From an uncultured Methanoregulaceae archaeon (GTDB lineage Archaea > Halobacteriota > Methanomicrobia > Methanomicrobiales > Methanospirillaceae): a stretch of DNA of 64,000 nt. The position numbers and the translations under genes are program-made. The stretch is from positions 800,001 to 864,000 of the forward strand of contig OY970061.1 in assembly GCA_963705255.1 (NCBI GenBank), given 5' to 3'. The notes beneath the pieces were generated by a model. That model was given only the letters and a program-made list of their open reading frames with translations, had not been told where the DNA came from and made no database searches. Within the stretch, counting starts at the first letter, position 1, and every line of letters starts with the position of its first letter. Below, piece by piece: positions 1 to 64,000 of the stretch.

Positions 1-2046
1 CTTGGTGAACCGGATCATGGCGGTGATCTGGCTGCTTGCCTCCATGATCCGGGAGAAATAGCCTTTCACCGCGGGATCGGGGACGTTCATGCGCAGCAGT
101 TCGACAAACCCGTTCAGTGCCACGAGCTGGTTGTTGATGTCGTGGCGGGTGATACCGTAGAGGAGGTTGAGATTTTTGTTTGCCCGCAGGATCGCCTCCT
201 CCATGCGTTTCCGGGAGCTGATATCCTTCATCGAGATGAGTATGGCGGGAGAATTCTGGAAGGTGATCCGTTTCCCGATGGACTCGATCCAGATCCGCCG
301 CCCGGTGGCAGTTATGGCCTGGTAATCCACGGGATAACTGTCGATCCCCTGCGCAACCAGGCTGAAGTCATGGAGGACCTGGGACCGTGATTCGGGAGCG
401 ATGAACCCCATGACGTTCTTCGTACCGAGCCGGTAGGATTCATCCCCTATATCGAAAATGTTCGCCAATGCCCGGTTCCGGAAGAGGACCACCCCGGTCA
501 AGGCAACAATCAGGATGCCATCCAGCGAATTCTCGACGACCATCCGGAATTTCTCCTCGCTCTCCCGGAGCGCACGCTCGATCTGGGTACGCTCGATCTC
601 CGCGGCGGCTTTCACGGCAATGATATCCATGATCTCCTGGAGAGACGGGAACGACTGGATCGGGCTCCGGGAAAGCGCAGAGAGGATCCCGAAGACCTGC
701 CCGGCGGAATTCCGGAGGGGCGTCCCTATGTATCCACGGATGTTGAGCCGGGCAAGGTCCCTGCTCTCCGGGAAGAGCCGGGTGACATCGTCGGGATACA
801 GGCAGAACCCCTTCTCCGCGACGTTCCCGGAGGGTGTTCCTGTGAGGGAATAGGAGAAATCAGGGATCTCCTTCCCGTCGAGGAGCATGGACAGGACCTT
901 CACCGTGCGGTTGTCGGGCTGGATCTCCCCCACCATGACGCAGTCGGCTCCCAGCCAGGAGCTGACATTTTCCGTGATCTTCTGGAGGGAATTGAGCCCG
1001 GTTGTTCCTACCATGCTCCTGACCAGGGCCTGGTATGCAGACTCCATGGCCCTGCGTTCGGTGATATCCTCGACATTCGAGAGGACGTAGGGTTTTCCTC
1101 CCATCAGGATGAGACCGGATGAGAACAGGCAGGTCCGGATCTCCCCGCTTTTCACCCGGCACTTCACTTCCAGGCCGTACACAGACGGGCGGTCCCGGAG
1201 AGCGGAGGCCATCTTCCCGCGTTCGCTCCCGTCGGCAAAGATCCCCAGGGCTTCTGACGTCCTGCCTATCACCTCGTCGCGGGAATACCCGGTGCTTTTC
1301 AGAAAGGCGTCGTTGACATCGACGAACGTCCCCTCCGGTATGGATACGAGGGTGAGCGAGACAGGGCTGCTCCGGAAGACGGTGGCAAATTTGTTCTCTG
1401 ATTCGCGCAATACCGTCTCCGCACGCTTCCGTTCGGTGATGTCCAGCACCGTGAAGGTGACACCAAAGGAGAGATCCGAAGGATCGACCGGGGTCGAGGA
1501 GATGAGGACGTCAATGATCATCCCGTCTTTCCTCTGCCACCGGGTCTCGACCTCCCCGGACCCTTTCTGCACGATCCGGGCCCGGCTCTCCAGGCCGACA
1601 AAGTCATAGTCATCCTGCGCCGGGTACAGGATACGGGTGGATCTGCCGGTGAGTTCTTCGGCAGTGTACCCGGAGATGCGGCAGAGCTGGTCGTTGACGG
1701 TCCGGATGATACGATTGGATTCGACACCGATGCCGATGGGGGCGACACGGATGATGCTGCCGAGGCGCGATTCGCTCTCCCGCAGCTCTTTTTCGACGGA
1801 ACGGCGCCGCTCCATCTCCGAGAGTGCCTGGACATTCTTGACATAGTAGGAGTTGAGGGGGAAGTAGGCGATGACCACGGCCAGCCCGCTCACGAAGAGG
1901 CTGGTAATCAGGTTCGAGCGCCAGTCGGGAGGAAACGGATAGAGGAACTGTGCGGCGAATTCGAAGGCCGTCATCGACGCAAACGTCACGATGAAGACAA
2001 GGAAGAGCTTCTGATCAACCGGTGTCGGTTCGGTCTTCCCGTCCAT
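1..2046 (-). CDS. Membrane-anchored multi-PAS/GAF sensor histidine kinase (runs off window end)
   Basis: ATG at 2046 (MDGKTEPTPVDQKLFLVF...), and positions 1-60 read YFSRIMEASSQITAMIRFTK in the same frame; H-box ITRHDINNQL near 130-160; paralog of 2650..4392. Absent from ORF track because no stop lies in the window. Confidence 0.85.
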   Translation of the reverse strand, partial: MDGKTEPTPVDQKLFLVFIVTFASMTAFEFAAQFLYPFPPDWRSNLITSLFVSGLAVVIAYFPLNSYYVKNVQALSEMERRRSVEKELRESESRLGSIIRVAPIGIGVESNRIIRTVNDQLCRISGYTAEELTGRSTRILYPAQDDYDFVGLESRARIVQKGSGEVETRWQRKDGMIIDVLISSTPVDPSDLSFGVTFTVLDITERKRAETVLRESENKFATVFRSSPVSLTLVSIPEGTFVDVNDAFLKSTGYSRDEVIGRTSEALGIFADGSERGKMASALRDRPSVYGLEVKCRVKSGEIRTCLFSSGLILMGGKPYVLSNVEDITERRAMESAYQALVRSMVGTTGLNSLQKITENVSSWLGADCVMVGEIQPDNRTVKVLSMLLDGKEIPDFSYSLTGTPSGNVAEKGFCLYPDDVTRLFPESRDLARLNIRGYIGTPLRNSAGQVFGILSALSRSPIQSFPSLQEIMDIIAVKAAAEIERTQIERALRESEEKFRMVVENSLDGILIVALTGVVLFRNRALANIFDIGDESYRLGTKNVMGFIAPESRSQVLHDFSLVAQGIDSYPVDYQAITATGRRIWIESIGKRITFQNSPAILISMKDISSRKRMEEAILRANKNLNLLYGITRHDINNQLVALNGFVELLRMNVPDPAVKGYFSRIMEASSQITAMIRFTK

Positions 2047-2117
2047 TGTGAGAGATAGAATAGTTCAACCGATAAAGACTTTGATTTGGCCCCGTTACGG
2101 GAAAAATCCATAATTCT

Positions 2118-4392
2118 TTAAAGGATTGCGGGAACCGTGCCGGGTTTTCCCCATCCCGGTCCCGGCAGGGTCATTCTGCAGCGACCCCCCGGCATTTCAT
2201 GGGATATAACCCGGGAGAGGAAGGGATCTCTGCCCGTCTGCGGAGGGGAAGGATCCCCCGGGTACTGACACTCCCCCCGCATTGATGTACCCGACGGAAA
2301 AGGGGCCCCGGTCAAACCGACAAAAAACGGGCTGGTCAGGAGGTACCTGAGCGATGGGGTTTTCCCCTCACCGGCGAGCCTGTACGCACCCTTCGGTACT
2401 CTGATCTCGAACCGCGCCCCCCTCCCCGGCTCCCCGGTCTCCCGGATCGTGATACCGGTGATGTCGAGGATCTCCCGGGAGATGGCCAGACCGAAACCGG
2501 TGTTCTTGCCAAACCCCCGCTCGAATATCCTCTCTTTCTCCCCCCGGGCGACACCGTCGCCATCGTCTTCGCAGATAATGATCCGGTCCCCGTTGCGTGC
2601 CTCGAAGGCAAACCGGATCGTCGTGATCCTGCCCCCGTGCCGCAGGGCATTATCTATCAGGTTGAAGAAGACCTTGACGATCAGCGGATCGGCAAATACT
2701 TCCATGCCCGGCAGGGAGATCGTTTTTGAGCTCGACCTGCCCGAGAACGGCACCCGTTCCCGCACTGTCCACGAGGGCCCGGAGATCCTGCCAGACAGCA
2801 GCACGTACGCCTATCTCCTCGTAATCCTTGGTGAACCGGATCATGGCAGCGATCTGGCTGCTTGCTTCCGTGATACGGGAGAAATAGTTTTCAAACGAGG
2901 GATCGGGCATTTTCATATGCAACAGCCCGACAAACCCGTTCAGTGCCTGGAGCTGGTTGTTGATGTCATGGCGGGTGATACCGTAGAGGAGGTTAAGGTT
3001 TTTGTTGGCCTGCCGGAGCGCCTCTTCCGCCCGTTTGCGCTCAGTGATGTCGGTAAGGACGGTCAATGTAGCCGGTTTTTCCCGGCCACGAAGCGGCGTA
3101 GCCCGTGTCACGACCCACCGCCGTTCCCCGGAAGGTGCAAGGATCTCGATGTCATACGGTTCAACCGCGGCTCCCGTATGCCGGAGCCCGATGTTCTTCT
3201 TGATCAGGTTGTGATATTCAGGGGCTGCATAGGACAGTACTGACGTGCCGATGATCTGTCCGGGAGTTTTTCCCATCAGGCGCGCCCCCTCTGCATTGAC
3301 AAAGACGATGGTCTCCCCTTCATGAATGATGACATAATCGGGAAGCTCCCCTTCAAGCTGCCGGAAGATACCCTCGCTCTTCTCGAGCGCCTGGTACGTC
3401 TTTTTCAGTTCCGTGATATCCCGGATGGATATCACGCTCTTTCCCGTACCGGGAATCATCGCAGCAGCCAGGATGGCGTTCCGTACCTCCCCGTTTTTAT
3501 GGACAAACCTGAACTCGTAACTCTTTGGCACCGAACCAGGATCGGTCCTGCGGAGGCGGTGGTATTCCACCATCTTCTTCAGGTCCTCTTCTGCAACCAG
3601 GTTCGGCCATTTCACCCGCCCCTCGACCTCTTTCCGTGAATATCCCAGTATCTTTTCCATCTCTTCATTGGCATGCGATATGGTGGTATCCTCTTCAAGG
3701 ATGGCCATCGCGGTTCCCGTATTTTCAAAGACCGTCCGGTACAGGCTCTCGGATTCCTGCAATATCGCTTCCGCCCGTTTCTTCTCGGTGATGTCCAGCG
3801 CAGTGAAGGTAACGCCAAGGGACAGGTCTGATGGATCGACAGGAGTCGAGGAGAGGAGGACGTCAATGATCGTCCCGTCTTTCTTCTGCCAGCGGGTCCC
3901 GACCTCAGCGGACCCTTTCCGTGCGATCTGGACACGGTTCTCCCTGCCGGCAGAGTCATAGTCCTCCTGCGACGGGTAGAGGAACCGGACGGATCTCCCG
4001 GTGAGTTCTTCCGCAGGGTACCCGGTTATATGGCAGAGCTGGTCGTTGGCCGCCCGGATGACCTGGTCGGAGACGACACCGATACCCACGGGGGCAACCC
4101 GTATGATGCTGCCGAGGCGTGATTCGCTCTCCCGTAACTCTTTTTCCACGGAATGGCGTCTCTCAATCTCCGAGAGTAACTGGACATTCTTGACATAGTT
4201 GGAGTTGAGAGGAAAGTAGGCGATGATGATGGCAAGCCCGCTCACAAAGAGGCTGAGAACCAGGTCCGAGCGCACGTCGGGAGGAAAAAGAGAGAGAGAA
4301 TGCCCGGCAAATTCGAAGGCCGTCATCGACGCAAACGTCACGATGAAGACAAGGAAGAGCTTCTGGTCAAACGGTGTCGGGCCGGCTTTCAT
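2118..4392 (-). CDS. Multi-PAS sensor histidine kinase, frameshifted near 2709
   Basis: ORF 2650..4392 has 2 TM, 3 PAS and H-box; HATPase (VFFNLIDNALRHG, DDGDG, GFGLAISREI) continues in ORF 2118..2804; one extra G in GCCGGGCATGG joins them. True 3' end uncertain. Confidence 0.85.
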
Positions 4393-4807
4393 TTCAATGG
4401 TGGATGATTATAAAATTTTAAACGATAAAGACTTCGATATGTCCGTCACCGGAAAAATTCATGATTTTTTTGAAGAAATACACAATTAATTGTTGAATAT
4501 TTTTAATTGTAGTTTTCTTGCGTTCTGTTGCGCGTTGTCGGGCGTTTAAATAGTCAATAGTGATGGGTTACGACGGTATCATTTCCGTTAAGTCCCGTGC
4601 ACGCAACAGCACCCGCAGATGCAACAGAACCGAAAAAAGTAAGGGTTTTATCTTTGTACGAAGCCGGATCCCGCCCCCTTACACCGGTCAATGTTTTTTA
4701 TCCGGATTACTTCCGGATTCACAGCGCAACTTTTTTTAAGGATCTGCCCAATAGCAGATTAACCGGTTATTCGAAAGAATCATTCTTTTGGTCCGGAGGA
4801 TTTTTTT

Positions 4808-5671
4808 ATGAAAACGACACCCCAGTTCATGCTGGTTATCGCGGTCGCCTTTTGTCTCATTGCTGCGGCTGGATGCACGGGTTCCTCCGGCACCAGTCAG
4901 CCCGCAGGTACGGCATCCCAGCATTATCCAACCGTACCGTTCAATACGACACCTGTCAGGTACGCCCAGGTCAACGGGGTCACGCTCGGGTACCGTGAGT
5001 TCGGATCCGGTGAACCCCTCCTGATGCTCGAGGGGTTCGGCGCAACCATCGATACCGCGTGGAACGAGACCTTCATCGGGATCCTTGCCTCGAAGTACCA
5101 TGTCTATACCTATGACCACCGGGGGATGGGGTACAGCAGCGACAATAATGCCACGCCATCCATCTCACAATACAGCGACGACGCCGCTGCGCTCATGACC
5201 GCACTGGGCTATGACAGCATGCATGTGTACGGGGAATCCATGGGGTCTACCGTCGCCCAGCAGCTGGTCATCGATCATCCTGAACGTGTACGAAAACTGG
5301 TCCTGGATTCCGTGACCTACAGCATCCGGATTCCCGAGACAAAACTGCTGCTCGGTGTCATCGAAGTGTCCGGGGTCGACCCGAACCAGACGGAAGGCGT
5401 CCGCCGGGAGTCGCAGGCAAACCTCGCGTGGAACGGATCCTGGGCCGGTCTCTCCGGGATCAACAAGGATGTCATGCTCGTCGTCGGCACCAGCGACGTC
5501 CTGACGCCGCAGGCGGTTACCGTCCAGATGGCAGGACAGATTAACGGCTCGCGGCTCGTGCGGTTCAAGGATCTCCCGCACATAGGGTCGAAATACGCCC
5601 CGGTCGAATACGGGGAGAATGCCCTCTCATTCCTCGGCACGAATGAGTCTCCGCCGTACGCCACGGTATAA
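4808..5671 (+). CDS. Alpha/beta hydrolase with lipoprotein-like signal
   Basis: AAAGC lipobox, YDHRGMGYS, GESMG nucleophile elbow; GGAGG upstream. Confidence 0.88.
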   Translation: MKTTPQFMLVIAVAFCLIAAAGCTGSSGTSQPAGTASQHYPTVPFNTTPVRYAQVNGVTLGYREFGSGEPLLMLEGFGATIDTAWNETFIGILASKYHVYTYDHRGMGYSSDNNATPSISQYSDDAAALMTALGYDSMHVYGESMGSTVAQQLVIDHPERVRKLVLDSVTYSIRIPETKLLLGVIEVSGVDPNQTEGVRRESQANLAWNGSWAGLSGINKDVMLVVGTSDVLTPQAVTVQMAGQINGSRLVRFKDLPHIGSKYAPVEYGENALSFLGTNESPPYATV

Positions 5672-6347
5672 TTTTTTTTGATGGTGACACCCTGACCGAT
5701 GCCTGCCGGGATGTTCCGGATCGATACTGATCGATCGGGATGGACAAAAAACCAGAGTATCCGGAACGTTCGATCCTCGATAGGAATCCCGGGGGCGGGC
5801 CGGTTTTAAAAAACTCCTGGCATGGCGGGGGATTTAAAAAAAATGCTCTGGTGAAATCCGTATTGGCACGGCTTTTAAAATATCTTTGAAAGATGGTGAG
5901 GGTGACCCCCGTTCTCCCCGGGAAGGCGGGAAGCTGGAAGGGAGCATCTCCATGACCCTGAAATCCCGGCCGGGCCTGTTGTGTATTTCTTGAAAAATAT
6001 ACGGAAAACTCCGCGGGACTTTTTTACTATCAGGGATCTGGATAGTGGCGCAAAAGGGAGGGGATCCGCGGCAGCCTCCCGGTTATTTCCGGGAAAGGAG
6101 TTGGATCGATCTGGTACGGGTCCCGGTCCATTTCACGGCCGGATCCTGACCGCGCCGGATATTTTTCCGGCCCGATCCCGTACAGGGCAAAACTCTGTTT
6201 GGGGCGGTCGGGGTTGGGCCGGGAATATTATTTGAGGGGATATACGATAGTGTTTGAGCTCTATGGGCTGACGGAGGAGGTTATTACGATCATGGAGGGA
6301 TGATAAACTCTCTTAAATACCGGAATATAATATTTGTATACGGTAAT

Positions 6348-6566
6348 ATGGATTTCAAAATAGCCATTGAACAGGATGAGGATGGATGGTATATAGTCAC
6401 CGTCCCGGCACTCCCAGGCTGTATCTCCCAGGGAAAGACCGAGGAGGAGGCGAAGAAAAATATTGCCGAAGCCATCGAACTGCATCTCAGCGCACTCGCA
6501 CGCGACGGGATCCCTCTCTATCACCGTCCGGGTACAAAAGAAACCTTTATCGCCGTTGATATATGA
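6348..6566 (+). CDS. hicB: HicB-family antitoxin
   Basis: EQDEDGWYIVTVPALPGCISQGKTEEEA motif. Confidence 0.9.
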   Translation: MDFKIAIEQDEDGWYIVTVPALPGCISQGKTEEEAKKNIAEAIELHLSALARDGIPLYHRPGTKETFIAVDI

Positions 6567-6784
6567 CGGACAGACTCCCCATCTTTTCCGGTAAGGAAGT
6601 CGTAAAAGCTCTTGGCAAACTGGGCTATACGGTTAATGATCAGAAAGGAAGTCACCTCCATCTCAGGCATCCGGTCAGGAGACCGCTGACCGTTCCCAAC
6701 CACCCGGAAGTTGCCCGCGGGACATTGCGGATTATCATCAGGGATGCCGATCTTACCGTTGAAAAATTTCTGGAACTTTTATAA
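6563..6784 (+). CDS. hicA: HicA-family toxin
   Basis: QKGSHLHL...TVPNH...GTLRII motif; ATGA overlap with hicB. Confidence 0.9.
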   Translation: MTDRLPIFSGKEVVKALGKLGYTVNDQKGSHLHLRHPVRRPLTVPNHPEVARGTLRIIIRDADLTVEKFLELL

Positions 6785-6857
6785 GATCAGGTTCCGGTAA
6801 AAGGGGGGAGATGCTCATCCACCATGAGCAAAGAGGGAGGATCCCCCTCATAAACCC

Positions 6858-7334
6858 TTACACCTTTGCAGGGCCGGACTTGTCGTCCTCGGCAGCGTAG
6901 ATCAGGGGGTTCTGTCTGCTCCGGGCAGACATGCCCTTCCCGGTGCGCCCGTATCCCGCGGATGAGTCGATAGGGCTCCGGTCCCCGTACCGTGGCTCCA
7001 GCTTCATCGTACCGTCGTCCTGCATGATCCTGGCCATTGCGGGCTCTGCCGGGATATCCGGCTGGCGTGCGCCCCTGGGCCGGATCACGGTGATGCCATC
7101 GGAGGAGGCTGTAGACCGACCAGCCAGCACCGGAGATGCGGTGCCTCGCACAACCGGCCCCTGCCTAAGCTCCTGGCGGCGATCTTCCGCGGCCTGCCGG
7201 GACAGCGTCATGGCGACCGCCCTGAAGTCGAGCAGCTCGTCGAGCAATCCCTTGACCAGCGCATCCATCTCCCGTAACCTCTTCTCCAGTGCCGCTATCC
7301 GGTCTTCCGATACACCGGTTCCTGAAATTTCCAT
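6858..7334 (-). CDS. Hypothetical protein with N-terminal coiled coil
   Basis: MEISGTGVSEDRIAALEKRLREMDALVKGL; GAGGAG upstream of ATG 7334. Confidence 0.7.
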   Translation of the reverse strand: MEISGTGVSEDRIAALEKRLREMDALVKGLLDELLDFRAVAMTLSRQAAEDRRQELRQGPVVRGTASPVLAGRSTASSDGITVIRPRGARQPDIPAEPAMARIMQDDGTMKLEPRYGDRSPIDSSAGYGRTGKGMSARSRQNPLIYAAEDDKSGPAKV

Positions 7335-7521
7335 AATCGTAATCAGTTTCTCCTCATGATCGGGTCCGTGCCCGAAAGAAATTATCTCTGCATCTGACCT
7401 GGCATATATAATACTACTGATGATCGCTGACATGTTAAAGTGAGGAGTAGGTTTCCGTCAGGAGCCGGAGATACCTATAACCTGAAATAGCGATGCGGAG
7501 TACATAAATTTGAGGTTGATC

Positions 7522-7671
7522 ATGGCAATGGAATTGAAAAAACAAACGAAAGCGTCAGGAAAACCCGAATCCCCCTGCGGGAGCAGCTGCCCGGATTTTG
7601 TCTCAAAAACCTGCGCCGGTGAAGACAGCGGGTGTGCGCAATACTGGCGTTATTCGCAGGGCCTTACATGA
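7522..7671 (+). CDS. Small Cys-rich protein (49 aa)
   Basis: MAMELKKQTKASGKPESPCGSSCPDFVSKTCAGEDSGCAQYWRYSQGLT*, GAGGT Shine-Dalgarno upstream; below ORF-track cutoff. Confidence 0.55.
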   Translation: MAMELKKQTKASGKPESPCGSSCPDFVSKTCAGEDSGCAQYWRYSQGLT

Positions 7672-7817
7672 TAAAACATCGGACTCATCCGGATTCGACA
7701 GACTGATCAGAACCCGGACAGAGATGCATTTTTTCAATAATCATCCCGGATCCAAAGTCAGTAACCCTATATCAGATTGATACCGATATTCCTGGCAGAA
7801 TCCCGGTGATGGTATAC

Positions 7818-8432
7818 ATGGTAATGAGTCCCTGGCTGCCTGTTTCGCTTTCTTCATCCACCGAAGTGGTCCTGTTTGGTATCGCGTTCTTCGGATGGGC
7901 CGCCAGTGAGATCATCGGGTCGATAATCCTTCCCAGGCTCCGCCATCGCCGGGACGGGATACAACTGGAAAGGAAGGACCAGGGTTCAGGGCTGGCAGTG
8001 AATATCGGTATAATCGCATCAGTTTACATTGCTTTTGGCTTTTCCCTTGTCAGAATTGCCGTACTGCCCGACTGGGTATTTTATCCCGGGATTGCACTCA
8101 TGTTCGGAGGGATCTTCCTCCGGCAGTGGTCCATCGCGATACTCGGCGGATTCTTCTCCGTGCTGGTAAGCGTCCAGGAAGGGCAGACCATAATCCGGAG
8201 AGGGCCATACCGGTTCATCCGCCACCCGTCATACACCGGGACACTCCTGACACTGACCGGGATAGGACTTGCCGTCCAGTCGTGGGGAGCGTTACTCACC
8301 CTGGTGGTAATGTTTGGCATCGTGTACAGGTACCGGATAGGTGTCGAAGAGAAAGCCCTCGTTGAGCAATTCGGGAATGAATATGCTGCGTACATGAATA
8401 CCACAAAAATGCTGATCCCGTTTATTCTCTGA
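7818..8432 (+). CDS. Isoprenylcysteine carboxyl methyltransferase family membrane protein
   Basis: GPYRFIRHPSYTG and EEKALVEQFGNEYAAY motifs. Confidence 0.88.
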   Translation: MVMSPWLPVSLSSSTEVVLFGIAFFGWAASEIIGSIILPRLRHRRDGIQLERKDQGSGLAVNIGIIASVYIAFGFSLVRIAVLPDWVFYPGIALMFGGIFLRQWSIAILGGFFSVLVSVQEGQTIIRRGPYRFIRHPSYTGTLLTLTGIGLAVQSWGALLTLVVMFGIVYRYRIGVEEKALVEQFGNEYAAYMNTTKMLIPFIL

Positions 8433-8496
8433 ACGGATCGCGGCTGTCCCTGACGGCACAATCGGAGATCCTGATGATCTCTCAAGAGCCCTTCCC

Positions 8497-9252
8497 TCAT
8501 ATTCTTTCAGGCAGGGTCCTTTTGTGCAGGTACATCGTGCCGGCAGTGAATACCAGCGTCAGGACACCGAGGATAAGGAAGTCGGCAATAACCGGGAAGA
8601 AGTGCTCCCCGGTGAACGAGTAGCGGACAAGATCGGTGAAGTAGGTGAGCGGCGAGCAGTCGGCGAGCGCCAGCCCCCACGACGGCAATTCTTCCAGGGG
8701 AACGAAGATGCCGGAGATGAAGATGAGCGGGAACTTGATGAGGAACGAGAGCATCATGGGGGTCGACGGCTCGTTCGTTGGCGGGACCGAAAGGAGCATC
8801 CCGATTGCAGAGAAACAGCATGCGGCAAGGAGGACGGAGGCGATCATGGCAATCCCGTGGAGAAGGGGAAGACCGAACGCCAGCGCGATGAAAACCGTGA
8901 TGATGGTGATCCCGATACCGAAGAGGGTGGAGGCGATCATATCGCCAAGGACGATCGCCTCGACCGTGATCGGGCAGGAGACGAGCCGTTCAAGCGTGCC
9001 GTGCCGCCCTTCCCAGGAGAAGATGGCGGGGGATATGGCCGTGGCAGTGAAGAGGAGGGTCACCCCGACGAGCCCCGGTAAGAGGAATGCAAGCGGGAGC
9101 TGCCTGCTGCCCATGAAGAAGGCAAGGAAGAGAAAAACCGGCATGAGAACGCCGAAGATGAGCACGGAGTTCTTGGCGTAATAGAGGCGGATGTCCTTCT
9201 TCGCAATCGCCCAGGCCCGCCGCAGCTGTTCGGGAAGTGCTGCCGGGTTCAT
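8497..9252 (-). CDS. ABC-2 type exporter permease
   Basis: Six TM segments, GTLERL..CP, SPLTY; GGAGG before ATG 9252. Confidence 0.85.
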   Translation of the reverse strand: MNPAALPEQLRRAWAIAKKDIRLYYAKNSVLIFGVLMPVFLFLAFFMGSRQLPLAFLLPGLVGVTLLFTATAISPAIFSWEGRHGTLERLVSCPITVEAIVLGDMIASTLFGIGITIITVFIALAFGLPLLHGIAMIASVLLAACCFSAIGMLLSVPPTNEPSTPMMLSFLIKFPLIFISGIFVPLEELPSWGLALADCSPLTYFTDLVRYSFTGEHFFPVIADFLILGVLTLVFTAGTMYLHKRTLPERI

Positions 9253-10176
9253 GGAGATGCCTCCCGGGTCGAGCCGGAGAAAGGCATCGTCGAGCGAGGG
9301 GGCGAGCGTGTTCAGCGTGACGATCGCCGCATGGTTTTGCCGGCTGAAGTCCGCGAGGGAGAGGATGACGGTATCCTTCTTTTCTGCGGTGAGCTGCCAT
9401 TTGTCCCCGGTCCTTGTCACCCCGGTCACCCCCGGGAGTGCAGCAAGGGCCTCACGGCCCACCTCGCGGTCAAAACTCACTTCGATCCGGTGCACGCTCT
9501 CGATCGCCGTTTTCAGTTTTTCGGGCGCATCGACCGCGATCAGCCTCCCGCCCCGGATGATGGCGACCCGGTTACAGAGCCGGTTCGCCTCCTCCATGTT
9601 ATGCGTGGTGAGAAAGATGGTGGTCCCGTCCCGGTTCATCTCCCGCAGCATGGCGAGGATCATCCGGGTGCTCTGGACATCGAGACCGCTCGTGGGTTCG
9701 TCCAGGAAGAGGAGCTCTGGTTCATGGAGCAGCGCCATGGCGAGGATGAGCCGCTGCTTCATTCCCTTGGAATAGGCATAGATCTTCTGGTCTTTTCGCT
9801 CGAGGAGACCGAGCGTAGCGAGCAGATCGGATGCCCGCCGTGAGGCCCGGGCACCCGGAAGCCCGTACAGCTCCCCGATCAGCATCAGGTTCTGCCATGC
9901 GGTGAGATCGACATATGCATTGGATGTCTCCGGGACCACGCCGAATCCCTGTTTCGCCTGGAGCGCAGCGGTCCGGATATCGTGCCCGAGTACGGTAACG
10001 CTCCCGCCGTCGGGTGGAATGATACCGGTGAGAATCCGCGTGGTAGTGGTCTTTCCCGCGCCGTTCGGGCCGAGGAACCCGAAGATCTCCCCTTCCCGGA
10101 CTGCGAGGCTCACGTCGTCGACCGCGGTCACCTGCCCGAAGCATTTTCGTATATGGCGGGCTTCGATTGCGTTCAT
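9249..10176 (-). CDS. ABC exporter ATP-binding protein (DrrA-like)
   Basis: GPNGAGKT, YSKGMKQR, LDEPTSGLD; appears fused to permease only through a probable 1-nt insertion near 9270. Confidence 0.88.
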
Positions 10177-10332
10177 GAGGTAACGGTCTCTTTGCTGTAC
10201 TGTCCTGTATTTCCTGTTCCTGTAATAGTTTTCCGTGTTGTTCTCCCGGGAAGCCGAACTTCGAGTTCATGAAGCCTGACAGGGCTGGATGAGAAGAAGA
10301 CGAAGTCTTCGAGTTCTGAGGAACTGTCACAG

Positions 10333-10418
10333 GTCGAAGAAACCTGATGGTTTCTTCTCCTCCTCCAGTTCTGATGCTTGTCAGAAGTCGAAGAAACCTG
10401 ATGGTTTCTTCTCCTCCT
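10333..10418. repeat. Two direct copies of a 32-bp palindromic unit (REP-like family)
   Basis: GTCGAAGAAACCTGATGGTTTCTTCTCCTCCT at 10333 and 10387. Confidence 0.9.
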
Positions 10419-10523
10419 TCGGGTCTGGCGACCCTCAGGATTAACAAACTATTTGACAGGAAGAAGCGTTATTACGAATATCGGACAGGATTCCGAACAC
10501 GAACGTAGAGGGAAACCGCCATC

Positions 10524-13115
10524 ATGAACTTCAACAATTTCACCATCAAGTCACAGGAAGCCGTGGCGAAAGCAACGGAGATTGCAACGGGAAAACAGAA
10601 CCAGGCCATCGAGACCTCGCATCTCCTGAAGGGGATGCTCATGGTTGACGAGAATGTCATCCCGTACCTCCTGAAGAAACTGAACGTGAACCTTGATGTG
10701 TTCACACCGGCGCTCGACCGGATCATTGATGCGTACCCTAAGGTCAGCGGCGGGGAGAACTTCCTCTCCAATGATGCCACAAAAGCCCTGCAGAAAGCGG
10801 TGGCACTTTCCCAGGAATCCCGGGACGAATTTGTCTCCCTGGAGCACCTCCTCCTGGGAATCCTGTCGGTGAACGACAAAACCTCGCGGCTGCTGAAGGA
10901 GAACGGGGTTACCGAGAAAGACCTGAAGACCGCTATCAGCCAGTTGCGGAAAGGCTCGACGGTGAACAACCAGAACGCGGAAGAGACCTACAATTCCCTG
11001 GAAAAATATGCCCGGAACCTGAACGATCTTGCCCGGAGCGGGAAACTCGATCCGGTCATCGGCCGCGACGAGGAGATCCGCAGGGTGCTGCAGATCCTTT
11101 CACGGAGAACGAAGAACAACCCGATCCTGATCGGTGAACCCGGCGTGGGAAAGACCGCCATTGCCGAAGGGCTCGCCCACCGGATCATCGACGGGGATGT
11201 ACCGGAAAACCTGAAGACCAAGCAGATCCATTCCCTCGATATGGGAGCCCTGATTGCCGGGGCGAAATTCAAGGGGGAATTTGAGGAACGGTTAAAAAGC
11301 GTGATCAAGGAAGTGGTCTCCGCTGAAGGGGAGATCGTCCTGTTCATCGACGAGATCCACACCCTGGTCGGGGCGGGCGCCGGCGAGGGCGCGATGGACG
11401 CTGCCAATATCCTCAAGCCCGCGCTCTCCCGGGGAGAACTGCATGTCATCGGCGCAACGACCCTGAAGGAATACCAGAAATATTTCGAGAAGGACAAGGC
11501 GCTCGAGCGGCGTTTCCAGCCGGTGATGGTCAATGAACCGGATACCTTGGACGCCATCTCGATCCTCCGGGGGATCAAGGAGAAATACGAGACCCATCAC
11601 CATGTACGGATCCGGGACGAGGCCATCATCGCCGCCGTCGAACTTTCCCAGCGCTATATCTCCGATCGTTTCCTTCCCGACAAGGCCATCGACCTGATCG
11701 ACGAGGCGGCCTCGAAACTCCGGCTCGAGATCAACTCGAAACCGGAAGAACTGGAGATCATCGAACGGAAGATCCGCCAGATGGAGATTGAACGCGAGGC
11801 CATCAAACGGGAGAAAGACCAGGGAAAGCTGAAGGGGCTGAACGAGGAGATCGCGAACCTGACCGAGGAACGGAACCGGCTGAATGCAAAGTGGCGGTCG
11901 GAGAAAGATCTTGTCGAGCAGATACAGTCGCGGAAAACTGAGATCGAGAACCTGAAATTCGAGGCCGAAGGTGCCGAACGCAGCGGCGACCTCGGGAAGG
12001 TGGCAGAGATCCGCTATGGCCGTATCCCGGATACCGAGAAGGTCATCGAGGGGCTCAAAGGAAAACTGACCGTGCTCCAGAAGGATTCCCCGATGGTGAA
12101 CGAGGAGGTCGGTGCAGAGGAGATTGCCGAAGTGGTCTCGCGCTGGACCGGCATTCCCGTGAGCAGGATGCTGCAGAGCGAGCGGCAGAAACTGCTGAGC
12201 CTCGAGACCGAACTCCACAAGCGCGTCGTGGGCCAGGATGAAGCCATCGGGGCAGTTGCCGATGCCATCCGCCGGAGCCGTGCCGGGCTGCAGGACACAA
12301 AACGCCCGATCGGCTCTTTCATCTTCCTCGGGACGACCGGTGTAGGAAAGACCGAGCTGGCAAAAGCCTTGGCGGAATTCCTCTTCAACAACGAGAACAG
12401 CATGGTCCGGATCGATATGTCGGAGTACCAGGAACGGCACACCGTCTCGCGGCTTATCGGGGCGCCGCCGGGCTACGTGGGCTACGAGGAGAGCGGGCAG
12501 CTGACCGAAGCGGTCCGGAGAAAGCCCTATTCTGTAGTACTCCTGGACGAGATCGAGAAAGCCCACCCGGATGTGTTCAACATCCTGCTGCAGGTCCTCG
12601 ACGATGGCCGCCTGACCGACAACAAGGGCCGCACGGTGGATTTCAAGAACACCATCATCATCATGACCTCGAACATCGGGTCGCACCTCATCCAGGAGAA
12701 CCTGGAGCATGTCACCGACAAGAACCGGGACGAGATATACGACCGCACCCGCGAGCAGGTCTTCGAACTGCTCAGGAAGACCCTGCGTCCAGAATTCCTC
12801 AACCGGATCGATGAGGTCATCATGTTCAGGCCGCTCACGAAGGATGAGATCCAGACGGTAGTCGAGCTCCAGCTGGGGAACGTCCGGAAGATGCTCGAAA
12901 AGAACGATATCCGGCTTACGGCGACGAAGAAAGCTATCAGGTTCATCGCCGCCCAGGGCTTCGACCCGCAGTTCGGTGCACGTCCGATCAAACGGGTGAT
13001 CCAGAAGAACGTGCTGAATGAGCTGTCAAAGATGATCCTGGAAGGAAACGTGAACAAGGACAAGGAGATCGTGGTGGACGAGAAAGACGGGAAACTGGTG
13101 TTCAGGAATAACTGA
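10524..13115 (+). CDS. clpB: ATP-dependent chaperone ClpB
   Basis: 863 aa, two AAA+ modules ([16 protein letters not shown]), coiled-coil M domain, [11 protein letters not shown]. Confidence 0.97.
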
Positions 13116-13134
13116 TCCGGAATACTCTCGGCAG

Positions 13135-14137
13135 ATGGTTTCCTTGATTCCCCTCCCGCTTATGTCAGGCATTGTTCTCTTCGCCATCGTTACAGGCATT
13201 GGTGCAGTGGCCCTGGTATTCGGCGGTCCACGCGATCCTCCGCCAATGGCGAGCATCAACAACCCGTTCAGAAATGTTGATTTCTCCAACCTGCCGCCAA
13301 TCAGTCACTTCCCCGCCAGAGATGGTGCATCCTTGGCCTTTCGGTACTATCCCGGTAACGACAGCGAAGCACGTGGCAGCATCGTTCTCGTTCATGGATC
13401 CTCCGCGGGCAGCAGCAGCATGCACGGGATGGCCAGTGCCTTTGCCGCTGCAGGTTATCCTGCGTATGCGCTGGATATCCGCGGGCACGGGGAGTCGGGA
13501 ACCCACGGGAAGATCGCGTACATCGGGCAGCTGAGAGGACGATCTGGAAGATTTCCTGCTCTCGGTCAATCCGGTGCATCCCGTCACCCTGGGCGGTTTC
13601 TCTTCGGGAGGCGGATTTGCGCTGCGTTTTGCGGGTAGTGCCAGGCAGAATCTGTTCTCAGGCTACCTTCTGCTCTCTCCGTTCATCAGCCAGGACGCAC
13701 CGACGTACCGCCCTGACGGTGGAGGGTGGGCCCGGGTCGGCATTCCGCGCCTTCTTATGATCTCCCTGCTGAACGTTGCCGGAGTTCGCGCATTCAACGG
13801 ACTGGCGGTGATCAGGTATGCCGTCAGCGAAGAGGCGAAGGCGATCTCTACCCCGGAGTACTGGTACGCTCTGGAGCAGAACTTCCGGCCTGATCACGAC
13901 TACCGGGCCACTATCCGGGCAGTGGAACGACCGCTGCGCCTGGTGGCAGGACAAAAAGACGAGGTATTTTACAGCGACCGTTTCGCGGAGGTGTTCAGAC
14001 TCGAGGGGAAGGACGTTCCGGTCACCCTGGTGCCGGGAACAGGACATATTTCCCTCACGCTGGAACCGGACGCGATTCAGGCTGCAGTAGCCGCGGTTCG
14101 TAGTATGGATGAGCCACGAACCACCAATGAGACCTGA
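13135..14137 (+). CDS. Alpha/beta hydrolase, frameshifted near 13535
   Basis: LVHGS and DIRGHGES in ORF 13135; GFSSGG in ORF 13574. Confidence 0.78.
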
Positions 14138-14224
14138 AGCTGCCTGTTTTCTGGCGATTGCGTATGGGGCAGGCGGGGGGACTCCCGGGTCTCCGGCCGG
14201 GAGACCCAAAAGGACACCCGGTTA

Positions 14225-15205
14225 TCAGAGCCGCAGGAGGCGTTCCGCGTTCCCGTGTGCTATCCTGTTCCTGTCCGCCGTGCTCACCGGGAGCTGATCC
14301 AGGAAGGTGCGTGCTTCCGCCATAGAGCTGTAAGGATAGTCGGCAGAGAACATGATCCGGTCGGCTCCGACCTGGAGATACAGGTTGAGGAATGCCGGGG
14401 TAAAGTTGAAACCGCTGAACGTATAGTAGACATTCTCCTGGAGGTAGTCCGCGACAGGATGATCGAGCTTCGTTACGTTCGTAGACAACCCTTTGTCGAG
14501 TCTGGGCATCATAAAGGGAAGAGCCTCCCCCAGGTGGCCGATCACGATCTGAAGATCCGGATACCGGTCGAAAGCTCCACCGAGGATGAGGCGGAGGACA
14601 TGGACCGCTGTCTCGATATGCCAGCCCCATCCATGCCGGGATAACCCGTTTGTCACCTCTGGCGAGAAACCTGCATAGTACGCCTTGATCACGGGATCCG
14701 GTGGCGGTGTCGGATGGATGCAGAGGGGAACTTTGAGCGCTTCGGCACGCTCCAGGATCGGCCAGAAGGATCTGTCATCCAGGTAGCGGCCCCGGGTGTG
14801 GCCGTTGATCCATCCTCCCTTGAAGCCATGTTCATGAACCATGCGTTCCAGCTCATCGGCAGCGATCCCGGGGGCAGCGGTTGGCAGGGTGGCGAATCCG
14901 GCGAAACGTTCCGGATAACGCCGCACCGCTCCCGCGAGATAATCGTTCGCTTCGCGGGCGAGCGTAACTGACGCGGTTGCATCGAGCTGCTGCACCGAGG
15001 GGTCGGTCAGCGACAATACCTGGACGTCGATACCCGCGGCATCCATCTCCGCGATCCGCTTATCGCCGAGATCGGACAGGTCTTCGGCAAGATTCCCAAA
15101 ACCGGAGCGCCCTGCCACCATCCCGGCCTGTTCCCTGAGCTTTCGTCCGGGACCGTCCAGGAATGCCGGGCTGGCATAGTGCTCTTCAAGAGTGATCGTC
15201 CGCAT
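14225..15205 (-). CDS. Amidohydrolase-2 family protein (decarboxylase-like)
   Basis: ITLEEH, IHP, GHLGE, FSADYPY motifs. Confidence 0.9.
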   Translation of the reverse strand: MRTITLEEHYASPAFLDGPGRKLREQAGMVAGRSGFGNLAEDLSDLGDKRIAEMDAAGIDVQVLSLTDPSVQQLDATASVTLAREANDYLAGAVRRYPERFAGFATLPTAAPGIAADELERMVHEHGFKGGWINGHTRGRYLDDRSFWPILERAEALKVPLCIHPTPPPDPVIKAYYAGFSPEVTNGLSRHGWGWHIETAVHVLRLILGGAFDRYPDLQIVIGHLGEALPFMMPRLDKGLSTNVTKLDHPVADYLQENVYYTFSGFNFTPAFLNLYLQVGADRIMFSADYPYSSMAEARTFLDQLPVSTADRNRIAHGNAERLLRL

Positions 15206-15331
15206 CTTTTCGCGGTTACCCGGTCGGGACAATTTTCCGGCTGCCTTGTTTCCCATAATCATTAATCCCGGTTCCGTTCTTTAATAAATTTTCATGAATC
15301 TTTATGTAGGTAAAAAATGAGAGTGGGGAGC

Positions 15332-16000
15332 ATGAAGATCAATTTTGAAAAAGCCGTTTCGTATATCGATACCTTGTATGAAAACGATGAAGCATGCAAA
15401 AAAAAGTACCTTGGATCCACGGAATTAAAAAAATTCGGGACCGTTGTGGATAGCGACGTTTCACGAATGATGCAGATAGTACTACGTCTGGCCCGGCCGC
15501 AAAAGATCCTGGAAATCGGGACAAGTATCGGTTATTCGACCGTATCCATGGCCGGCATTGCCAGAGAATACGGCGGCAGGATCACCACGATCGAGTATGA
15601 CGAGCAGTCAGCAGAACAGGCGATAAAAAATTTCAGGCATGCGGGCGTTGCTGAATGTATCGAGCTGATAATCGGGGATGCACGGGAAATAATTCCGACG
15701 TTGAACGAGAGCTATGATCTGATATTCCAGGATGTCGGAGATAAAACGCTGTACCCGGTTTTGCTCGATAATCTGGTCGCCCTTCTCAAACCGGGCGGAG
15801 TGTTCCTGGCCGAAGATTCTCTTTTTCCGGCTATGGACGTGACGGTACCGGGATCGGAAGATAGCGATCAGGCAGAAAGGATGAAGAGATCATCTGAATC
15901 ACTTGATGAGTTCAACAGGATGATCGCCCACCATCCATTGTTAAGGAGCACGATACTTCCTGTCGGGGACGGGTTGACGATCGGCGTAAAAACAGGTTGA
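15332..16000 (+). CDS. SAM-dependent O-methyltransferase
   Basis: ILEIGTSIGYST, YDLIFQD, LPVGDGL. Confidence 0.88.
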   Translation: MKINFEKAVSYIDTLYENDEACKKKYLGSTELKKFGTVVDSDVSRMMQIVLRLARPQKILEIGTSIGYSTVSMAGIAREYGGRITTIEYDEQSAEQAIKNFRHAGVAECIELIIGDAREIIPTLNESYDLIFQDVGDKTLYPVLLDNLVALLKPGGVFLAEDSLFPAMDVTVPGSEDSDQAERMKRSSESLDEFNRMIAHHPLLRSTILPVGDGLTIGVKTG

Positions 16001-16270
16001 CAACGCTAGGCGGACCGGATCCCGAGATGGCCGGGGGCCCGCCATGGAGATCGGGGAGTGGAGGGCCCTCAGACTCCGCTCCTGCCGCGTGGGCATCCTC
16101 CGGGCCGGTTACCCAAACCTATATCCAGATGTATCCTGAAAAATTCCGGTGAACCGGAGGAGCCGGCCGGATGCAGACTTATGCCGATGAATCCATGAAC
16201 GGAATATATACCGGACGATCTTCCGGTTGCAGGAGGGCGGGATCAAAAATCATTTCCCGCCGGTGACCTG

Positions 16271-16816
16271 ATGAGCACGACCTGCGCCGGCCAGGAGATC
16301 CGGATATCTGTCGCGGAGCCCGGCGATCTCGAACAGATCCTTGCGCTCCAGAAGATTGCATTCCTGAGCGAAGCGGCTCTGATCGATGACTACTCGATTC
16401 CCCCGCTCCACCAGGATATCGCGGAGATCCGCGATGAGTTCAGGCGCAACCGCTTTCTCAAGGCCGAGACCGGCGGTCGGATTGTCGGCTCAGTCCGGGC
16501 GGGGGTACAGGGCGGGACATGCCTGATACAGAAACTGATCGTCCACCCGGAGTACCAGAACCGTGGGATCGGTTCCCTGCTCCTCGCGGGCATAGAGCAG
16601 AGTTTCCCCGGCGCCGGGAGGTTTGAGTTGTTCACCGGCAAAGAAAGCGCACGGAACCATGCGTTCTACAGCCGCCGGGGGTATCGGGCCTTCAGGGAGA
16701 CGAAAGTCAGCGACAAACTGACCCTGATAGGGTTTGAGAAAGTGAATCGGTACTCCGTAATATGCCCGGCAGGTTCTGATAAGTTCACGGTGGATCTTCA
16801 ATTTTTCATCTCGTAA
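16271..16816 (+). CDS. GNAT N-acetyltransferase
   Basis: VHPEYQNRGIGSLL, FYSRRGY. Confidence 0.88.
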   Translation: MSTTCAGQEIRISVAEPGDLEQILALQKIAFLSEAALIDDYSIPPLHQDIAEIRDEFRRNRFLKAETGGRIVGSVRAGVQGGTCLIQKLIVHPEYQNRGIGSLLLAGIEQSFPGAGRFELFTGKESARNHAFYSRRGYRAFRETKVSDKLTLIGFEKVNRYSVICPAGSDKFTVDLQFFIS

Positions 16817-16893
16817 ATAATGTAAAATCGACCGGTAACGTATCAGAACCCCCAAAAGAAACCAATATATAAAGCGTCGCACACAGCCTGTGT

Positions 16894-18027
16894 ATGTCCA
16901 AGTGCGTCCTGGCTGTTATACTTCTTATGGTGATAATCATCCCCGTCACCGCTGATGTGTCCCCGGCGACCTGGAGCTGGAACACCTACCAAGGGACGGT
17001 CATGTGGCAGGTGACCGTCGTCGAGGACCAGACAGGGTGTCAAGGGCCGGTGTTAACAAACACCTATACGGTCCCCATCCAGTTCCGTGGTAATAGTGCT
17101 GTAATGGGAGATGTCGGGCATGGATCTGCCGGTGGGACATTCACGTCCGGAAATGTATTGCATATACAATCAAGATCCGTCGCCGACCCCCCAGGCGAAT
17201 CGACATTGTCTCCCTATGATGTTTTCTTTACAACGGACTGCTCTGCGTTTACAGCGCAATACAGCTGGGATTACAGCGGTTCGGATGGGTCGTGTAAGGG
17301 GACAACAAAACTGAACGGGGCAAACAACAACGGGTGCCCTGCTGCAGCTGTTACCACGGTTACCACCGCCCCTGCAGTTGCCACAACTCAGGAAGAGTAC
17401 TTTGTATCGCAGGTAAGCGTCCCTCGTTCACAATTCCTCAATATCCTTCCGCTCTTTGACCAAAGAGACCAACTAGGAAATAAAATCGGCTCTTTCCAGT
17501 TCAAAAGCGACCTGAATCACCAGAATACCGGGGAATATCTCCCGGAACCCCCGGAGATCACCCAGGCGCGGGCGGATCTAAAACAGATCCAGGACCAGAT
17601 CACTGCAAAGAGTGCTGAAATCGAGAAGGAATATCAGGAAGTGCTGGTAAAAGATCCAACGAATATCCAGGCAAACTGGGACATGGCGCAGCTGAAGAAG
17701 AGCGAGAATCAGATGGATGCTGCTATTGTATATGCACAGAACGCGTTGAAGAACCCGGATTCCGGTAAATATGAGAGCGCGATTGAGAACAGTATTGCGG
17801 ACGGATACAATCTCCGGGTTTACCCCAGCCCGGACAACAGCAATTTTGTTGCAACGGTAAAGAACCAGCTTCCCGTAGCAGACCAGAACGTCTTTGGCAC
17901 AAATGTCCAGTCACAGCCGGCTGAACGGGGCCTGCTCACCAACTTACGGGATTTCGAGATATATGCAAGCTCAAAGACTGCTTTGCTCTATGATAACCTG
18001 GTGAACCAGGCAACCTACGGGAGGTGA
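16894..18027 (+). CDS. Secreted hypothetical protein with Thr-rich linker and TPR-like C-terminal part
   Basis: Signal peptide, Cys-containing beta-rich domain, VTTVTTAPAVATT linker, DPTNIQANWDMA. Confidence 0.7.
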   Translation: MSKCVLAVILLMVIIIPVTADVSPATWSWNTYQGTVMWQVTVVEDQTGCQGPVLTNTYTVPIQFRGNSAVMGDVGHGSAGGTFTSGNVLHIQSRSVADPPGESTLSPYDVFFTTDCSAFTAQYSWDYSGSDGSCKGTTKLNGANNNGCPAAAVTTVTTAPAVATTQEEYFVSQVSVPRSQFLNILPLFDQRDQLGNKIGSFQFKSDLNHQNTGEYLPEPPEITQARADLKQIQDQITAKSAEIEKEYQEVLVKDPTNIQANWDMAQLKKSENQMDAAIVYAQNALKNPDSGKYESAIENSIADGYNLRVYPSPDNSNFVATVKNQLPVADQNVFGTNVQSQPAERGLLTNLRDFEIYASSKTALLYDNLVNQATYGR

Positions 18028-18034
18028 AACCGTT

Positions 18035-18469
18035 ATGAAAGAAACGAGATCAAAAAAGATGAGATGGGGAATATCCCTTGCACTCTTCGTTATACTCTCA
18101 CTTGCAGCACTTTCTGGCGGTTGCGCTTCGAATAACCCGGCAACTTCACAAAACACCCCCGTGATGCAGCAAAAAGCTGCCTTTGTTGCGGCTGCCAATA
18201 ACTGTACCAACACAAATGCAGTTATTACCGACGAAGTAGGGACATTCCAGTACACCTCATCTGATATCTGCACATTCACCAAGACCCTTGTCCGGTTGAA
18301 TGAGAGCGAGATGCAGGAGATGAAGACGATGCTTGAGGGAAAGAGCATGACCTGCAATTATGCCCAAGGGAGTTTTGATCCCCGGCTGGTCACATCGCTT
18401 GTCGGCGGAATAGAGCACTGCTCCGGCGACTTAAAAGACGATATTACGAACATGATGCTCTTTACTTGA
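18035..18469 (+). CDS. Putative lipoprotein
   Basis: LSGGC lipobox; GGAGGTG upstream; several Cys. Confidence 0.72.
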   Translation: MKETRSKKMRWGISLALFVILSLAALSGGCASNNPATSQNTPVMQQKAAFVAAANNCTNTNAVITDEVGTFQYTSSDICTFTKTLVRLNESEMQEMKTMLEGKSMTCNYAQGSFDPRLVTSLVGGIEHCSGDLKDDITNMMLFT

Positions 18470-18974
18470 ACACTCCTTTTTTGGCTTCTTGTAGAAACTG
18501 CACATGAACGGGCGTTCACACCCGAAGCATGAAAATCGAATTCCCCGTCTTTGTTTTTGCCAGTTTCACCGCACAGCATCCCTACCGTAGCTCTGCCGGG
18601 TTCCTCCTGATCGTAGTATTTGTTGTCCTTGCAGTTGGTATGATAAACGTAATATTCCTGATGGGGAGTCTTGTGCAGCTGGCTGTCGAGGATCTTATTC
18701 TTACCACCATCGGGATCTTCGCTGACGCGTCTTGACTGATGGGCAAAAGCGGGGTACACCACGGGAATCCGGCTGGACACGTTCCCCTTTTTATCCTGCC
18801 CTGTGCAATTGCCCTTCTATCGCTGGGACAGGACATACGGGTGACTGCAGTGCTGAATTGTTATATCGTACGGTTCTGATCTCAGTTTTTTGATCTCACG
18901 ATCGCTGTTAAAAAAGGTAAACCGGAGTCTGATTGAAAACCGGGGCAACCGGACCTTGGCGGAAGATCCGCAAA

Positions 18975-19050
18975 GGGAGACCCCTCTCCATATAACCGGA
19001 AGGGGGAGGGGTGCCCACCCCTTGCTCTGAGGGAGGGGGAGGTACCCCAG
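18975..19050. repeat. G/C-run intergenic repeat (MITE-like family)
   Basis: AACCGGAAGGGGG...CCCACCCC...GGGGGAGGTACCC also at about 27620-27700 and 31700-31771. Confidence 0.6.
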
Positions 19051-19064
19051 CCTTACCGTCCGGT

Positions 19065-19409
19065 CTAGCAGACCTTCGCCTTCATTCCTTCACATTCCAG
19101 GTAATGTAAACCCCATATCCGCATCGCATCAAATATCGGGAAAAGGGCTTTACCATATTCAGTCAGGGAATACTCAACACGGGGAGGTACCTCGGGAAAC
19201 ACAACCCTTGAAATGATCTTCAGGTTCTCAAGTTCCCGGAGATGAGTTGTGATGGTTTTCGAGTTCACATTGTGCATTTTCTTCTGGAGGTCAGAGAACC
19301 GGAGCGTGCGTTTCTTCAGGTTCCAGATAATGAGAATTTTCCACTTGCTTCCCATGACCTCAATAAATAATTCCACAGGACATTTGGATTCTATTTTGGA
19401 TTCAGACAT
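19065..19409 (-). CDS. HxlR-family winged-helix regulator
   Basis: CPVE..IEVMGSKWK, EVPPRVEYSLTEYG. Confidence 0.92.
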   Translation of the reverse strand: MSESKIESKCPVELFIEVMGSKWKILIIWNLKKRTLRFSDLQKKMHNVNSKTITTHLRELENLKIISRVVFPEVPPRVEYSLTEYGKALFPIFDAMRIWGLHYLECEGMKAKVC

Positions 19410-19514
19410 ATTTTCCGCCAATAGTTATTTTTTCGTAACAGTATTACTTTTTTCCCTCTGCATGGTATAAGTAACTAAAAGGTAAAGGAATGTTTGTTAT
19501 TAAGGAGGTTACCA

Positions 19515-20156
19515 ATGGAAAAGCACAGTCCGCAATGCGTAAAATGTACCATTCTCCGGTGCAGTTCCAAAGAAAAGAACAGGAAAGTGCCATTATCCTG
19601 CCCTACTGAAAAGTACCCGGATTTAGTTAAGGAAACGATTGATATATTCATGCTTCCCGAGAACCAGGTCGTGAATAAGGGCTGGCTTGGTTTGATGGGT
19701 AAAGTTATGAACCCGGAAAAACCGAGAGAGAAATTTTCCTGGACACGGGTTGATGAAATTATCGAGTACGCGAAGATACGCGGGATGAAACGGCTCGGCA
19801 TCGCCACGTGTTATGCACTGATGTCTGAATCGGGGTCGTTATCCGACATCCTTGAACGTAATGGGTTCGACGTCGTTTCCGTATCGTGCCTCTGCGGGGA
19901 AGTAAATCCGCAGGACATTGGCATGCCAGGGAATATATTCTGCAACCCGATCATGCAGGCAGAAGTACTCAACCGTGAAAAAACAGAGCTGAATATCATG
20001 ATAGGGCTTTGTCTTGGGCATGACATACTCTTCCTGCGTTATTGTACAGCGGAGACAACGCCCCTCGTGGTCAAGGACCGTGCTCTCGGGCATAATCCTG
20101 TAGCCGCGTTGTACCTTAACCAGGGTTATTTTAAGGACAGGTTTACCAGAACGTGA
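19515..20156 (+). CDS. DUF1847-like Cys-rich metal-binding protein
   Basis: WTRVDEI, GIATC, CNPIMQA, GLCLGHD, VKDRALGHNP. Confidence 0.85.
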   Translation: MEKHSPQCVKCTILRCSSKEKNRKVPLSCPTEKYPDLVKETIDIFMLPENQVVNKGWLGLMGKVMNPEKPREKFSWTRVDEIIEYAKIRGMKRLGIATCYALMSESGSLSDILERNGFDVVSVSCLCGEVNPQDIGMPGNIFCNPIMQAEVLNREKTELNIMIGLCLGHDILFLRYCTAETTPLVVKDRALGHNPVAALYLNQGYFKDRFTRT

Positions 20157-20291
20157 GCGTGAGCCGGTGGAGTATCCGGGAAACGGCGGGGCGGGGGCAC
20201 CTCACCAACGGTGGTGTACCATGACACAGTATCCGTTTCATATTAAAACAACTCTAAATCCTGACGAATTAATACCATAAAGGGAGAGACA

Positions 20292-21017
20292 ATGAAACAA
20301 GTCACCGGGGATAATCGTGAATGGTTTCAGGATTGGGCGAACGAATACGACAATACTCTTGGAAAAGTAAAGAGACACCATAAACTGCTTGACCTGGTTG
20401 TTAAGGTATCGGGAATAAAAAGAAATGACCACATTCTTGATATTGGCTGCGGGACAGGATTACTGTCGCTGAAATTCCTTGATAAAACAGAATGTACAAT
20501 CACGGCAATTGACAGCTCAGCTCAGATGCTCAGGATATTCCAGGAAAAGATTGAAAAGTGCAATCTGACGGAAAAAATTCATTGCGCACAAAAACCGGCA
20601 GAGGATATGGATTTCAGACCGGATCAGTTTGATATCATAGCAGCGACGGTTGCACTGCATCATGTGAAATGCAAAGAACCCATTATCAAAAAAATTTATG
20701 ACTATCTGAAAGATGGCGGGAGATTTGTCATCGGGGAAATCGATTTGGATACAACGGGAGAACTGGATGACCCCAGGCGTTTATCGAGAATTTTACGGTA
20801 TCTTACCAAGGAGTTGCCCCTCGTAATGAAAGAGGGAGGTCTCCCGGCATTTGAGAGGATGTATGACAATGGAAAAAAGCACATCCTGAACGATGGAGAA
20901 TACTGCATTGGATTTGATCAATGGGCAAAACTATGCAGGAATGCCGGATTTAAGAATGTGGAAGTCTTCCCCTTAAAAGAGTTTGAATGGTTCAAAGTCC
21001 TCGTAGCAACAAAATAG
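20292..21017 (+). CDS. Class I SAM-dependent methyltransferase
   Basis: ILDIGCGTG, FDII...ALHHV. Confidence 0.9.
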   Translation: MKQVTGDNREWFQDWANEYDNTLGKVKRHHKLLDLVVKVSGIKRNDHILDIGCGTGLLSLKFLDKTECTITAIDSSAQMLRIFQEKIEKCNLTEKIHCAQKPAEDMDFRPDQFDIIAATVALHHVKCKEPIIKKIYDYLKDGGRFVIGEIDLDTTGELDDPRRLSRILRYLTKELPLVMKEGGLPAFERMYDNGKKHILNDGEYCIGFDQWAKLCRNAGFKNVEVFPLKEFEWFKVLVATK

Positions 21018-21053
21018 AAGGCAATCCCACAATCATGGGGTGGTGCTGAACTC

Positions 21054-21726
21054 ATGATATTTGCAGAAGATATCATCGATCCGGTTATCCGGAACCATCC
21101 CTGTTGTGCAGCCTGGGCCATCCCCATTTCATCGCTGGGTATGCGGGAACGGGAATTTTTTCCCCGGTTCTCACCGGCATCCAGAACAGCGATTGTACTT
21201 GGTTATCATATTGTGATAAAGGATGAATGGACATGGTTCGAAAAGGAAGACGGGCAGCATCACTGCGAAGCAGATGATCGCAGTAAAAAAATCTGCGGGG
21301 AGATCGCAAACGCGCTTGAAGTTCATGGATTCCGGACGGATATGGTTCCGTATCCCGGAGAGAGTGGCATACAATTCCGGTCGGTTGCGCAGGCTGCAGG
21401 AGCGGGTAGGATCGGGATCAATGTCTTTCTGTTACATCCTCTCTGGGGCCCGTGGATCCAGCTGAGCCTCCTCGCGACCGATGCGCCGTCCCGGCAGAAT
21501 CCGGTATGCCACGCACCTGTCTGCACCCGGTGTGGCGAATGCGTTTCGGCGTGCCCGGCGGGAGCAATCCGGGAGGATTCATTTGACGGGCTCCGCTGCC
21601 GCAGCTACCGTACAGAAAAAGGGGAATATATCCCGTTCGGCCCGGAGAAGGAATTCAGGGTACTGTACGACCTGTGCCGATGTCTGTCCTGTCGGCCAGA
21701 AGCCCCGGAGCCAGACAATCCGGTGA
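21054..21726 (+). CDS. QueG-like 4Fe-4S protein, frameshift near 21660
   Basis: AAGAGRIG, LHPLWGPW, CTRCGECVSACP; second cluster YCTTCADVCPVG lies in another frame ending at 21726. Confidence 0.75.
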
Positions 21727-21998
21727 AACTGATTTTTCAGAAAGTCTGCCCAATCCAGCTGGCGGGATGGCCGGGCGATCCCCGAGAGCAGGAGAAATCG
21801 CTAATGAGAGTGGCGGCGTGGCTGTGCCGGGCCGGCCCTGTTAGGGGCACAAGCCGGGCAGTGGAAGGGCCGATGGCAATATAGCAATAGTATTTGCAAT
21901 ATAGAAACATCGGGGCGGGATGTCGGTTTATCCCGGCAATCATGACAAAAATTAACGGGGGGTACGGGTCTCCGGATAATTTCTAAAAATATGAACCC

Positions 21999-23084
21999 CT
22001 AACGCCGACTCCACACTACAATCCCAAAAATCAGAAAGATTGCTCCGACCGGGGCAAACTGAAGCGGGGATGCCGGGGTCTGGTCCTGGAGTGGAGAGGA
22101 GGTTGAGGCTGCCTGTGCCTGCACTGCTGAGGGCCCGGAGAAGGACGCCCCGTTCGCGGTCCCGTTCATACCCGAATCACTTACCATGAACGGGATCTCG
22201 GTAAAGGTGTCATCACCATTATGGGGGTCACTGAACGCAGCAGTGAGTGCCTCTGCCGCATCGTTGCCCTGCAGGTTTCCCGGGCCGGTGATCCTGAAGA
22301 GGTTCGTACCATTGTCAAGTCGCATGCTGCGGACGTAATCCCCGCTGACATCTATGTCGAACGTGGTGTTCTCCATCGGGTGCTGAACAATCAGGAAGTA
22401 CTGGCCGCCTGAAAAGTTACTGGTGACCTCCCGGGGGACTTCATACCTGTACGAAGCATCAGAGCTGACGGATACCCTTGACTTTGTGTAATAGTTCCTG
22501 CCAAGGGTCCAGATCTGGACCGTTTCGGGATTTCCCTCCGCAAATCCGGAGACCGTAAAAGGCTGTCCCGGTGAAATGGATGACGGGGAGATCCCTGCCG
22601 TTATGAAGGGTTTTTTCAGGATAATCCCGACATTGGCAGCGTCGGGACCCAGCTGGTCTTTCGTTTTCGGCTGGCTCACGGCAAAGATGGTATACGTCCC
22701 GGCATCCACCGGGAGATTGGCGGTGTAGTAGTCATATTCCCAGCTCTTATCCGGTTTTGTTTTCACTACCGTGAATGAGTCCGGGTTTCCGCTGACTACA
22801 GCCTGCAGGGGTGAGGTAAGTTTTCCTCCGGCACCGGGGATGCCGGGTCCGGTTACGAAGGTGCCGGGTCCGGTTATAAAAAGGTATGTGGTATCCGAAT
22901 CATAATTATGGCCACTCAGGACCACCATTTCTCCGAGGTAATATGACTGGTCCCCCTGTGCGGCAATGGTAACTCCCGTGTCTGCAGATACGGGGGATAT
23001 CATCAGGACTGCCGCACCTGCTATGATAAGCAGCAGGATCATCTTCCAGGACCCGGACGGGTCGTTGCTGGTTTGTTTGGACAT
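21999..23084 (-). CDS. Cell-surface (S-layer-associated) protein with C-terminal sorting-like signal
   Basis: Signal peptide, YFLIVQHPM..FDI motif, Pro-containing motif plus TM plus RR tail. Confidence 0.78.
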   Translation of the reverse strand: MSKQTSNDPSGSWKMILLLIIAGAAVLMISPVSADTGVTIAAQGDQSYYLGEMVVLSGHNYDSDTTYLFITGPGTFVTGPGIPGAGGKLTSPLQAVVSGNPDSFTVVKTKPDKSWEYDYYTANLPVDAGTYTIFAVSQPKTKDQLGPDAANVGIILKKPFITAGISPSSISPGQPFTVSGFAEGNPETVQIWTLGRNYYTKSRVSVSSDASYRYEVPREVTSNFSGGQYFLIVQHPMENTTFDIDVSGDYVRSMRLDNGTNLFRITGPGNLQGNDAAEALTAAFSDPHNGDDTFTEIPFMVSDSGMNGTANGASFSGPSAVQAQAASTSSPLQDQTPASPLQFAPVGAIFLIFGIVVWSRR

Positions 23085-23085
23085 A

Positions 23086-23107
23086 TGTAAATGTATGCAC
23101 ATTTACA
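23086..23107. promoter_or_regulatory. Palindromic operator TGTAAATGT-N4-ACATTTACA
   Basis: Perfect inverted repeat between a TATA-like TTTTATAT (minus strand) and the start codon; near-identical copy at 26390. Confidence 0.75.
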
Positions 23108-23378
23108 ATATAAAATTATTCTAAACTCGGGTTTTATCCTGTAACTCTCTCAAAAGGAACTGATAGAGTCGCAGGTATCTGCCGTCTTGATCTCTTTTCT
23201 GCAGAGCAGGTAAAGCGCGAGGAAACTCACATGAAGAATTGAGAAAAGGACTCCTGTACAGGCACTCGTATCGTTCGGATGGGTCTGTTCTCTTTTTAGG
23301 ATTGGTGTCGGGTGTATTTTTCCAAAACACCATTTTTTACTACGGGGTATCTACCAGCGGGGGTCAGGGACTGAAAAA

Positions 23379-24533
23379 TTATGCAAATGAGTCCGTTTCA
23401 GCGGATCCGGGCATGTGCCCGGACTTTGCAGAGGTGTAGAGGTCCCGTGTTGCTATCCCCCCAACCGTTGCCGCGACAAACGCAAGGCCGGACAGGGCAA
23501 GAATGTACAGGAGGCCGGCAGCGATCCACTCATTACCGGGGCGCCAGGTCAGATCGAGTGCGACAATCCCGGCTGCCAGCTGGAAGAGGAGGAATGAGAG
23601 AAAGGCAGTGAACACTACCGTTCCAAGGCCAAGAACGCAGGCAGCCACTTCACCCCATATGTTCTTCATCAGGGTAAACGATCCGGAGACCGCCTCCTTC
23701 AGGCGCTTCCTCTCGAGCACGAGCAGAGGTACTACAAACAGGGTCAGGACGAACAGGAGTGCGTTGATCGCTGAAAGGATCAGGGTGGATACGAACGCAA
23801 ACTCAATTCCATTCTCCCCGCCAGGCAGGTTTGCAACGTAGAGGTCCGGGTAGAGGATGTAGTTGAAGGGGATCTGGTTGAGCACATTGAACAGGAACTG
23901 CCAGATGGCCGACCAGATTGTTGAGATCATAGTGAAGGGCTGGAACCACGCTGAGTCCAGCGGATAAGAATTCTGTCCGGCGATATAGAGCAGATTGCCT
24001 GCGTCCGGGCCGGCAGTGAAGATCAGGGTGCCGGCGAGTGCCACGACCACGGACCACCCGGTAAGAGGTCTTGTGTATTTCTTTGCCCTGGTGAGTCCCT
24101 GAAAGAATGAGACAGGACCACCTTTCTCCGGAGAGAGGCTCAGGACAAGGCCCGCAAGTAAGAATACCAGGCAGAACGCCGTTGGGAACTCTATTGTAAA
24201 TGTCAGGACAAGTGGTTGGAGTAAATCGGGTCCATAGGAGGGAAAGGGGTTGAGAACGAAGAGCATCCACTGGGCGATGAGGTGCCCGGCCAGCACGAGT
24301 CCGACCAGGAGCGAGAACCAGAGGAGCTGTCGGTTATGGATGAGGGTTTTCGTGCCTGAGAGGGCGGCCCCGATTCCCCGCCGGATCGTTCCCGGTCCGC
24401 CGGCACCGCCATCCGGGCGGCCCTCATGGGCTGGTTCAAGTGGATTACCAATACCTGCCTGCGAGGCACGGACCACCGGTGCTTTCCGGCACAGGCCGAG
24501 CCAGCAGTCTGAAACAGTTGAGAGAAATGTCAT
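23379..24533 (-). CDS. Polytopic membrane protein (paralog 1)
   Basis: MTFLSTVSDCWLGLCRKAP; GGAGG upstream; highly similar to 24530..25942. Confidence 0.8.
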   Translation of the reverse strand: MTFLSTVSDCWLGLCRKAPVVRASQAGIGNPLEPAHEGRPDGGAGGPGTIRRGIGAALSGTKTLIHNRQLLWFSLLVGLVLAGHLIAQWMLFVLNPFPSYGPDLLQPLVLTFTIEFPTAFCLVFLLAGLVLSLSPEKGGPVSFFQGLTRAKKYTRPLTGWSVVVALAGTLIFTAGPDAGNLLYIAGQNSYPLDSAWFQPFTMISTIWSAIWQFLFNVLNQIPFNYILYPDLYVANLPGGENGIEFAFVSTLILSAINALLFVLTLFVVPLLVLERKRLKEAVSGSFTLMKNIWGEVAACVLGLGTVVFTAFLSFLLFQLAAGIVALDLTWRPGNEWIAAGLLYILALSGLAFVAATVGGIATRDLYTSAKSGHMPGSAETDSFA

Positions 24534-25942
24534 CCTCCACTCTCCCTGACCTTTGCAGAGGTGTAGAGGTTCAGTGCTGCAATCCCCCCGACCGTTGCCA
24601 CGACAAACACAAGGCCGGACAGGGCAAGAACGTACAGGAGGCCGGCTGCAATCCACGCCTCACTGGGGTGCGTGAACGAAGCGTTCATTGGGCCGGCAAC
24701 CCACCACACAATATCAACCACGGAAAACCGGAAGAGCAGGAACGCGAGCGAGGCAGCGAATACTACCATTCCAAGGCCCAGAACGCAGGCCGCCACTTCA
24801 CCCCGGATGTTCTTCATCAGGGTAAACGATCCCAAAACCGCTTCCTTCAGGCTCTTCCTCTCAAGCACGAGGAGGGGCACTACAAACAAGGTAAGGACGA
24901 ACAGGAATACCGTGATTGCTGAAAGGATCAGTGTACACTCGAGCGCCCAGCTGAATAGCCACTCACCCCCGCCAGGAGGCAGGTTGGGAACGTAGAAGGA
25001 CGGTACGAGGACGAAGTTGAAGGGGAACGTGTAGCGCACGGTAAACAGGAAATACGCGAGTTTAAAGTAGAGTGCCGAGACTATATTGAATGGCTGGAAC
25101 CACGTCAGCTCATAGGAAAACATGCCGGCGATAAAGATCAGAGTGCCGGCGAGTGCCACGACCACGGACCACCCGGTAAGAGGTCTTGTGTATTTCTTTG
25201 CCCTGGTGAGTCCCTGAAAGAATGAGACCAGACCGCCTTCCTTTGAAGAGAGGCTCAGGACAAGGCCCGCCAGTAAGAATACCAGGCAGAACACCGTCAG
25301 GAGCTCGATCGCAAATGTCTTGACAAGCAATGAGGGTATACCGGCATGGTGAGGATCAACGAAGAGCAGCCACCGGGGGTTGCGAACGAAAAGCTCCCCC
25401 CGTGCGATGAAGGGATGAACGAAGAGCTGAATCCCTGCGAGTGCCGCGACCACGGATCCCCCGGTAAGAGGTATCAGGTATTTTTTTGCCATCCTGAGTC
25501 CCTGAAAGAATGAGACCGGACCGTCTTTCTTTGATGAGAGGCTTAATGCGAAGCCCGCCAGTAAGAATCCCAGGCAGAACACCGCCAGGAGCCCGGCCAC
25601 AAATGTCAGGACAAGCGATGGGAGGACAGAGTCGGCATCTTCGAAGAACAGCCACTCTGGCAATACGCTGAACCCCGCCTGGGCGATGAGGTGCACGGCC
25701 AGCACAAGTCCGACCAGGAGTGAGAACCAGAGGAGCTGCGGGTTATGGATCAGCGTTTTCGTACCTGACAGGGCAGCCCCGATTCCCCGCCGGATCGTTC
25801 CCGGTCCGCCGGCCCCGCCTTCCGGGCGGCCCTCATGGGAGGGTTCAGCTGGATAACCAATACCTGTCTGCGATGCTCGGAGAACCGGTGCTTTCCGGCA
25901 CAGGCCGGACCAGTGTTCAGCAATTTCAGATACCCGGGTCAT
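24530..25942 (-). CDS. Polytopic membrane protein (paralog 2) with internal duplication
   Basis: Repeated ...FCL.FLLAG..LSLSSK..G.VSFFQGL..AKKY..PLTG.SVV.ALAG segment. Confidence 0.8.
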   Translation of the reverse strand: MTRVSEIAEHWSGLCRKAPVLRASQTGIGYPAEPSHEGRPEGGAGGPGTIRRGIGAALSGTKTLIHNPQLLWFSLLVGLVLAVHLIAQAGFSVLPEWLFFEDADSVLPSLVLTFVAGLLAVFCLGFLLAGFALSLSSKKDGPVSFFQGLRMAKKYLIPLTGGSVVAALAGIQLFVHPFIARGELFVRNPRWLLFVDPHHAGIPSLLVKTFAIELLTVFCLVFLLAGLVLSLSSKEGGLVSFFQGLTRAKKYTRPLTGWSVVVALAGTLIFIAGMFSYELTWFQPFNIVSALYFKLAYFLFTVRYTFPFNFVLVPSFYVPNLPPGGGEWLFSWALECTLILSAITVFLFVLTLFVVPLLVLERKSLKEAVLGSFTLMKNIRGEVAACVLGLGMVVFAASLAFLLFRFSVVDIVWWVAGPMNASFTHPSEAWIAAGLLYVLALSGLVFVVATVGGIAALNLYTSAKVRESGG

Positions 25943-26388
25943 GGGGCAGGCTCCCTGATTTTTGTGAGTAATTCTTCAGCCATTTTTGTCGGGTCGGCAG
26001 TTTTCTCAATTTTGATCCCGAGTTCTGAAGCGAAATCCCAGATAAACTCAATGCACCTGGCGTACTCGTCGCACGACCCGCAGTCGCCGTCATGCTCGTA
26101 CCAGACCTGCATGCCGTGCTTCTCCGAGACGAAGATGTATGCATTGGTCTGGAACGGGATGGACCGTCCGAACAGGACTCCCCGTTCCACATCGATCTTC
26201 TCGATCTGGATCCGGTTCGCCTGCGCCATCTCCCGCAGCGAGGCATCGATCTTCTCGTCAATCGCGCGGAGTGCCTGCGATACTCCCTGCCGTGTAATGC
26301 CCAGCTCGTTTGCAATGGAGATATTCTGCATCCCGCTGCGACGCATCTTCCAGAACCCGAATTGTTTCTCGTTCGTGGGAAGGAACAT
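25939..26388 (-). CDS. HTH transcriptional regulator with Cys motif
   Basis: IANELGITRQGVSQAL HTH; CGSCDEYARC. Confidence 0.82.
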   Translation of the reverse strand: MFLPTNEKQFGFWKMRRSGMQNISIANELGITRQGVSQALRAIDEKIDASLREMAQANRIQIEKIDVERGVLFGRSIPFQTNAYIFVSEKHGMQVWYEHDGDCGSCDEYARCIEFIWDFASELGIKIEKTADPTKMAEELLTKIREPAP

Positions 26389-26389
26389 G

Positions 26390-26411
26390 TGTAAATGTAT
26401 GGACGTTTACA
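26390..26411. promoter_or_regulatory. Palindromic operator TGTAAATGT-N4-ACGTTTACA
   Basis: Same motif and spacing relative to ATG and TATA as at 23086. Confidence 0.75.
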
Positions 26412-26724
26412 ATATAAAATTATGCGTGGTTGGCGGTCGAACGGTTCCCGGAGGGGGGTGGAAGCAAATCGCTATTACCGCTGGAGGAGGGGTCTGTGTT
26501 TGGGCGGGCGATTATTACCCTGAGGGCAGTAAGAGCTGGAGAAGGACGAAGTCCTTCGACTGGCGAAAATTTAGGGGGCGGATGGGGTTTGGGAGGTGGC
26601 GACATGGAAAAACAGCCGCTTTTCCTCAATGCTCGGATCGGGCCGAATGCCGGGAGGATCACCGGTTCTCAATTGAGTTTTACCATCACCGTATGCATAT
26701 CTCATAAGATGGCAATAGTACGTC

Positions 26725-26965
26725 ATGCACAGTCCCCTGACATTCACCACGCATGCCAGGATCATGATGCAAGAGTGGATGACACAGGAGGACTGGGTTC
26801 CGGACACCGTGAACAATCCCGACAACAGTGAAGTGAGACGGGATGACGAGAAACATTACCTGAAAAGGATTCCGGAGGCCGGGGAAAAAATCCTGCGGGT
26901 GATCGTAAATCCCACTGCTTCTCCCCCCCCGCGTTATCACGATGTTCTTTGACAGGAGAGTGCAG
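26725..26965 (+). CDS. DUF4258-like (RelE-fold) putative toxin, probable frameshift in C-run near 26925
   Basis: FTTHAR..M, YLKRIPE.G.KILRVIVN; expected VITMFFDR is in another frame. Confidence 0.6.
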
Positions 26966-26967
26966 CC

Positions 26968-27168
26968 ATGAAAGTTACCGTTGACAAAGAAGCAGACGCA
27001 CTGTATATGCGTCTTTCCGATACCCGCATCCATGACTCGGAAGAGGTGAAACCCGGCGTTATTCTTGATTATGACGACAAGAATAACCTCGTCGGGGTAG
27101 AGATCCTCCGGGTGTCGGAGCGGGTTCCGTCTGCCACCCTGAAATCCGTCCCGGTCGAATCGGCGTAG
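26968..27168 (+). CDS. DUF2283-like putative antitoxin
   Basis: DKEADALYMRL, ILDYD....VGVEIL. Confidence 0.85.
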   Translation: MKVTVDKEADALYMRLSDTRIHDSEEVKPGVILDYDDKNNLVGVEILRVSERVPSATLKSVPVESA

Positions 27169-27202
27169 TCAGGAGACCTGAAGAGCTCCGGTTGAGGAGA
27201 AC

Positions 27203-27445
27203 ATGAAGTGCGTCATCTGCAGGCATGGCGAGACCAGAGAGGGCACGACAACCGTCACCTTTGACCGGGACGGGATGACCCTTGTCGTAAAGGACATCCC
27301 CACCCAGGTCTGCAAAAACTGCGGCGAGGATTACGTGGACGAGCATGGTGCCCACGAGATCCTTGCAATCGCGGAACGCATGGCCAAGAGCGGGGCGCAG
27401 GTGGATGTCCGAAGGTACGTTCCCGGGCCGGCAATGCCATGCTGA
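27203..27445 (+). CDS. YgiT/MqsA-type zinc-finger protein
   Basis: MKCVIC..G, VKDIP..VCKNCGEDY. Confidence 0.85.
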   Translation: MKCVICRHGETREGTTTVTFDRDGMTLVVKDIPTQVCKNCGEDYVDEHGAHEILAIAERMAKSGAQVDVRRYVPGPAMPC

Positions 27446-28129
27446 TCCGGTCTCTTTTTTTCGCGCCGGAATTTTTTTTGTCGCGATCCTGTACGAGGCG
27501 AATTTTTTCCGGTCCGGTCTTAAGTTGAGCCGGAATTTTTTTTGGCTCACTGGGAGATGAGGCAAAAATATTTTTGGAGCGTACGGAGTTGGGCCGGAAT
27601 CCTTTTTGGAGAAGTTAGGGGGAGTGGGTACCCCCTCCACAGAACCGGAAGGGGGGGGAGATGGTACCCACCCCTCGCGCTGAAAGAGGGGGAGGTACCC
27701 GAAAAGGAGATGATAAACCCGGCAGGGTTCTCAACCGTAAAGTGGTCCAGAGCGTCCCTCTCCCGCCGCGGCTATGTTCCAAATCACGTGCCCTTGGTTA
27801 CCTGTCCATTGTAACATCGCTAAACGTGACCTCCCCCATTCCCGCCGGAAAACACGGAATTATTCCGGCCCGGATTCCGCGTTTTTCCGAATTATGACCT
27901 CTGCAATCAGGAGGTTGAGGGAAAAGAGGTACAACCGGGCCCGCAGCGGGCTCCGGAGTACCAGAATTCCTTCAGGGGTTTTCTGGATGTGACAGGTCAT
28001 CAGCAGCGAAGGTCGGCTCCGCCTCCCTTCGAAGTTCGGTCTGTGACCTAATTTCTCATCGGCAAGGTTTTTGCAACCTCGCCGACTTCCATCCTCAAGG
28101 TCCCTATGGACCTTTCGGAGCCTGGAGCA

Positions 28130-28184
28130 GGAGAATGTCGAATGTCATCAGACATGAGACAGGAGAAGAACGTAGTTCTTCGAC
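28130..28184 (-). repeat. REP-like palindrome with extended tail
   Basis: Reverse complement reads GTCGAAGAACTACGTTCTTCTCCTGTCTCATGTCTGATGACATTCGACATTCTCC, near-identical tail at 54929-54967. Confidence 0.85.
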
Positions 28185-28456
28185 CGAGTCCGCAGGACTC
28201 TTCGTCGGGGATAACCGCTCCCTCCGACGGCGGATCCCTGCCCGGGTACGACGTGGAGGCTCAGGTTTCCAGGTCTTCCGGGTTGGGTAAAAGCCTGACA
28301 CGATCAAAAAAAATTCGAGCTCGGTATGGTCGGGCCGGTTACCGGAAAATTTCCGGCCCGCATGCAATCCTCCGTGAAAAATCCCCCCCAAAAAATTTAC
28401 AAAAATTCGCAATGAAAAAATTAAAAAAAATCGTTTTAATTTGATCCCTGCATTCG

Positions 28457-28654
28457 TCAGGAGATTTCCATACCCAGAACTCTGGTTCTGTACCATACCC
28501 CGAGTCCGCTTGCTATGGCAAAAAGAATGACGATAACGATGGTGAGGGCGGGCTGACTGTCAGGATGCACCACCATATTGATGTATATCACCAGTCCCTC
28601 CAAAAGGGTAAGGCCGACTACCATCAGTGGTAAGTTATGCTGCTTTTGCGTCAT
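28457..28654 (-). CDS. Small two-TM membrane protein
   Basis: 65-aa ORF with two hydrophobic segments. Confidence 0.6.
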   Translation of the reverse strand: MTQKQHNLPLMVVGLTLLEGLVIYINMVVHPDSQPALTIVIVILFAIASGLGVWYRTRVLGMEIS

Positions 28655-28820
28655 GCAAACATTAAACTACAATATATATGCTAATGTTAAAGACTTGGTT
28701 ATTTATTCCCGTCCTGATGGTGACGACATTAATTCAGCACATATGGTATAAGTCACAGGGAAGATCAAAATCTCCTTTTCCTTAAACACCGTCAACAGTG
28801 TGCTATTAAAAAAAAGTTCA

Positions 28821-29006
28821 CGGCCGTTCACCCGATCGTCTGTCCCGACACAACCGGTTTCCCATCGCGGTCGATCCCGGCCAGCGAGTCCGCCGTGACC
28901 AGGAAGAACCGCCATGTCCCGTACTTTGACCGGAGCCAGAGCCCGGCCGTGATGGCCGCATCCCGGGCAATGATCCGGAGCCGGGCGATCTCGTCTTTGA
29001 AATCAT
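28821..29006 (-). pseudogene. Duplicated 3' fragment of gene 29844..30215
   Basis: About 185 bp closely matching 29838-30022 (…LRIIARD…LRSK.GTWRFFLV…). Confidence 0.75.
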
Positions 29007-29616
29007 CCGTTGAGCGCTGCCAGGGCGCGGAGGAATGGCCCGATGAGGGTGATGACGCCCGCGAAGAAGATCAGCGAGAGCACGGGCGGGATGAGCGCGA
29101 CCAGGACTGCCCTGCCGGTCGACATCTCCTGGTTCTCCCGGATCCCGATGACGATCAGGATATAGGTCCAGACGCCCCCGACGATGCTGATTATGGGGAT
29201 CCATCCCAGGAACATAACGGGGGTAAAGGCGTACATGATGGTCTTCAGGGTCTGTACCAACCCCTTCTGGCCGCCGAAGAGGAGCACGAATACGTGGATC
29301 TCGAATCCCTGGATAAAGACGATGAAGAGGAGGAGGATGAAGAGGAAGACGGGCAGCCACAGGATGTAGGTCTCCAGGAAGGGCCCGAATGCCTGCATCA
29401 GGCGAATGCCGCCGCCCGGGAGCGTTCCGCCGGATGCCTTGAGCCCGTTGCCGCGATGGATGCCGCGATGAAGGCGAAGAGAATGACGCTGTAGATGACG
29501 ACGAGGCGGACATAATACTGGTACGCGCTGTTCAGGCTCTCCCCCTGCGTTGACCGGAAGGTCTCGGCGGGTTTCAGGATAAAACCTTTCACGTTCTCTG
29601 CAAAGGATCCTGTCAT
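29003..29616 (-). CDS. YIP1-family membrane protein, frameshift near 29398
   Basis: GFILKPAETFRS, LFGGQKG..QTLK.IMYAFTP, STGRAVL. Confidence 0.75.
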
Positions 29617-29843
29617 ACGGGAGTTATGATACCCTCCGGCCTGATATACATTCTCCCCGCACGAAGAGATGAGACCCCCGGATACCTCAAAATCTTCCGC
29701 CACCGGTTCCGGGCCCCACCCGCGCCGGCAAGGCTGTTCTCTCCAGTTTGACCCGGATGCGTTCAGCGTGGATTGATCAACGGCCAATACGATGACGCTG
29801 CCCGAAAATCATCCTCTCAAAAAAATCAGAATTTTCCGGCTGT

Positions 29844-30215
29844 TCACGCAAGCGTCTGTCCTGACACAACCGGTTTCCCATCGCGGTCGATCTCGACCAG
29901 CGAGTTCGGTGTGACCAGAAAGAACCGCCACGTCCCGTGCTTTGACCGGAGCCAGAGCTCGGTCGTGATGGCCTTATCCCGGGCGATGATCCGGAGCTGG
30001 CCAATCTCTTCCTTGAAATCATTAGCAAGCTGCTGGATGGTCGCGAGGATCTCCGGCGCGAACATGACCCGGGTGAATGTAACCGGTATCTTCGATACGA
30101 TTGCGATGTCGAAGACCCGCTCCGGCCCGCTCATCGCCATCTGGATCACGCCACGAGCCTTGGCGATCGGGATCGCTTCTTCGAGCGCCCGGTGCGGGCG
30201 GGGGCCGTGGCTCAT
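29844..30215 (-). CDS. Conserved-looking hypothetical protein
   Basis: MSHGPRPHRALEEAIPIAKARG; GGAGG upstream. Confidence 0.7.
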   Translation of the reverse strand: MSHGPRPHRALEEAIPIAKARGVIQMAMSGPERVFDIAIVSKIPVTFTRVMFAPEILATIQQLANDFKEEIGQLRIIARDKAITTELWLRSKHGTWRFFLVTPNSLVEIDRDGKPVVSGQTLA

Positions 30216-30725
30216 GCCGGCCTCCCCATGCAGTTTGTTGTTTCTCTCATGGTTTGTTTCACCTCCTTGTTTTTCTGTTCCTGCGTCATCGGGCCCCGTG
30301 ACATCAATCTCATAGGTCTGGATGCTTTAAGCGCTTTTATTATAGCGCGATTTTTCCGGAAAACGGAGCGCGGTGCGAGCGTCCCGAAAGAATCGGGACT
30401 TGGTGCCCGCTTCTTTTGAAGGTACATAAAATGTTCCTCCGGCGGGCACTCCATTTTCAGCTTTCTGTCCAGTCCTGCGTTTGTCATCAGTGTCCCTTCG
30501 AAGCTCGGTTGATGCCTCCCTTCTCTTCCTCCAGGTTCGAAGAACAATGTTCAGGAGAAGATTCCGATCTTCTCCTGCTTCAGGTCTGATGACGCTGAAG
30601 CATTCTCCTGTTTCGAGTCTGAGGACTCTCAACATTCTAACGAACCTGTCGGATTTGACATAATGTATGAGACTGCCAGAGGAAATGGGCTTGGCTGAAT
30701 AAATTTTCCGGAGGGAAATCCGGGG

Positions 30726-31650
30726 ATGCTAATCATGGATTGGGAGGGAACGGGGCGCGGATTGGGGAGATCGGATTTTGCAAAAATGGGAGGGGGCCGG
30801 GGTTTCTCTGCTGCAAACCTGAAGAATTTCCGGCAGTTTTACCTGGTTTTCCATAAAGGGTTCCGCGAAGGGGAAATTCCCGGAGAGGAGATCTGCTACA
30901 CAGTGTGTAGCGAATTGAGCTGGTCGCATTACCGCCACCTGATGCGGGTGGAGGACCCGGATGCCCGCGGGTACTATATCCGGGAGACCGTCAGCCAGAA
31001 CTGGACCGTCAGGACACTCGAACGCCAGATCGATTCCCTGTCCTACGAACGGCTGCTCGCGAGCCGGGCGGGGGAAACTGCCGGCCGGAAAAAGCCGGAG
31101 CGATCCAGGTCCTCCCCCCAGCAGCCGGAAGAATTTATCCGGGACCCCTACGTGCTCGAGTTTCTGGATATCCCTGCTTCAGCCGGCTTTTTCGAGCGGG
31201 ACCTTGAGCAGGCACTGATCGACAAACTCCGGCAGTTCCTCCTCGAGCTGGGAAAAGGGTTCTCCTTTGTCGGACGCCAGTACCGGATCAGCACGGAGAC
31301 CTCCGAGTTCTTCATCGATCTCGTATTTTACCACTATATCCTGAAGTGTTTCGTGCTCATTGACCTGAAGACCGGCAGGCTGACGCACCAGGACATCGGG
31401 CAGATGGACATGTATGTGCGGTTGTTCGAAGACCGGATGAAAACAGAAGGAGACGGTCCCACGATCGGGATCATCCTCTGCACGGAGAAGGACGAGACGG
31501 TTGTCCGGTATTCGGTGCTGCACGAGAGACCGCCAGCTCTTTGCATCGCGGTATAAACTCTACCTGCCGAGCGAACGGGAACTGGCCGACGAGATCGAGC
31601 GGGAGAAGGAGATTATGCGGCGGCCAGCCCTGGACCAGCCGGGGACGTGA
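30726..31650 (+). pseudogene. YhcG/DUF1016 PD-(D/E)xK nuclease family, N-terminus degraded and frameshift near 31527
   Basis: LSWSHY, IRDPYVLEFL, LELGKGFSFVGRQ, IDLKTG.L.HQDIGQMDMY. Confidence 0.85.
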
Positions 31651-32010
31651 GCGGCTGAGCGGACGGGTCTTCCGGGTCAATGCGGGATCGTTGGGTGGGG
31701 TCCCCTAATGCGCTGAGAGGGGTGGGGGGGTCTCCCTCTTCGCGAAACCGGAAGGGGGGGGGAGGGGTACCTATGGTGTAAAGTGACATCGTGTCCTTTT
31801 TTTAAAATAAATCCATAGGTAAAAGATAACAAGATTGAAAAGTGGGATTAATCGTTTTAATTTTTAGACCAAACATTTCAAGATTTGATATTTTTCTTTT
31901 ATTGGGCGTTTTGTATTTTGGGAGAAATTGGGATATGATAAATATTCATCCACGAAGAAAGCATTTGGTCCAACGCCTCGTCTAATAAGTCCAACTGTTC
32001 GATTAATTTT

Positions 32011-32838
32011 TTATCGGTACTCTGTTTTCTTTTCAATAAATTCTCGGAATTCTGGGTACTTTTGGTAAATTTCATCTGGAAACGTTGAAAAATTAATTAA
32101 AAAATCTTGGCCAATATTATACGGATTTAAATCCGTTTTTGGATCTATTTTCCCATTTATTAAGAAAATAAATGCAATAAAATATGGAACTGTAATACCC
32201 TTTTCTTGTAAAAATGGTCTCATAATATTTCGAAAAATTGGGAGAGTCTCAGTGCTGATAAAGTGTATATACTCTCTCTCTTGGGTGTCATAATCTTCAA
32301 TATACTCAAATATTTTCTTAATATGCATTCTAAAAACAGGTTCTTCATAGTTTTCATTAATTTTAATAGCTTCAAATTTTGATTTAAAATACTCTGACGT
32401 TGTAGAGAATTGTTCGTCGGAAAAAAGTCTAAAAACTTTGACATGATTTAGGGTATAGTCATTTAACCAAACGTTTCGTTTATCCTGTATTTTTTGTTTA
32501 TGGTTTTTTACATCTTGTTCAAAGGGAACTAAAATATTTCTAGCAATCTCTTCGACTTTGGCAGATCTCCTTTCCAGAGAGTGTAATTCCAATTCCCTAG
32601 TAAGTAATTCTAAAGTTTCTTGATTTACTTCTAATATTTTTTCTGTGGTGAATGCATAATGAGAGTTCACTCTCAACAAACTTTCAGTTGTAATCGCGTA
32701 ATATGCTGTAATAATAACCAAAATTCCAGTAACTGCAACGGTAGCCCAAGCCGAATCTCTAATTATCGTTGCAAAAATTAAAAGAAAGATGAAAGACCAA
32801 CAAATAACTGAAAAAATAAACAATGTTGATTTTCTCAT
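32011..32838 (-). CDS. AT-rich hypothetical protein with two N-terminal TM helices
   Basis: 275-aa ORF, hydrophobic N-terminus. Confidence 0.65.
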   Translation of the reverse strand: MRKSTLFIFSVICWSFIFLLIFATIIRDSAWATVAVTGILVIITAYYAITTESLLRVNSHYAFTTEKILEVNQETLELLTRELELHSLERRSAKVEEIARNILVPFEQDVKNHKQKIQDKRNVWLNDYTLNHVKVFRLFSDEQFSTTSEYFKSKFEAIKINENYEEPVFRMHIKKIFEYIEDYDTQEREYIHFISTETLPIFRNIMRPFLQEKGITVPYFIAFIFLINGKIDPKTDLNPYNIGQDFLINFSTFPDEIYQKYPEFREFIEKKTEYR

Positions 32839-32912
32839 AACTCCCGCCAGTGAATAGCGTATCGATTTTTATAAGTTAAAGATTAGTATGGTTGGTTCTG
32901 CGAGGGAAAATT

Positions 32913-33134
32913 ATGTTTACAGAAGTAAACACATGTAACGAAAGACGAAGTGGTTTCCATCAGGCTGGAAAAACCCACAAAGAATTATTTCAACAGTTTA
33001 TGCTTTATTTCGGAAGTTCGGAGAGTGAAGTAATTCGAAACTTGGCTCTTCGATGGATCGAGAGCAATATCACAAACCCCAACATTGAAGACTTGGCAAG
33101 ACGTGGATTATTGCAACTAAAAGTTGAAAAATGA
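32913..33134 (+). CDS. Putative ribbon-helix-helix regulator upstream of kwaA
   Basis: FGSSESEVIRNLALRWI helix; DEVVSIRL strand lies in an adjacent frame, suggesting indels. Confidence 0.45.
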   Translation: MFTEVNTCNERRSGFHQAGKTHKELFQQFMLYFGSSESEVIRNLALRWIESNITNPNIEDLARRGLLQLKVEK

Positions 33135-33155
33135 CGAGGCAACTAAGGTATTATT

Positions 33156-33731
33156 ATGAGAACCTGGGTAAAAATAGGATTATTCCTAAGCGCGTATTTT
33201 CCCTTGTTTCTTATTTTAGCCGTAAAAAATTGGTTTAATATCTATGCTATGGCGCTATGCATCGCCGCCGCGATTTATTCCATATCTGTTTGGTGGTTGC
33301 TTCTATACCTAGTACGGAGAAATACATTTGATATATATAAAGTTGTTAAAATAGAGGATAAAACAAAAGATACCTTGTCTTATCTCATACCGTATATTAT
33401 TTCATTTATGGGGATTGACTTCACACAATGGAAAGATCTGGTTGCTCTGGCGATTTTATTGGTTATTTTGTTTGTGGTATATATCAATTCAGATCTTTTG
33501 TATGTAAATCCCTTACTTTCATTTTTTAATTATAGATTCTATTCAGCAGAAGTAACAAAATTGTCGTATATAGGAAATCCAATACGTAACTTTACAATTA
33601 TTACACAAAATAATATAAAAGTAGATAACACTATCTATGTTTGGGATGTTTGGGAAAACGTAGTCTTTGAGCGTGAATTGGATGAAAGTGATATTACAGG
33701 GTCTGGAAGGGGTCTGACAAGAAACTTGTAA
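33156..33731 (+). CDS. kwaA: Kiwa anti-phage membrane protein KwaA-like
   Basis: LFLSAYFPLFLIL, LSYLIPYIISF, YINSDLLYVNPLL..FNYRFY; adjacent to kwaB-like gene. Confidence 0.75.
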   Translation: MRTWVKIGLFLSAYFPLFLILAVKNWFNIYAMALCIAAAIYSISVWWLLLYLVRRNTFDIYKVVKIEDKTKDTLSYLIPYIISFMGIDFTQWKDLVALAILLVILFVVYINSDLLYVNPLLSFFNYRFYSAEVTKLSYIGNPIRNFTIITQNNIKVDNTIYVWDVWENVVFERELDESDITGSGRGLTRNL

Positions 33732-34666
33732 AACTCTTTTTTATCAAAAAAATTCACAATAGGAAGGAAAACACAGTATCGTATGATTTTCTAAAATCTA
33801 TAATTAGTTTAGAGATCGGAGATGATTTATTAGTCAACGCTATTAATCAAATTTCCAAGAAGATAGGAAAATTCGAAGTACAAAATTATAATATCCTTCC
33901 TGCATCAGACGAAAAAATTATCGAGACGTTGCCACTTAAAGAAGTTCCACATCTTTTAGAATTTGTTGATGCCCTCTCAAATAAAGATTTGAAGATGATT
34001 ACCGATGTTGATTTTTCAAAAACAACCGGATATATTGTTAGAATTGAGAACAAGAGTAATACAATATATCTTTTTAAAAGACATACATCGAACGAATTAC
34101 TCGACAAAGGGAAATCATCATTAGTTTGGGGAAAAGAGGGTAGTTTTAGTCGAATTGAAGATAATATTATTACAATTGCAAAAACATATGACGCTGCACT
34201 TTTAGTGCCCACTCCCAAAACAAAAGATAATTTCACAACAGAAGAGAAATTAGAGTTCGAATCATCTCTTGTGTATATTTTTGAACATTCTCAATTTGAA
34301 TATCTATTTGGATTTAAAGAATATTTTTCTTCAGAAATTACAGCTAATAAAATGTATCTTGAAGAATCAAAACTGGTGGAGTCTGAAGAGACACTTATCC
34401 AATGTTGCGGTGATGATGCCAGAAGAATAAGAAAATTGGCGCGTATTTTGAAAAACAAAGGATTACACTTACTCAAATTAGAGAGAATTCAAAGCGTAAT
34501 ATCAGAATGGGGTTTACCCGTTGAATTTTCAAAAGATAATAAAATGGTTGTCACTCAGGAAAATATAGGACAGATCCTCCATCTTCTTGATGACGACTTT
34601 TCAAAATCCGAAATTACCGATAAACTATACAAAATGTACTCAAAACAAGAATATGCTCAAAAATAA
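33682..34666 (+). CDS. kwaB: Kiwa anti-phage protein KwaB-like (DUF4868), probable +1 G near 33710
   Basis: FEYLFGF, RKLARI, ILHLLDDDFSKSEIT; open frame extends upstream of 33929 and joins ATG 33682 if one G is removed. Confidence 0.75.
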
Positions 34667-34672
34667 ATTTTA

Positions 34673-34777
34673 TTAGACCGTAGATTTTTCCTTCATAATC
34701 TGCATCGGAGTTTTGTACCCGAGTTTCTGGATCTCGCGCTCGTTGTTGAACCACTGCCGGAACTCCTCAAGGTTGTC
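34673..34777 (-). mobile_element. C-terminal remnant of IS3/IS481-like transposase
   Basis: DNLEEFRQWFNNEREIQKLGYKTPMQI resembles the integrase-core end motif; GC-richer than flanks. Confidence 0.55.
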
Positions 34778-35070
34778 CTTAAGTGTGGTGTTAAATGACA
34801 TCGTATACCTTTTGTGATTCAGCGGTTCTGTTGCGTTGTCGGGATTTTTCCTTTTTAATACCCCACTATTGATGGAGGGACTTTTGAAAAGAGATGATAA
34901 GTTGTGGGGTCTTTAAATTGAATAATTGAATGCTTTCGGCGTTTAGTCAAACTAAAAAAAATAGGAACAATTCTTTTTTTTTTAATTTTTTGTATGCCCA
35001 GTAAGGTTGCTAGTGCAATCTCCATGTGAAATAGGAGGGGTTATTTCCCTCCCACGAGAGGTATACCTCT

Positions 35071-35223
35071 CTAACGAGATAGTCTCTGGCAATTAGTCGT
35101 GAAGAGACTACCACCAATATTGTCGTGGTACCATTCTTCTACTAGGGATTTCCCTATTGAGGCAAATACATATGATGCCCCGAGAAGAATTATTGCCAGA
35201 ACTATCTTCTGATCGTCATCCAT
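35071..35223 (-). CDS. 50-aa single-TM peptide (type I toxin-like candidate)
   Basis: MDDDQKIVLAIILLGASYVFASIGKSLVEEWYHDNIGGSLFTTNCQRLSR*, strong AGGAGGTG Shine-Dalgarno. Confidence 0.65.
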   Translation of the reverse strand: MDDDQKIVLAIILLGASYVFASIGKSLVEEWYHDNIGGSLFTTNCQRLSR

Positions 35224-35430
35224 GGCGATTAACACCTCCTTAATGGATTTCGTTCGTCTATCTAAACAGCAATCCTTTTCTCAGTTGAAGTAGAAGAGAT
35301 ATACATAACTCTACTACTTTGTTAGCACCGGATGGATTGCAACCTTAATCCGGAGCGATCCCTTGTTCCGCCGCGAGTTCGCATCTCTACGACAGAACAA
35401 CCTAAGCTTTCTGTTTTTCGAATATTTATA
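35224..35430 (-). promoter_or_regulatory. TATA box plus structured 5' leader of small peptide gene
   Basis: TATAAATA at 35430-35423; 12-bp stem with three G-U pairs at 35400-35363; further hairpins. Confidence 0.55.
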
Positions 35431-35609
35431 GTAGCTAAGTTGTGACTAAAAAATACGTGTCGTACGTACGCCAAATCACCACAGGCGCGCATATAAGGCG
35501 TATTTAGAACAATTTATGTTTGTTTATTTTTTTTATACTTCTCTTGCTACTTCTTCCAATAATAGGATCTTCACTTTTTTCCCAATCCATTTCTTCGGCA
35601 AGAACACTC

Positions 35610-36089
35610 TTAATAACATATCAATGGGATTATCAAAAATCCAAAAATTAACCCGATTAACCAGCCAATTGCCCCGAAAGAAGGAATATTTTGCATTATC
35701 GGCTTTATACTACCACCGGTAAAATATCTTGGATAAAATTCTTTATTCTCTGGGTTGGTACGAAAATCATTATCAATTTTAAGTTCATTCTCCAAATTTA
35801 CAATTAATTTATCATAAAATCTCTGATATGAGAAGATTCGTTTTACAATAATATACCAGATTATTGATAAGATTACACCAAATAATGGAACGATTGTCCA
35901 TTTGATTTGAGTGAGAAAACAATCATTGCTTTGAAAAAGGGCAATTAATAATATAGCATTAGCTGCCCAAAATGCACTAAATACCATCCAAAATAAATTA
36001 TCATAATGCATTTTCATATTATAATAAATTTTCAATAGCTCAAAAAAATCTTGTAGATTGCCTTGTTGATTATTTATCTCCGTATCCAT
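35610..36089 (-). CDS. Three-TM hypothetical membrane protein
   Basis: 159-aa AT-rich ORF; AGAG SD-like upstream. Confidence 0.7.
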   Translation of the reverse strand: MDTEINNQQGNLQDFFELLKIYYNMKMHYDNLFWMVFSAFWAANAILLIALFQSNDCFLTQIKWTIVPLFGVILSIIWYIIVKRIFSYQRFYDKLIVNLENELKIDNDFRTNPENKEFYPRYFTGGSIKPIMQNIPSFGAIGWLIGLIFGFLIIPLICY

Positions 36090-36110
36090 AAACCATCTCT
36101 TCTCTAAATA

Positions 36111-36350
36111 TCATCTTTCTTTATCATTTTCAACCGGATCCAAACGAAGAATTTTCACGCGTTCGAAGTGAGTTGTTACATCGGCGATATCTGCTCCGTC
36201 TTCCTCTCCTATTTGATAATCACGATTTAATTGAGATATTGTTTCTTGCGCTTGTCTTTGATTTAGCTCTAACTTTTGAATGAGAATGGTTCGTTGTTCC
36301 ACTGGTAAATTCAGAGGATTGTAAGTGAATGGGAATAGGCGGCAATCCAT
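36111..36350 (-). CDS. Small hypothetical protein
   Basis: 79-aa ORF co-oriented with neighbours. Confidence 0.5.
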   Translation of the reverse strand: MDCRLFPFTYNPLNLPVEQRTILIQKLELNQRQAQETISQLNRDYQIGEEDGADIADVTTHFERVKILRLDPVENDKER

Positions 36351-36393
36351 AATTTATCGCTGAATATATCCAGCCGTATAGAATTAACCTTTC

Positions 36394-37077
36394 CTAGATC
36401 GTCGCTTCTCTCTTCCTTTTTAAATGCCAATCGATCCAACTAATTCTTAATTTCTTTTTATTATCAAGCTTGAACTGAGTATTTTTCTTAAATTCATCGT
36501 CAATCTTATTATATTCTAATTCAATTGAATCCCATCTTAGATTGATTTTATCAACGGTTTCCTTAAAAAGACTATTAAATGTTATACTATCGCTGTTAGA
36601 GTCACCCTCTTCAAGAAGTTTAGTACATTTTTGAACATGCTCGTTACTAATAGATCTCATCTCCTCTTCGAGTGATTGTGTTTTTGCACAGAAATTTTTA
36701 CAATTATGATAAAATATCTTCAAATTATAATCTAAATCATGATTTAGATTTAGATTCATTCCAGAACTCATAAAATTATTATAAGAATCAAATTTAAAAA
36801 AATTATATGGATAACCGCCATATCCGGTGGAAAGCTCATTGTTGTCAATCCATTCAAATATCCTTGTGGCAACCCACACTGCTTTTACTTTTTTCACACG
36901 TTTAATGAAATTTGGTAATTTCTTTCGGTTATGTTCAATTTCCACAAACAATGACTCAATAGCATCATTATATTTTAGTCTCTTATCCTCGATATGTGTA
37001 TATTTTATGGTTAAAATAGCAGTCAATAACCCAGTAGCAATCCCTAAAAAGGTAGTTGTTATATCATCAAGAACCAT
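36394..37077 (-). CDS. Hypothetical protein with N-terminal TM
   Basis: 227-aa AT-rich ORF. Confidence 0.65.
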   Translation of the reverse strand: MVLDDITTTFLGIATGLLTAILTIKYTHIEDKRLKYNDAIESLFVEIEHNRKKLPNFIKRVKKVKAVWVATRIFEWIDNNELSTGYGGYPYNFFKFDSYNNFMSSGMNLNLNHDLDYNLKIFYHNCKNFCAKTQSLEEEMRSISNEHVQKCTKLLEEGDSNSDSITFNSLFKETVDKINLRWDSIELEYNKIDDEFKKNTQFKLDNKKKLRISWIDWHLKRKREATI

Positions 37078-37243
37078 TATCTAAAAAATATCGTCTAGAA
37101 GATAAAAGGGATGCGGTCTTAAAATATCGCAACTTTTTCTTCATTCTCGTTAAATGGATACAATCATGATTATATCTACTCCATTCACGATATCCCATGC
37201 ATCACATAATAAAGCTCCGTTGAGTGTCAAACCCCCGGAAAAA

Positions 37244-37501
37244 TTATTTCCCCATCCCTTCGATAATCGCAACAACCTTCTTCCCGGCTTCAGTTGTCCG
37301 GTAATACCGGTCCCGATTTTCTTCCGGCGTCAGGCATTCCACGAGCCCGACTTTTTCCATTGCGTGGATGGTACGGTTTACCGCAGCCCGGTCGACACCA
37401 ATCATCTTCGCAAGTTCCGTTGTGGTGGTTGGACGAAGAAGGCCCTTGATCACTTTCCTTCTTACGCTCCCCCGTGTCACAAAACTCACGAGATTATACA
37501 T
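37244..37501 (-). CDS. Winged-helix (ArsR/MarR-like) regulator
   Basis: TTTELAKMIGVDRAAVNRTI..MEKVGLVE...RYYRTTEAG. Confidence 0.8.
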   Translation of the reverse strand: MYNLVSFVTRGSVRRKVIKGLLRPTTTTELAKMIGVDRAAVNRTIHAMEKVGLVECLTPEENRDRYYRTTEAGKKVVAIIEGMGK

Positions 37502-37784
37502 TAATTGAACAAGGAATAGAATACGTATCAGGATGTTTGATAGATGTTTAACAAATTTTATCCCTTCTCCCGCCGATAACTATAATGGTGCCTGGTGAGA
37601 ATGAATCGAATACATGTGGATGTGAATATGTCCCTGAGCGGTCACCCCCGGCTTTTAACACTTGTTCCGATCTGGAACATTGTCGCTCCGAAGGGATTCA
37701 CCAGACACCAGTATTTACGGATATTGAGGGGGATTTTTCGTCGGGATCCCCATTTTTTGGAGTGCTTCCGAAATAACCCTTCTG

Positions 37785-38440
37785 TGGGCTCCGATTCCCT
37801 GTTTTTCCGGAAACAGAGGTAATAATTCGGGAAAATGCGGTAATAATTCATGTACTTCCGGTTATTTTTACGTCTGAAATCATGAGGTAATAAGTAGCAG
37901 TATTTGGACAGCGAAAACGGAGTGTGGATGGGTTTTAGGACATCCCTGGATTTTTCCCGGGCTGGAAATGCCACCTGGACCTTCTGGAAAAGTCTGGTCT
38001 TCTCCGTCGATATATGGAGGCAATCCGGAGTATCTCCTAACAGGGCCCGTATTGGGCTCCGATTCCCTGTTTTTCCGGAAACAGAGGTAATAATTCGGGA
38101 AAATGCGGTAATAATTCATGTACTTCCGGTTATTTTTACGTCTGAAATCATGAGGTAATAAGTAGCAGTATTTGGACAGCGAAAACGGAGTGTGGATGGG
38201 TTTTAGGACATCCCTGGATTTTTCCCGGGCTGGAAATGCCACCTGGACCTTCTGGAAAAGTCTGGTCTTCTCCGTCGATATATGGAGGCAATCCGGAGTA
38301 TCTCCTAACAGGGCCCGTATTGGGCTCCGATTCCCTGTTTTTCCGGGAATAGAGACAGTAATTCCGGAAAATGAGACGATAATTCATGCAATTCCGGTCA
38401 TTTTTACGTCGGTGAGACAGAGACGCTATTTGGGTGTATT
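37785..38440. repeat. 268-bp tandem repeat (two apparently identical copies plus diverged partial third)
   Basis: TGGGCTCCGATTCCCTGTTTTTCCGG starts at 37785, 38053, 38321. Confidence 0.92.
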
Positions 38441-38912
38441 TGGGCGGGCGATCTCAGCCCGGATCGATATTCAGTATCAGCAACTCGGAAAAACATCGTT
38501 TTTCCTCAACGCTCGGGTCGGCCCGACCCTCACGTAAATGAAGGAAACCCCCTTTTCGGGGTCACACCCGGACGGGTTGCCGGGAACCGGAGGTGGTACC
38601 CCTCATGCACAAAGAGGGGTGGGGGGTGGGGTTGATCGAAAAGAGGATCCATTAGTTTCATGATTCGAACGCAGTTTGGTATAAATTATGCTAATGAGTT
38701 TATCCGGCAAGCAACTCTGACTGGAGTGCAAAAGTCAGATTTGAAATGTAAGGAGAAAATTTGAGCTAATTTGTAGTTTTAATTAATTAAAAATGAGAAC
38801 AAATCCTAAAAAAATCGAATGTCGGTCAATCCATTTTCAGATTCTTGATTTTTTATTGTATGACATTTTTATATTGTATTGGAAATTATCTTACTACAAG
38901 TGGGATTGAAAC

Positions 38913-40040
38913 ATGGGAGATATTGAGTACACTAAAGATTATGAAGGTATAGAAGATGAAGAAAGAGATGACATACCAATTGATTTTTGGGAGAGAAAAC
39001 AGCTTGAGTTAGTAACTAGTGTGGTAGATTACAATCTTGCGGGTCTTGCAGATTTAGTTAAAAAAAATAGTATTGATCGTATTGATCTCTCTCCAAAACA
39101 CCAAAGACGGTTACGATGGGATGATAAGCGACAGTCAAAACTTATTGAATCATTCTTAATGAATGTACCTGTTCCCCCAATTTTTCTCAATGAAGATTCA
39201 TACGGAAAATATTCAGTGATAGATGGAAAACAAAGACTTCTCACAATCTCAAAATTCTTTGAAAATGAGCTTGTTTTAACCGGGTTAAAAGTTTTTCAGG
39301 ATGTTAATGGAAAAACATTTTCTATACTTCCCACACGACTTCAAACGGTTCTAAGAACTCGTGTTACATTACGTTCAATAATTCTTTTGCGTCAATCCGA
39401 TCCAAAGATAAAATATGAAGTTTTTGAGCGACTGAATACAGGAGGAGTTAAACTAAATGCTCAAGAATTACGGAATAGTGTCTATCATGGGAAATTGAAT
39501 GATATGATATTAGAAATTTCAGAAAATAAAAAATTCCATCGTCTTTTAGGTATAAAAAACAAAGACCATTCTGCACTTTATCAAGAAATGAGAGATGCTG
39601 AATTAGTCTTGAGATATTTTACATATCGGAATAATTTAGACAGTTTTTCAAGTAAAATGCGACTAACGATGGATATATTTATGGAGCAGAATGTTAATCC
39701 TTCGGGAGAAGCATTAACAGAAATGAGAGAAGATTTTTTGAAAAACCTCGATATTGTTGAAGCTTGTTTTGGAGAATATGCATTTCAACGTTGGCAACCG
39801 GAATTGAAACGGTGGCGTAGATCGTTTTTAGCTTCTGCATATGACGCGCAGATGTTTGCTTGCAGAGAATTCTCTCTGGAAGATGTAAAAACAAAACGCA
39901 CTGAAATACTGAGTGGAGTGAAAAAGCTTTTCACAAATAAAGAGTTTAGGACAGCGATTGACGCTGCTACAAATACTCCCAGTTTCTTTAAAACAAGAAT
40001 TGATCTCATGAGAGAAATGATCGAAAATGTAATCCATTAA
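38913..40040 (+). CDS. DUF262 (GmrSD/ParB-like) domain protein
   Basis: QRRLRW, LIES..MNVPVPPI, VIDGKQRL, FERLNTGG..L..QELRN. Confidence 0.9.
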   Translation: MGDIEYTKDYEGIEDEERDDIPIDFWERKQLELVTSVVDYNLAGLADLVKKNSIDRIDLSPKHQRRLRWDDKRQSKLIESFLMNVPVPPIFLNEDSYGKYSVIDGKQRLLTISKFFENELVLTGLKVFQDVNGKTFSILPTRLQTVLRTRVTLRSIILLRQSDPKIKYEVFERLNTGGVKLNAQELRNSVYHGKLNDMILEISENKKFHRLLGIKNKDHSALYQEMRDAELVLRYFTYRNNLDSFSSKMRLTMDIFMEQNVNPSGEALTEMREDFLKNLDIVEACFGEYAFQRWQPELKRWRRSFLASAYDAQMFACREFSLEDVKTKRTEILSGVKKLFTNKEFRTAIDAATNTPSFFKTRIDLMREMIENVIH

Positions 40041-40050
40041 TAGGATAATT

Positions 40051-40761
40051 ATGGCAAAACCTTCGAAAGCCCTTATCGATTTTCAAAATTCTCTAAAGAT
40101 GGCAGAGGAACTGCAAATACGCGAAAGAAAATCTAATAAAAATGAGATTCCTCAGCCACAAGATGAAAATTTTGTTTATGGATTGCGCGGAGGTTCGATC
40201 GTTTTAATGGTGGGGGCATTTGAAAATTTTTTAGAGGATTTAGTTGAAGAAAAGTTGGATTATCTGAATCAACACCAAAACTATCGCCCTGATAAATTAC
40301 CTACGGATTTGATATATTATAATTGTAAATTAACATTCGAAAAATCAAAAGAGAAAACAAATGATTATCCTAATAATTTGGACAAAATTCCAATTTACAA
40401 AAAAGCAGCCTCTTTAATAAATGATGAAAAAATTGATCCGAAATTATTCCGTTTGTTGGCTGATAGTAATCCGAATCCCAAAAAAGTGAAATATTTATTC
40501 GTAAGCGTGGGTATTCCTGATATCTTTAAAACTATTAAACCAAAATTCGATAAAAAATGGAATAGAGGCAATCCAAGAACAGGGATTGATATTTCCCAAG
40601 AACTTGGAACACTTGTAGAACGCCGCCATGAAGTGGCGCATAAGGCCTATGTGATGGGATTTAGTCGAGATGATCTAAAAAGGTATATCAGATTTCTTCG
40701 GGTATTAGCTCCTGTACTAGACCAAGAGTTAAACTCACATATTCAAAAGATGGTGAAATAA
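40051..40761 (+). CDS. HEPN-domain putative RNase
   Basis: AFENFLED and RHEVAH (Rx4H) motif; directly after DUF262 gene. Confidence 0.75.
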   Translation: MAKPSKALIDFQNSLKMAEELQIRERKSNKNEIPQPQDENFVYGLRGGSIVLMVGAFENFLEDLVEEKLDYLNQHQNYRPDKLPTDLIYYNCKLTFEKSKEKTNDYPNNLDKIPIYKKAASLINDEKIDPKLFRLLADSNPNPKKVKYLFVSVGIPDIFKTIKPKFDKKWNRGNPRTGIDISQELGTLVERRHEVAHKAYVMGFSRDDLKRYIRFLRVLAPVLDQELNSHIQKMVK

Positions 40762-40807
40762 TTTTCACACTTCTTACGGAAAATTTACTTATTCAAAGAC
40801 GAAAACA

Positions 40808-41800
40808 GTGACTATGAGCAAAGCAGAATCTGATTTTAGTTTAATCGACACGACACAAACCAGGTTCTGTGACGGAGATATAGTAGTCCTTCGCACCAAG
40901 GAAGCATCCTTGGAAAAAAAGTTCGAAGCAAAAGTCAATGCTTGGAATCGTAGACCCGAAATTCTGAATACGGTCCATGAATTTTTCGAAGGGGATGCAA
41001 GGCTTATGGAAGGACTCGATTCTAACAAAAAAATTCACTTGGTTGTGACATCTCCGCCTTACTGGAACCTTAAAAAATATAGCGATAGCGGGGACGGTCT
41101 CCAACTAGGCCACATCGAATCTCGCGAGGAATTTCTTCACGAGCTTGGTAAAGTGTGGAAAAATTGTTTTGATCGACTTGTTCCGGGGGGACGAATGTGC
41201 GTCGTAGTTGGAGATGTATGCCGCTCACGCAAAAAGCATGGACGACACCTTGTTGATCCTCTGCACGCATACATTCAGGTCCAATGTCAAGAGATAGGAT
41301 TTGATCCACTTTCCCCAATAATCTGGAATAAAATTTCAAATGTGGTCACAGAAATGGAAGGAAATGGATCAACATTTCTCGGTAAACCATACGAGCCAAA
41401 TGGAATCGTAAAAAATGATATAGAATTTATTTTGCTTTTCCGGAAACCGGGCGGCTATCGTCATCCATCGCAGGATCAAAGGGATCTGAGTATGATTGAC
41501 CGGGAAGATCACGAGAAATGGTTCCAGCAGATCTGGACTGATATTCCGGGAGAGATCCAGAGGGCGCACCCGGCACCATTTCCTGTAGAGGTAGCCCGGA
41601 GATTGATCGGCATGTTCTCTTTTGTCGGGGATGTCGTTCTCGATCCTTTTGCCGGGACCGGGAATACAATCCAGGTCGCGATTAAAATGTACCGGAATTC
41701 AATCGGCATCGAATTAGAACCATCATACATGAGATATGCAGAAAAGCGCCTCAACGAAACACATACTCCGGTAATATTCCACTATAACGAAAGCAGGTAA
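40808..41800 (+). CDS. Beta-class N4-C/N6-A DNA methyltransferase
   Basis: TSPPY catalytic motif before DPFAGTG SAM motif. Confidence 0.92.
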   Translation: MTMSKAESDFSLIDTTQTRFCDGDIVVLRTKEASLEKKFEAKVNAWNRRPEILNTVHEFFEGDARLMEGLDSNKKIHLVVTSPPYWNLKKYSDSGDGLQLGHIESREEFLHELGKVWKNCFDRLVPGGRMCVVVGDVCRSRKKHGRHLVDPLHAYIQVQCQEIGFDPLSPIIWNKISNVVTEMEGNGSTFLGKPYEPNGIVKNDIEFILLFRKPGGYRHPSQDQRDLSMIDREDHEKWFQQIWTDIPGEIQRAHPAPFPVEVARRLIGMFSFVGDVVLDPFAGTGNTIQVAIKMYRNSIGIELEPSYMRYAEKRLNETHTPVIFHYNESR

Positions 41801-41801
41801 C

Positions 41802-42524
41802 ATGGCACCAAATCCCGTCAGCTTTTTACAACACCTTCAAACATTAGGCTATCATCCGAGATCGAATAAACATTCAAACGCTTTGGCAGAGACGATCATG
41901 GGCGACTTACTGAAATATTGCCCGAAGATTGCTTCAAAGGCATCCGCCGGTCAGTTAGTGTACGATCTGAATTTCAACATCACCGTTGGGACGGCAGACT
42001 GGAATATCGATCTGGTTATCGGCAGTGCTCCTCTTGGTATGAAGGCTCCAGAACCGGATATTCCCATTGTGAAAACTCCTCCTGCCCTTGTTCAGATAGC
42101 GATCGAGATCAAGTCTGTAATGACGGAGCATCGCAAGGCGGTGAAGAACCGGAAGAGGGATTTCGATGCACACCACGCCCACGTGCACCAGTATAATCCC
42201 CATTCCATCGCGGGCGGGATTCTTGTCTTGAATGCCTCGCCGAAATTCAAATCGCCGCTTCGGGATACTGAAACGATCCATAAGAACCCGGACAAACTTG
42301 TCGGTCACTGCCTCGACGAGTTCCGTGGCATCTCCTCAAGCGGCGGAACTATCGGGGTCGCGGGTCTCGATGCGAAGGGCGTAATCGTGGTGAATTGCGA
42401 TAATATTGTGCCGCCAAGAACCTGTTACGTCACAACAAAACCGGCGCCTGTTGTCGGCGATCCGATTCACTATGATGCATTTATTCAGAGTATCTGCGAT
42501 CTGTATACGGCCCGGTTTCCTTAA
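41802..42524 (+). CDS. Putative type II restriction endonuclease (PD-(D/E)xK)
   Basis: IDLVIG...IEIKS motif; abuts the MTase. Confidence 0.6.
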   Translation: MAPNPVSFLQHLQTLGYHPRSNKHSNALAETIMGDLLKYCPKIASKASAGQLVYDLNFNITVGTADWNIDLVIGSAPLGMKAPEPDIPIVKTPPALVQIAIEIKSVMTEHRKAVKNRKRDFDAHHAHVHQYNPHSIAGGILVLNASPKFKSPLRDTETIHKNPDKLVGHCLDEFRGISSSGGTIGVAGLDAKGVIVVNCDNIVPPRTCYVTTKPAPVVGDPIHYDAFIQSICDLYTARFP

Positions 42525-42733
42525 TGGGCGAATCTGGATTTTTTACTTATTATCGAGTATAATATCCTTAATCCCATAATTATCAAATCTTTTTTGAAGA
42601 ATGTCACGAGAATTAAAGCAATAATCCCCAAAAGCATCCATGAGACAAGCATAATGTTCAACAACGCCTGAAATCCACCGAAGGCCAAAATAAGACCAAC
42701 GTAGAAAAGAAGTTGTTTTAAATCTGAGTTCAT
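42521..42733 (-). CDS. Small two-TM membrane protein
   Basis: 70-aa hydrophobic ORF; GAGGTG upstream. Confidence 0.6.
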   Translation of the reverse strand: MNSDLKQLLFYVGLILAFGGFQALLNIMLVSWMLLGIIALILVTFFKKDLIIMGLRILYSIISKKSRFAH

Positions 42734-43132
42734 AGGAGATCACCTCAATCAATTTTTTTCCAGTCACAACTTTTTTTATCGAGAGGGCACGGTGGCAATC
42801 TGTCCGTATCCTGATCGAGATAGATAATTTCTCCTGTTTCAACCGATTCATAGTGTCCTTTTCCCGGTTTTGTTCCGCACTTGAATGACATTTATTTCCA
42901 CCTTGAGGTCCCAGTGAGAACCTCAGATAATTATCCTATTATGCAGCGAACAAAAGAGTATCAGCAAGTGTTGTGAAAGTGTTACAGTTAGATATTTTTT
43001 ATTTTAGCGAGAATTCTAAATTCGAATGTATTCAGTTAAAACCAGATGTTAAAAATATTGGAAATTCTGACGTGAAAAAACGTCATGAGAATATTGAAGT
43101 AGTTCTCTTATCCATATTAAATAATAAATTCT

Positions 43133-44197
43133 ATGATTTTTATGACGGACATTCCAGAATTAATTGAGGTAATCAATGAAATGGATGCCGATGCTGATAC
43201 AATAGAAAATGAGATGAGCCATCTCTTTTCATCATTAGCCATTGTAGAAAAACCTAATCTTTCTGAAAAAAATGATGAAAGTATTCAAAAAATTCTTTTT
43301 CGTCCATCACTACCCACATATGTCCCTACTCGCGATAAATGGGAGGAACCGAATAAAGAACTATCAGAATATCATCGATATATAATCAAACACTATGAAA
43401 AATGGTATAATCAGGCATTATTCCTTATTCGCGAATATAACAAATCTTCAGAAGTAGAATTCATTGAATTGCATAACGGTAAAAGAGAAAGTTATACCGG
43501 TCCAGACACTTACCGAGACTCACCAGTTCCGGTAACAAAAATGATTACGGTGTATTATGGAATTTCTGAATTATTACAATTTAATGAAAAAATCAAAGGT
43601 ACTTATGAACCTCAAAAATTAATCAAGACTACTACAAATTTATTTTCAAAACAACGCGCATCACTTCTTGCATTACCGGATATTGTAAAAATGTCAAAGA
43701 AATCAAATTCTGTGATTCCCAATTCAATGCCCAATAAGAAGGAAGTATTCATTGTTCATGGCCATGATGAAGAATTAAAACAATCAGTCGCTAGATTTAT
43801 TGAAAAAATTGATTTGAAACCGATAATTTTACATGAACAACCAAATCAAAACAGACATTTGCTCCAAAAATTAAAAGATTATAGCGATGTCGGATACGCA
43901 ATCGTCTTGCTTACTCCGGACGATATGGGAATATCTAAACAGGATTTTGATGAAAAAAATATTGTTCTAAATTTTCAATCAAGGGCCCGTCAAAATGTGA
44001 TTTTAGAATTAGGTTTCTTTTTGGGTCTACTGAAAGAACAGCGGATTTGTGCTATCAATAAAGGTGTTAAAGATATTCCGTCAGATTATCACGGAATTAC
44101 ATTTATTGAATATGATAAAGAAGGAGCGTGGAAAATGAAAATCGCAAAAGAATTAGATTCTGTAGGTTATGTAATAGATTTTAAAAATGTTATATAA
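43133..44197 (+). CDS. Protein with C-terminal TIR-like (CAP12/Pycsar-type) domain
   Basis: VFIVHGHD, ILHEQ, AIVLLTPDD, RARQNVILELGFF, PSDYHG. Confidence 0.88.
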   Translation: MIFMTDIPELIEVINEMDADADTIENEMSHLFSSLAIVEKPNLSEKNDESIQKILFRPSLPTYVPTRDKWEEPNKELSEYHRYIIKHYEKWYNQALFLIREYNKSSEVEFIELHNGKRESYTGPDTYRDSPVPVTKMITVYYGISELLQFNEKIKGTYEPQKLIKTTTNLFSKQRASLLALPDIVKMSKKSNSVIPNSMPNKKEVFIVHGHDEELKQSVARFIEKIDLKPIILHEQPNQNRHLLQKLKDYSDVGYAIVLLTPDDMGISKQDFDEKNIVLNFQSRARQNVILELGFFLGLLKEQRICAINKGVKDIPSDYHGITFIEYDKEGAWKMKIAKELDSVGYVIDFKNVI

Positions 44198-44287
44198 TAG
44201 AAAATTGCATTTTCCTCCTACATTCGCCCATTTCATATTCGCATTTCTCCTTGGTAAGCGCACCGTGCTACTCATTAGCACACACGC

Positions 44288-44294
44288 TTAAATA
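44288..44294 (+). promoter_or_regulatory. TATA box of aromatic operon leader
   Basis: TTAAATA ending 22 nt before ATG 44317. Confidence 0.6.
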
Positions 44295-44341
44295 CAAACA
44301 CACCAAACAATAAACCATGCAGAACGAGTGCCACCGCATTC

Positions 44342-44503
44342 ATGAGGGTTTTTTTGCCCGTGAATGTCTTTATCTCCGTTAGAACACCCGCCCGCTGCAT
44401 CAGTGAGATCGTTTCTGAACTTGTCGTGAATGCCGGTACGTCCGCGTATCGCTTCTTCGGCTTTTTTGGCTTTTATTACCGGTTTTATTACTGGTATCAG
44501 TAA
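44342..44503 (+). CDS. Putative aromatic-amino-acid leader peptide (start uncertain: 44317, 44342 or 44426)
   Basis: MRVFLPVNVFISVRTPARCISEIVSELVVNAGTSAYRFFGFFGFYYRFYYWYQ*; 6 Phe, 6 Tyr, 1 Trp in last 18 codons. Confidence 0.75.
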   Translation: MRVFLPVNVFISVRTPARCISEIVSELVVNAGTSAYRFFGFFGFYYRFYYWYQ

Positions 44504-44561
44504 ACCCTCTGGTTCCGCATAAAAAATCCGTGTGTGAATGCAGGGGGAGGTTGTTGTTGTT

Positions 44562-45353
44562 ATGAGAGGAAAGGAAATTCGTCTGGAAAGAATCATGAAC
44601 CGGAACACGAGGAAGACGGTCATCGTGCCGATGGACCACGGGGTCACGAATGGGCCGATCCCGGGGCTGATCGACCTGTCGCAGGCCGTGAACCTGGTGG
44701 CCGAGGGCGGGGCGAACGCGGTGATCGGGCACATGGGGCTCGCCCTCCACGGCCACCGGCAGAGCGGGCGGGACGTGGGGCTGATCCTCCACCTGTCCGC
44801 GAGCACGTCGGTAGGGCCGGACCCGAACAACAAGGTCCTCGTGAACTCGGTGACGAACGCCCTGAAGATGGGGGCGGACGCGGTATCGATGCACGTGAAC
44901 ATCGGGGCGGAGTCGGAGGCGGCGATGCTCCAGGACCTCGGGAAGGTCGCGGTGGAATGCATGGAGTGGGGGATGCCGCTCCTCGCCATGATGTACCCGA
45001 GGGGGAAGAAGATCGCGAAGGATAACGACGTGGAGATGGTCAAGCTCGCCGCCCGGGTGGCAGCGGAGCTCGGCGCCGACATCGTCAAGACGGTGTACAC
45101 CGGCGACCCGGAGTCCTTCCGGGAGGTGACCCGGGGGTGCCCGGTGCCGGTGGTCGTTGCCGGAGGTTCAAAGACCGATGACCGCACAACCCTTGAGCTG
45201 ATAGAAGGGGCGATGGCGGGAGGGGCGGCCGGGATCTCCATCGGCCGGAACGCCTTCCAGCACAAGCACCCGGCGAAGTTCGTCCGGGCAGCGGCCTGTA
45301 TCGTACACAAGAACATGAGCGTTGACGAAGCATTGAAAATTCTGAAGGTGTGA
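44562..45353 (+). CDS. ADH synthase / archaeal class I aldolase family (AroA'-like), copy 1
   Basis: [23 protein letters not shown]; GGAGG upstream. Confidence 0.9.
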
Positions 45354-46141
45354 AGATGATTGGAAAGGAGATCAGGATCGAACGGATCATGAACCGGAAC
45401 ACAGGAAGGTCGGTCATCGTGCCGATGGACCACGGGTTCTCGATGGGACAGATTGAAGGACTGCTGGACATGACGAAGGTCATCTCGGACGTGAGCGAAG
45501 GGGGCGCGAACGCCATCGTGCTCCACAAGGGGCTCGTCAAGCGCGGCCACCGGAAGCACGGCCGCGACATCGGCCTCATCATCCACCTCTCGGGGTCCAC
45601 CTCGCTCAACCCGGACCCGAACGACAAGGTGCAGGTCTGCACCGTGGAGGAGGCGATAGCCCTCGGCGCGGACGCGGTCTCGATCCACATCAACCTCGGC
45701 TCGCCCAACGAGTCCAAGATGCTGGAGATCGGCGCCGGCGTGGCAAAGGACTGCATGCGCTGGGGGATGCCGCTCCTGACCATGTGCTACCCGCGGGGCA
45801 AGGGGATCGACTCCTTCTCCCCGCAGTCGGTGGGCCACGCGGTCCGGGTCGCCGAGGAGCTCGGCGCGGACATGATCAAGACCAACTACCCGGGAGATGC
45901 AGAATCCTTCCGGAAGATCGTGAAGGCCTGCTCGGTTCCCGTCTTCATTGCCGGCGGCGAGAAGACCGGCGACCTCGAGTCCCTGAAGATCATCCGCGAC
46001 TCGGTGAAGGTCGGCGGCGCAGGGGTCTGCGTGGGGAGGAACTCCTTCCAGCGCGAGGACACCACGGCGTTTGTCAAAGCCCTCTGTGCGGTCGTCCACG
46101 ACAAAACGGACCCGGAGAAGGCGCTGGGGAAGAAGAGATGA
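45350..46141 (+). CDS. ADH synthase / DKFP-forming class I aldolase family, copy 2
   Basis: Paralog of upstream gene, IVPMDHG, GADMIKT. Confidence 0.9.
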
Positions 46142-46553
46142 TACGGTCGATCACAAAGCTCGATGCCGGCACATCCATGAAGACGAAAAAGTGGGTCTGT
46201 GGAAAAACCAATAAAACCCTCAAGTGGGATTGCGATGAAGCCACGGGTGCTCGCCGCCTCGTCGGGGCTCGCCCCGTGGAGCATGGCCGCAGAAGGGACC
46301 CGTGGGAAAAAAAATTTAAAAATGGGGGTCAAGGGGGTTTGCCCCCTTGGGCTGCCTCGAAGAACCTTTTGGGTTCTTCTCCTTCTTCACGGTCCTTATG
46401 GACCGTTCAGACTCCCCCTCTGGGGACCGACCGCAGGGAGGTCGCAGAAGAACGCATGAGCGTTCTTCGAGGAGAGAGGGGGTCACCCTCACAAATTCCA
46501 CTGAACGTTTCTGAAAAGACAGAGATGAAACAACAGCAAAACAGGGGGCTGCA

Positions 46554-47540
46554 ATGAAGCAGTTCTGGGTCGACATCCGCCCCTGGAACAAGGAGGTCGC
46601 GACCACGGCCATCGAGAGCGGTGCCGACGCGCTGGTCGTCGACCGGGCGGAGGACGTGCGGCGGCTCGGGAGGATCACGACCATCGCCCCCGACGGGGAC
46701 CTGAAGCCCGGCTCCGATATCGCGGAGTGCACCATTACCGACAAGGAGAGTGAGAACGCCGCCGCCCGGATCGGGAAGGGGAAGAAGGTGATCGTCACCA
46801 CGTCCGACTGGACCGTCATCCCGCTCGAGAACCTCGTCGCCCAGTCCGACCAGATCATCGCGACGGTAAAGAGCGTAAAGGAGGCGGAACTCGCCCTGCA
46901 CGTCCTTGAGAAAGGGGTGTACGGCATCCTCCTGAAGACATCCGATCCCGCCGTCGTACGATCGGTGGCGGCCCTCGTGAAGGGGGCGAGCGCCACGGTC
47001 GGCCTCGTCCCGTTCACGGTCACGAAGATCCGGCAGGTCGGCATGGGCGACCGCGTCTGCGTGGACACCTGCTCCATGCTCTCCGACGGGGAAGGCATGC
47101 TGATGGGGAACACCTCGTCGGCGATGCTCCTCGTGCACGCCGAGACGCTCGAGAACCCGTACGTGGCCCCCCGCCCGTTCCGGGTGAACGCCGGGGCGGT
47201 GCACGCCTACATCCTGATGCCCGACGGCAAGACCGCGTACCTCTCCGACCTGGCGATTGGCGGGCAGGTCCTCGTCTCCGACGCGAAGGGCTCCGCCCAC
47301 ACGGCGGTCATCGGGCGGACCAAGATAGAGCGCCGCCCCCTCCTCCTCGTAGAGGCCGAAGCAGGAACAGCAAAGGTGAGCCTGATTCTCCAGAACGCCG
47401 AGACCATCCGCCTCGTCGGCGAGGACGGGAAGGCGATCTCGGTCGTGAACCTCGCAACCGGCGATACGATACTCGGCTGCGTGCTCGAGGGCGGCAGGCA
47501 TTTCGGGATGGCCGTCAAAGAGACTATCCGCGAGAAATGA
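46554..47540 (+). CDS. 3-dehydroquinate synthase II (archaeal AroB')
   Basis: WTVIPLENL, GDRVCVDTCS, RPFRVNAG, LQNAET. Confidence 0.95.
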   Translation: MKQFWVDIRPWNKEVATTAIESGADALVVDRAEDVRRLGRITTIAPDGDLKPGSDIAECTITDKESENAAARIGKGKKVIVTTSDWTVIPLENLVAQSDQIIATVKSVKEAELALHVLEKGVYGILLKTSDPAVVRSVAALVKGASATVGLVPFTVTKIRQVGMGDRVCVDTCSMLSDGEGMLMGNTSSAMLLVHAETLENPYVAPRPFRVNAGAVHAYILMPDGKTAYLSDLAIGGQVLVSDAKGSAHTAVIGRTKIERRPLLLVEAEAGTAKVSLILQNAETIRLVGEDGKAISVVNLATGDTILGCVLEGGRHFGMAVKETIREK

Positions 47541-48367
47541 CCATGAAGGCAGGCATCATCGGCGGGACCGGCAGGATGGGCAGGCTCTTTGCCCCGGTCT
47601 TCGAACGTGCGGGCTACGAGGTCCTCGTCTCCGGGCGGACAACGGCACTGACCAGTGCAGAGCTGGCAGAGCGCTGCGAGCTCGTCATCGTCTCGGTCCC
47701 TATCCATGACACGGTCAGGGTGATCGACGAGATAGCCCCGCTCCTCACCGCTGACCAGCTCCTCTGCGATCTCACGTCCCTCAAAGTAAAGCCAGTCGGG
47801 GCGATGCTCACATCAAAAGCCAGTGTTATCGGGCTCCACCCGATGTTCGGGCCTACGGTCAGCTCCCTGCACCACCAGACCATCATCGTCTGCCCGGCCC
47901 GGGCCAGAGACGAAGAACTCCAGTCACTCCTCTCCATCTTCCGGGCGGAGGGAGCGGACTGCACCATCACGACCCCGGAGGAGCATGACCGGATGATGGC
48001 CGTAGTCCAGGGGCTCACCCATTATGTCACGCTCTGCATGGCGGACACGGTCCGCAGGCTCGGCGTGGATATAGAAAAGACCCTCACGTTCACCAGCCCG
48101 GTCTACCAGATCGAGCTCTCGCTGGTCGGCAGGCTCCTCTCCCAGGACCCGGCGCTCTATGCCGACATCCTCCAGCAGAACCCGTTCGTGCCCGGCGTCC
48201 TGGCGGCCTGCCGGGATTCGGCTGCCGAGCTCTCGTCCATAGTCGGTTCCCGCGATCCCGCACTCTTCCGGAAGTTTTTCGAACAGGACAGCCGGCATCT
48301 CGGCGCATACTGTGACGAGGGGCAGGCGATCACCGATGCCCTTATCGAGTGCATGGTGAACCGATGA
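47537..48367 (+). CDS. tyrA: Prephenate dehydrogenase
   Basis: IGGTGRMG, DLTSLK, HPMFGP, EHDRMMA.VQ. Confidence 0.93.
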   Translation: MTMKAGIIGGTGRMGRLFAPVFERAGYEVLVSGRTTALTSAELAERCELVIVSVPIHDTVRVIDEIAPLLTADQLLCDLTSLKVKPVGAMLTSKASVIGLHPMFGPTVSSLHHQTIIVCPARARDEELQSLLSIFRAEGADCTITTPEEHDRMMAVVQGLTHYVTLCMADTVRRLGVDIEKTLTFTSPVYQIELSLVGRLLSQDPALYADILQQNPFVPGVLAACRDSAAELSSIVGSRDPALFRKFFEQDSRHLGAYCDEGQAITDALIECMVNR

Positions 48368-49158
48368 CCGTCATAACGCTGGGACCGGAAGGGACGTTCT
48401 CCCACGAGCTCACCCTGAAGATGGGCTACTCCGGGACGGTCACCCTCCTCCCGACCATCCACCGGATCATGGATGCAGTCGCGCGCGGGGAAGGGGACGG
48501 GATCGTGCCCATGGAAAATTCCGAGGCAGGCAGCGTCGGGGAGACCCTCGACGGCCTCTCCCGCTACCCCCTCTTCATCACGGCCGAGATGTACATGCCG
48601 GTCCACCACAACCTCGCGTCGCTCGTCCCGCTGGAGAAGATCCGGGTGATCTACGCCCATCCGCAGACCCACGAGCAGTGCAGCGAATATATCGAGAAGT
48701 GGGGCGTCCCGGTCATCCATACCAGCAGCAACGCCTCCAGTGCCCTCGAGGCAAAGAAGACGCCCAATGCCGGCGCGATACTCTCGGCTTCCGCAGCCGC
48801 GCTCTACCGGATCCCGGTCATCGTTAAGGACACCGAGAACAACCTCTCGAACACGACGCGGTTTGTCCGGATCTCCCCAACTCCTGCCGGAGATGGCCAC
48901 CCGGAAAAATGCAGCATCTTCATCGACCCGAGCACGGACCGGGCCGGGCTGCTCCACGACCTCCTTGAGGCCTTCGCTTCCCGGGGGATCAACCTGACCC
49001 GGATCGAGTCGAGGCCGTCGAGGCGGGGCATAGGGAACTACGTCTTCTTCCTCGATTATGCCTGGTCTCCCCGGACCGGGGATGCCCTCGAGGAACTCCG
49101 GGGGATCACCACGGTCAAGGAGCTCGGCTGTTACCGGAAAATCGGGGTCCCGCCATGA
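48364..49158 (+). CDS. pheA: Prephenate dehydratase with ACT domain
   Basis: LGPEGTFS, PMENS, NTTRF, IESRP. Confidence 0.95.
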   Translation: MTVITLGPEGTFSHELTLKMGYSGTVTLLPTIHRIMDAVARGEGDGIVPMENSEAGSVGETLDGLSRYPLFITAEMYMPVHHNLASLVPLEKIRVIYAHPQTHEQCSEYIEKWGVPVIHTSSNASSALEAKKTPNAGAILSASAAALYRIPVIVKDTENNLSNTTRFVRISPTPAGDGHPEKCSIFIDPSTDRAGLLHDLLEAFASRGINLTRIESRPSRRGIGNYVFFLDYAWSPRTGDALEELRGITTVKELGCYRKIGVPP

Positions 49159-50420
49159 GGATTACCATCCCGCGTTCGGGAAGCGTAGACCTGCAGTTCG
49201 AGGCACCCCCCTCGAAAAGTTTCACGCACCGGGCGCTGATCGCCGGGGCCCTCGCTTCCGGTACGACAACGGCCATAAACCCGCTCGAATCAGAGGACAC
49301 CCTCCTCACGCTGGCCGCTCTTCAGAAACTGGGTGTCGACGCCCGGCAGGAGACCGGCCGTATTGTCCTCCACGGGTGTGACGGGGAACTTCCTGCGGCC
49401 GGACCGGTAACCCTTGAGCTCGGCAACTCCGGCACGAGCCTCCGCCTCATGGCATCCCTCGCCCTGCTCTGCCGCTACCCGCTGACCCTCACCGGGAGCG
49501 CCCGCATGCAGGAACGGCCGATCGGGCCGCTCGCGGAAGCGCTCTCATCCATCGGGGGTTCCGTAAAATTCTTACAGAGGAGCGGCTATCCCCCTCTCGA
49601 GGTGAGCGGCCATCTCCGGGGCGGCAGGGTCAGCATCGACGGCTCGGTCAGCAGCCAGTTCATCTCGTCCATCCTGATTGCGGCTCCCTACGCGGAGACC
49701 GAGGTGGAGATCCATATCCCCTCGCCTCCCGCATCGGCGTCCTACCTCGATATCACCCTGAGCGTCATGGAAGGTTTCGGCGCACGGGTCGCCCGTGAAG
49801 GGTATGAACAGTTCACGGTCAGCACCCGGAACCGGTACGCCGGGCGGACCTATGCAGTCGAGGGCGACTATTCGTCTGCCTCCTACTTCTTTGCCCTTGC
49901 CGCTATCTGCGGGGGGAAGGTCACGGTACATAACCTTGTCCCGGACTCCGTGCAGGGCGACCGCAGGTTCCTCCCGGCGCTTCAGGAGATGGGGTGCACG
50001 GTGACGTATCCGGAGAACGCCGTCTCCGTAGAACGGACCGGGGAGCTCCGGGGGATCACCATCGACATGTCATCGTCTCCCGATACCGTGCAGACCCTCT
50101 GCATGGTCGCAGCGACCGCGACAACGCCCACGACCATCAGCGGCATCGGTCATTTGAAGTTCAAGGAGAGCGACCGTATTTCCGGTACAGCTGAACGGCT
50201 CCGGGCCCTCGGGGGCAGGGTGGACGTCGGCGGCGACCGCATCACCATCCGCCCCTCGGTCCTTCACGGGGGCGTCATCGACCCGGCCAACGACCACCGC
50301 ATGGCGATGTCCTTCGCGGTGCTCGGGCTCGGGATCGGGGGGATCACCATCACGAATGCCGAATGCGTCAGCAAATCGTTCCCGGGATTCTGGGAGAGCC
50401 TGAGCGGGGTCATCCCGTGA
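49155..50420 (+). CDS. aroA: EPSP synthase
   Basis: SKS.THR, GNSGT, SSQF, KESDR, DHRMAM. Confidence 0.96.
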   Translation: MRITIPRSGSVDLQFEAPPSKSFTHRALIAGALASGTTTAINPLESEDTLLTLAALQKLGVDARQETGRIVLHGCDGELPAAGPVTLELGNSGTSLRLMASLALLCRYPLTLTGSARMQERPIGPLAEALSSIGGSVKFLQRSGYPPLEVSGHLRGGRVSIDGSVSSQFISSILIAAPYAETEVEIHIPSPPASASYLDITLSVMEGFGARVAREGYEQFTVSTRNRYAGRTYAVEGDYSSASYFFALAAICGGKVTVHNLVPDSVQGDRRFLPALQEMGCTVTYPENAVSVERTGELRGITIDMSSSPDTVQTLCMVAATATTPTTISGIGHLKFKESDRISGTAERLRALGGRVDVGGDRITIRPSVLHGGVIDPANDHRMAMSFAVLGLGIGGITITNAECVSKSFPGFWESLSGVIP

Positions 50421-51809
50421 GGAGGATTGGTACTGACCGGGTTCCGGGGCACCGGAAAGACCGAGATCGGGAAGATCCTCGCCCTGCAGAACACGGTGCA
50501 GTTTTTCGACACGGACTCCCTCATCGAGCTTGCGACCGGCCGCTCCATCCCGGACATCTTCCACGAGGACGGCGAGGAACGCTTCCGGAACATCGAGCGC
50601 GAGGTCATCGCCACCCTCCCGCCCGCGGATGCCGTGGTCAGTACCGGTGGCGGGGCGGTCGTGGACCCGGCCAACATGGAACGCCTCCGGCGGGACAGCA
50701 TCATGGTCCTCCTCTTTGCGGATATCGACACCATCGAGAAGAGGCTCGAAAACGCCCCCCGCCCGCCGCTCACCGGCCTCCCCCTGAGGGAAGAGATCGC
50801 CGAGATAATGGACCGGCGCAGGCACCGGTATTACGCCTCTGCCGACCTCTGCATCGATACCAGCGAGACCACGCCGGCCGATGCTGCCGGAACGATCAGC
50901 GCCCTCCTGCGGGGCGGTGTCCCGGCGGCGGCTTCCCGGAAGGAGGCCCTTGCTTTTTTCCGGGGAGGACGGATCCCGGGGCCGTCGATGCGCCGGCTCG
51001 AACAGGTCCTGAACGACCCGCCGGACGACCCCCTGACACGGATACTCGGGGTTGCCGGGTATCCCTGCGCCCACAGCAGGGGGCCGTACCTCTTCAACGC
51101 CCTCTTCAGCCGGTTCGGGCTCAACTGCCAGTACACATGGTTCGAGGACCCGGATATCGGAAAGATAATGCGGCTCGCGCGGGATCTCGATGTGAAAGGG
51201 CTCTCGGTGACCATCCCGTTCAAGCAGGACGTGATGAACCACCTCGACGAGATCGACGAACATGCCGCACGGCCGATCGGCGCGGTGAACACGGTGGTCT
51301 TTGCCTGCGGGTCGTCTGTCGGGCACAACACCGACTGGCTCGGCATCCGGAAGCCGCTGGTCTCCCTGAAAGGGTCAAGGGCCGTCCTGCTCGGTGCGGG
51401 CGGGGCCGCCGCGGCCGCGGCCTATGCACTCGTGGACCTCGGGATGGACACAACCGTCCTGAACCGTACCCCGCAGAAGGCGAAAGATCTTGCAGAACGG
51501 GCCGGATGCCGCTGGGCCGGGTGGGACTCGTTCGACGACCTGCGGCCTGACCTTGTCGTGAACGCGACCCCGCTGGGGATGGCGCCGGACTTAAGAAGCC
51601 CGCTGAACGAGGACCAGCTCTACCCGGAACTGACGGTCTTTGACCTGGTCTATACCCCGCCGCTCACGCCGCTCCTCGAAGCGGCACAGCGGAAGGGCTG
51701 CAGGACCATCAGCGGCACCGAGATGTTTATCGAACAGGCGAGAGAGCAGTTCTACCTCTTCTTCGGGATCGATGTCCCGTCGGAGACCATCAGGAAGTAT
51801 CTCACATGA
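50417..51809 (+). CDS. aroE: Fused shikimate kinase (AroK-type) - shikimate dehydrogenase
   Basis: GFRGTGKT, GEERFR, GGG then SVTIPFK, GAVNT, NTDW, GAGGAA; start probably GTG 50417 with 1-nt indel. Confidence 0.88.
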
Positions 51810-52807
51810 ACACCTTTGGCAGGAATTTCCGTATCACCACGTTTGGCGAGAGCCACGGTGCCGCAGTCGGTGTCATCATCGACGGGTGCCCCCCGGGAAC
51901 CCCGCTGGCTGAGAGCGATATCCAGCCGTTCCTCGACAGGCGCCGCCCGGGCACCTCCCCGCTGGTCTCCGCGAGGCAGGAAACCGACACCGTCAGCATC
52001 CTCTCGGGGGTCTTTGAAGGAACGACGACCGGCACTCCCATCGCCCTTGTCGTGAAGAACGAGGATGAGCAGCCGAAGGATTACGAAGAACTGCGGTCCC
52101 TGTTCCGCCCGGGCCATGCCGACTTCACCTACCTGCAGAAGTATGGCATCCGGGACCACCGGGGCGGGGGCCGGAGTTCCGGGCGGGAGACGGTCGGGCG
52201 CGTGGTTGCCGGCGCGGTTGCCATGAAATTCCTTGGCAGCAGGGGGATACGGATCTCAGGGAAGATTCTCGAGGTACACGGCAGGTCGGGTGCGGAGGGG
52301 ATCGAACAGGAAATCCTTGCCGCGAAACAGGCCGGGGATTCGGTAGGGGGCATCGCGGAGATCACTGCTGCCGGCTGTCCCCCGGGGCTCGGCGACCCGG
52401 TCTTTTCCAAGCTGGACGCGCAGATTGCGGGCGCCATGATGGGCATCGGGGCGGTGAAGGGAGTCGAGATCGGCGACGGTTTCTCTGCGGCCCGGAGATT
52501 CGGGAGCGAGAACAACGACCCGATCACCCGTGCGGGGTTTGCGAGCAACCATGCGGGCGGGATCCTTGGCGGGATCTCCACGGGGCAGGACATTGTCGTG
52601 CGCATCGCGGTAAAACCGACTCCCTCGATCGCAAAGCCCCAGCAGACGACCGACATTCACGGGAACGACGCGACGATCTCGATCAGGGGGCGGCACGACC
52701 CCTGCATCGTCCCCCGGATCCTCCCCGTTGCCGAGGCGATGCTCGCGCTGGTGCTGGTCGATTGTATGCTGGAACAGGAGAAGTACCGGCAGGGCCAATC
52801 ACCATGA
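51806..52807 (+). CDS. aroC: Chorismate synthase
   Basis: GESHG, RPGHAD, GGRSSGRET, GRHDPC. Confidence 0.97.
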   Translation: MNTFGRNFRITTFGESHGAAVGVIIDGCPPGTPLAESDIQPFLDRRRPGTSPLVSARQETDTVSILSGVFEGTTTGTPIALVVKNEDEQPKDYEELRSLFRPGHADFTYLQKYGIRDHRGGGRSSGRETVGRVVAGAVAMKFLGSRGIRISGKILEVHGRSGAEGIEQEILAAKQAGDSVGGIAEITAAGCPPGLGDPVFSKLDAQIAGAMMGIGAVKGVEIGDGFSAARRFGSENNDPITRAGFASNHAGGILGGISTGQDIVVRIAVKPTPSIAKPQQTTDIHGNDATISIRGRHDPCIVPRILPVAEAMLALVLVDCMLEQEKYRQGQSP

Positions 52808-53304
52808 AGGTTCGGAATCCCTGCCCCCCTGTATAAAAGACGATAACGCATCATTTTTTTGGGAAACAGACATGAAACGATTGGATTCATTCCGGAACCA
52901 TGAAAATTGTTAAAAAACGGATTTGAGAGAGTCCCCCGCCTCAGGGCCTCTCCGAGGACAGCCCGCAGGGCTGTGGAGAAGTCCGTACGAACTTCGGGCA
53001 CGGCGGGGCAAGAAGGTTGATCCGCCGCGGGGAGGCAATCGTTGCTTCAGCGAAGAGAGTCTGATGACACTCTTCTCGTGTTCCTTCGTCACACAGCAAG
53101 GATTGACTGGAGAAGAACTCTTCAGAGTTCTTCGACTGTGCAAGGTGGGGGCGGCGACGTTCATCGTAATTGGGGATTGGGGGTATCAACCCTATCATCA
53201 TATTTTGAATGGTTCAATTTTTAGAAGAAACGCTGACGCATGGGCTACCTACATAACCATTCAGCCACTATCACTACTTCGAGAATCAGGAAATGGGTTG
53301 AGCC

Positions 53305-53544
53305 ATGGAACTCCCGTCCATCCGGTTATGGGTTATATTTTACCTGATCGCTTTTGTGATGCTGCTCTGGGCAGTCTTCCTCTCTTCGCAGGGGACGATG
53401 CTCTGGGTAAGCCTGATGCTCGTGATCGTGGTGATCGGGATCAACTCCCTGGTGGTCGTGAGGGAGATAAAAAGAATCACTGCCCGTGCCGAGATGCAGC
53501 AGAGCCTCACCAGGGATATGCGCGGGGGCAAAAAAGAAGGATAA
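53305..53544 (+). CDS. Small two-TM membrane protein
   Basis: 79-aa hydrophobic ORF. Confidence 0.65.
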   Translation: MELPSIRLWVIFYLIAFVMLLWAVFLSSQGTMLWVSLMLVIVVIGINSLVVVREIKRITARAEMQQSLTRDMRGGKKEG

Positions 53545-53784
53545 CCGTCCTTGTGCGGTTCACTGCCGTCGTGCGTTCATCAGGCAAAATATCTTTGGCA
53601 CGGTTGCGACATCATTCGGATGGAACGTCGGGGATCCCTGACCATTACCGGGCGGCGCCCATGAAGATCGCGACCACGCATGCTGCGCTCTGGCAGTAAT
53701 CCGGCCGGTCCGGTCCCACACTCCATCCAGGGTCTGCCTGCGCAGACAAGGGCTCTGCCTGCCGGGTGGGAAATACTCAAAAAA

Positions 53785-54675
53785 TCAGCGGGGATTCTTC
53801 CCGGTCACCACCGGGTTCCCTTTGTACGACACCCATTCGGTGAACGATCCCTCGTAGATCCGGACCTTCGGGTACCCGAGGAACCACCGGAAGAGGATGA
53901 ACTCGTTGGTCGCTTCACGGCCGGTACCGCACGAGCAGATGATCGTCTTGTCGGGAGTGACACCGGCGGCCTTTATCAGCGCGAGGATCTGGTCCTCCGG
54001 TTTCAGGAGCTTCCTGTTCCGGTCGTCCATCAGGCTCTTCCAGGGCAGGCTGACCGCCCCGGGGATGTGCCCGGGCCGGATCCACGGCCCCTGCCCCTCG
54101 TAAAACGCAGACGGGCGGGCGTCGAGCAGGATCACGTCGGGGTTGTCCTTGATCTTCCGGAATTCCTCGTACCCGATGAAATATTCGGTTCTCAGCTGTA
54201 CCCTGAATACCGAAGGTTTCGTGACCCCGTATTCGCGGGTCAGGGGGCGGTTCTCCTCTTTCCATTTCTCGAATCCGCCGTCGAGGATATACACCTTCCG
54301 GTGGCCGTACCGCGCCAGCGTGTAGGCGACCATCGTCTGTTCAAGCCCGTCTCCGATGAACGTTGCACACGCACTGAGCGGCCCGGAACTCGAGTACACG
54401 ACGACCGGTCTCTCCGGTTCCAGGCCGAGCGTCCCGAACAGTATCCGGGCAGCCTCCGGGGGGATCCAGCGGGTCGGGATCGGGCCCTCGTGAATCCGGA
54501 AAAGCCCCTCGTGCCAGTACACTGCCCCGGGGATATGGTCCTGGATGTACTCGTGGATATTGGGCTGGCAGTCGAGGATCATCAGGTCCCGGTCACCGAG
54601 GTGGCCGGCCAGCCATTCAGTGGAAACCCACTTTACAGGCGCATCGCCTCTTCCGTACGGATAGATCACGGTCAT
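53785..54675 (-). CDS. Tandem-domain rhodanese/sulfurtransferase
   Basis: HIPGA twice, LDGG..KW, CGTGRE active loop, YEGSFTEW. Confidence 0.93.
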   Translation of the reverse strand: MTVIYPYGRGDAPVKWVSTEWLAGHLGDRDLMILDCQPNIHEYIQDHIPGAVYWHEGLFRIHEGPIPTRWIPPEAARILFGTLGLEPERPVVVYSSSGPLSACATFIGDGLEQTMVAYTLARYGHRKVYILDGGFEKWKEENRPLTREYGVTKPSVFRVQLRTEYFIGYEEFRKIKDNPDVILLDARPSAFYEGQGPWIRPGHIPGAVSLPWKSLMDDRNRKLLKPEDQILALIKAAGVTPDKTIICSCGTGREATNEFILFRWFLGYPKVRIYEGSFTEWVSYKGNPVVTGKNPR

Positions 54676-54869
54676 TTCAGTCACCGGAAACATGGATCCG
54701 TCTCCACGCCGTGGAAACGGATATACCCGCTTCTGAACCGGAGATGATAATGATTCCGGCACATTCCATATTTTGGAATAACCGCCGGCAGTTCCCGGCC
54801 TTAAGGGAAAAATGGTTCTGGAGAAATTCTGTTAGTATCTATTTTTTGTAAACCGGATGAAAATGCAAT

Positions 54870-55330
54870 GAGGGTGACCCCCTCTCTCAAGTCGAAGAAC
54901 ACTCCGGGTTCGATCGAAGACCTGCGGTCTTCTCCTGTCTCAAGTCTGATGACTTTCGACATTCTCCAGCCTGTTCTTCCCTTTGGGAAGAGACGTCTCC
55001 CCAGAGGGGGAGGCATCCCAAGAGGTGCATCCCCTTGAATCTCTGAGAGGTCTTTAGACCTCGAAGAGGAGAAGGGAGACAAAAGCCGACCTTCGACCCA
55101 TCTATTACTCCTCCTGTTCTCGCGGGAATTTCTCGCTAACCTTCTGAGTGACTATCCTATTATGGGGGATGCCTAGCGGCGGGAAATTAATCGTCGCATC
55201 AGCGAGGATTAATTGAAAAAGATTTTCATCAGAAAATCTTGGACTGCGGAGAGTCGAAGAACCCTCTGGGTTCTTCTCCAGTCTGCCCTTCCCTCCGGGA
55301 AGAGCAGTCTCCCCCAAGAGCGTCAGAATT
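54870..55330. repeat. Intergenic cluster of REP-like palindromes
   Basis: TCGAAGA-hairpin-TCTTCTCC at 54914 and 55253, plus several other hairpins. Confidence 0.7.
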
Positions 55331-55373
55331 TTGTTCCAATGATTTCTACAGTGCGGGAAAAATCAGTTCCCGG

Positions 55374-56012
55374 TCACGGCACCGCTCTCATCAGGTTCAT
55401 CAGGGAGACAAATTCCTCCACCGAGTACTGCCCTTCTGCCGTCGTTGTCCCGGTATGGCAGTACACGAACTCCGAGCCGAAGAGGGGGAGGATAGCCCGG
55501 GCGTACCGGAACTGCGCCCCCATCACTCCCGTGCAGACCGGTTTCTTCGCTGCCTCGGTGAAGGAGATCAGATCGATGAGATCGTCGTTGTCCGAGGGGG
55601 TGACCACGATCTTGGGGATGTCCCCGTATACCCGGAGTTCCCGCTCCAGCATGAAGAGCGCATCGAGGGGAATCATCGATCCCGCGTGGTGCGATGCGAT
55701 GATCGTCCTGCCTGCCCCGCGGACGGACGGGGCGTGCTGCGAGAACGTCTGCTCGATATCGATATAGTCCGCGAGCGGGATGAGCGGGCCGATCTTCTCC
55801 ACCCATTCGTCCGCGTTCCCGAAATACTGCCCTCCTTCCCGTGCGGAGCGGAGCGTGGCGATGACCGGCAGCGAGCAGTCCTTCCGGCTCGCTTCGAATA
55901 TCTCCACCGGGTCCCCGTCCATGAGGTCGAGGCGGAGCTCGACCAGGCCGGCACCCTGTGCCTGCGCCCGGGCGGCATGCGAAGGATCGGTCAGCGCTGC
56001 AACAATCTTCAT
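55374..56012 (-). CDS. aroD: Type I 3-dehydroquinate dehydratase
   Basis: VELRLD, TLRS..EGG, IDIE, TAEGQ. Confidence 0.9.
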   Translation of the reverse strand: MKIVAALTDPSHAARAQAQGAGLVELRLDLMDGDPVEIFEASRKDCSLPVIATLRSAREGGQYFGNADEWVEKIGPLIPLADYIDIEQTFSQHAPSVRGAGRTIIASHHAGSMIPLDALFMLERELRVYGDIPKIVVTPSDNDDLIDLISFTEAAKKPVCTGVMGAQFRYARAILPLFGSEFVYCHTGTTTAEGQYSVEEFVSLMNLMRAVP

Positions 56013-56153
56013 CAATGGGGGTTGGGCGGCAGTTCAGAAAAAGATACGCCCGGCCCCGCATCGTACATCGGCCGGGAACCTTCCGGGACCGCTGGAGCCG
56101 GTGGATGACAATACCTGTTTATTCCCTCCCGTGCAGACACTATAATCACGGCT

Positions 56154-56690
56154 ATGGAGTATGAGAGGATCTCACAATTCCTGCAAAAGCTTGCAGGGGC
56201 GCTCGGGAGGTGTGTCCTGCTGGCGGTTGTCCTCCCTCTCCTTCCCGTCCTTCTCTTCGGCCTTCCGCTGGCGCCCGCCCTCGCCCTGATCACCGGCGGC
56301 TTCCTGATCGAGTACGGCGCCGCGCCCATCGGTATCGCCCTCGGTCTCCCTCCGCTCTTCGTCTTGTACGTCCTGATCTGTACCGAGACCGGTATCTTTC
56401 TCGGGTTGTTCGACATCTTCGATACGATAGGGAAGACCTCGGCCCCCGTGGCCCGGTTCCTTGAAAAGACGCACCAGCTCGCCCGCAGTTCAAAGGTGAC
56501 GGAGAAGTACGGCATCCTCGGTCTCGTCCCCTGCGAGATCCTCCTCGGCGTCTACATCTGCGCGCCGCTCTCATGGGTGATGGGATGGCGCGAATACCTC
56601 TCGCTTGCGATAACCATCGCCGGTTACTGTGCAGCACTGATCCTCACGATCCTGGCAACCATCGGCCTGCTCGGGGTGCTCGCATCATGA
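56154..56690 (+). CDS. Membrane protein
   Basis: 178-aa hydrophobic ORF, coupled to downstream gene. Confidence 0.7.
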   Translation: MEYERISQFLQKLAGALGRCVLLAVVLPLLPVLLFGLPLAPALALITGGFLIEYGAAPIGIALGLPPLFVLYVLICTETGIFLGLFDIFDTIGKTSAPVARFLEKTHQLARSSKVTEKYGILGLVPCEILLGVYICAPLSWVMGWREYLSLAITIAGYCAALILTILATIGLLGVLAS

Positions 56691-59361
56691 CCGGCACCGC
56701 CACCCCCGGATCTCCGCCCGGGAAAAAACCCGGCCGGTTCCCGAACTCCTCGCACCTGCAGGTTCACCGGAAGCATTCCGGGCCGCCGTCGCGGCTGGGG
56801 CAGATGCGGTGTACCTGAGCGGGAAACGGTTCGGTGCCCGGAAATACGCCCCCAACTTTTCCGAGGACGAGATCCGGGACGCGGTCCGGGAAGCGCATGC
56901 GCATGGCATCCGGGTCTACGTCACGGTCAACACCCTCATCCATGACCGGGAACTGGCTGACGCCATGGACTACCTGCTCTGGCTCTACTCCGTCGGGACT
57001 GACGCAGTCCTCGTCCAGGATGCAGGTCTTGCCGCCCTGGCACGCGAGGTGGTACCCGGTCTTCCGCTCCATGCCTCGACCCAGATGACCATCCACAATG
57101 CCGGGGGCGTGCGCCGGGCTGCCGCAATGGGATTTTCCCGGGTCGTCCTCGCCCGCGAACTCTCCCTTCCCGAAGTCAGCCGCATTGCGGATGAGACGCG
57201 GGAGAGCGGTGTCGGCCTCGAGGTCTTTGCCCACGGGGCGCTCTGCTACAGCTACTCAGGCCAGTGCCTCCTCTCCTCGCTCATCGGTGGCAGGAGCGGG
57301 AACCGCGGCATGTGCGCCCAGCCCTGCCGGAAGCCCTATACGCTCGTAACCGGCGGGACCGACCCTTATGGCCGCCCGCTCGGCCTCGCCGAAGTCCCGT
57401 CGCGGGGACCCTACCTGCTCTCCCCGAAGGATCTCTGCACCTTCCGCCGGCTCCCCGGGCTTGTCCAATCCCCGGTCGTCTCGCTCAAGATAGAGGGGCG
57501 GATGAAATCCCCGGAATACGTGGCAACGGTCGTCATGGCATACCGGAGAGCTCTCGATGCCATTGCTGCGGGAAACTATCGCGAGTCTCCGGAAGCATAC
57601 CGCGACCTCCTCCTCGCCTTCAACCGCGGGTTCACCCGGGGCTACCTGTCCGGCGACCGCCACGATACGCTCATGGGAAGGGAGGCCCCGGGCAACCGGG
57701 GGCTCCGCATCGGGACCGTAACCCGGTACCGACCGGAAGACCTCCTGTGCAACCGTCAGGCCCGAGAGCCCGGTCCTCCCCGCCCCGGGGGACGGCCTGC
57801 TCATCTCCGGCCCGGAGATGTCCGGGAACGGGACGGGATTTTCCCTCAACACCGAACCGGTCCGGAACGGCGCGGAGATCTGTTTCCCGGTCCCCCGCCC
57901 GGTCAGTCCCGGCTCTGCTGTCTCCATCACGTTCTCGCGGGAGCTCGACGGAAGAATACGGCGGGCTGTTGCCCATCCTCCCGCCGGCACGCTCAGGGCA
58001 GTTCCCATCGACCTCGCGGTTTCCGTCATGGATGACGGCACGCTGCTCTTCGACGGGAAGATCCAACGCCCTGACGGGAACGTGACAGGGGTCAGTTTCC
58101 ACCCGGACCTCCGCATGGAACCGGCACGATCGCAGACCGGTCACAAGGGACCAGCTGGAGACCCGGCTGAAGAAGAGCGGAGGCACCCCTTTTGTCATCC
58201 GGAACCTGAGCCTCACCTACTCCGGCAGCCTGTTTGCGCCACTCGCTGAGCTCAACCGCATGAGAAGGGACTTCCTTGTAACTGCCGGAGATGCGCTCAT
58301 AGCCGCGTCACTCCCCGGAGAAGAGGAACTGGGCCGGGCGCGGGAGCGGTGGGCGGGACTGGCGCCGCATTACCGGTCCCCCGCCCTTCGGGCAGATACC
58401 CGTCGGCCTTCCAGACTCCGGCTCGCTGCCTATACCGATTCGATCGACGGAGTCAGGGAACTGGCGGCTGCCGGATGCGAGAAGATCTATTTTGAGCCGG
58501 ATTTTACCCTGCCGGAACACCGTTGCAGCGGGAACGGGACCCGCGATTCATGTGAGAACCGGATCCTGGAAGCCATGACCATCTGCCGGGCTTCAGGTGC
58601 CGGTTTTGTCTGGAAATTCCCCCGCATCACCCGGGACTCGTATCTTGAGAAAGTACTCCCTTCAGTACCCTGGTCTTTTCCGGCAGGGCGCCTGCGAATG
58701 CATGGTCGGGAACGCAGGAACGGGAGACGCCCTCCTCCGGGAGGAGCCTTCCCTTGTATTGTCAGGTTCAACCGGGCTCAATATCTTCAACCATGCTGCG
58801 GCTCTCAACGCACTGCCCGGGTCCAGGCTCCTGACGCTCTCCCCGGAACTCTCCGGCAAAGAGATCAGCTCCCTTGTCCGGCTCGCCCGGGCAGGAGCGG
58901 ACAGCCCGGATTTCGCGGTCATTGCCGAGGGTACCGGCGAGGCCATGATCACCGATGACTGCCTCGTCAGGAACCACCTTGACTGCGCTGGGAAAAACCC
59001 GGATACCGGGAAGAGCGCCGGGCGGTTCCTGGGCATCAGGGACACCACCGGGCATGTCTTCCCGGTGCGCATGGACGGGGAGTGCCGGACGAGGATCGGC
59101 AATGCAGCCGAGACCTGCCTCATCGACCACCTCCCGTCACTCCTGGCCGCGGGCGTTGCCGAAGCGGTCATCGACACGAGGGGGAGGACACCGGCATATA
59201 CCCGGGAGATCTGCCGGATCTACCGCGAGGCAGTCGATACGGTCAATACCGGTCCTGCGGAGGGAAATTCTGCCGTGCTGAAATCCCTCAGGGAGCGCGT
59301 CCGGCAGATCGCACTCGGCGGTATCACGGCCGGCCATTTCATACGGGGGCTCCGGACCTGA
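56687..59361 (+). CDS. Peptidase U32 family (RlhA-like RNA hydroxylase), several frameshifts
   Basis: ELLAPAGS, HASTQM, CYSYSGQC, GNRGMCAQPCR, LKIEGRMK, C-terminal TAGHF.RG; split over several frames. Confidence 0.85.
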
Positions 59362-59452
59362 CAGCAGCCCGGGAAACGGCGTCCAAATATTCATTATACC
59401 ATAGCCAAAATGGTGTAACTGAGATCCGCAGCAGTCCGGAGGAGATTCTGAT

Positions 59453-60121
59453 ATGGCTTCACCCTTGATTCTGGTAAACCTGAAAACGTACAGGGAGGGG
59501 ACGGGGAACCGCGCCCACATGATCGCAAACGCAGCACAACTGGTGGCAAAGGAGAGCGGGGTTGAGATCGGCATTGCCCCTTCCTATATCGACCTCCACC
59601 CGATCTGCCACCACTTTTCCCTCCCGGTCTATGCCCAGCATGTCGACGGGTGCGAGCCCGGCGCAAACACGGGCCATATCACGGTCGATGCGATCCGGAC
59701 CGCCGGGGCTGCGGGATCCCTTGTCAACCACTCGGAGCGACGCCTGACCCTTGCGGAGATCGAGGCCTCGGTCCGGGGACTCCAGGCACACAAACTCATC
59801 TCGGTCGTCTGTTCCAATAACGAGGTGACCAGTGCCGGGGCTGCAGCATTATCGCCCGATTACGTGGCAATCGAGCCGCCGGAGCTCATCGGGAGCGGTG
59901 TCTCGGTCTCAAAAGCGAACCCGGAGATCATCCGGCGTTCCGTGGCGGCGGTCCACGCGGTCAGCCCGAACGTCAGGGTGCTGACCGGGGCCGGGATCCA
60001 GTCCGGGGACTGCGTCCGGATCGCGGTCGATCTCGGTACGGACGGGGTACTGCTCGCTTCGAGCGTGGTCAAATCCAAAGAGCCGGGTGCGGTCCTCAGG
60101 GACCTTGTCTCAAAACTCTGA
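59453..60121 (+). CDS. tpiA: Archaeal triosephosphate isomerase
   Basis: [27 protein letters not shown]. Confidence 0.96.
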
Positions 60122-60529
60122 TCCGGGAACTATTTTTGATACCGCACAGGTAAGGGGGGGTAACCCACCCTCCCTCCGGAGAAGGTGTGTTGACTGGCAA
60201 TTGCCGACGCTCCGCCGCGGGCTGCCCTTTCGGGGAGATAATGGTATTTTTTTGGATTTTCCCCGGGCGATTGTGTGGAGATTTTTAAAAAACGGGTGAC
60301 AGGGTCATTCGTTATTTCAAGAACAGGTACCAGACTCCCAGAATAACGATGAATAGTACGATCCCGATTCCGATTACCGTCATACTGCTGATTTCTGCCG
60401 ATTCTTCTGCCATCGTAAAAACTCCGGATTCGCGGTCAAAACCACGACAATTAACCGTCCGCTATAGATACTATATATATTTTGGGGAAATCCCCCTATT
60501 CGGATGGATTTTGCGAAAACTCCGGTTAA

Positions 60530-61084
60530 TCAGATGATCAGGGAGATCAGGTCGTGTTTGGTGATCACGCCCCGCACCGTCCTCCCTTCAACGACGAGGA
60601 CTGCATGGTTCTGCTGCAGGATATTGACGACCGTCTCGACATCCATGTCGGGGGGGACCGTGGGGAACCCGGTCTCCATAAAGTCCCGGACAAAGAAGAG
60701 GTGGGTCTTATGGAGGCGCTGCTGCTCGATCGCCTTGACGATGACCGATTCGGATATGCACCCTACCGGCACGCCGCGTTCGATGACCGGCAGCTGGGAG
60801 ATATTGTTCTTCTCAAAGATCTCCACGGCACGGCCGATAGCGTCCTGCGGCTGGACGGCCAGGACCGGGGTGTGCATGATCTGCACCGCCCTGATCTTCC
60901 TGGGTTCGGCACTGTTCAGGACCACGATGATCTTGTTGAGGGTGCTGACCCGGGGATCGACATTTCCCGCCTCGATCCGTGCTACCATGGACTGGCTGAT
61001 CCCGGCGCGTTTTGCCAGTTCGGTCTGCTTCATGCCAAGGGATTCCCGGCGCGATCGGAGCTCTTCCGGTGTTGGTATGTGCAT
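60530..61084 (-). CDS. XRE-HTH plus CBS-pair transcriptional regulator
   Basis: QTELAKRAGISQSMVARIEAG; ISQLPV; GVITKHD. Confidence 0.92.
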   Translation of the reverse strand: MHIPTPEELRSRRESLGMKQTELAKRAGISQSMVARIEAGNVDPRVSTLNKIIVVLNSAEPRKIRAVQIMHTPVLAVQPQDAIGRAVEIFEKNNISQLPVIERGVPVGCISESVIVKAIEQQRLHKTHLFFVRDFMETGFPTVPPDMDVETVVNILQQNHAVLVVEGRTVRGVITKHDLISLII

Positions 61085-61537
61085 GGTTGATTACTGATGG
61101 TGATAGGATCATATCAACTTTATTGTTAAAACCGGTTGTTCAGAGAGTGTACGGCAGGATATTGCTTCGCATGATGGCGCGATTCGGGTTTTTTGTGAAA
61201 TCGCCTCCTCAGACCATATATAACCACCGGATATTTTTTTGCCGGAGAGCAAAATGTTTTAAAGAGAGGGGAGATACAGCTGTTAACGGGAATCCAATGG
61301 CCATGATGTTGGATTCGTGTTTGATATGAGCGACAGTCCGGACAGCGACGACGACAGTGAAGAGGCCCATCGGGCATTCTTCTCTTTTTTTCCACAAGGG
61401 GGATTCCTGCACAGTGCAGGTCCGGGACAACGGGTCTCCGGCAGACGACAGCATCGTCCCGGGATTACCCTCCATCCATCTGACAGAACCAGATGCCGTA
61501 GTATGACGCACCGGCACACCAGCGGGCTGATCCCCGG

Positions 61538-62320
61538 ATGAACGATAGCCGGGGTCATCCCCTCCCGGCCGGCGGCCTGCCAAAACCGGCGCACACCTCT
61601 GTTCCACGCACGGCCTCTGCCGGATACCGCTCCGGGATCAAAACCGTTCCCGCCCTTCCCACGCACCGGCGGGTGAACGGGAAACGGGAACCGCTCATCG
61701 CAAAGGATGCATTATTTACGGTGTGGCGGGAGGGCGTATCTCATATTATTGCCGAGAACTATTCCTACAAGACCGAACCCTACTACTCGATTCTCCGGCA
61801 TGAACTTGACGGTAAGCCCGTACAGCCCGCGAGCTGCGCCGTGCTCGACGCCTGCGTTGTCCCCATCTGCCTGGAACGGGCACACCTTGCCGGCATTCCG
61901 GTCTGCGACTGGGCGATATCCCAGGGATATGCCCCGTTCCCGTCAATTCTGTACGGCCTGAACTACTTTGCCAATACTTCGGATTATTGCGTGGTCCGGG
62001 ACAACGAAGAGGCAAAAGACGTGATCAGGCATATCACCAACAGGGGAAAATACCCGTTCTGCTACCAGAAGCTGGACGATAGTGCAACGATACACTCCTG
62101 TATCTCGGTCTTCGGCAGGACTGCCGGAAAATGCGATGACGTGGCCCGGCTCGCCGAGAGAGTGTACGACCTCTTTGCCATCCCGCTGATCACCCTTGTG
62201 CTGGTGAACGATGGCGAGCGGTACCTCCTCTCCTCGCTTTCCTGGACGAGATACCCGCAGCTCTCCGGAGAAGAGCGTGCGCTCCTTTCCGCATACCTGG
62301 CACGGCAGGAATTCCTATGA
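61538..62320 (+). CDS. RimK-like ATP-grasp-associated protein (start uncertain)
   Basis: ENYSYKTEPYY.IL..E motif; coupled to ATP-grasp gene. Confidence 0.65.
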   Translation: MNDSRGHPLPAGGLPKPAHTSVPRTASAGYRSGIKTVPALPTHRRVNGKREPLIAKDALFTVWREGVSHIIAENYSYKTEPYYSILRHELDGKPVQPASCAVLDACVVPICLERAHLAGIPVCDWAISQGYAPFPSILYGLNYFANTSDYCVVRDNEEAKDVIRHITNRGKYPFCYQKLDDSATIHSCISVFGRTAGKCDDVARLAERVYDLFAIPLITLVLVNDGERYLLSSLSWTRYPQLSGEERALLSAYLARQEFL

Positions 62321-63189
62321 GCAGGCTCGGCATCTTTGTGGACCGGAAGACGATGTCGAACTCCGAGCAGCTCAACGCCCTGATCCACTGCCGGGACGTG
62401 GCAGAGGAGATGGGCCATGGCGTGGACTTCATCTTCCCGGTAGATATCGGCAAGATCACGAAGATGGACGCGCTCTTCATCCGCGCCCGGACCGACCCGA
62501 TGAATGTCACGTATGTTGCCGCGCGGATGGCGGCGTTTCACGGCATACCGGTCATTGACGACCCGCAGTCCATCCAGGTCTGTTCTGACAAGGTCAACAT
62601 GTACTCCCACCTGATCCGGAAGCAGGTCCCGCTGCCAGAGACGGTCTTCCTCTCAAAACGGGACCTGTCGGTGGAGTGCGTGACAAAACTCTTTGACGAG
62701 CTGGGTTCGCCGCTGATCCTCAAGGAACCTTCGACATCCTTCTCCCTGAGAGTGGAGAAGGTGAGCGACATTGCCGGATTTTTCCGCGTAGCCCGGCGGT
62801 TCATCCGGCTCTCGGACTGGATTGTCGTGCAGCAGTTTATCGAGAGCAGGTACGACTGGCGGATCGGGGTCCTCGACGGAAAACTCCTGTATGTCTGCAA
62901 GTATACCATCCCGTCCGTGACGTTCAAGATCCAGGCTTCGGTCAACGGGCACCTCGTCTATTGCGGGGTCGAGAGCGTTCCGGAACAGTCCGTGCCCCCG
63001 CATGTCGTCCGGCTGGGCATCGATGCGGCGAACGCGATCGGGCGTGGCCTGTACGGCGTGGACATAAAAAATACTAATGGCGACGCGTACGTTATTGAGG
63101 TGAACGACAACCCCTCGCTCGAAAGCGGGGAGGATACCTGTTACCCGCAGGTCTACGAACAGATCGTGACCCACCTTTTTGCGAAGTGA
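62317..63189 (+). CDS. RimK-family ATP-grasp ligase
   Basis: PLILK, QQFI, DWRIGV, YGVDIK, EVNDNP. Confidence 0.9.
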   Translation: MSRLGIFVDRKTMSNSEQLNALIHCRDVAEEMGHGVDFIFPVDIGKITKMDALFIRARTDPMNVTYVAARMAAFHGIPVIDDPQSIQVCSDKVNMYSHLIRKQVPLPETVFLSKRDLSVECVTKLFDELGSPLILKEPSTSFSLRVEKVSDIAGFFRVARRFIRLSDWIVVQQFIESRYDWRIGVLDGKLLYVCKYTIPSVTFKIQASVNGHLVYCGVESVPEQSVPPHVVRLGIDAANAIGRGLYGVDIKNTNGDAYVIEVNDNPSLESGEDTCYPQVYEQIVTHLFAK

Positions 63190-63198
63190 TCCCAAAAT

Positions 63199-63690
63199 AT
63201 GATCGAAGACCGGCTGATCCGTCCCGAAACCTGCTGCCTGCGCTGCGGGGGGCACTGCTGCGACGGCGCGCATCCCCCGATCTCTGAACCCTGTTACCGG
63301 AAGCTCATATCCGCGGGAGTCCCGGCAGACGCTTTCGAGCGGGACGGGTACCGCCGCCTGAAGACCCGCCCTGACGGCACCTGCGTCCAGTGGATCGATG
63401 GTAAATGTTCCATCCACGACATCAAACCGGAGACCTGCCGGGCAGGTCCCTTCACGTTTGACGTAGAAGGTGATGTCATCGGGATCTACCTGAAATACGA
63501 GAGCATCTGCCCTCTGGTCCGGCTCCTCAAAGACACCCCGGCAGCGTATGAGCAGCAGTACGAACGTGCGGTGAAGAGCATCACCCACCTTGTGGCACAC
63601 CTTTCGGAAGAAGAACTGGGGGCCATCTGCCGCATCGAGGAGCCGGAGACCGGGAAGGTGGGCGAGATCCCGCGGCAGTATAATCCATGA
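63199..63690 (+). CDS. YkgJ-family cysteine cluster protein
   Basis: CLRCGGHCC, CSIHDIKPETCRAGPF. Confidence 0.88.
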   Translation: MIEDRLIRPETCCLRCGGHCCDGAHPPISEPCYRKLISAGVPADAFERDGYRRLKTRPDGTCVQWIDGKCSIHDIKPETCRAGPFTFDVEGDVIGIYLKYESICPLVRLLKDTPAAYEQQYERAVKSITHLVAHLSEEELGAICRIEEPETGKVGEIPRQYNP

Positions 63691-64000
63691 CCATCGGCAC
63701 TGAGCACGAGTTCTCCATCAACGACCCGCAGTTCGACGTCTGTCCGGTATCTGACGAGATCCTCAGGACGGTCTGCGGCAGGTACGAGAGCGAGATCCTG
63801 TTCGGGGATGTGAAGCTGGGAAAGGAACTCCAGAAGACCGTCCTGGAGATCGTCCCCCGGAGACCGGCTGACGAGCTTGCACACCTGGAAACCCAGCTCA
63901 CGAGCGGCATCAGGAAATTCTACCACATCTTTTCCGGGAGATATCACCTCCTCGGCCTCGGGATGCACCCTACAGCCCGCCTCCACGAGATCCCCGTCTG
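63687..64000 (+). CDS. Glutamate-cysteine ligase (GCS2)-like protein, partial
   Basis: MTIGTEHEFSIND...KELQKTVLE...LGLGMHP; runs off window. Confidence 0.8.
   Translation, partial: MTIGTEHEFSINDPQFDVCPVSDEILRTVCGRYESEILFGDVKLGKELQKTVLEIVPRRPADELAHLETQLTSGIRKFYHIFSGRYHLLGLGMHPTARLHEIPV

Follow-up and report, generated by a model that had tools for sequence, protein, structure and literature searches.

A small-peptide cassette with a pseudoknotted leader in Methanoregula as a candidate self-locked toxin-type mRNA

The minus strand of the window, by which we mean the whole 64,000-nt stretch of archaeal DNA analysed here, carries a small gene cassette in which a promoter is followed by a 5' hairpin, a pseudoknotted leader, an ORF for a membrane peptide and a 3' region that folds back onto the translation start in the predicted structure. 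Our preferred reading, held tentatively and at somewhat under even confidence, is that the cassette encodes a hok/aapA-like self-locked toxin-type mRNA, which would be new for archaea. We favour this reading because the anatomy matches that described for hok and aapA mRNAs, namely a 5' hairpin, a folded leader, a membrane ORF, the order stop codon, hairpin and anti-start segment, and a patchy spread beside mobile and defence genes. The elements, their conservation and covariation, and coding selection on the related peptides are direct observations. Eight distinct loci are compared: the window, G025, G131, G028 C21, G028b (contig C42, L051), G117 (L055), M47 (L047) and M49 (L049).

The cassette and its surroundings

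An earlier note on this DNA had described the elements of a small-peptide module on the minus strand between 35430 and 34950, and all of them lie where it placed them (Table 1). Read along that strand, they follow in the order TATA box, 5' hairpin, leader of ~180 nt, Shine-Dalgarno (SD) sequence, 50-aa ORF, two hairpins and a run of eight U residues (U8). The 5' hairpin has the base pairs that the note had counted, including the G-U pairs, and in the minimum free energy (MFE) fold it gains a short tip. Archaeal promoters keep a usual spacing between TATA box and transcript start, and from this spacing a transcript start near 35402 is predicted. The hydrophobic span of the peptide reaches a Kyte-Doolittle maximum (19-residue window) of 2.0 at residues 7-25. 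The A-run/U-run hairpin that closes the cassette is likely a terminator, and T7-T8 runs also close the longer, two-gene units of M47, M49, L051 and L055.

The element is single-copy in its own 2.6-Mb genome, in which neither a paralogue nor a trans partner was found; the best match beyond the locus itself, 17 identical nt, falls within a coding region. The cassette lies between the copies of two 9-nt direct repeats, TAAGTTGTG and ACTAAAAAA (34898-34906/35436-35444 and 34951-34959/35445-35453), and these could be the trace of an insertion or duplication, or could be due to chance. In addition, words of the form AAGTCCC(G/T)C recur downstream in three loci (~34880 in the window, ~1975-2110 in L002 and ~2060-2110 in L047); they occur in both orientations in G025 and are not enriched genome-wide.

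The earlier note had set the module in a defence island, and the neighbouring genes bear this out. Within the window we find a Kiwa pair together with a PDC-S02/YhcG nuclease, an NsnA-like GmrSD protein, a RiboL-PSP HEPN protein, a type II methylase and a PDC-S35 TIR protein. The KwaB ORF of the Kiwa pair matches its profiles only from about position 98-118, and no frame was called in 33732-33928; the N-terminal part of KwaB may have been lost or frameshifted. Transposase genes or fragments adjoin 5/8 loci, and in L051 no terminal inverted repeats were found that enclose both the transposase and the cassette.

Upstream of the TATA box lies a conserved block in which the word AAATACGCC occurs together with a palindrome, GTACGTAC (35469-35462), and a run of six T residues (35453-35448). 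The window, G025, M47 and M49 align over this block, G131 does so in part and G028 C21 does not; the block is conserved between loci with different upstream genes. The block may possibly serve as an operator, as a read-through terminator that insulates the cassette, or as both. Further upstream in the window, the gene for an 8xMP-family membrane protein and two ORFs without family lie on the same strand, and these three ORFs of 35610-37077 may form a membrane-based unit within the island.

Table 1. Features of the cassette, its neighbours and its relatives. Positions are those of the window unless a locus is named.
Feature	Position	Strand	Basis or remark
TATA box TATAAATA	35430-35423	-	Read from sequence
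5'-terminal hairpin	35363..35400	-	12 bp + 3-bp tip, 3 G-U pairs; MFE fold
Leader core, ~110 nt	35255..35360	-	Matches of covariance models R1 and R2
P1 stem	35356-35348 with 35333-35325	-	Common to 8/8 cores
Loop L1, UAAGGUU	35347-35341	-	Invariant AAGG across cores
PK pseudoknot	35340-35334 (GCAAUCC) with 35275-35269 (GGAUUGC)	-	Common to 8/8 cores
P2 hairpin	35319-35288	-	Variable; between P1 and the 3' half of PK
Conserved tail UGUUUAGA	35268-35261	-	After PK in 6/8 cores
SD AGGAGGTG	35240-35233	-	9 nt before the ATG at 35223
50-aa peptide ORF	35071..35223	-	Stop codon included; one hydrophobic span near the N-terminus
Two post-ORF hairpins	35071-35056 and 35055-35031	-	MFE fold; the second contains the anti-SD-like CCCUCCU
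Anti-start (anti-TIR) segment	35012..35029	-	Pairs with 35236-35219; MFE fold
Leader-complementary segment	34996..35010	-	15 bp with leader 35356-35339
A-run/U-run hairpin with U8 (34961-34954)	34950..34987	-	Sequence and MFE fold
Conserved block upstream of TATA box, ~65 nt	35441..35506	-	MAFFT, upstream 330 nt, 6 loci
8xMP-family membrane protein	35610-36089	-	Directly upstream, same strand
Two ORFs without family	36111-36350 and 36394-37077	-	
KwaA and KwaB	33156-33731 and 33929-34666	+	Kiwa defence pair
Further defence genes	30726-31556 and 38913-44197		Named in the text
rve fragment	34673-34801	-	3' of the window element, ~150 nt downstream
rve-type fragment, G028 C21	L037 3-98		5' of the locus
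IS240-type DDE gene	L051 1958-2557	-	Ends ~100 nt upstream of the promoter
Truncated IS240-type copy, G131	L012 1157-1327		77% identical to the L051 gene
IS240-type gene, M49	L049 2546-3013	-	
Second ORF, M47 and M49	L047 1843-2004; L049 downstream ORF		53-aa two-TM protein
Second ORFs, L051 and L055			Cys-containing, ~50 aa
Second ORF, G131	L012 1872-2132		86 aa
Start region and 3' segment, M47			AUGAACCCA with UGGGUUCAU; paired bases begin at AUG
Start region and 3' segment, M49			CGAUGAAUCC with GGAUUCAUCG; from 2 nt upstream, through AUG
Start region and 3' segment, G028b			GAACCCAAC with GUUGGGUUC; paired bases begin 10 nt upstream of AUG
Start region and 3' segment, G117			UCACAACCA with UGGUUGUGA; paired bases begin 14 nt upstream of AUG

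A pseudoknotted leader core common to eight loci

The relatives of the cassette were collected by several routes. A DNA search found the leader part 75% identical in G025 (E 1e-10), with a shorter match in G131, and G028 contig C21 was next picked up by R1, a covariance model built on the 110-nt core. Of 11 metagenome loci with a two-block pattern, three proved to carry the leader core (L047, L049 and L040, the last of which duplicates the G028 locus), and a six-frame search with the L047 peptide led to two more distant loci, G028 contig C42 (L051) and G117 (L055), whose leaders are scored weakly by R1 (23.9 and 15.6 bits). A second covariance model (R2), built from all eight cores, matches 6 loci in 5/108 genus genomes at E <= 1e-12. 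Altogether, nine related loci occupy eight places, with six in 5 of the 108 Methanoregula species genomes and three, including one duplicate, in metagenomes.

Beyond the genus, R2 found no match at E <= 0.01 in 120 genomes that represent 18 further genera of the family, a set of 122 genomes from the order's five other families gave none with R1, and the viral contigs held neither the leader pattern nor relatives of the peptides. Weak R2 matches (E 0.07-1 in eight genomes, including G036) were inspected and judged to be noise. A pattern scan of genome contigs gave 20 loci, of which 18 were attributed to chance; the two real ones are both from Methanoregula. As sampled by these searches, the cassette family is small, restricted to Methanoregula and sited next to mobile elements.

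The most conserved feature of the cassette, a pseudoknotted leader core, is one that the earlier note had missed. Its consensus pairs the 3' half of the P1 loop, GCAAYCC, with GGRUUGC ~60 nt downstream, such that P1 and PK form an H-type pseudoknot with zero spacer between the stems. The invariant letters that remain unpaired are AAGG in L1 and the tail UGUUUAGA, for which there is no pairing partner. In the alignment of the eight sequences, P1 is 92.9% paired with both sides changed in 6/9 pairs, and PK is 98.2% paired with both sides changed in 3/7 pairs; the alignment was fitted to P1, and PK was absent from the alignment model. Overall, 89.3% of cells are paired, versus 30-44% for slid partners, with 11 pairs changed on both sides, and 0/500 shuffles reach the observed covariation score. 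By this comparison, P1 and PK both covary.

G-U pairs are present in P1, in PK and in all eight 5' hairpins, and therefore the sense RNA is the folded strand. A stable hairpin stands between the TATA box and the core in 8/8 loci (-14 to -21 kcal/mol, 2-6 G-U pairs), and a TATA-like word lies 56-84 nt ahead of the core in 7/8. Depending on the locus, PK and the start codon stand ~13 to ~110 nt apart. Rfam 15 gave no match at gathering score in the window, where 34500-35800 returned chance rows only (E 4 and 4.6), and no match at E <= 0.1 in seven related loci. To judge from these searches, the leader core is a new RNA motif outside described families.

Coding selection and fold-back of the 3' region

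In 6/8 loci, the leader is followed by an ORF that encodes a TM peptide (41-50 aa) in which a single span is hydrophobic. Five of the peptides (G131, M47, M49, G028b and G117) align as one family, characterized by a polar N-terminus, a hydrophobic span of 20-odd residues and a C-terminal His, with a Kyte-Doolittle 19-residue maximum of 3.2-3.5. In two close pairs, differences at the first, second and third codon positions number 4, 2 and 10, and 5, 3 and 21, and changed codons are synonymous or non-synonymous at 10:5 and 20:6; in addition, the family CDS is better conserved than its flanks. Because of this third-position bias, synonymous excess and conservation over the flanks, the family ORF1 is a real gene, and by these measures the five-peptide family is under purifying selection.

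A profile of the family finds six proteins at E <= 0.001 among 1.84 billion representatives, all of 40-81 aa, and those that can be traced lie on a small number of metagenome contigs, under uninformative names. Twenty weak profile matches in the order sample (E 5e-4 to 0.05), in open frames of 63-800 aa, were rejected. The earlier note had raised the prospect of homologous peptides and covarying UTRs in archaeal genomes, and Methanoregula does hold covarying leaders and family peptides; for the window peptide itself, no homologue was found in the protein database, 107 other genus genomes, Pfam or PADLOC. In alignment, the window peptide is unrelated to the five-peptide family, so that the coding status of the window ORF follows only from its strong SD and its position.

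Known protein families likewise offered no match. A word-index protein search gave no candidates for the window or M47 peptide, PADLOC gave no match for the six peptides, and the ESM Atlas gave only sub-threshold rows (0.86) for one family member. In Pfam-A at E <= 10, two of the six peptides had chance-level rows (E 0.22 and 0.53, unrelated families) and four had none; no Hok/Gef-type toxin profile was matched at that threshold, taking the toxin-family content of Pfam-A as is. As far as Rfam for the leader, and Pfam and PADLOC for the peptides, can tell, both lie outside any described family.

The genes behind the leader vary. In G025 and G028 C21, the same leader precedes soluble, non-membrane ORFs of 85 aa and 78 aa, and no significant fold-back was found at these two loci. 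The ORF1s of the five peptide loci other than the window are mostly without a clear SD. Five loci have a second ORF behind the anti-start segment, small and with a strong SD, and the segment there stands between two ORFs and not at the 3' end; the window has no such ORF, and its U8 comes directly. These second ORFs differ between loci even where ORF1 is 86% identical, are mutually unrelated, and have no Pfam family in the two cases scanned.

The earlier note had suggested folding the RNA from 35402 to 34950. This RNA has an MFE of -156.8, versus -112.9 +/- 5.4 in shuffles (z -8.09), and none of 100 dinucleotide shuffles reaches so low a value. The fold of the window RNA exceeds chance. The plus-strand fold of the same region has a z of -5.84, and among relatives the z values are -5.0 (M47), -4.0 (M49) and -7.1 (G131), which leaves the window with the strongest fold among the loci.

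Two complementarities between the 3' region and the leader had been proposed, and as sequence matches both are correct: AACCCCTCCT at 35042-35033 is complementary in 9/10 positions to 35240-35231, and GCAACCTTA at 35010-35002 in 9/9 positions to 35347-35339. They fare differently in the fold. The pairing of the SD with AACCCCUCCU is possible but absent from the MFE fold, in which AACCCCUCCU occupies a local hairpin (35055-35047 with 35039-35031), and it has no counterpart in the relatives. The 9/9 pairing, GCAACCUUA with UAAGGUUGC, is used in the MFE fold, where it grows to 15 bp (35356-35339 with 35010-34996) and competes with P1 and PK. This leader pairing belongs to the window alone, although G131 shows a looser analogue; as a family feature it was rejected, being strong for the 3' region of the window only.

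In the MFE fold, the start region of the window pairs instead with the segment just downstream of the post-ORF hairpins. Specifically, 35236-35219 pairs with 35029-35012 through 16 bp in four short helices, which include CCAUG/CAUGG and cover the 3' half of the SD and the AUG (GGUGU at 35236-35232 with 35016-35012). Within the ORF, 21 bp join the 5' end (35218-35192) to the 3' end (35093-35072). When shuffling is confined to the 35-nt 3' segment, the MFE rises to -149.8 +/- 2.5, a loss of ~7 kcal/mol, and 1/150 shuffles is as low as the native sequence.

A comparable arrangement recurs in the family. Each family ORF1 has behind it a stable, GC-rich hairpin, beyond which lies a segment that is complementary to the start region. 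In four loci (M47, M49, G028b and G117), the anti-start stems are perfect over 9, 10, 9 and 9 bp and differ in sequence in each, versus mostly 4-7 bp and a maximum of 8 in cross-locus control stems. The four 3' segments begin 52-59 nt past the stop codon, and the window counterpart lies at 42-59 nt. The anti-start helices belong to the MFE folds of M47 and M49. In G131, an interrupted 10/12 match found by eye is no better than the cross-locus controls, and the MFE fold pairs the 3' segment with the leader instead of the start region. The fold-back onto the translation start that the earlier note had envisaged thus recurs with different sequences in the relatives, but in the window it runs through 35029-35012 and not through the SD and AACCCCUCCU.

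The masking of a translation start by a distant 3' element is in this way found in silico and by comparison only. The note had also anticipated an effect of 3' truncation: removing the 3' part in silico opens the start in the window, where the unpaired probability of the AUG rises from 0.00 to 0.43, and in G028b, but not in M47, M49, G117 or G131. Predicted opening in only 2/6 loci is a real weakness of the in silico case.

Readings of the cassette and comparison with known systems

The defining element of a type I toxin-antitoxin system is an RNA antitoxin that pairs with the toxin mRNA. No complementary RNA sequence was found elsewhere in the cassette's own genome, and the search for an antisense promoter, which the earlier note likewise could not locate, gave none that is convincing. 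TATA-like words opposite the linker that precedes PK were seen by eye in ~5/8 loci, but they are weak, absent at the matching place in the window, and were not retained; antisense T-runs of at least 5 near the sense start occur in 3/6 loci scanned. The upstream block was also considered as a tandem or divergent sRNA antidote and rejected, since its longest stems are no better for cognate than for non-cognate pairs. Of the type I-like module that the note had proposed, the TM peptide in a fold-back mRNA and the defence island stand, but no RNA antitoxin was found. By analogy, the cassette would work like a type I toxin mRNA, and it is at most a putative member of the type I systems.

In the self-locked toxin-type reading, the promoter would drive an mRNA of ~450 nt, with predicted ends, that carries the hairpin, the pseudoknotted core, a single-pass peptide of 41-50 aa, the post-ORF hairpin and the anti-start segment. 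The full-length mRNA would be translationally closed, as hok and aapA mRNAs are, and the start site would become open once the 3' anti-start segment is lost or displaced. One route to this open state could be trimming from the 3' end that halts at the GC-rich hairpin behind the ORF. The peptide, once made, would be a toxin-type effector in the membrane, with a possible role in addiction or abortive infection. A bolder form of this proposal, which we regard as doubtful, is that the cassette is the first archaeal type I-like system, with a covarying 5'-3' lock that is unlocked by 3' trimming to the post-ORF hairpin, a leader that docks an antidote, and a cassette that travels with IS elements and defence islands. 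The postulated antidote of that form would be an antisense RNA that begins in the A/U-rich linker ahead of PK and reads back as far as the T-run located at the sense start, or else some other factor.

The main alternative, which we judge rather unlikely, is that the cassette is a gene for a non-toxic small membrane protein whose translation is kept low or conditional by mRNA structure, with the leader and fold-back acting as a dosage or stability device. In its favour, no antitoxin was found, the conserved polar N-terminal motif suggests a specific partner and not plain membrane damage, and most family members have the second, variable small ORF with a strong SD downstream. However, the distribution is patchy (5/108 species genomes), the loci have IS elements and defence genes as neighbours, the peptide is swapped behind the same leader between the window and the family, and the order of stop codon, hairpin and anti-start segment is more in keeping with a selfish element or a defence cassette than with a housekeeping protein.

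It is improbable, in our assessment, that the core is instead a portable regulatory pseudoknot, which would have a protein, a small molecule or a trans RNA as its ligand and would control any small gene that follows, with the peptide and the 3' pairing being secondary. The core is indeed shared more widely than any other part and stands ahead of ORFs of three unrelated kinds, its H-type geometry comes with the invariant AAGG and the partnerless tail UGUUUAGA, and a conserved palindrome lies upstream of the promoter. Yet the varying distance from PK to the start codon leaves the core without a fixed expression platform, no pathway unites the downstream genes, Rfam gave no match, and the anti-start pairing covaries independently of the core. 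Pseudoknot riboswitches of the preQ1-II and SAM-II type have a conserved aptamer that masks the SD of genes of one metabolic pathway. The cassette differs from these in that its downstream ORFs are unrelated, without a common pathway, and stand ~13 to 110 nt from PK.

Finally, that the window ORF is spurious and the element a decayed or non-coding family remnant beside an IS fragment is very improbable: the window peptide is without relatives in the searches made, an rve fragment lies 150 nt downstream and short direct repeats bracket the element, but the strong SD at ideal spacing, the intact 50-codon frame with a TM span, the T8 terminator, the strongest fold of all loci (z -8.1), the 21 bp that join the ORF ends and the pairing of the start at the same relative place as in the family all argue against decay.

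Type I systems are described from only three bacterial phyla in a 2025 paper (PMC12390103), and a 2026 preprint reports that no type I system has been found in Archaea. In a literature search on type I toxin-antitoxin, archaea and antisense RNA, no archaeal case was among the best matches listed. Within these sources, bacteria alone are known to have type I toxin-antitoxin systems and toxin mRNAs locked by a fold-back. If the self-locked toxin-type reading is true, the cassette would show that fold-back control works with the way archaea transcribe, translate and degrade RNA. It would in addition provide a structured RNA motif that is new, and a small testable system, of which eight natural variants already carry compensatory changes. 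The peptides of 41-50 aa agree with the small (<60 aa), hydrophobic, membrane-targeted peptides of type I systems.

In the account of hok given in PMC6733600 (citing Gultyaev 1997), a 3' element pairs with the 5' part of the mRNA and keeps it translationally inert until 3' processing activates it, and IS elements lie near chromosomal hok copies (PMC6733600, citing Pedersen and Gerdes 1999). The cassette resembles hok/sok of plasmid R1 and Enterobacteria, as portrayed there, in its small membrane peptide, in a highly folded mRNA with 3'-5' pairing and in covariation that supports the folding. It differs in its archaeal host and promoter, in that neither a Sok-like antisense RNA nor a mok-like overlapping frame was seen, and in sequence, with no Pfam match at E <= 10; its leader is a pseudoknot without a hok counterpart, and a second ORF follows the anti-start segment in most loci.

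For aapA/IsoA of Helicobacter pylori, PMC6733600 and PMC5416894 describe a 5'-3' interaction that masks the ribosome site and 3' truncation that activates the mRNA. The likeness lies in 5'-3' masking in the full-length mRNA and in upstream structures that possibly act during transcription. By those same descriptions, IsoA is a well-defined antisense RNA to the 5' UTR, whereas no such RNA is shown for the cassette, and the cassette family would mask the start codon region or the bases just upstream rather than the SD.

A comparison within the methanogens is provided by Methanosarcina mazei, in which the pairs spRNA23/asRNA93 and spRNA24/asRNA94 were compared to hok/sok by their authors (bioRxiv 10.1101/2025.10.28.685009). 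In the portion of that preprint on which we draw, the M. mazei pairs have detected antisense RNAs and are not described as fold-back mRNAs, in contrast to the cassette. By description, they nevertheless share with it a methanogen host, small proteins encoded on small RNAs and post-transcriptional control.

Follow-up and report, generated by a model that had tools for sequence, protein, structure and literature searches.

Does an archaeon gauge its supply of aromatic amino acids with a ribosome that reads a leader peptide? The question is raised by a short open reading frame (ORF), rich in aromatic codons, directly ahead of an aromatic amino acid operon in the stretch of archaeal DNA analyzed here (64,000 nucleotides; the window). 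Ribosome-read leader peptides are the textbook bacterial gauge of amino acid supply. Our full-text literature search found no published case of an archaeal leader-peptide attenuator, and in the literature searched the control of archaeal aromatic operons is ascribed only to DNA-binding proteins (TrpY and Tar). The aro leader looks like a ribosome-based amino acid gauge of the kind so far established only in bacteria, and we consider it probably a ribosome-read sensor of aromatic amino acids that has an output of some kind. On our best reading, it would be a ribosome-stalling sensor of aromatic aminoacyl-tRNA that acts on translation initiation and/or premature termination.

The locus comprises the following features, with the operon genes assigned by NCBIfam.

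44342 to 44503, plus strand: leader ORF (ORF-B), 53 codons plus stop, frame kept in relatives
44447 to 44497, plus strand: aromatic-codon run YRFFGFFGFYYRFYYWY, with 13 aromatic codons and T6, T4 and T4 tracts; contains the proposed hairpin HP4
44562 to 52807, plus strand: aro operon (two ADH synthases, DHQ synthase II, tyrA, pheA, aroA, an aroK-aroE fusion and aroC)
44562 to 45353 and 45350 to 46141, plus strand: ADH synthase paralogues, the first two operon genes
46554 to 47540, plus strand: 3-dehydroquinate synthase II
47537 to 48367, plus strand: prephenate dehydrogenase (tyrA)
48349 to 49158, plus strand: prephenate dehydratase (pheA)
49155 to 50420, plus strand: EPSP synthase (aroA)
50427 to 51809, plus strand: shikimate kinase-shikimate dehydrogenase fusion (aroK-aroE)
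51806 to 52807, plus strand: chorismate synthase (aroC)

The NCBIfam matches of the operon genes all exceed or come close to the cut-offs of the families with the named functions, in agreement with the earlier annotation of eight aro, tyrA and pheA genes. The leader ORF starts with ATG, translates into 53 amino acids (MRVFLPVNVFISVRTPARCISEIVSELVVNAGTSAYRFFGFFGFYYRFYYWYQ) and ends in a TAA stop at 44501-44503. The 58-nt spacer given in the preliminary description is correct, with the ATG of the first ADH synthase gene at 44562. The leader region is T-rich and lies at the border of a low-GC island. No known RNA families, tRNAs, or bacterial-type terminators or promoters were found at the locus. 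Neither the leader ORF nor ORF-A, a putative mini-ORF that overlaps its start, has a protein-family match, and “hypothetical protein” is the sole name among 15 related clusters.

The leader ends in YRFFGFFGFYYRFYYWYQ. Thirteen of its last 18 residues are aromatic (6 Phe, 6 Tyr and 1 Trp), and both synonymous codons are in use, as first described. We scanned all stop-free 18-codon windows in the six frames of the genome (2,600,650 nt) and found at least 9 aromatic codons at 46 loci. Windows with 12 or 13 aromatic codons occur at the aro leader alone; the runner-up locus has 11, and subsequent loci have 10. The most aromatic window of the genome thus stands directly before the cognate operon, which we count in favor of the sensor reading. 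Ahead of the trp operon (2180792-2187207, minus strand), we found a 31-codon ORF that contains no Trp, and the operon has no Trp-rich leader. A crude genome scan for upstream ORFs enriched in a single amino acid returned no cognate case, at low power, as its rough gene calls missed the aro leader; the three candidates examined all lie ahead of unrelated genes. The trp operon and this low-power scan speak against a general attenuation system in this genome.

Orthologous loci bear out the expectation of a conserved aromatic-codon run, as an ORF with such a run precedes the ADH synthase gene across six families of the Methanomicrobiales, varying in sequence and keeping its aromatic character. The run has 6 to 10 aromatic codons of 12 in 102 of the 103 loci with sufficient flank, and 5 of 12 in the remaining one. 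It is also present in all nine further Methanomicrobiales genomes (5 to 9 of 12 codons), and named, cultured Methanoculleus and Methanospirillum strains have the aromatic leader as well. A rough scan of further loci placed 13 of 69 below 6 of 12 aromatic codons, which counts against the sensor reading. In 94 of 98 loci, the reading frame stays open from a 5' anchor motif through to the stop, across 22 distinct lengths, and a start codon occupies a fixed place in all 98 (ATG in 41, GTG in 57). Such frame conservation argues for translation of the leader ORF. The comparisons support its description as a conserved, frame-preserved upstream ORF directly before the aro operon throughout the order. 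Chance opening of an ORF in T-rich promoter-proximal DNA, as the T-rich setting at the edge of the low-GC island might suggest, is extremely improbable and already contradicted by the top rank of the locus in its genome, by the frame kept through 22 lengths, by conservation across six families of the order, and by the frame-specific aromatic enrichment. Read in frame, 78 unique homologous run regions have an aromatic fraction of 0.49, versus 0.11 and 0.21 in the remaining frames and 0.18 +/- 0.08 in shuffles of the same base composition.

Unlike the leader ORF, the spacer from stop to ATG shows no periodicity in length, the residues modulo 3 being distributed 33/25/23 among 81 unique loci. We reject frameshift read-through to an ATGA overlap as a general mechanism. 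The −1 frame from the run terminates in the window at a TGA that overlaps the ADH synthase ATG, and the −1 and +1 frames stop ahead of that ATG in 50 and 54 of the 81 loci, respectively. Upstream of ADH synthase homologues in other families of the phylum (30 evaluable of 31 loci), no comparable run was found; 3 to 7 of 12 codons are aromatic there, and their position varies. In one family outside the order, two loci have GT-rich ORFs of F, V, W and C upstream of the ADH synthase homologue.

The codons chosen within the run carry further information. TTT accounts for 70% and TAT for 82% of the choices in the run, versus 16% and 22% in the adjacent gene, and 24% of the non-aromatic codons within the run end in T. 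The comparison shows a UUU/UAU bias that is specific to the aromatic codons and fits the expectation for a ribosome-read sensor of Phe and Tyr supply. There are also 2.35 tracts of at least four U per run, versus 0.68 expected under gene-like codon choice, with at least one tract in 77 of 81 runs and at least two in 64. Such tracts are the signal that aCPSF1/FttA binds at archaeal terminators. These tracts, T6, T4 and T4 in the window, raise the alternative that the leader is a site of U-tract transcription termination (aCPSF1/FttA) hidden by a stalled ribosome. Where tRNAs are charged, the run would be cleared, and the naked U tracts would direct termination or cleavage and switch the operon off; a ribosome stalled on the run would hide the tracts so that polymerase reads on, with the hairpin HP5 keeping the remaining spacer structured. 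Its logic resembles the control by tnaC and Rho. The model would account for the finding of an aromatic leader alone, with no Trp leader at the trp operon, and it would suit a hairpin that stands beside the stop even where the Shine-Dalgarno (SD) sequence is left uncovered. In Methanococcus maripaludis, aCPSF1 is described as binding U4 tracts with an affinity that rises with their number and sets termination efficacy (excerpt of PMC8716108). However, TAT, which does not itself lengthen U runs, is favored above TTT (82% versus 70%), and the other codons of the run lack U enrichment. FttA is also described as acting directly on RNA at the polymerase exit (excerpt of PMC11616081), so a stalled, uncoupled ribosome should favor termination, not prevent it. 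We regard this alternative as unlikely.

A leader sensing all three aromatic amino acids had been proposed. The Phe and Tyr part of that proposal gains from the UUU/UAU bias, and the Trp part is doubtful. A Trp codon is present in 58 of 78 unique runs, the TGG codon of Methanoregula falls in an arm of the proposed HP4, and the trp operon has no Trp-rich leader. Two hairpins involve the run.

44435 to 44450, plus strand: HP3, GGTACG-TCCG-CGTATC, with the first aromatic codon of the run in its 3' arm
44477 to 44482 with 44491 to 44496, plus strand: HP4 (proposed), TACCGG with CTGGTA, inside the run

Five of the six HP3 pairs are changed on both sides among 43 Methanoregula-type sequences. For HP4, 75.3% of cells are paired in Methanoregula, with the TGG codon in the 3' arm.

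How could a ribosome on the run reach the operon? The spacer offers a candidate in two adjoining elements.

44505 to 44547, plus strand: HP5 (from folding), basal helix CCCTCTG...CAGGGGG, which begins 1 nt past the stop and whose 3' arm enters the SD
44546 to 44551, plus strand: ADH synthase SD core, GGAGGT; the two leading G belong to HP5

HP5 is found in 76 of 79 unique spacers, versus 46% of shuffles, and in 78 of 79 the hairpin begins between −3 and +6 nt relative to the stop codon. Its basal helix occurs in 58 distinct versions with many compensatory variants, and cognate arms pair at −16.8 kcal/mol versus −13.9 kcal/mol for permuted arms, a value as low being reached in none of 2,000 permutations. 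Overlap between the SD and the 3' arm is seen in 65 of 79 spacers. In the other 14, from long-spacer lineages such as L016, L031 and L076, HP5 is clear of the SD and still stays beside the stop, which links the hairpin to the ORF end and not to the SD. SD scoring used a general anti-SD sequence that is assumed to apply to this genome. Opening of the start region costs 7.05 kcal/mol. A stop-abutting hairpin that usually contains part of the SD points to translation rather than termination. The interval 44100-44700 contains no terminator-like site of the bacterial kind (GC-rich hairpin plus U run). The sequence 3' of HP5 in the window, GGAGGTTGTTGTTGTT, has no U run, and a U tract follows the hairpin in some lineages only.

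These elements can be assembled into a mechanism with translational output. In the aro operon mRNA, the 5' leader would bear the translated upstream ORF at 44342-44503, whose last ~20 codons, about half of them Phe/Tyr(/Trp) codons as wobble-read UUU/UAU, would gauge charged tRNA-Phe and tRNA-Tyr. When charged tRNA is plentiful, the ribosome would reach the stop and depart, and HP5 would keep the ADH synthase start region closed, with about 7 kcal/mol predicted for its opening. When charged tRNA-Phe or tRNA-Tyr is scarce, ribosomes would dwell on the run, and those held or queued at its final codons would loosen HP5 and allow initiation at the first operon gene. Termination is coupled to translation in archaea, and weak translation of the first gene would leave less operon mRNA by this route. 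Several points stand against such an output. In the ribosome geometry that we assume, a ribosome paused on the final aromatic codon merely abuts HP5, which counts against it, and in TGA-stop variants even a terminating ribosome would presumably barely enter the hairpin. The simplest coupling, with HP5 opened by the terminating ribosome, would raise expression when aromatics are plentiful, which is the wrong sign. The absence of an SD at the leader ORF also counts against this output, with −3.1 kcal/mol ahead of the leader versus −9.2 kcal/mol for the ADH synthase gene. Mycobacteria offer a working precedent for translational attenuation by runs of amino acid codons (described in part of 10.1101/834739). 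We hold an output through HP5 and the SD of the first gene only tentatively, at a little short of an even chance.

Structure modeling gives this output modest room. With a ribosome masked in silico at 10 positions, the unpaired probability of the SD rose from 0.26 to at most 0.34. A ribosome in the first three quarters of the run left it at 0.26 to 0.31, with the opening energy unchanged and the start codon not freed, and SD unmasking by ribosomes early in the run is accordingly rejected in these models. With the A site 2 to 4 codons before the stop, the opening energy changed by −0.7 kcal/mol on average and dropped by more than 1.5 kcal/mol in 16 to 20 of 74 sequences, suggesting that masking near the stop may free the start site weakly, as a small effect. 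Two other partners for the SD found no support. A mid-leader C-rich block (44386-44400) pairs with it at −21 kcal/mol (−24.6 in the window), and the cognate block is no better than permuted ones (P = 0.36) in a test of low power, the SD being nearly invariant. The run, which would be the anti-SD in the mycobacterial style, has a mean pairing of 0.09 to the spacer and 0.05 to the gene start and pairs mostly with itself (0.24). The strand that sequesters the SD is located 3' of the leader stop. No set of mutually exclusive hairpins was detected, RNAalifold yielding separate hairpins only, and no curated leader RNA family matches 44150-44700 in Rfam at E ≤ 10. The designation of candidate ribosome-mediated attenuator holds in part: the conserved, frame-kept aromatic ORF and the UUU/UAU bias speak for it, and a classical attenuator is not supported, as no terminator, Rfam match or set of alternative hairpins was detected.

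Comparison with known systems places the aro leader near several bacterial devices. Like pheL-pheA of enterobacteria (and trpL, hisL, leuL and thrL), it is a short ORF before a biosynthetic operon with a run of end-product codons near its 3' end and with RNA hairpins on either side of this run and of the stop codon. It differs in lacking a GC-rich hairpin with U-run terminator, an Rfam match and a detectable 1:2/2:3/3:4 alternative pairing, in its length across the archaeal loci (45 to 55 codons, versus 14 to 30 in bacterial leaders), in operating with archaeal polymerase and termination factors, and in having the SD inside a post-stop hairpin. In the tna operon of Escherichia coli, a ribosome held at the end of tnaC could hide a termination-factor site by the stop, a likeness to the aro leader; tnaC senses free Trp through its nascent peptide and induces a catabolic operon, and the aro leader would instead use uncharged tRNA and aCPSF1/FttA. 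The aroR-aroF leader of Corynebacterium glutamicum also has mixed Phe/Tyr codons before the first enzyme of the common pathway (Neshat et al. 2014, as cited in PMC11802643), but it works by bacterial transcription attenuation, has only a Phe-Tyr-Phe triplet and responds to Phe, not Tyr, according to an excerpt of PMC11802643. In the leaderless polycysteine short ORFs of mycobacteria, a codon run controls translation of the next gene via an SD-hiding structure, and the mRNA of the aro leader may be leaderless too; in the mycobacterial case it is the Cys codons that pair with the SD region (excerpt of 10.1101/834739), whereas the SD-pairing strand of the aro leader follows the stop. In ermCL and cat, described in the same source, a ribosome arrested in the leader ORF alters the hairpins that sequester a downstream SD, but the arrest depends on a drug and the nascent peptide and acts through a four-segment switch, and a switch of that type was not found at the aro leader. 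If the sensor reading is true, archaea would use translation itself as a metabolite sensor, throughout the Methanomicrobiales. The lack of a bacterial terminator would then imply wiring into archaeal-specific steps, namely, SD unmasking, aCPSF1/FttA termination, leaderless initiation or possibly frameshifting. A small natural element would make the long-open coupling of transcription, translation and termination in archaea testable and would provide a native amino-acid-responsive switch for methanogen engineering.

The region upstream of the run contains further conserved elements.

44263 to 44280, no strand assigned: palindrome CCGTGCTA-N5-TAGCAC, adjoining the TATA-like box on its upstream side, a candidate transcription factor site conserved in the Methanoregula alignment
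44288 to 44295, plus strand: predicted TATA-like box (TTAAATAC / CTTAAATA), from the position of an A/T 8-mer in relatives
44317 to 44382, plus strand: ORF-A, a putative 21-codon mini-ORF (MQNECHRIHEGFFARECLYLR) at the predicted transcript 5' end
44317 to 44400, plus strand: structured 5' domain of P1, HP1, HP2 and a conserved motif (RNAalifold and pair counts)
44317 to 44322 with 44395 to 44400, plus strand: P1, ATGCAG with CTGCAT (RNAalifold)
44326 to 44341, plus strand: HP1 (RNAalifold)
about 44344 to 44362, plus strand: HP2, with a U-run loop, including the leader start codon (RNAalifold)
44360 to 44374, plus strand: conserved 5' motif GTGAATGTCTTTATC

ORF-A overlaps the first 13 leader codons in the −1 frame. 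From its position, it looks leaderless, and the best reading assigns it no role. A frameshift-gated sensor of two ORFs would give it one. On a leaderless mRNA, ribosomes would initiate at the 5'-terminal ATG of ORF-A (44317), and a hungry Phe codon in the A site at a YUU-UUY sequence (region of 44349-44355) would cause a +1 slip into the leader frame, for which prfB is the model. Ribosomes would then reach the frame of the aromatic run mainly under Phe limitation and otherwise end at the conserved ORF-A stop; in a second stage, the run would hold the diverted ribosomes beside the hairpin guarding the operon ribosome-binding site. All 84 unique 5' regions contain the ORF-A ATG, in each case in the −1 frame with respect to the leader, and in 74 of 84 promoters this ATG lies 22 to 25 nt past the TATA-like A/T 8-mer. 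For 70 of the 84, the ORF-A stop falls at +17 or +20 relative to the anchor motif. All three stop codons are in use (TAG 47, TGA 21 and TAA 16), and the leader-frame residues at that position vary. The YUU-UUY site is invariant in frame a (32 of 32 variants), is preceded by an SD-like GAGGG or GGUGA, and has the zero-frame stop 6 to 8 codons downstream in 70 of 84. The lack of an SD at the leader ORF would also fit, as would the leader GTG only 7 nt from the ORF-A ATG in non-Methanoregula families and the frameshifting on Phe runs reported for E. coli pheL (excerpt of PMC3082878). Against this, all 98 loci provide the leader frame with an ATG or GTG of its own at a constant position, and the U run doubles as the loop of a conserved hairpin, which can account for its conservation without slippage. 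The distances from the ORF-A ATG to the leader start (25, 7, 16, 28 and 19 nt) are all 1 modulo 3, but there are only two length classes between the starts, equivalent to one indel event and weak evidence for a kept frame. We judge such a frameshift quite improbable; if it did occur, it would be a programmed frameshift serving as an amino acid gauge in an archaeon. The alternation of ATG and GTG at the leader start can be explained by HP2 pairing in the modeled fold too.

The 5' domain has 81.7% of cells paired, versus 36.7 to 51.9% with partners slid, and is unique in the genome (nhmmer E = 4.7e-12, next match E = 1.9). The conserved 5' motif occurs once in the genome and is excluded as a repeated operator. 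A unique, covarying domain of this kind is one ground for supposing that the leader ORF is no amino acid sensor at all and serves as a coupling upstream ORF that loads ribosomes, as a small protein with an aromatic tail or merely as an open ORF, the operon being controlled by a protein at the palindrome and/or through the 5' RNA domain, to which a ligand or protein would bind. TrpY of Methanothermobacter and Tar of Thermococcus, the known regulators of archaeal aromatic operons, are DNA-binding proteins with palindromic sites upstream of the BRE/TATA and, unlike the aro leader, involve no translated leader in the account given in an excerpt of PMC6737238; the palindrome at 44263-44280 might be bound in the way that Tar binds its own. 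Modeling also gave no clear ribosome-dependent RNA switch. This supposition nevertheless leaves unexplained why the composition of the tail is conserved rather than its sequence, why the UUU/UAU bias is confined to aromatic codons, and why the most aromatic window of the genome lies at an aromatic operon; the supposition is further disfavored by the lack of a protein-family match and by related clusters named only “hypothetical protein.” We consider it improbable. The palindrome adjoins the TATA box, and TGCTA-N3-7-TAGCA recurs only once elsewhere in the genome, within the promoter region of a gene for a LivJ-like substrate-binding protein of an amino acid ABC transporter. Both sites are preceded by CCG.

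The leader ORF ahead of the aro operon (44562-52807) ends in 18 residues, YRFFGFFGFYYRFYYWYQ, of which 13 are aromatic (6 Phe, 6 Tyr, and 1 Trp), and a spacer of 58 nt separates its TAA stop codon from the ATG of the ADH synthase gene at 44562. Both observations from the preliminary description were reproduced when the ORF was read again. NCBIfam names the genes 3' of the leader as two ADH synthase paralogues, dehydroquinate synthase II, prephenate dehydrogenase, prephenate dehydratase, EPSP synthase, a shikimate kinase-dehydrogenase fusion, and chorismate synthase, in agreement with the earlier assignment of the operon to chorismate, Phe, and Tyr synthesis. Together, these genes form the archaeal route to chorismate with the Phe and Tyr branches. 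The trp operon of the same genome has no Trp-rich leader.

Features of the leader region
44342-44503, forward strand: leader ORF, with an ATG start, 53 codons, and a TAA stop
44505-44547, forward strand: predicted RNA hairpin HP5, with the basal helix CCCTCTG/CAGGGGG
Around the leader start codon: predicted hairpins HP1 and HP2, supported within the Methanoregula alignment
Predicted transcript's first nucleotides paired with the conserved TGCAT block at 44395-44400: helix P1 of the 5' domain, supported within Methanoregula

We scanned all six frames of the 2,600,650-nt genome for stop-free 18-codon windows with at least 9 aromatic codons. Such windows occur at 46 loci, and 12 to 13 aromatic codons are reached only at the leader ORF (next best, 11; others, 10 or fewer). 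The genome's richest aromatic-codon window thus lies on the correct strand directly ahead of an aromatic operon, and the locus is confirmed as highly non-random.

The aromatic run is also conserved across the Methanomicrobiales, despite divergent peptide sequences. We collected 110 loci around ADH synthase genes and used the 103 with at least 250 nt upstream. A stop-free 12-codon window with 5 to 10 aromatic codons lies within 260 nt upstream in all 103 (at least 6 in 102), and the stop codon of the aromatic frame lies 33 to 127 nt ahead of the ADH synthase gene. The peptide tails diverge (...FFGFFSFYYRFYYWY, ...GYRVFAFYFSRFSQYFWYR, ...AVFYRFFWYF, ...IYRYFNWFSQF, ...GFFFRYFYLF, and ...AFFGFYRFFSYA) and are aromatic in all cases. 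The run recurs (5 to 9 of 12 codons aromatic) in nine more genomes, drawn from the Methanoregula family and from two of the order's five remaining families, and in the named strains Methanoculleus formosensis, M. sediminis, M. methanifontis, M. chikugoensis, and Methanospirillum stamsii. A rough scan that included Methanoculleus and Methanospirillum found at least 6 of 12 aromatic codons at 56 of 69 loci and fewer at 13. At 30 evaluable loci in the phylum's other families, no comparable run was seen upstream of ADH synthase homologues, which is not proof of absence. Two genomes of one such family (loci L141 and L152) carry GT-rich ORFs upstream of the homologues, rich in F, V, W, C, and G, with 6 to 7 of 12 codons aromatic and ends 21 and 71 nt ahead of the gene.

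A 15-nt motif near the 5' end of the leader, GTGAATGTCTTTATC (44360-44374), is found in 98 of the 103 loci. In 94 of these 98, a whole number of codons separates it from the stop of the aromatic frame, with 22 different values (35 to 84 codons). In the four exceptions, the run begins in frame and then shifts; three of them belong to a single long-read MAG series, which makes assembly error possible. The spacers of 81 unique loci serve as a control, with lengths distributed 33/25/23 over 0/1/2 modulo 3. Over the last 20 codons, aromatic codons make up a fraction of 0.49 in frame, versus 0.11 and 0.21 when the other two frames are read and 0.18 ± 0.08 in shuffled sequences. Because the frame is kept over such varied lengths, together with the spacer control and the in-frame aromatic fraction, there is strong evidence that ribosomes read the leader frame, at least between the motif and the stop codon. 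On the input side, these comparisons lend good support to a ribosome-read aromatic sensor, and the alternative that the leader is not a sensor at all appears improbable.

Aromatic codons in the runs favor T-ending forms, in contrast to those in the adjacent genes.

Codon use in the runs of 81 unique leaders and in the adjacent ADH synthase genes
TTT/TTC: runs, 275/119 (70% TTT); genes, 40/210 (16% TTT)
TAT/TAC: runs, 285/63 (82% TAT); genes, 44/156 (22% TAT)

The window's own operon uses 16 TTT, 58 TTC, 15 TAT, and 31 TAC. Non-aromatic codons end in T in only 24% of cases in the runs (e.g., 19 AGT to 53 AGC and 38 GGT to 83 GGC) versus 13% in genes, which indicates a bias specific to aromatic codons. 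The bias fits selection for wobble-read, presumably slower codons that would sharpen a stalling sensor. It also fits selection for U tracts, since each run holds 2.35 tracts of four or more U versus 0.68 expected under gene-like codon choice. Termination by aCPSF1 at such tracts (PMC8716108, in part), masked by a stalled ribosome, is an unlikely output. In the trpA and trpD region of the same assembly (G000:C1:2180792-2185104), trpA matches Pfam Trp_syntA as two pieces in different frames, and trpD is likewise split into two ORFs, reflecting either homopolymer errors or decaying genes; exact T-run lengths therefore call for caution.

In 74 of 84 unique promoters, a TATA-like 8-mer is found 22 to 25 nt ahead of the conserved ATG at 44317, and by usual archaeal promoter spacing we take this ATG to lie at or beside the transcript start. 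It opens ORF-A, a mini-ORF whose frame is -1 relative to that of the leader and which is found in all 84 unique 5' regions. ORF-A has 21 codons in Methanoregula, and in most other families it has 15. In 70 of 84, it stops at +17 or +20 relative to the motif, using TAG, TGA, and TAA, and the leader-frame residues there vary. The leader start codon is fixed in place in all 98 loci (41 ATG and 57 GTG), an A/G alternation that HP2 pairing could equally maintain. The leader ORF lacks a Shine-Dalgarno (SD) sequence (-3.1 kcal/mol versus -2.3 for the control and -9.2 for ADH synthase). Where the two frames share a U run, all 32 variants of the site have YUU-UUY, with GAGGG or GGUGA upstream of it; this is the layout of a prfB-like +1 slip site. 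A sensor gated by such a slip is the boldest reading and not the best, and we consider it improbable. A frameshift through HP5 to the ATGA overlap was rejected, as it fits the window and not the family.

The palindrome CCGTGCTA-N5-TAGCAC (44263-44280) adjoins the TATA box. Elsewhere in the 2.6-Mb genome, TGCTA-N3-7-TAGCA occurs at a single site (G000:C1:1083173-1083190; about 1498-1515 of locus L163), which has the same CCG prefix. This second site is flanked by a TATA-like box and by the gene of a LivJ-like ABC substrate-binding lipoprotein, a gene that diverges from LivG/LivF-like ATPase genes. The palindrome is a candidate operator of a regulator common to aromatic synthesis and an amino acid transporter. 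By analogy with Tar in Thermococcus (PMC6737238, in part), it may bind a protein regulator that acts beside the leader. Upstream of about 44200, an island (about 38900-44200) of low GC content (28 to 45% versus 60 to 70% in the operon) has its edge exactly at the aro promoter. The last gene of the island (43133-44197) weakly matches CBASS Cap12 NAD+ hydrolase models at its C-terminal end (E = 9e-9, far short of the cutoff). Since genomes of the same genus can be aligned to the window no farther upstream than about 44261, the native regulatory region begins there, and the island looks like an insertion beside the leader.

HP5 starts -3 to +6 nt from the leader stop in 78 of 79 unique spacers, and its 3' arm overlaps the best SD match in 65 of 79, scored with an assumed anti-SD sequence. 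Its basal helix exists in 58 sequence versions that keep complementarity (e.g., UCCCUUCA/UGAAGGGG, CUCAGCAG/CUGCUGAG, GACACCA/UGGUGUC, and UCCAUGG/CCAUGGA). Cognate arms pair at -16.8 versus -13.9 kcal/mol for permuted arms, with none of 2,000 permutations as low, and an HP5-type hairpin forms in 76 of 79 spacers versus 46% of dinucleotide shuffles (mean z, -1.86). Together, these three results argue that HP5 is under selection. Across the Methanoregula hairpins, 81.7% of cells are paired versus 36.7 to 51.9% for slid partners, and 45 cells changed on both sides versus 21.2 ± 3.3 in shuffles; HP3, directly 5' of the run, has both-side changes in five of six pairs. The 5' domain is unique in the genome. 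In Methanospirillum (M. stamsii Pt1 and locus L212), the post-stop hairpin pairs AUCACUC with GAGUGAU; its 3' arm is the SD itself, with only 33 nt from stop to ATG, making this the clearest anti-SD:SD version of HP5. The AUCACUC arm presumably mimics the end of 16S rRNA. In four loci of a Methanoregula lineage (L016, L018, L067, and L077), an insertion of about 70 nt, rich in GTTGATTG repeats, separates HP5 from a new SD; HP5 itself remains at the leader stop, and the former G-rich arm is no longer the SD.

The leader ORF may work as bacterial leader-peptide sensors do. Of the ribosome-mediated attenuator first proposed, the ribosome-read aromatic sensor stands on comparative evidence, while the mechanism as first imagined is not supported: two defining marks of the classical attenuator family are missing, with no bacterial-type terminator found at the leader and no Rfam family matching the 5' domain. 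For a third mark, alternative pairing, modeling in silico showed small changes. With a ribosome footprint masked at ten positions in 74 sequences, the SD is 0.26 to 0.31 unpaired; only footprints at the final sense codon or the stop raise this, to 0.34. Opening the start region costs 7.05 kcal/mol without a ribosome; stalls within the first three quarters of the run leave this unchanged, and stalls 2 to 4 codons ahead of the stop lower it by 0.7 kcal/mol (by more than 1.5 kcal/mol in 16 to 20 of 74). As the output, we tentatively favor translational attenuation through HP5, reinforced by polarity. Against this output, 14 of 79 spacers, from long-spacer lineages, keep HP5 at the stop and off the SD, and a naive coupling model gives the wrong sign. 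SD sequestration is a feature shared with known translational attenuators; unlike in those, the sequestering strand lies past the stop codon. In mycobacterial Cys leaders, the run is itself the anti-SD (10.1101/834739, in part), whereas here it pairs chiefly with itself and little with the spacer or gene start in silico. Full-text literature searches, judged from result listings, found no archaeal leader-peptide attenuator, and papers on archaeal aromatic regulation describe, in the portions available, only protein regulators such as Tar (PMC6737238).

Within the operon, 412 nt (46142-46553) separate the second ADH synthase gene from that for dehydroquinate synthase II, and this stretch contains four or five near-perfect hairpins in a row (e.g., CAAGGGGGTTTGCCCCCTTG, GAAGAACCTTTTGGGTTCTTC, CGGTCCTTATGGACCG, and GAAGAACGCATGAGCGTTCTTC). 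The array could represent a repeat element or, alternatively, a region for regulation or processing inside the operon.
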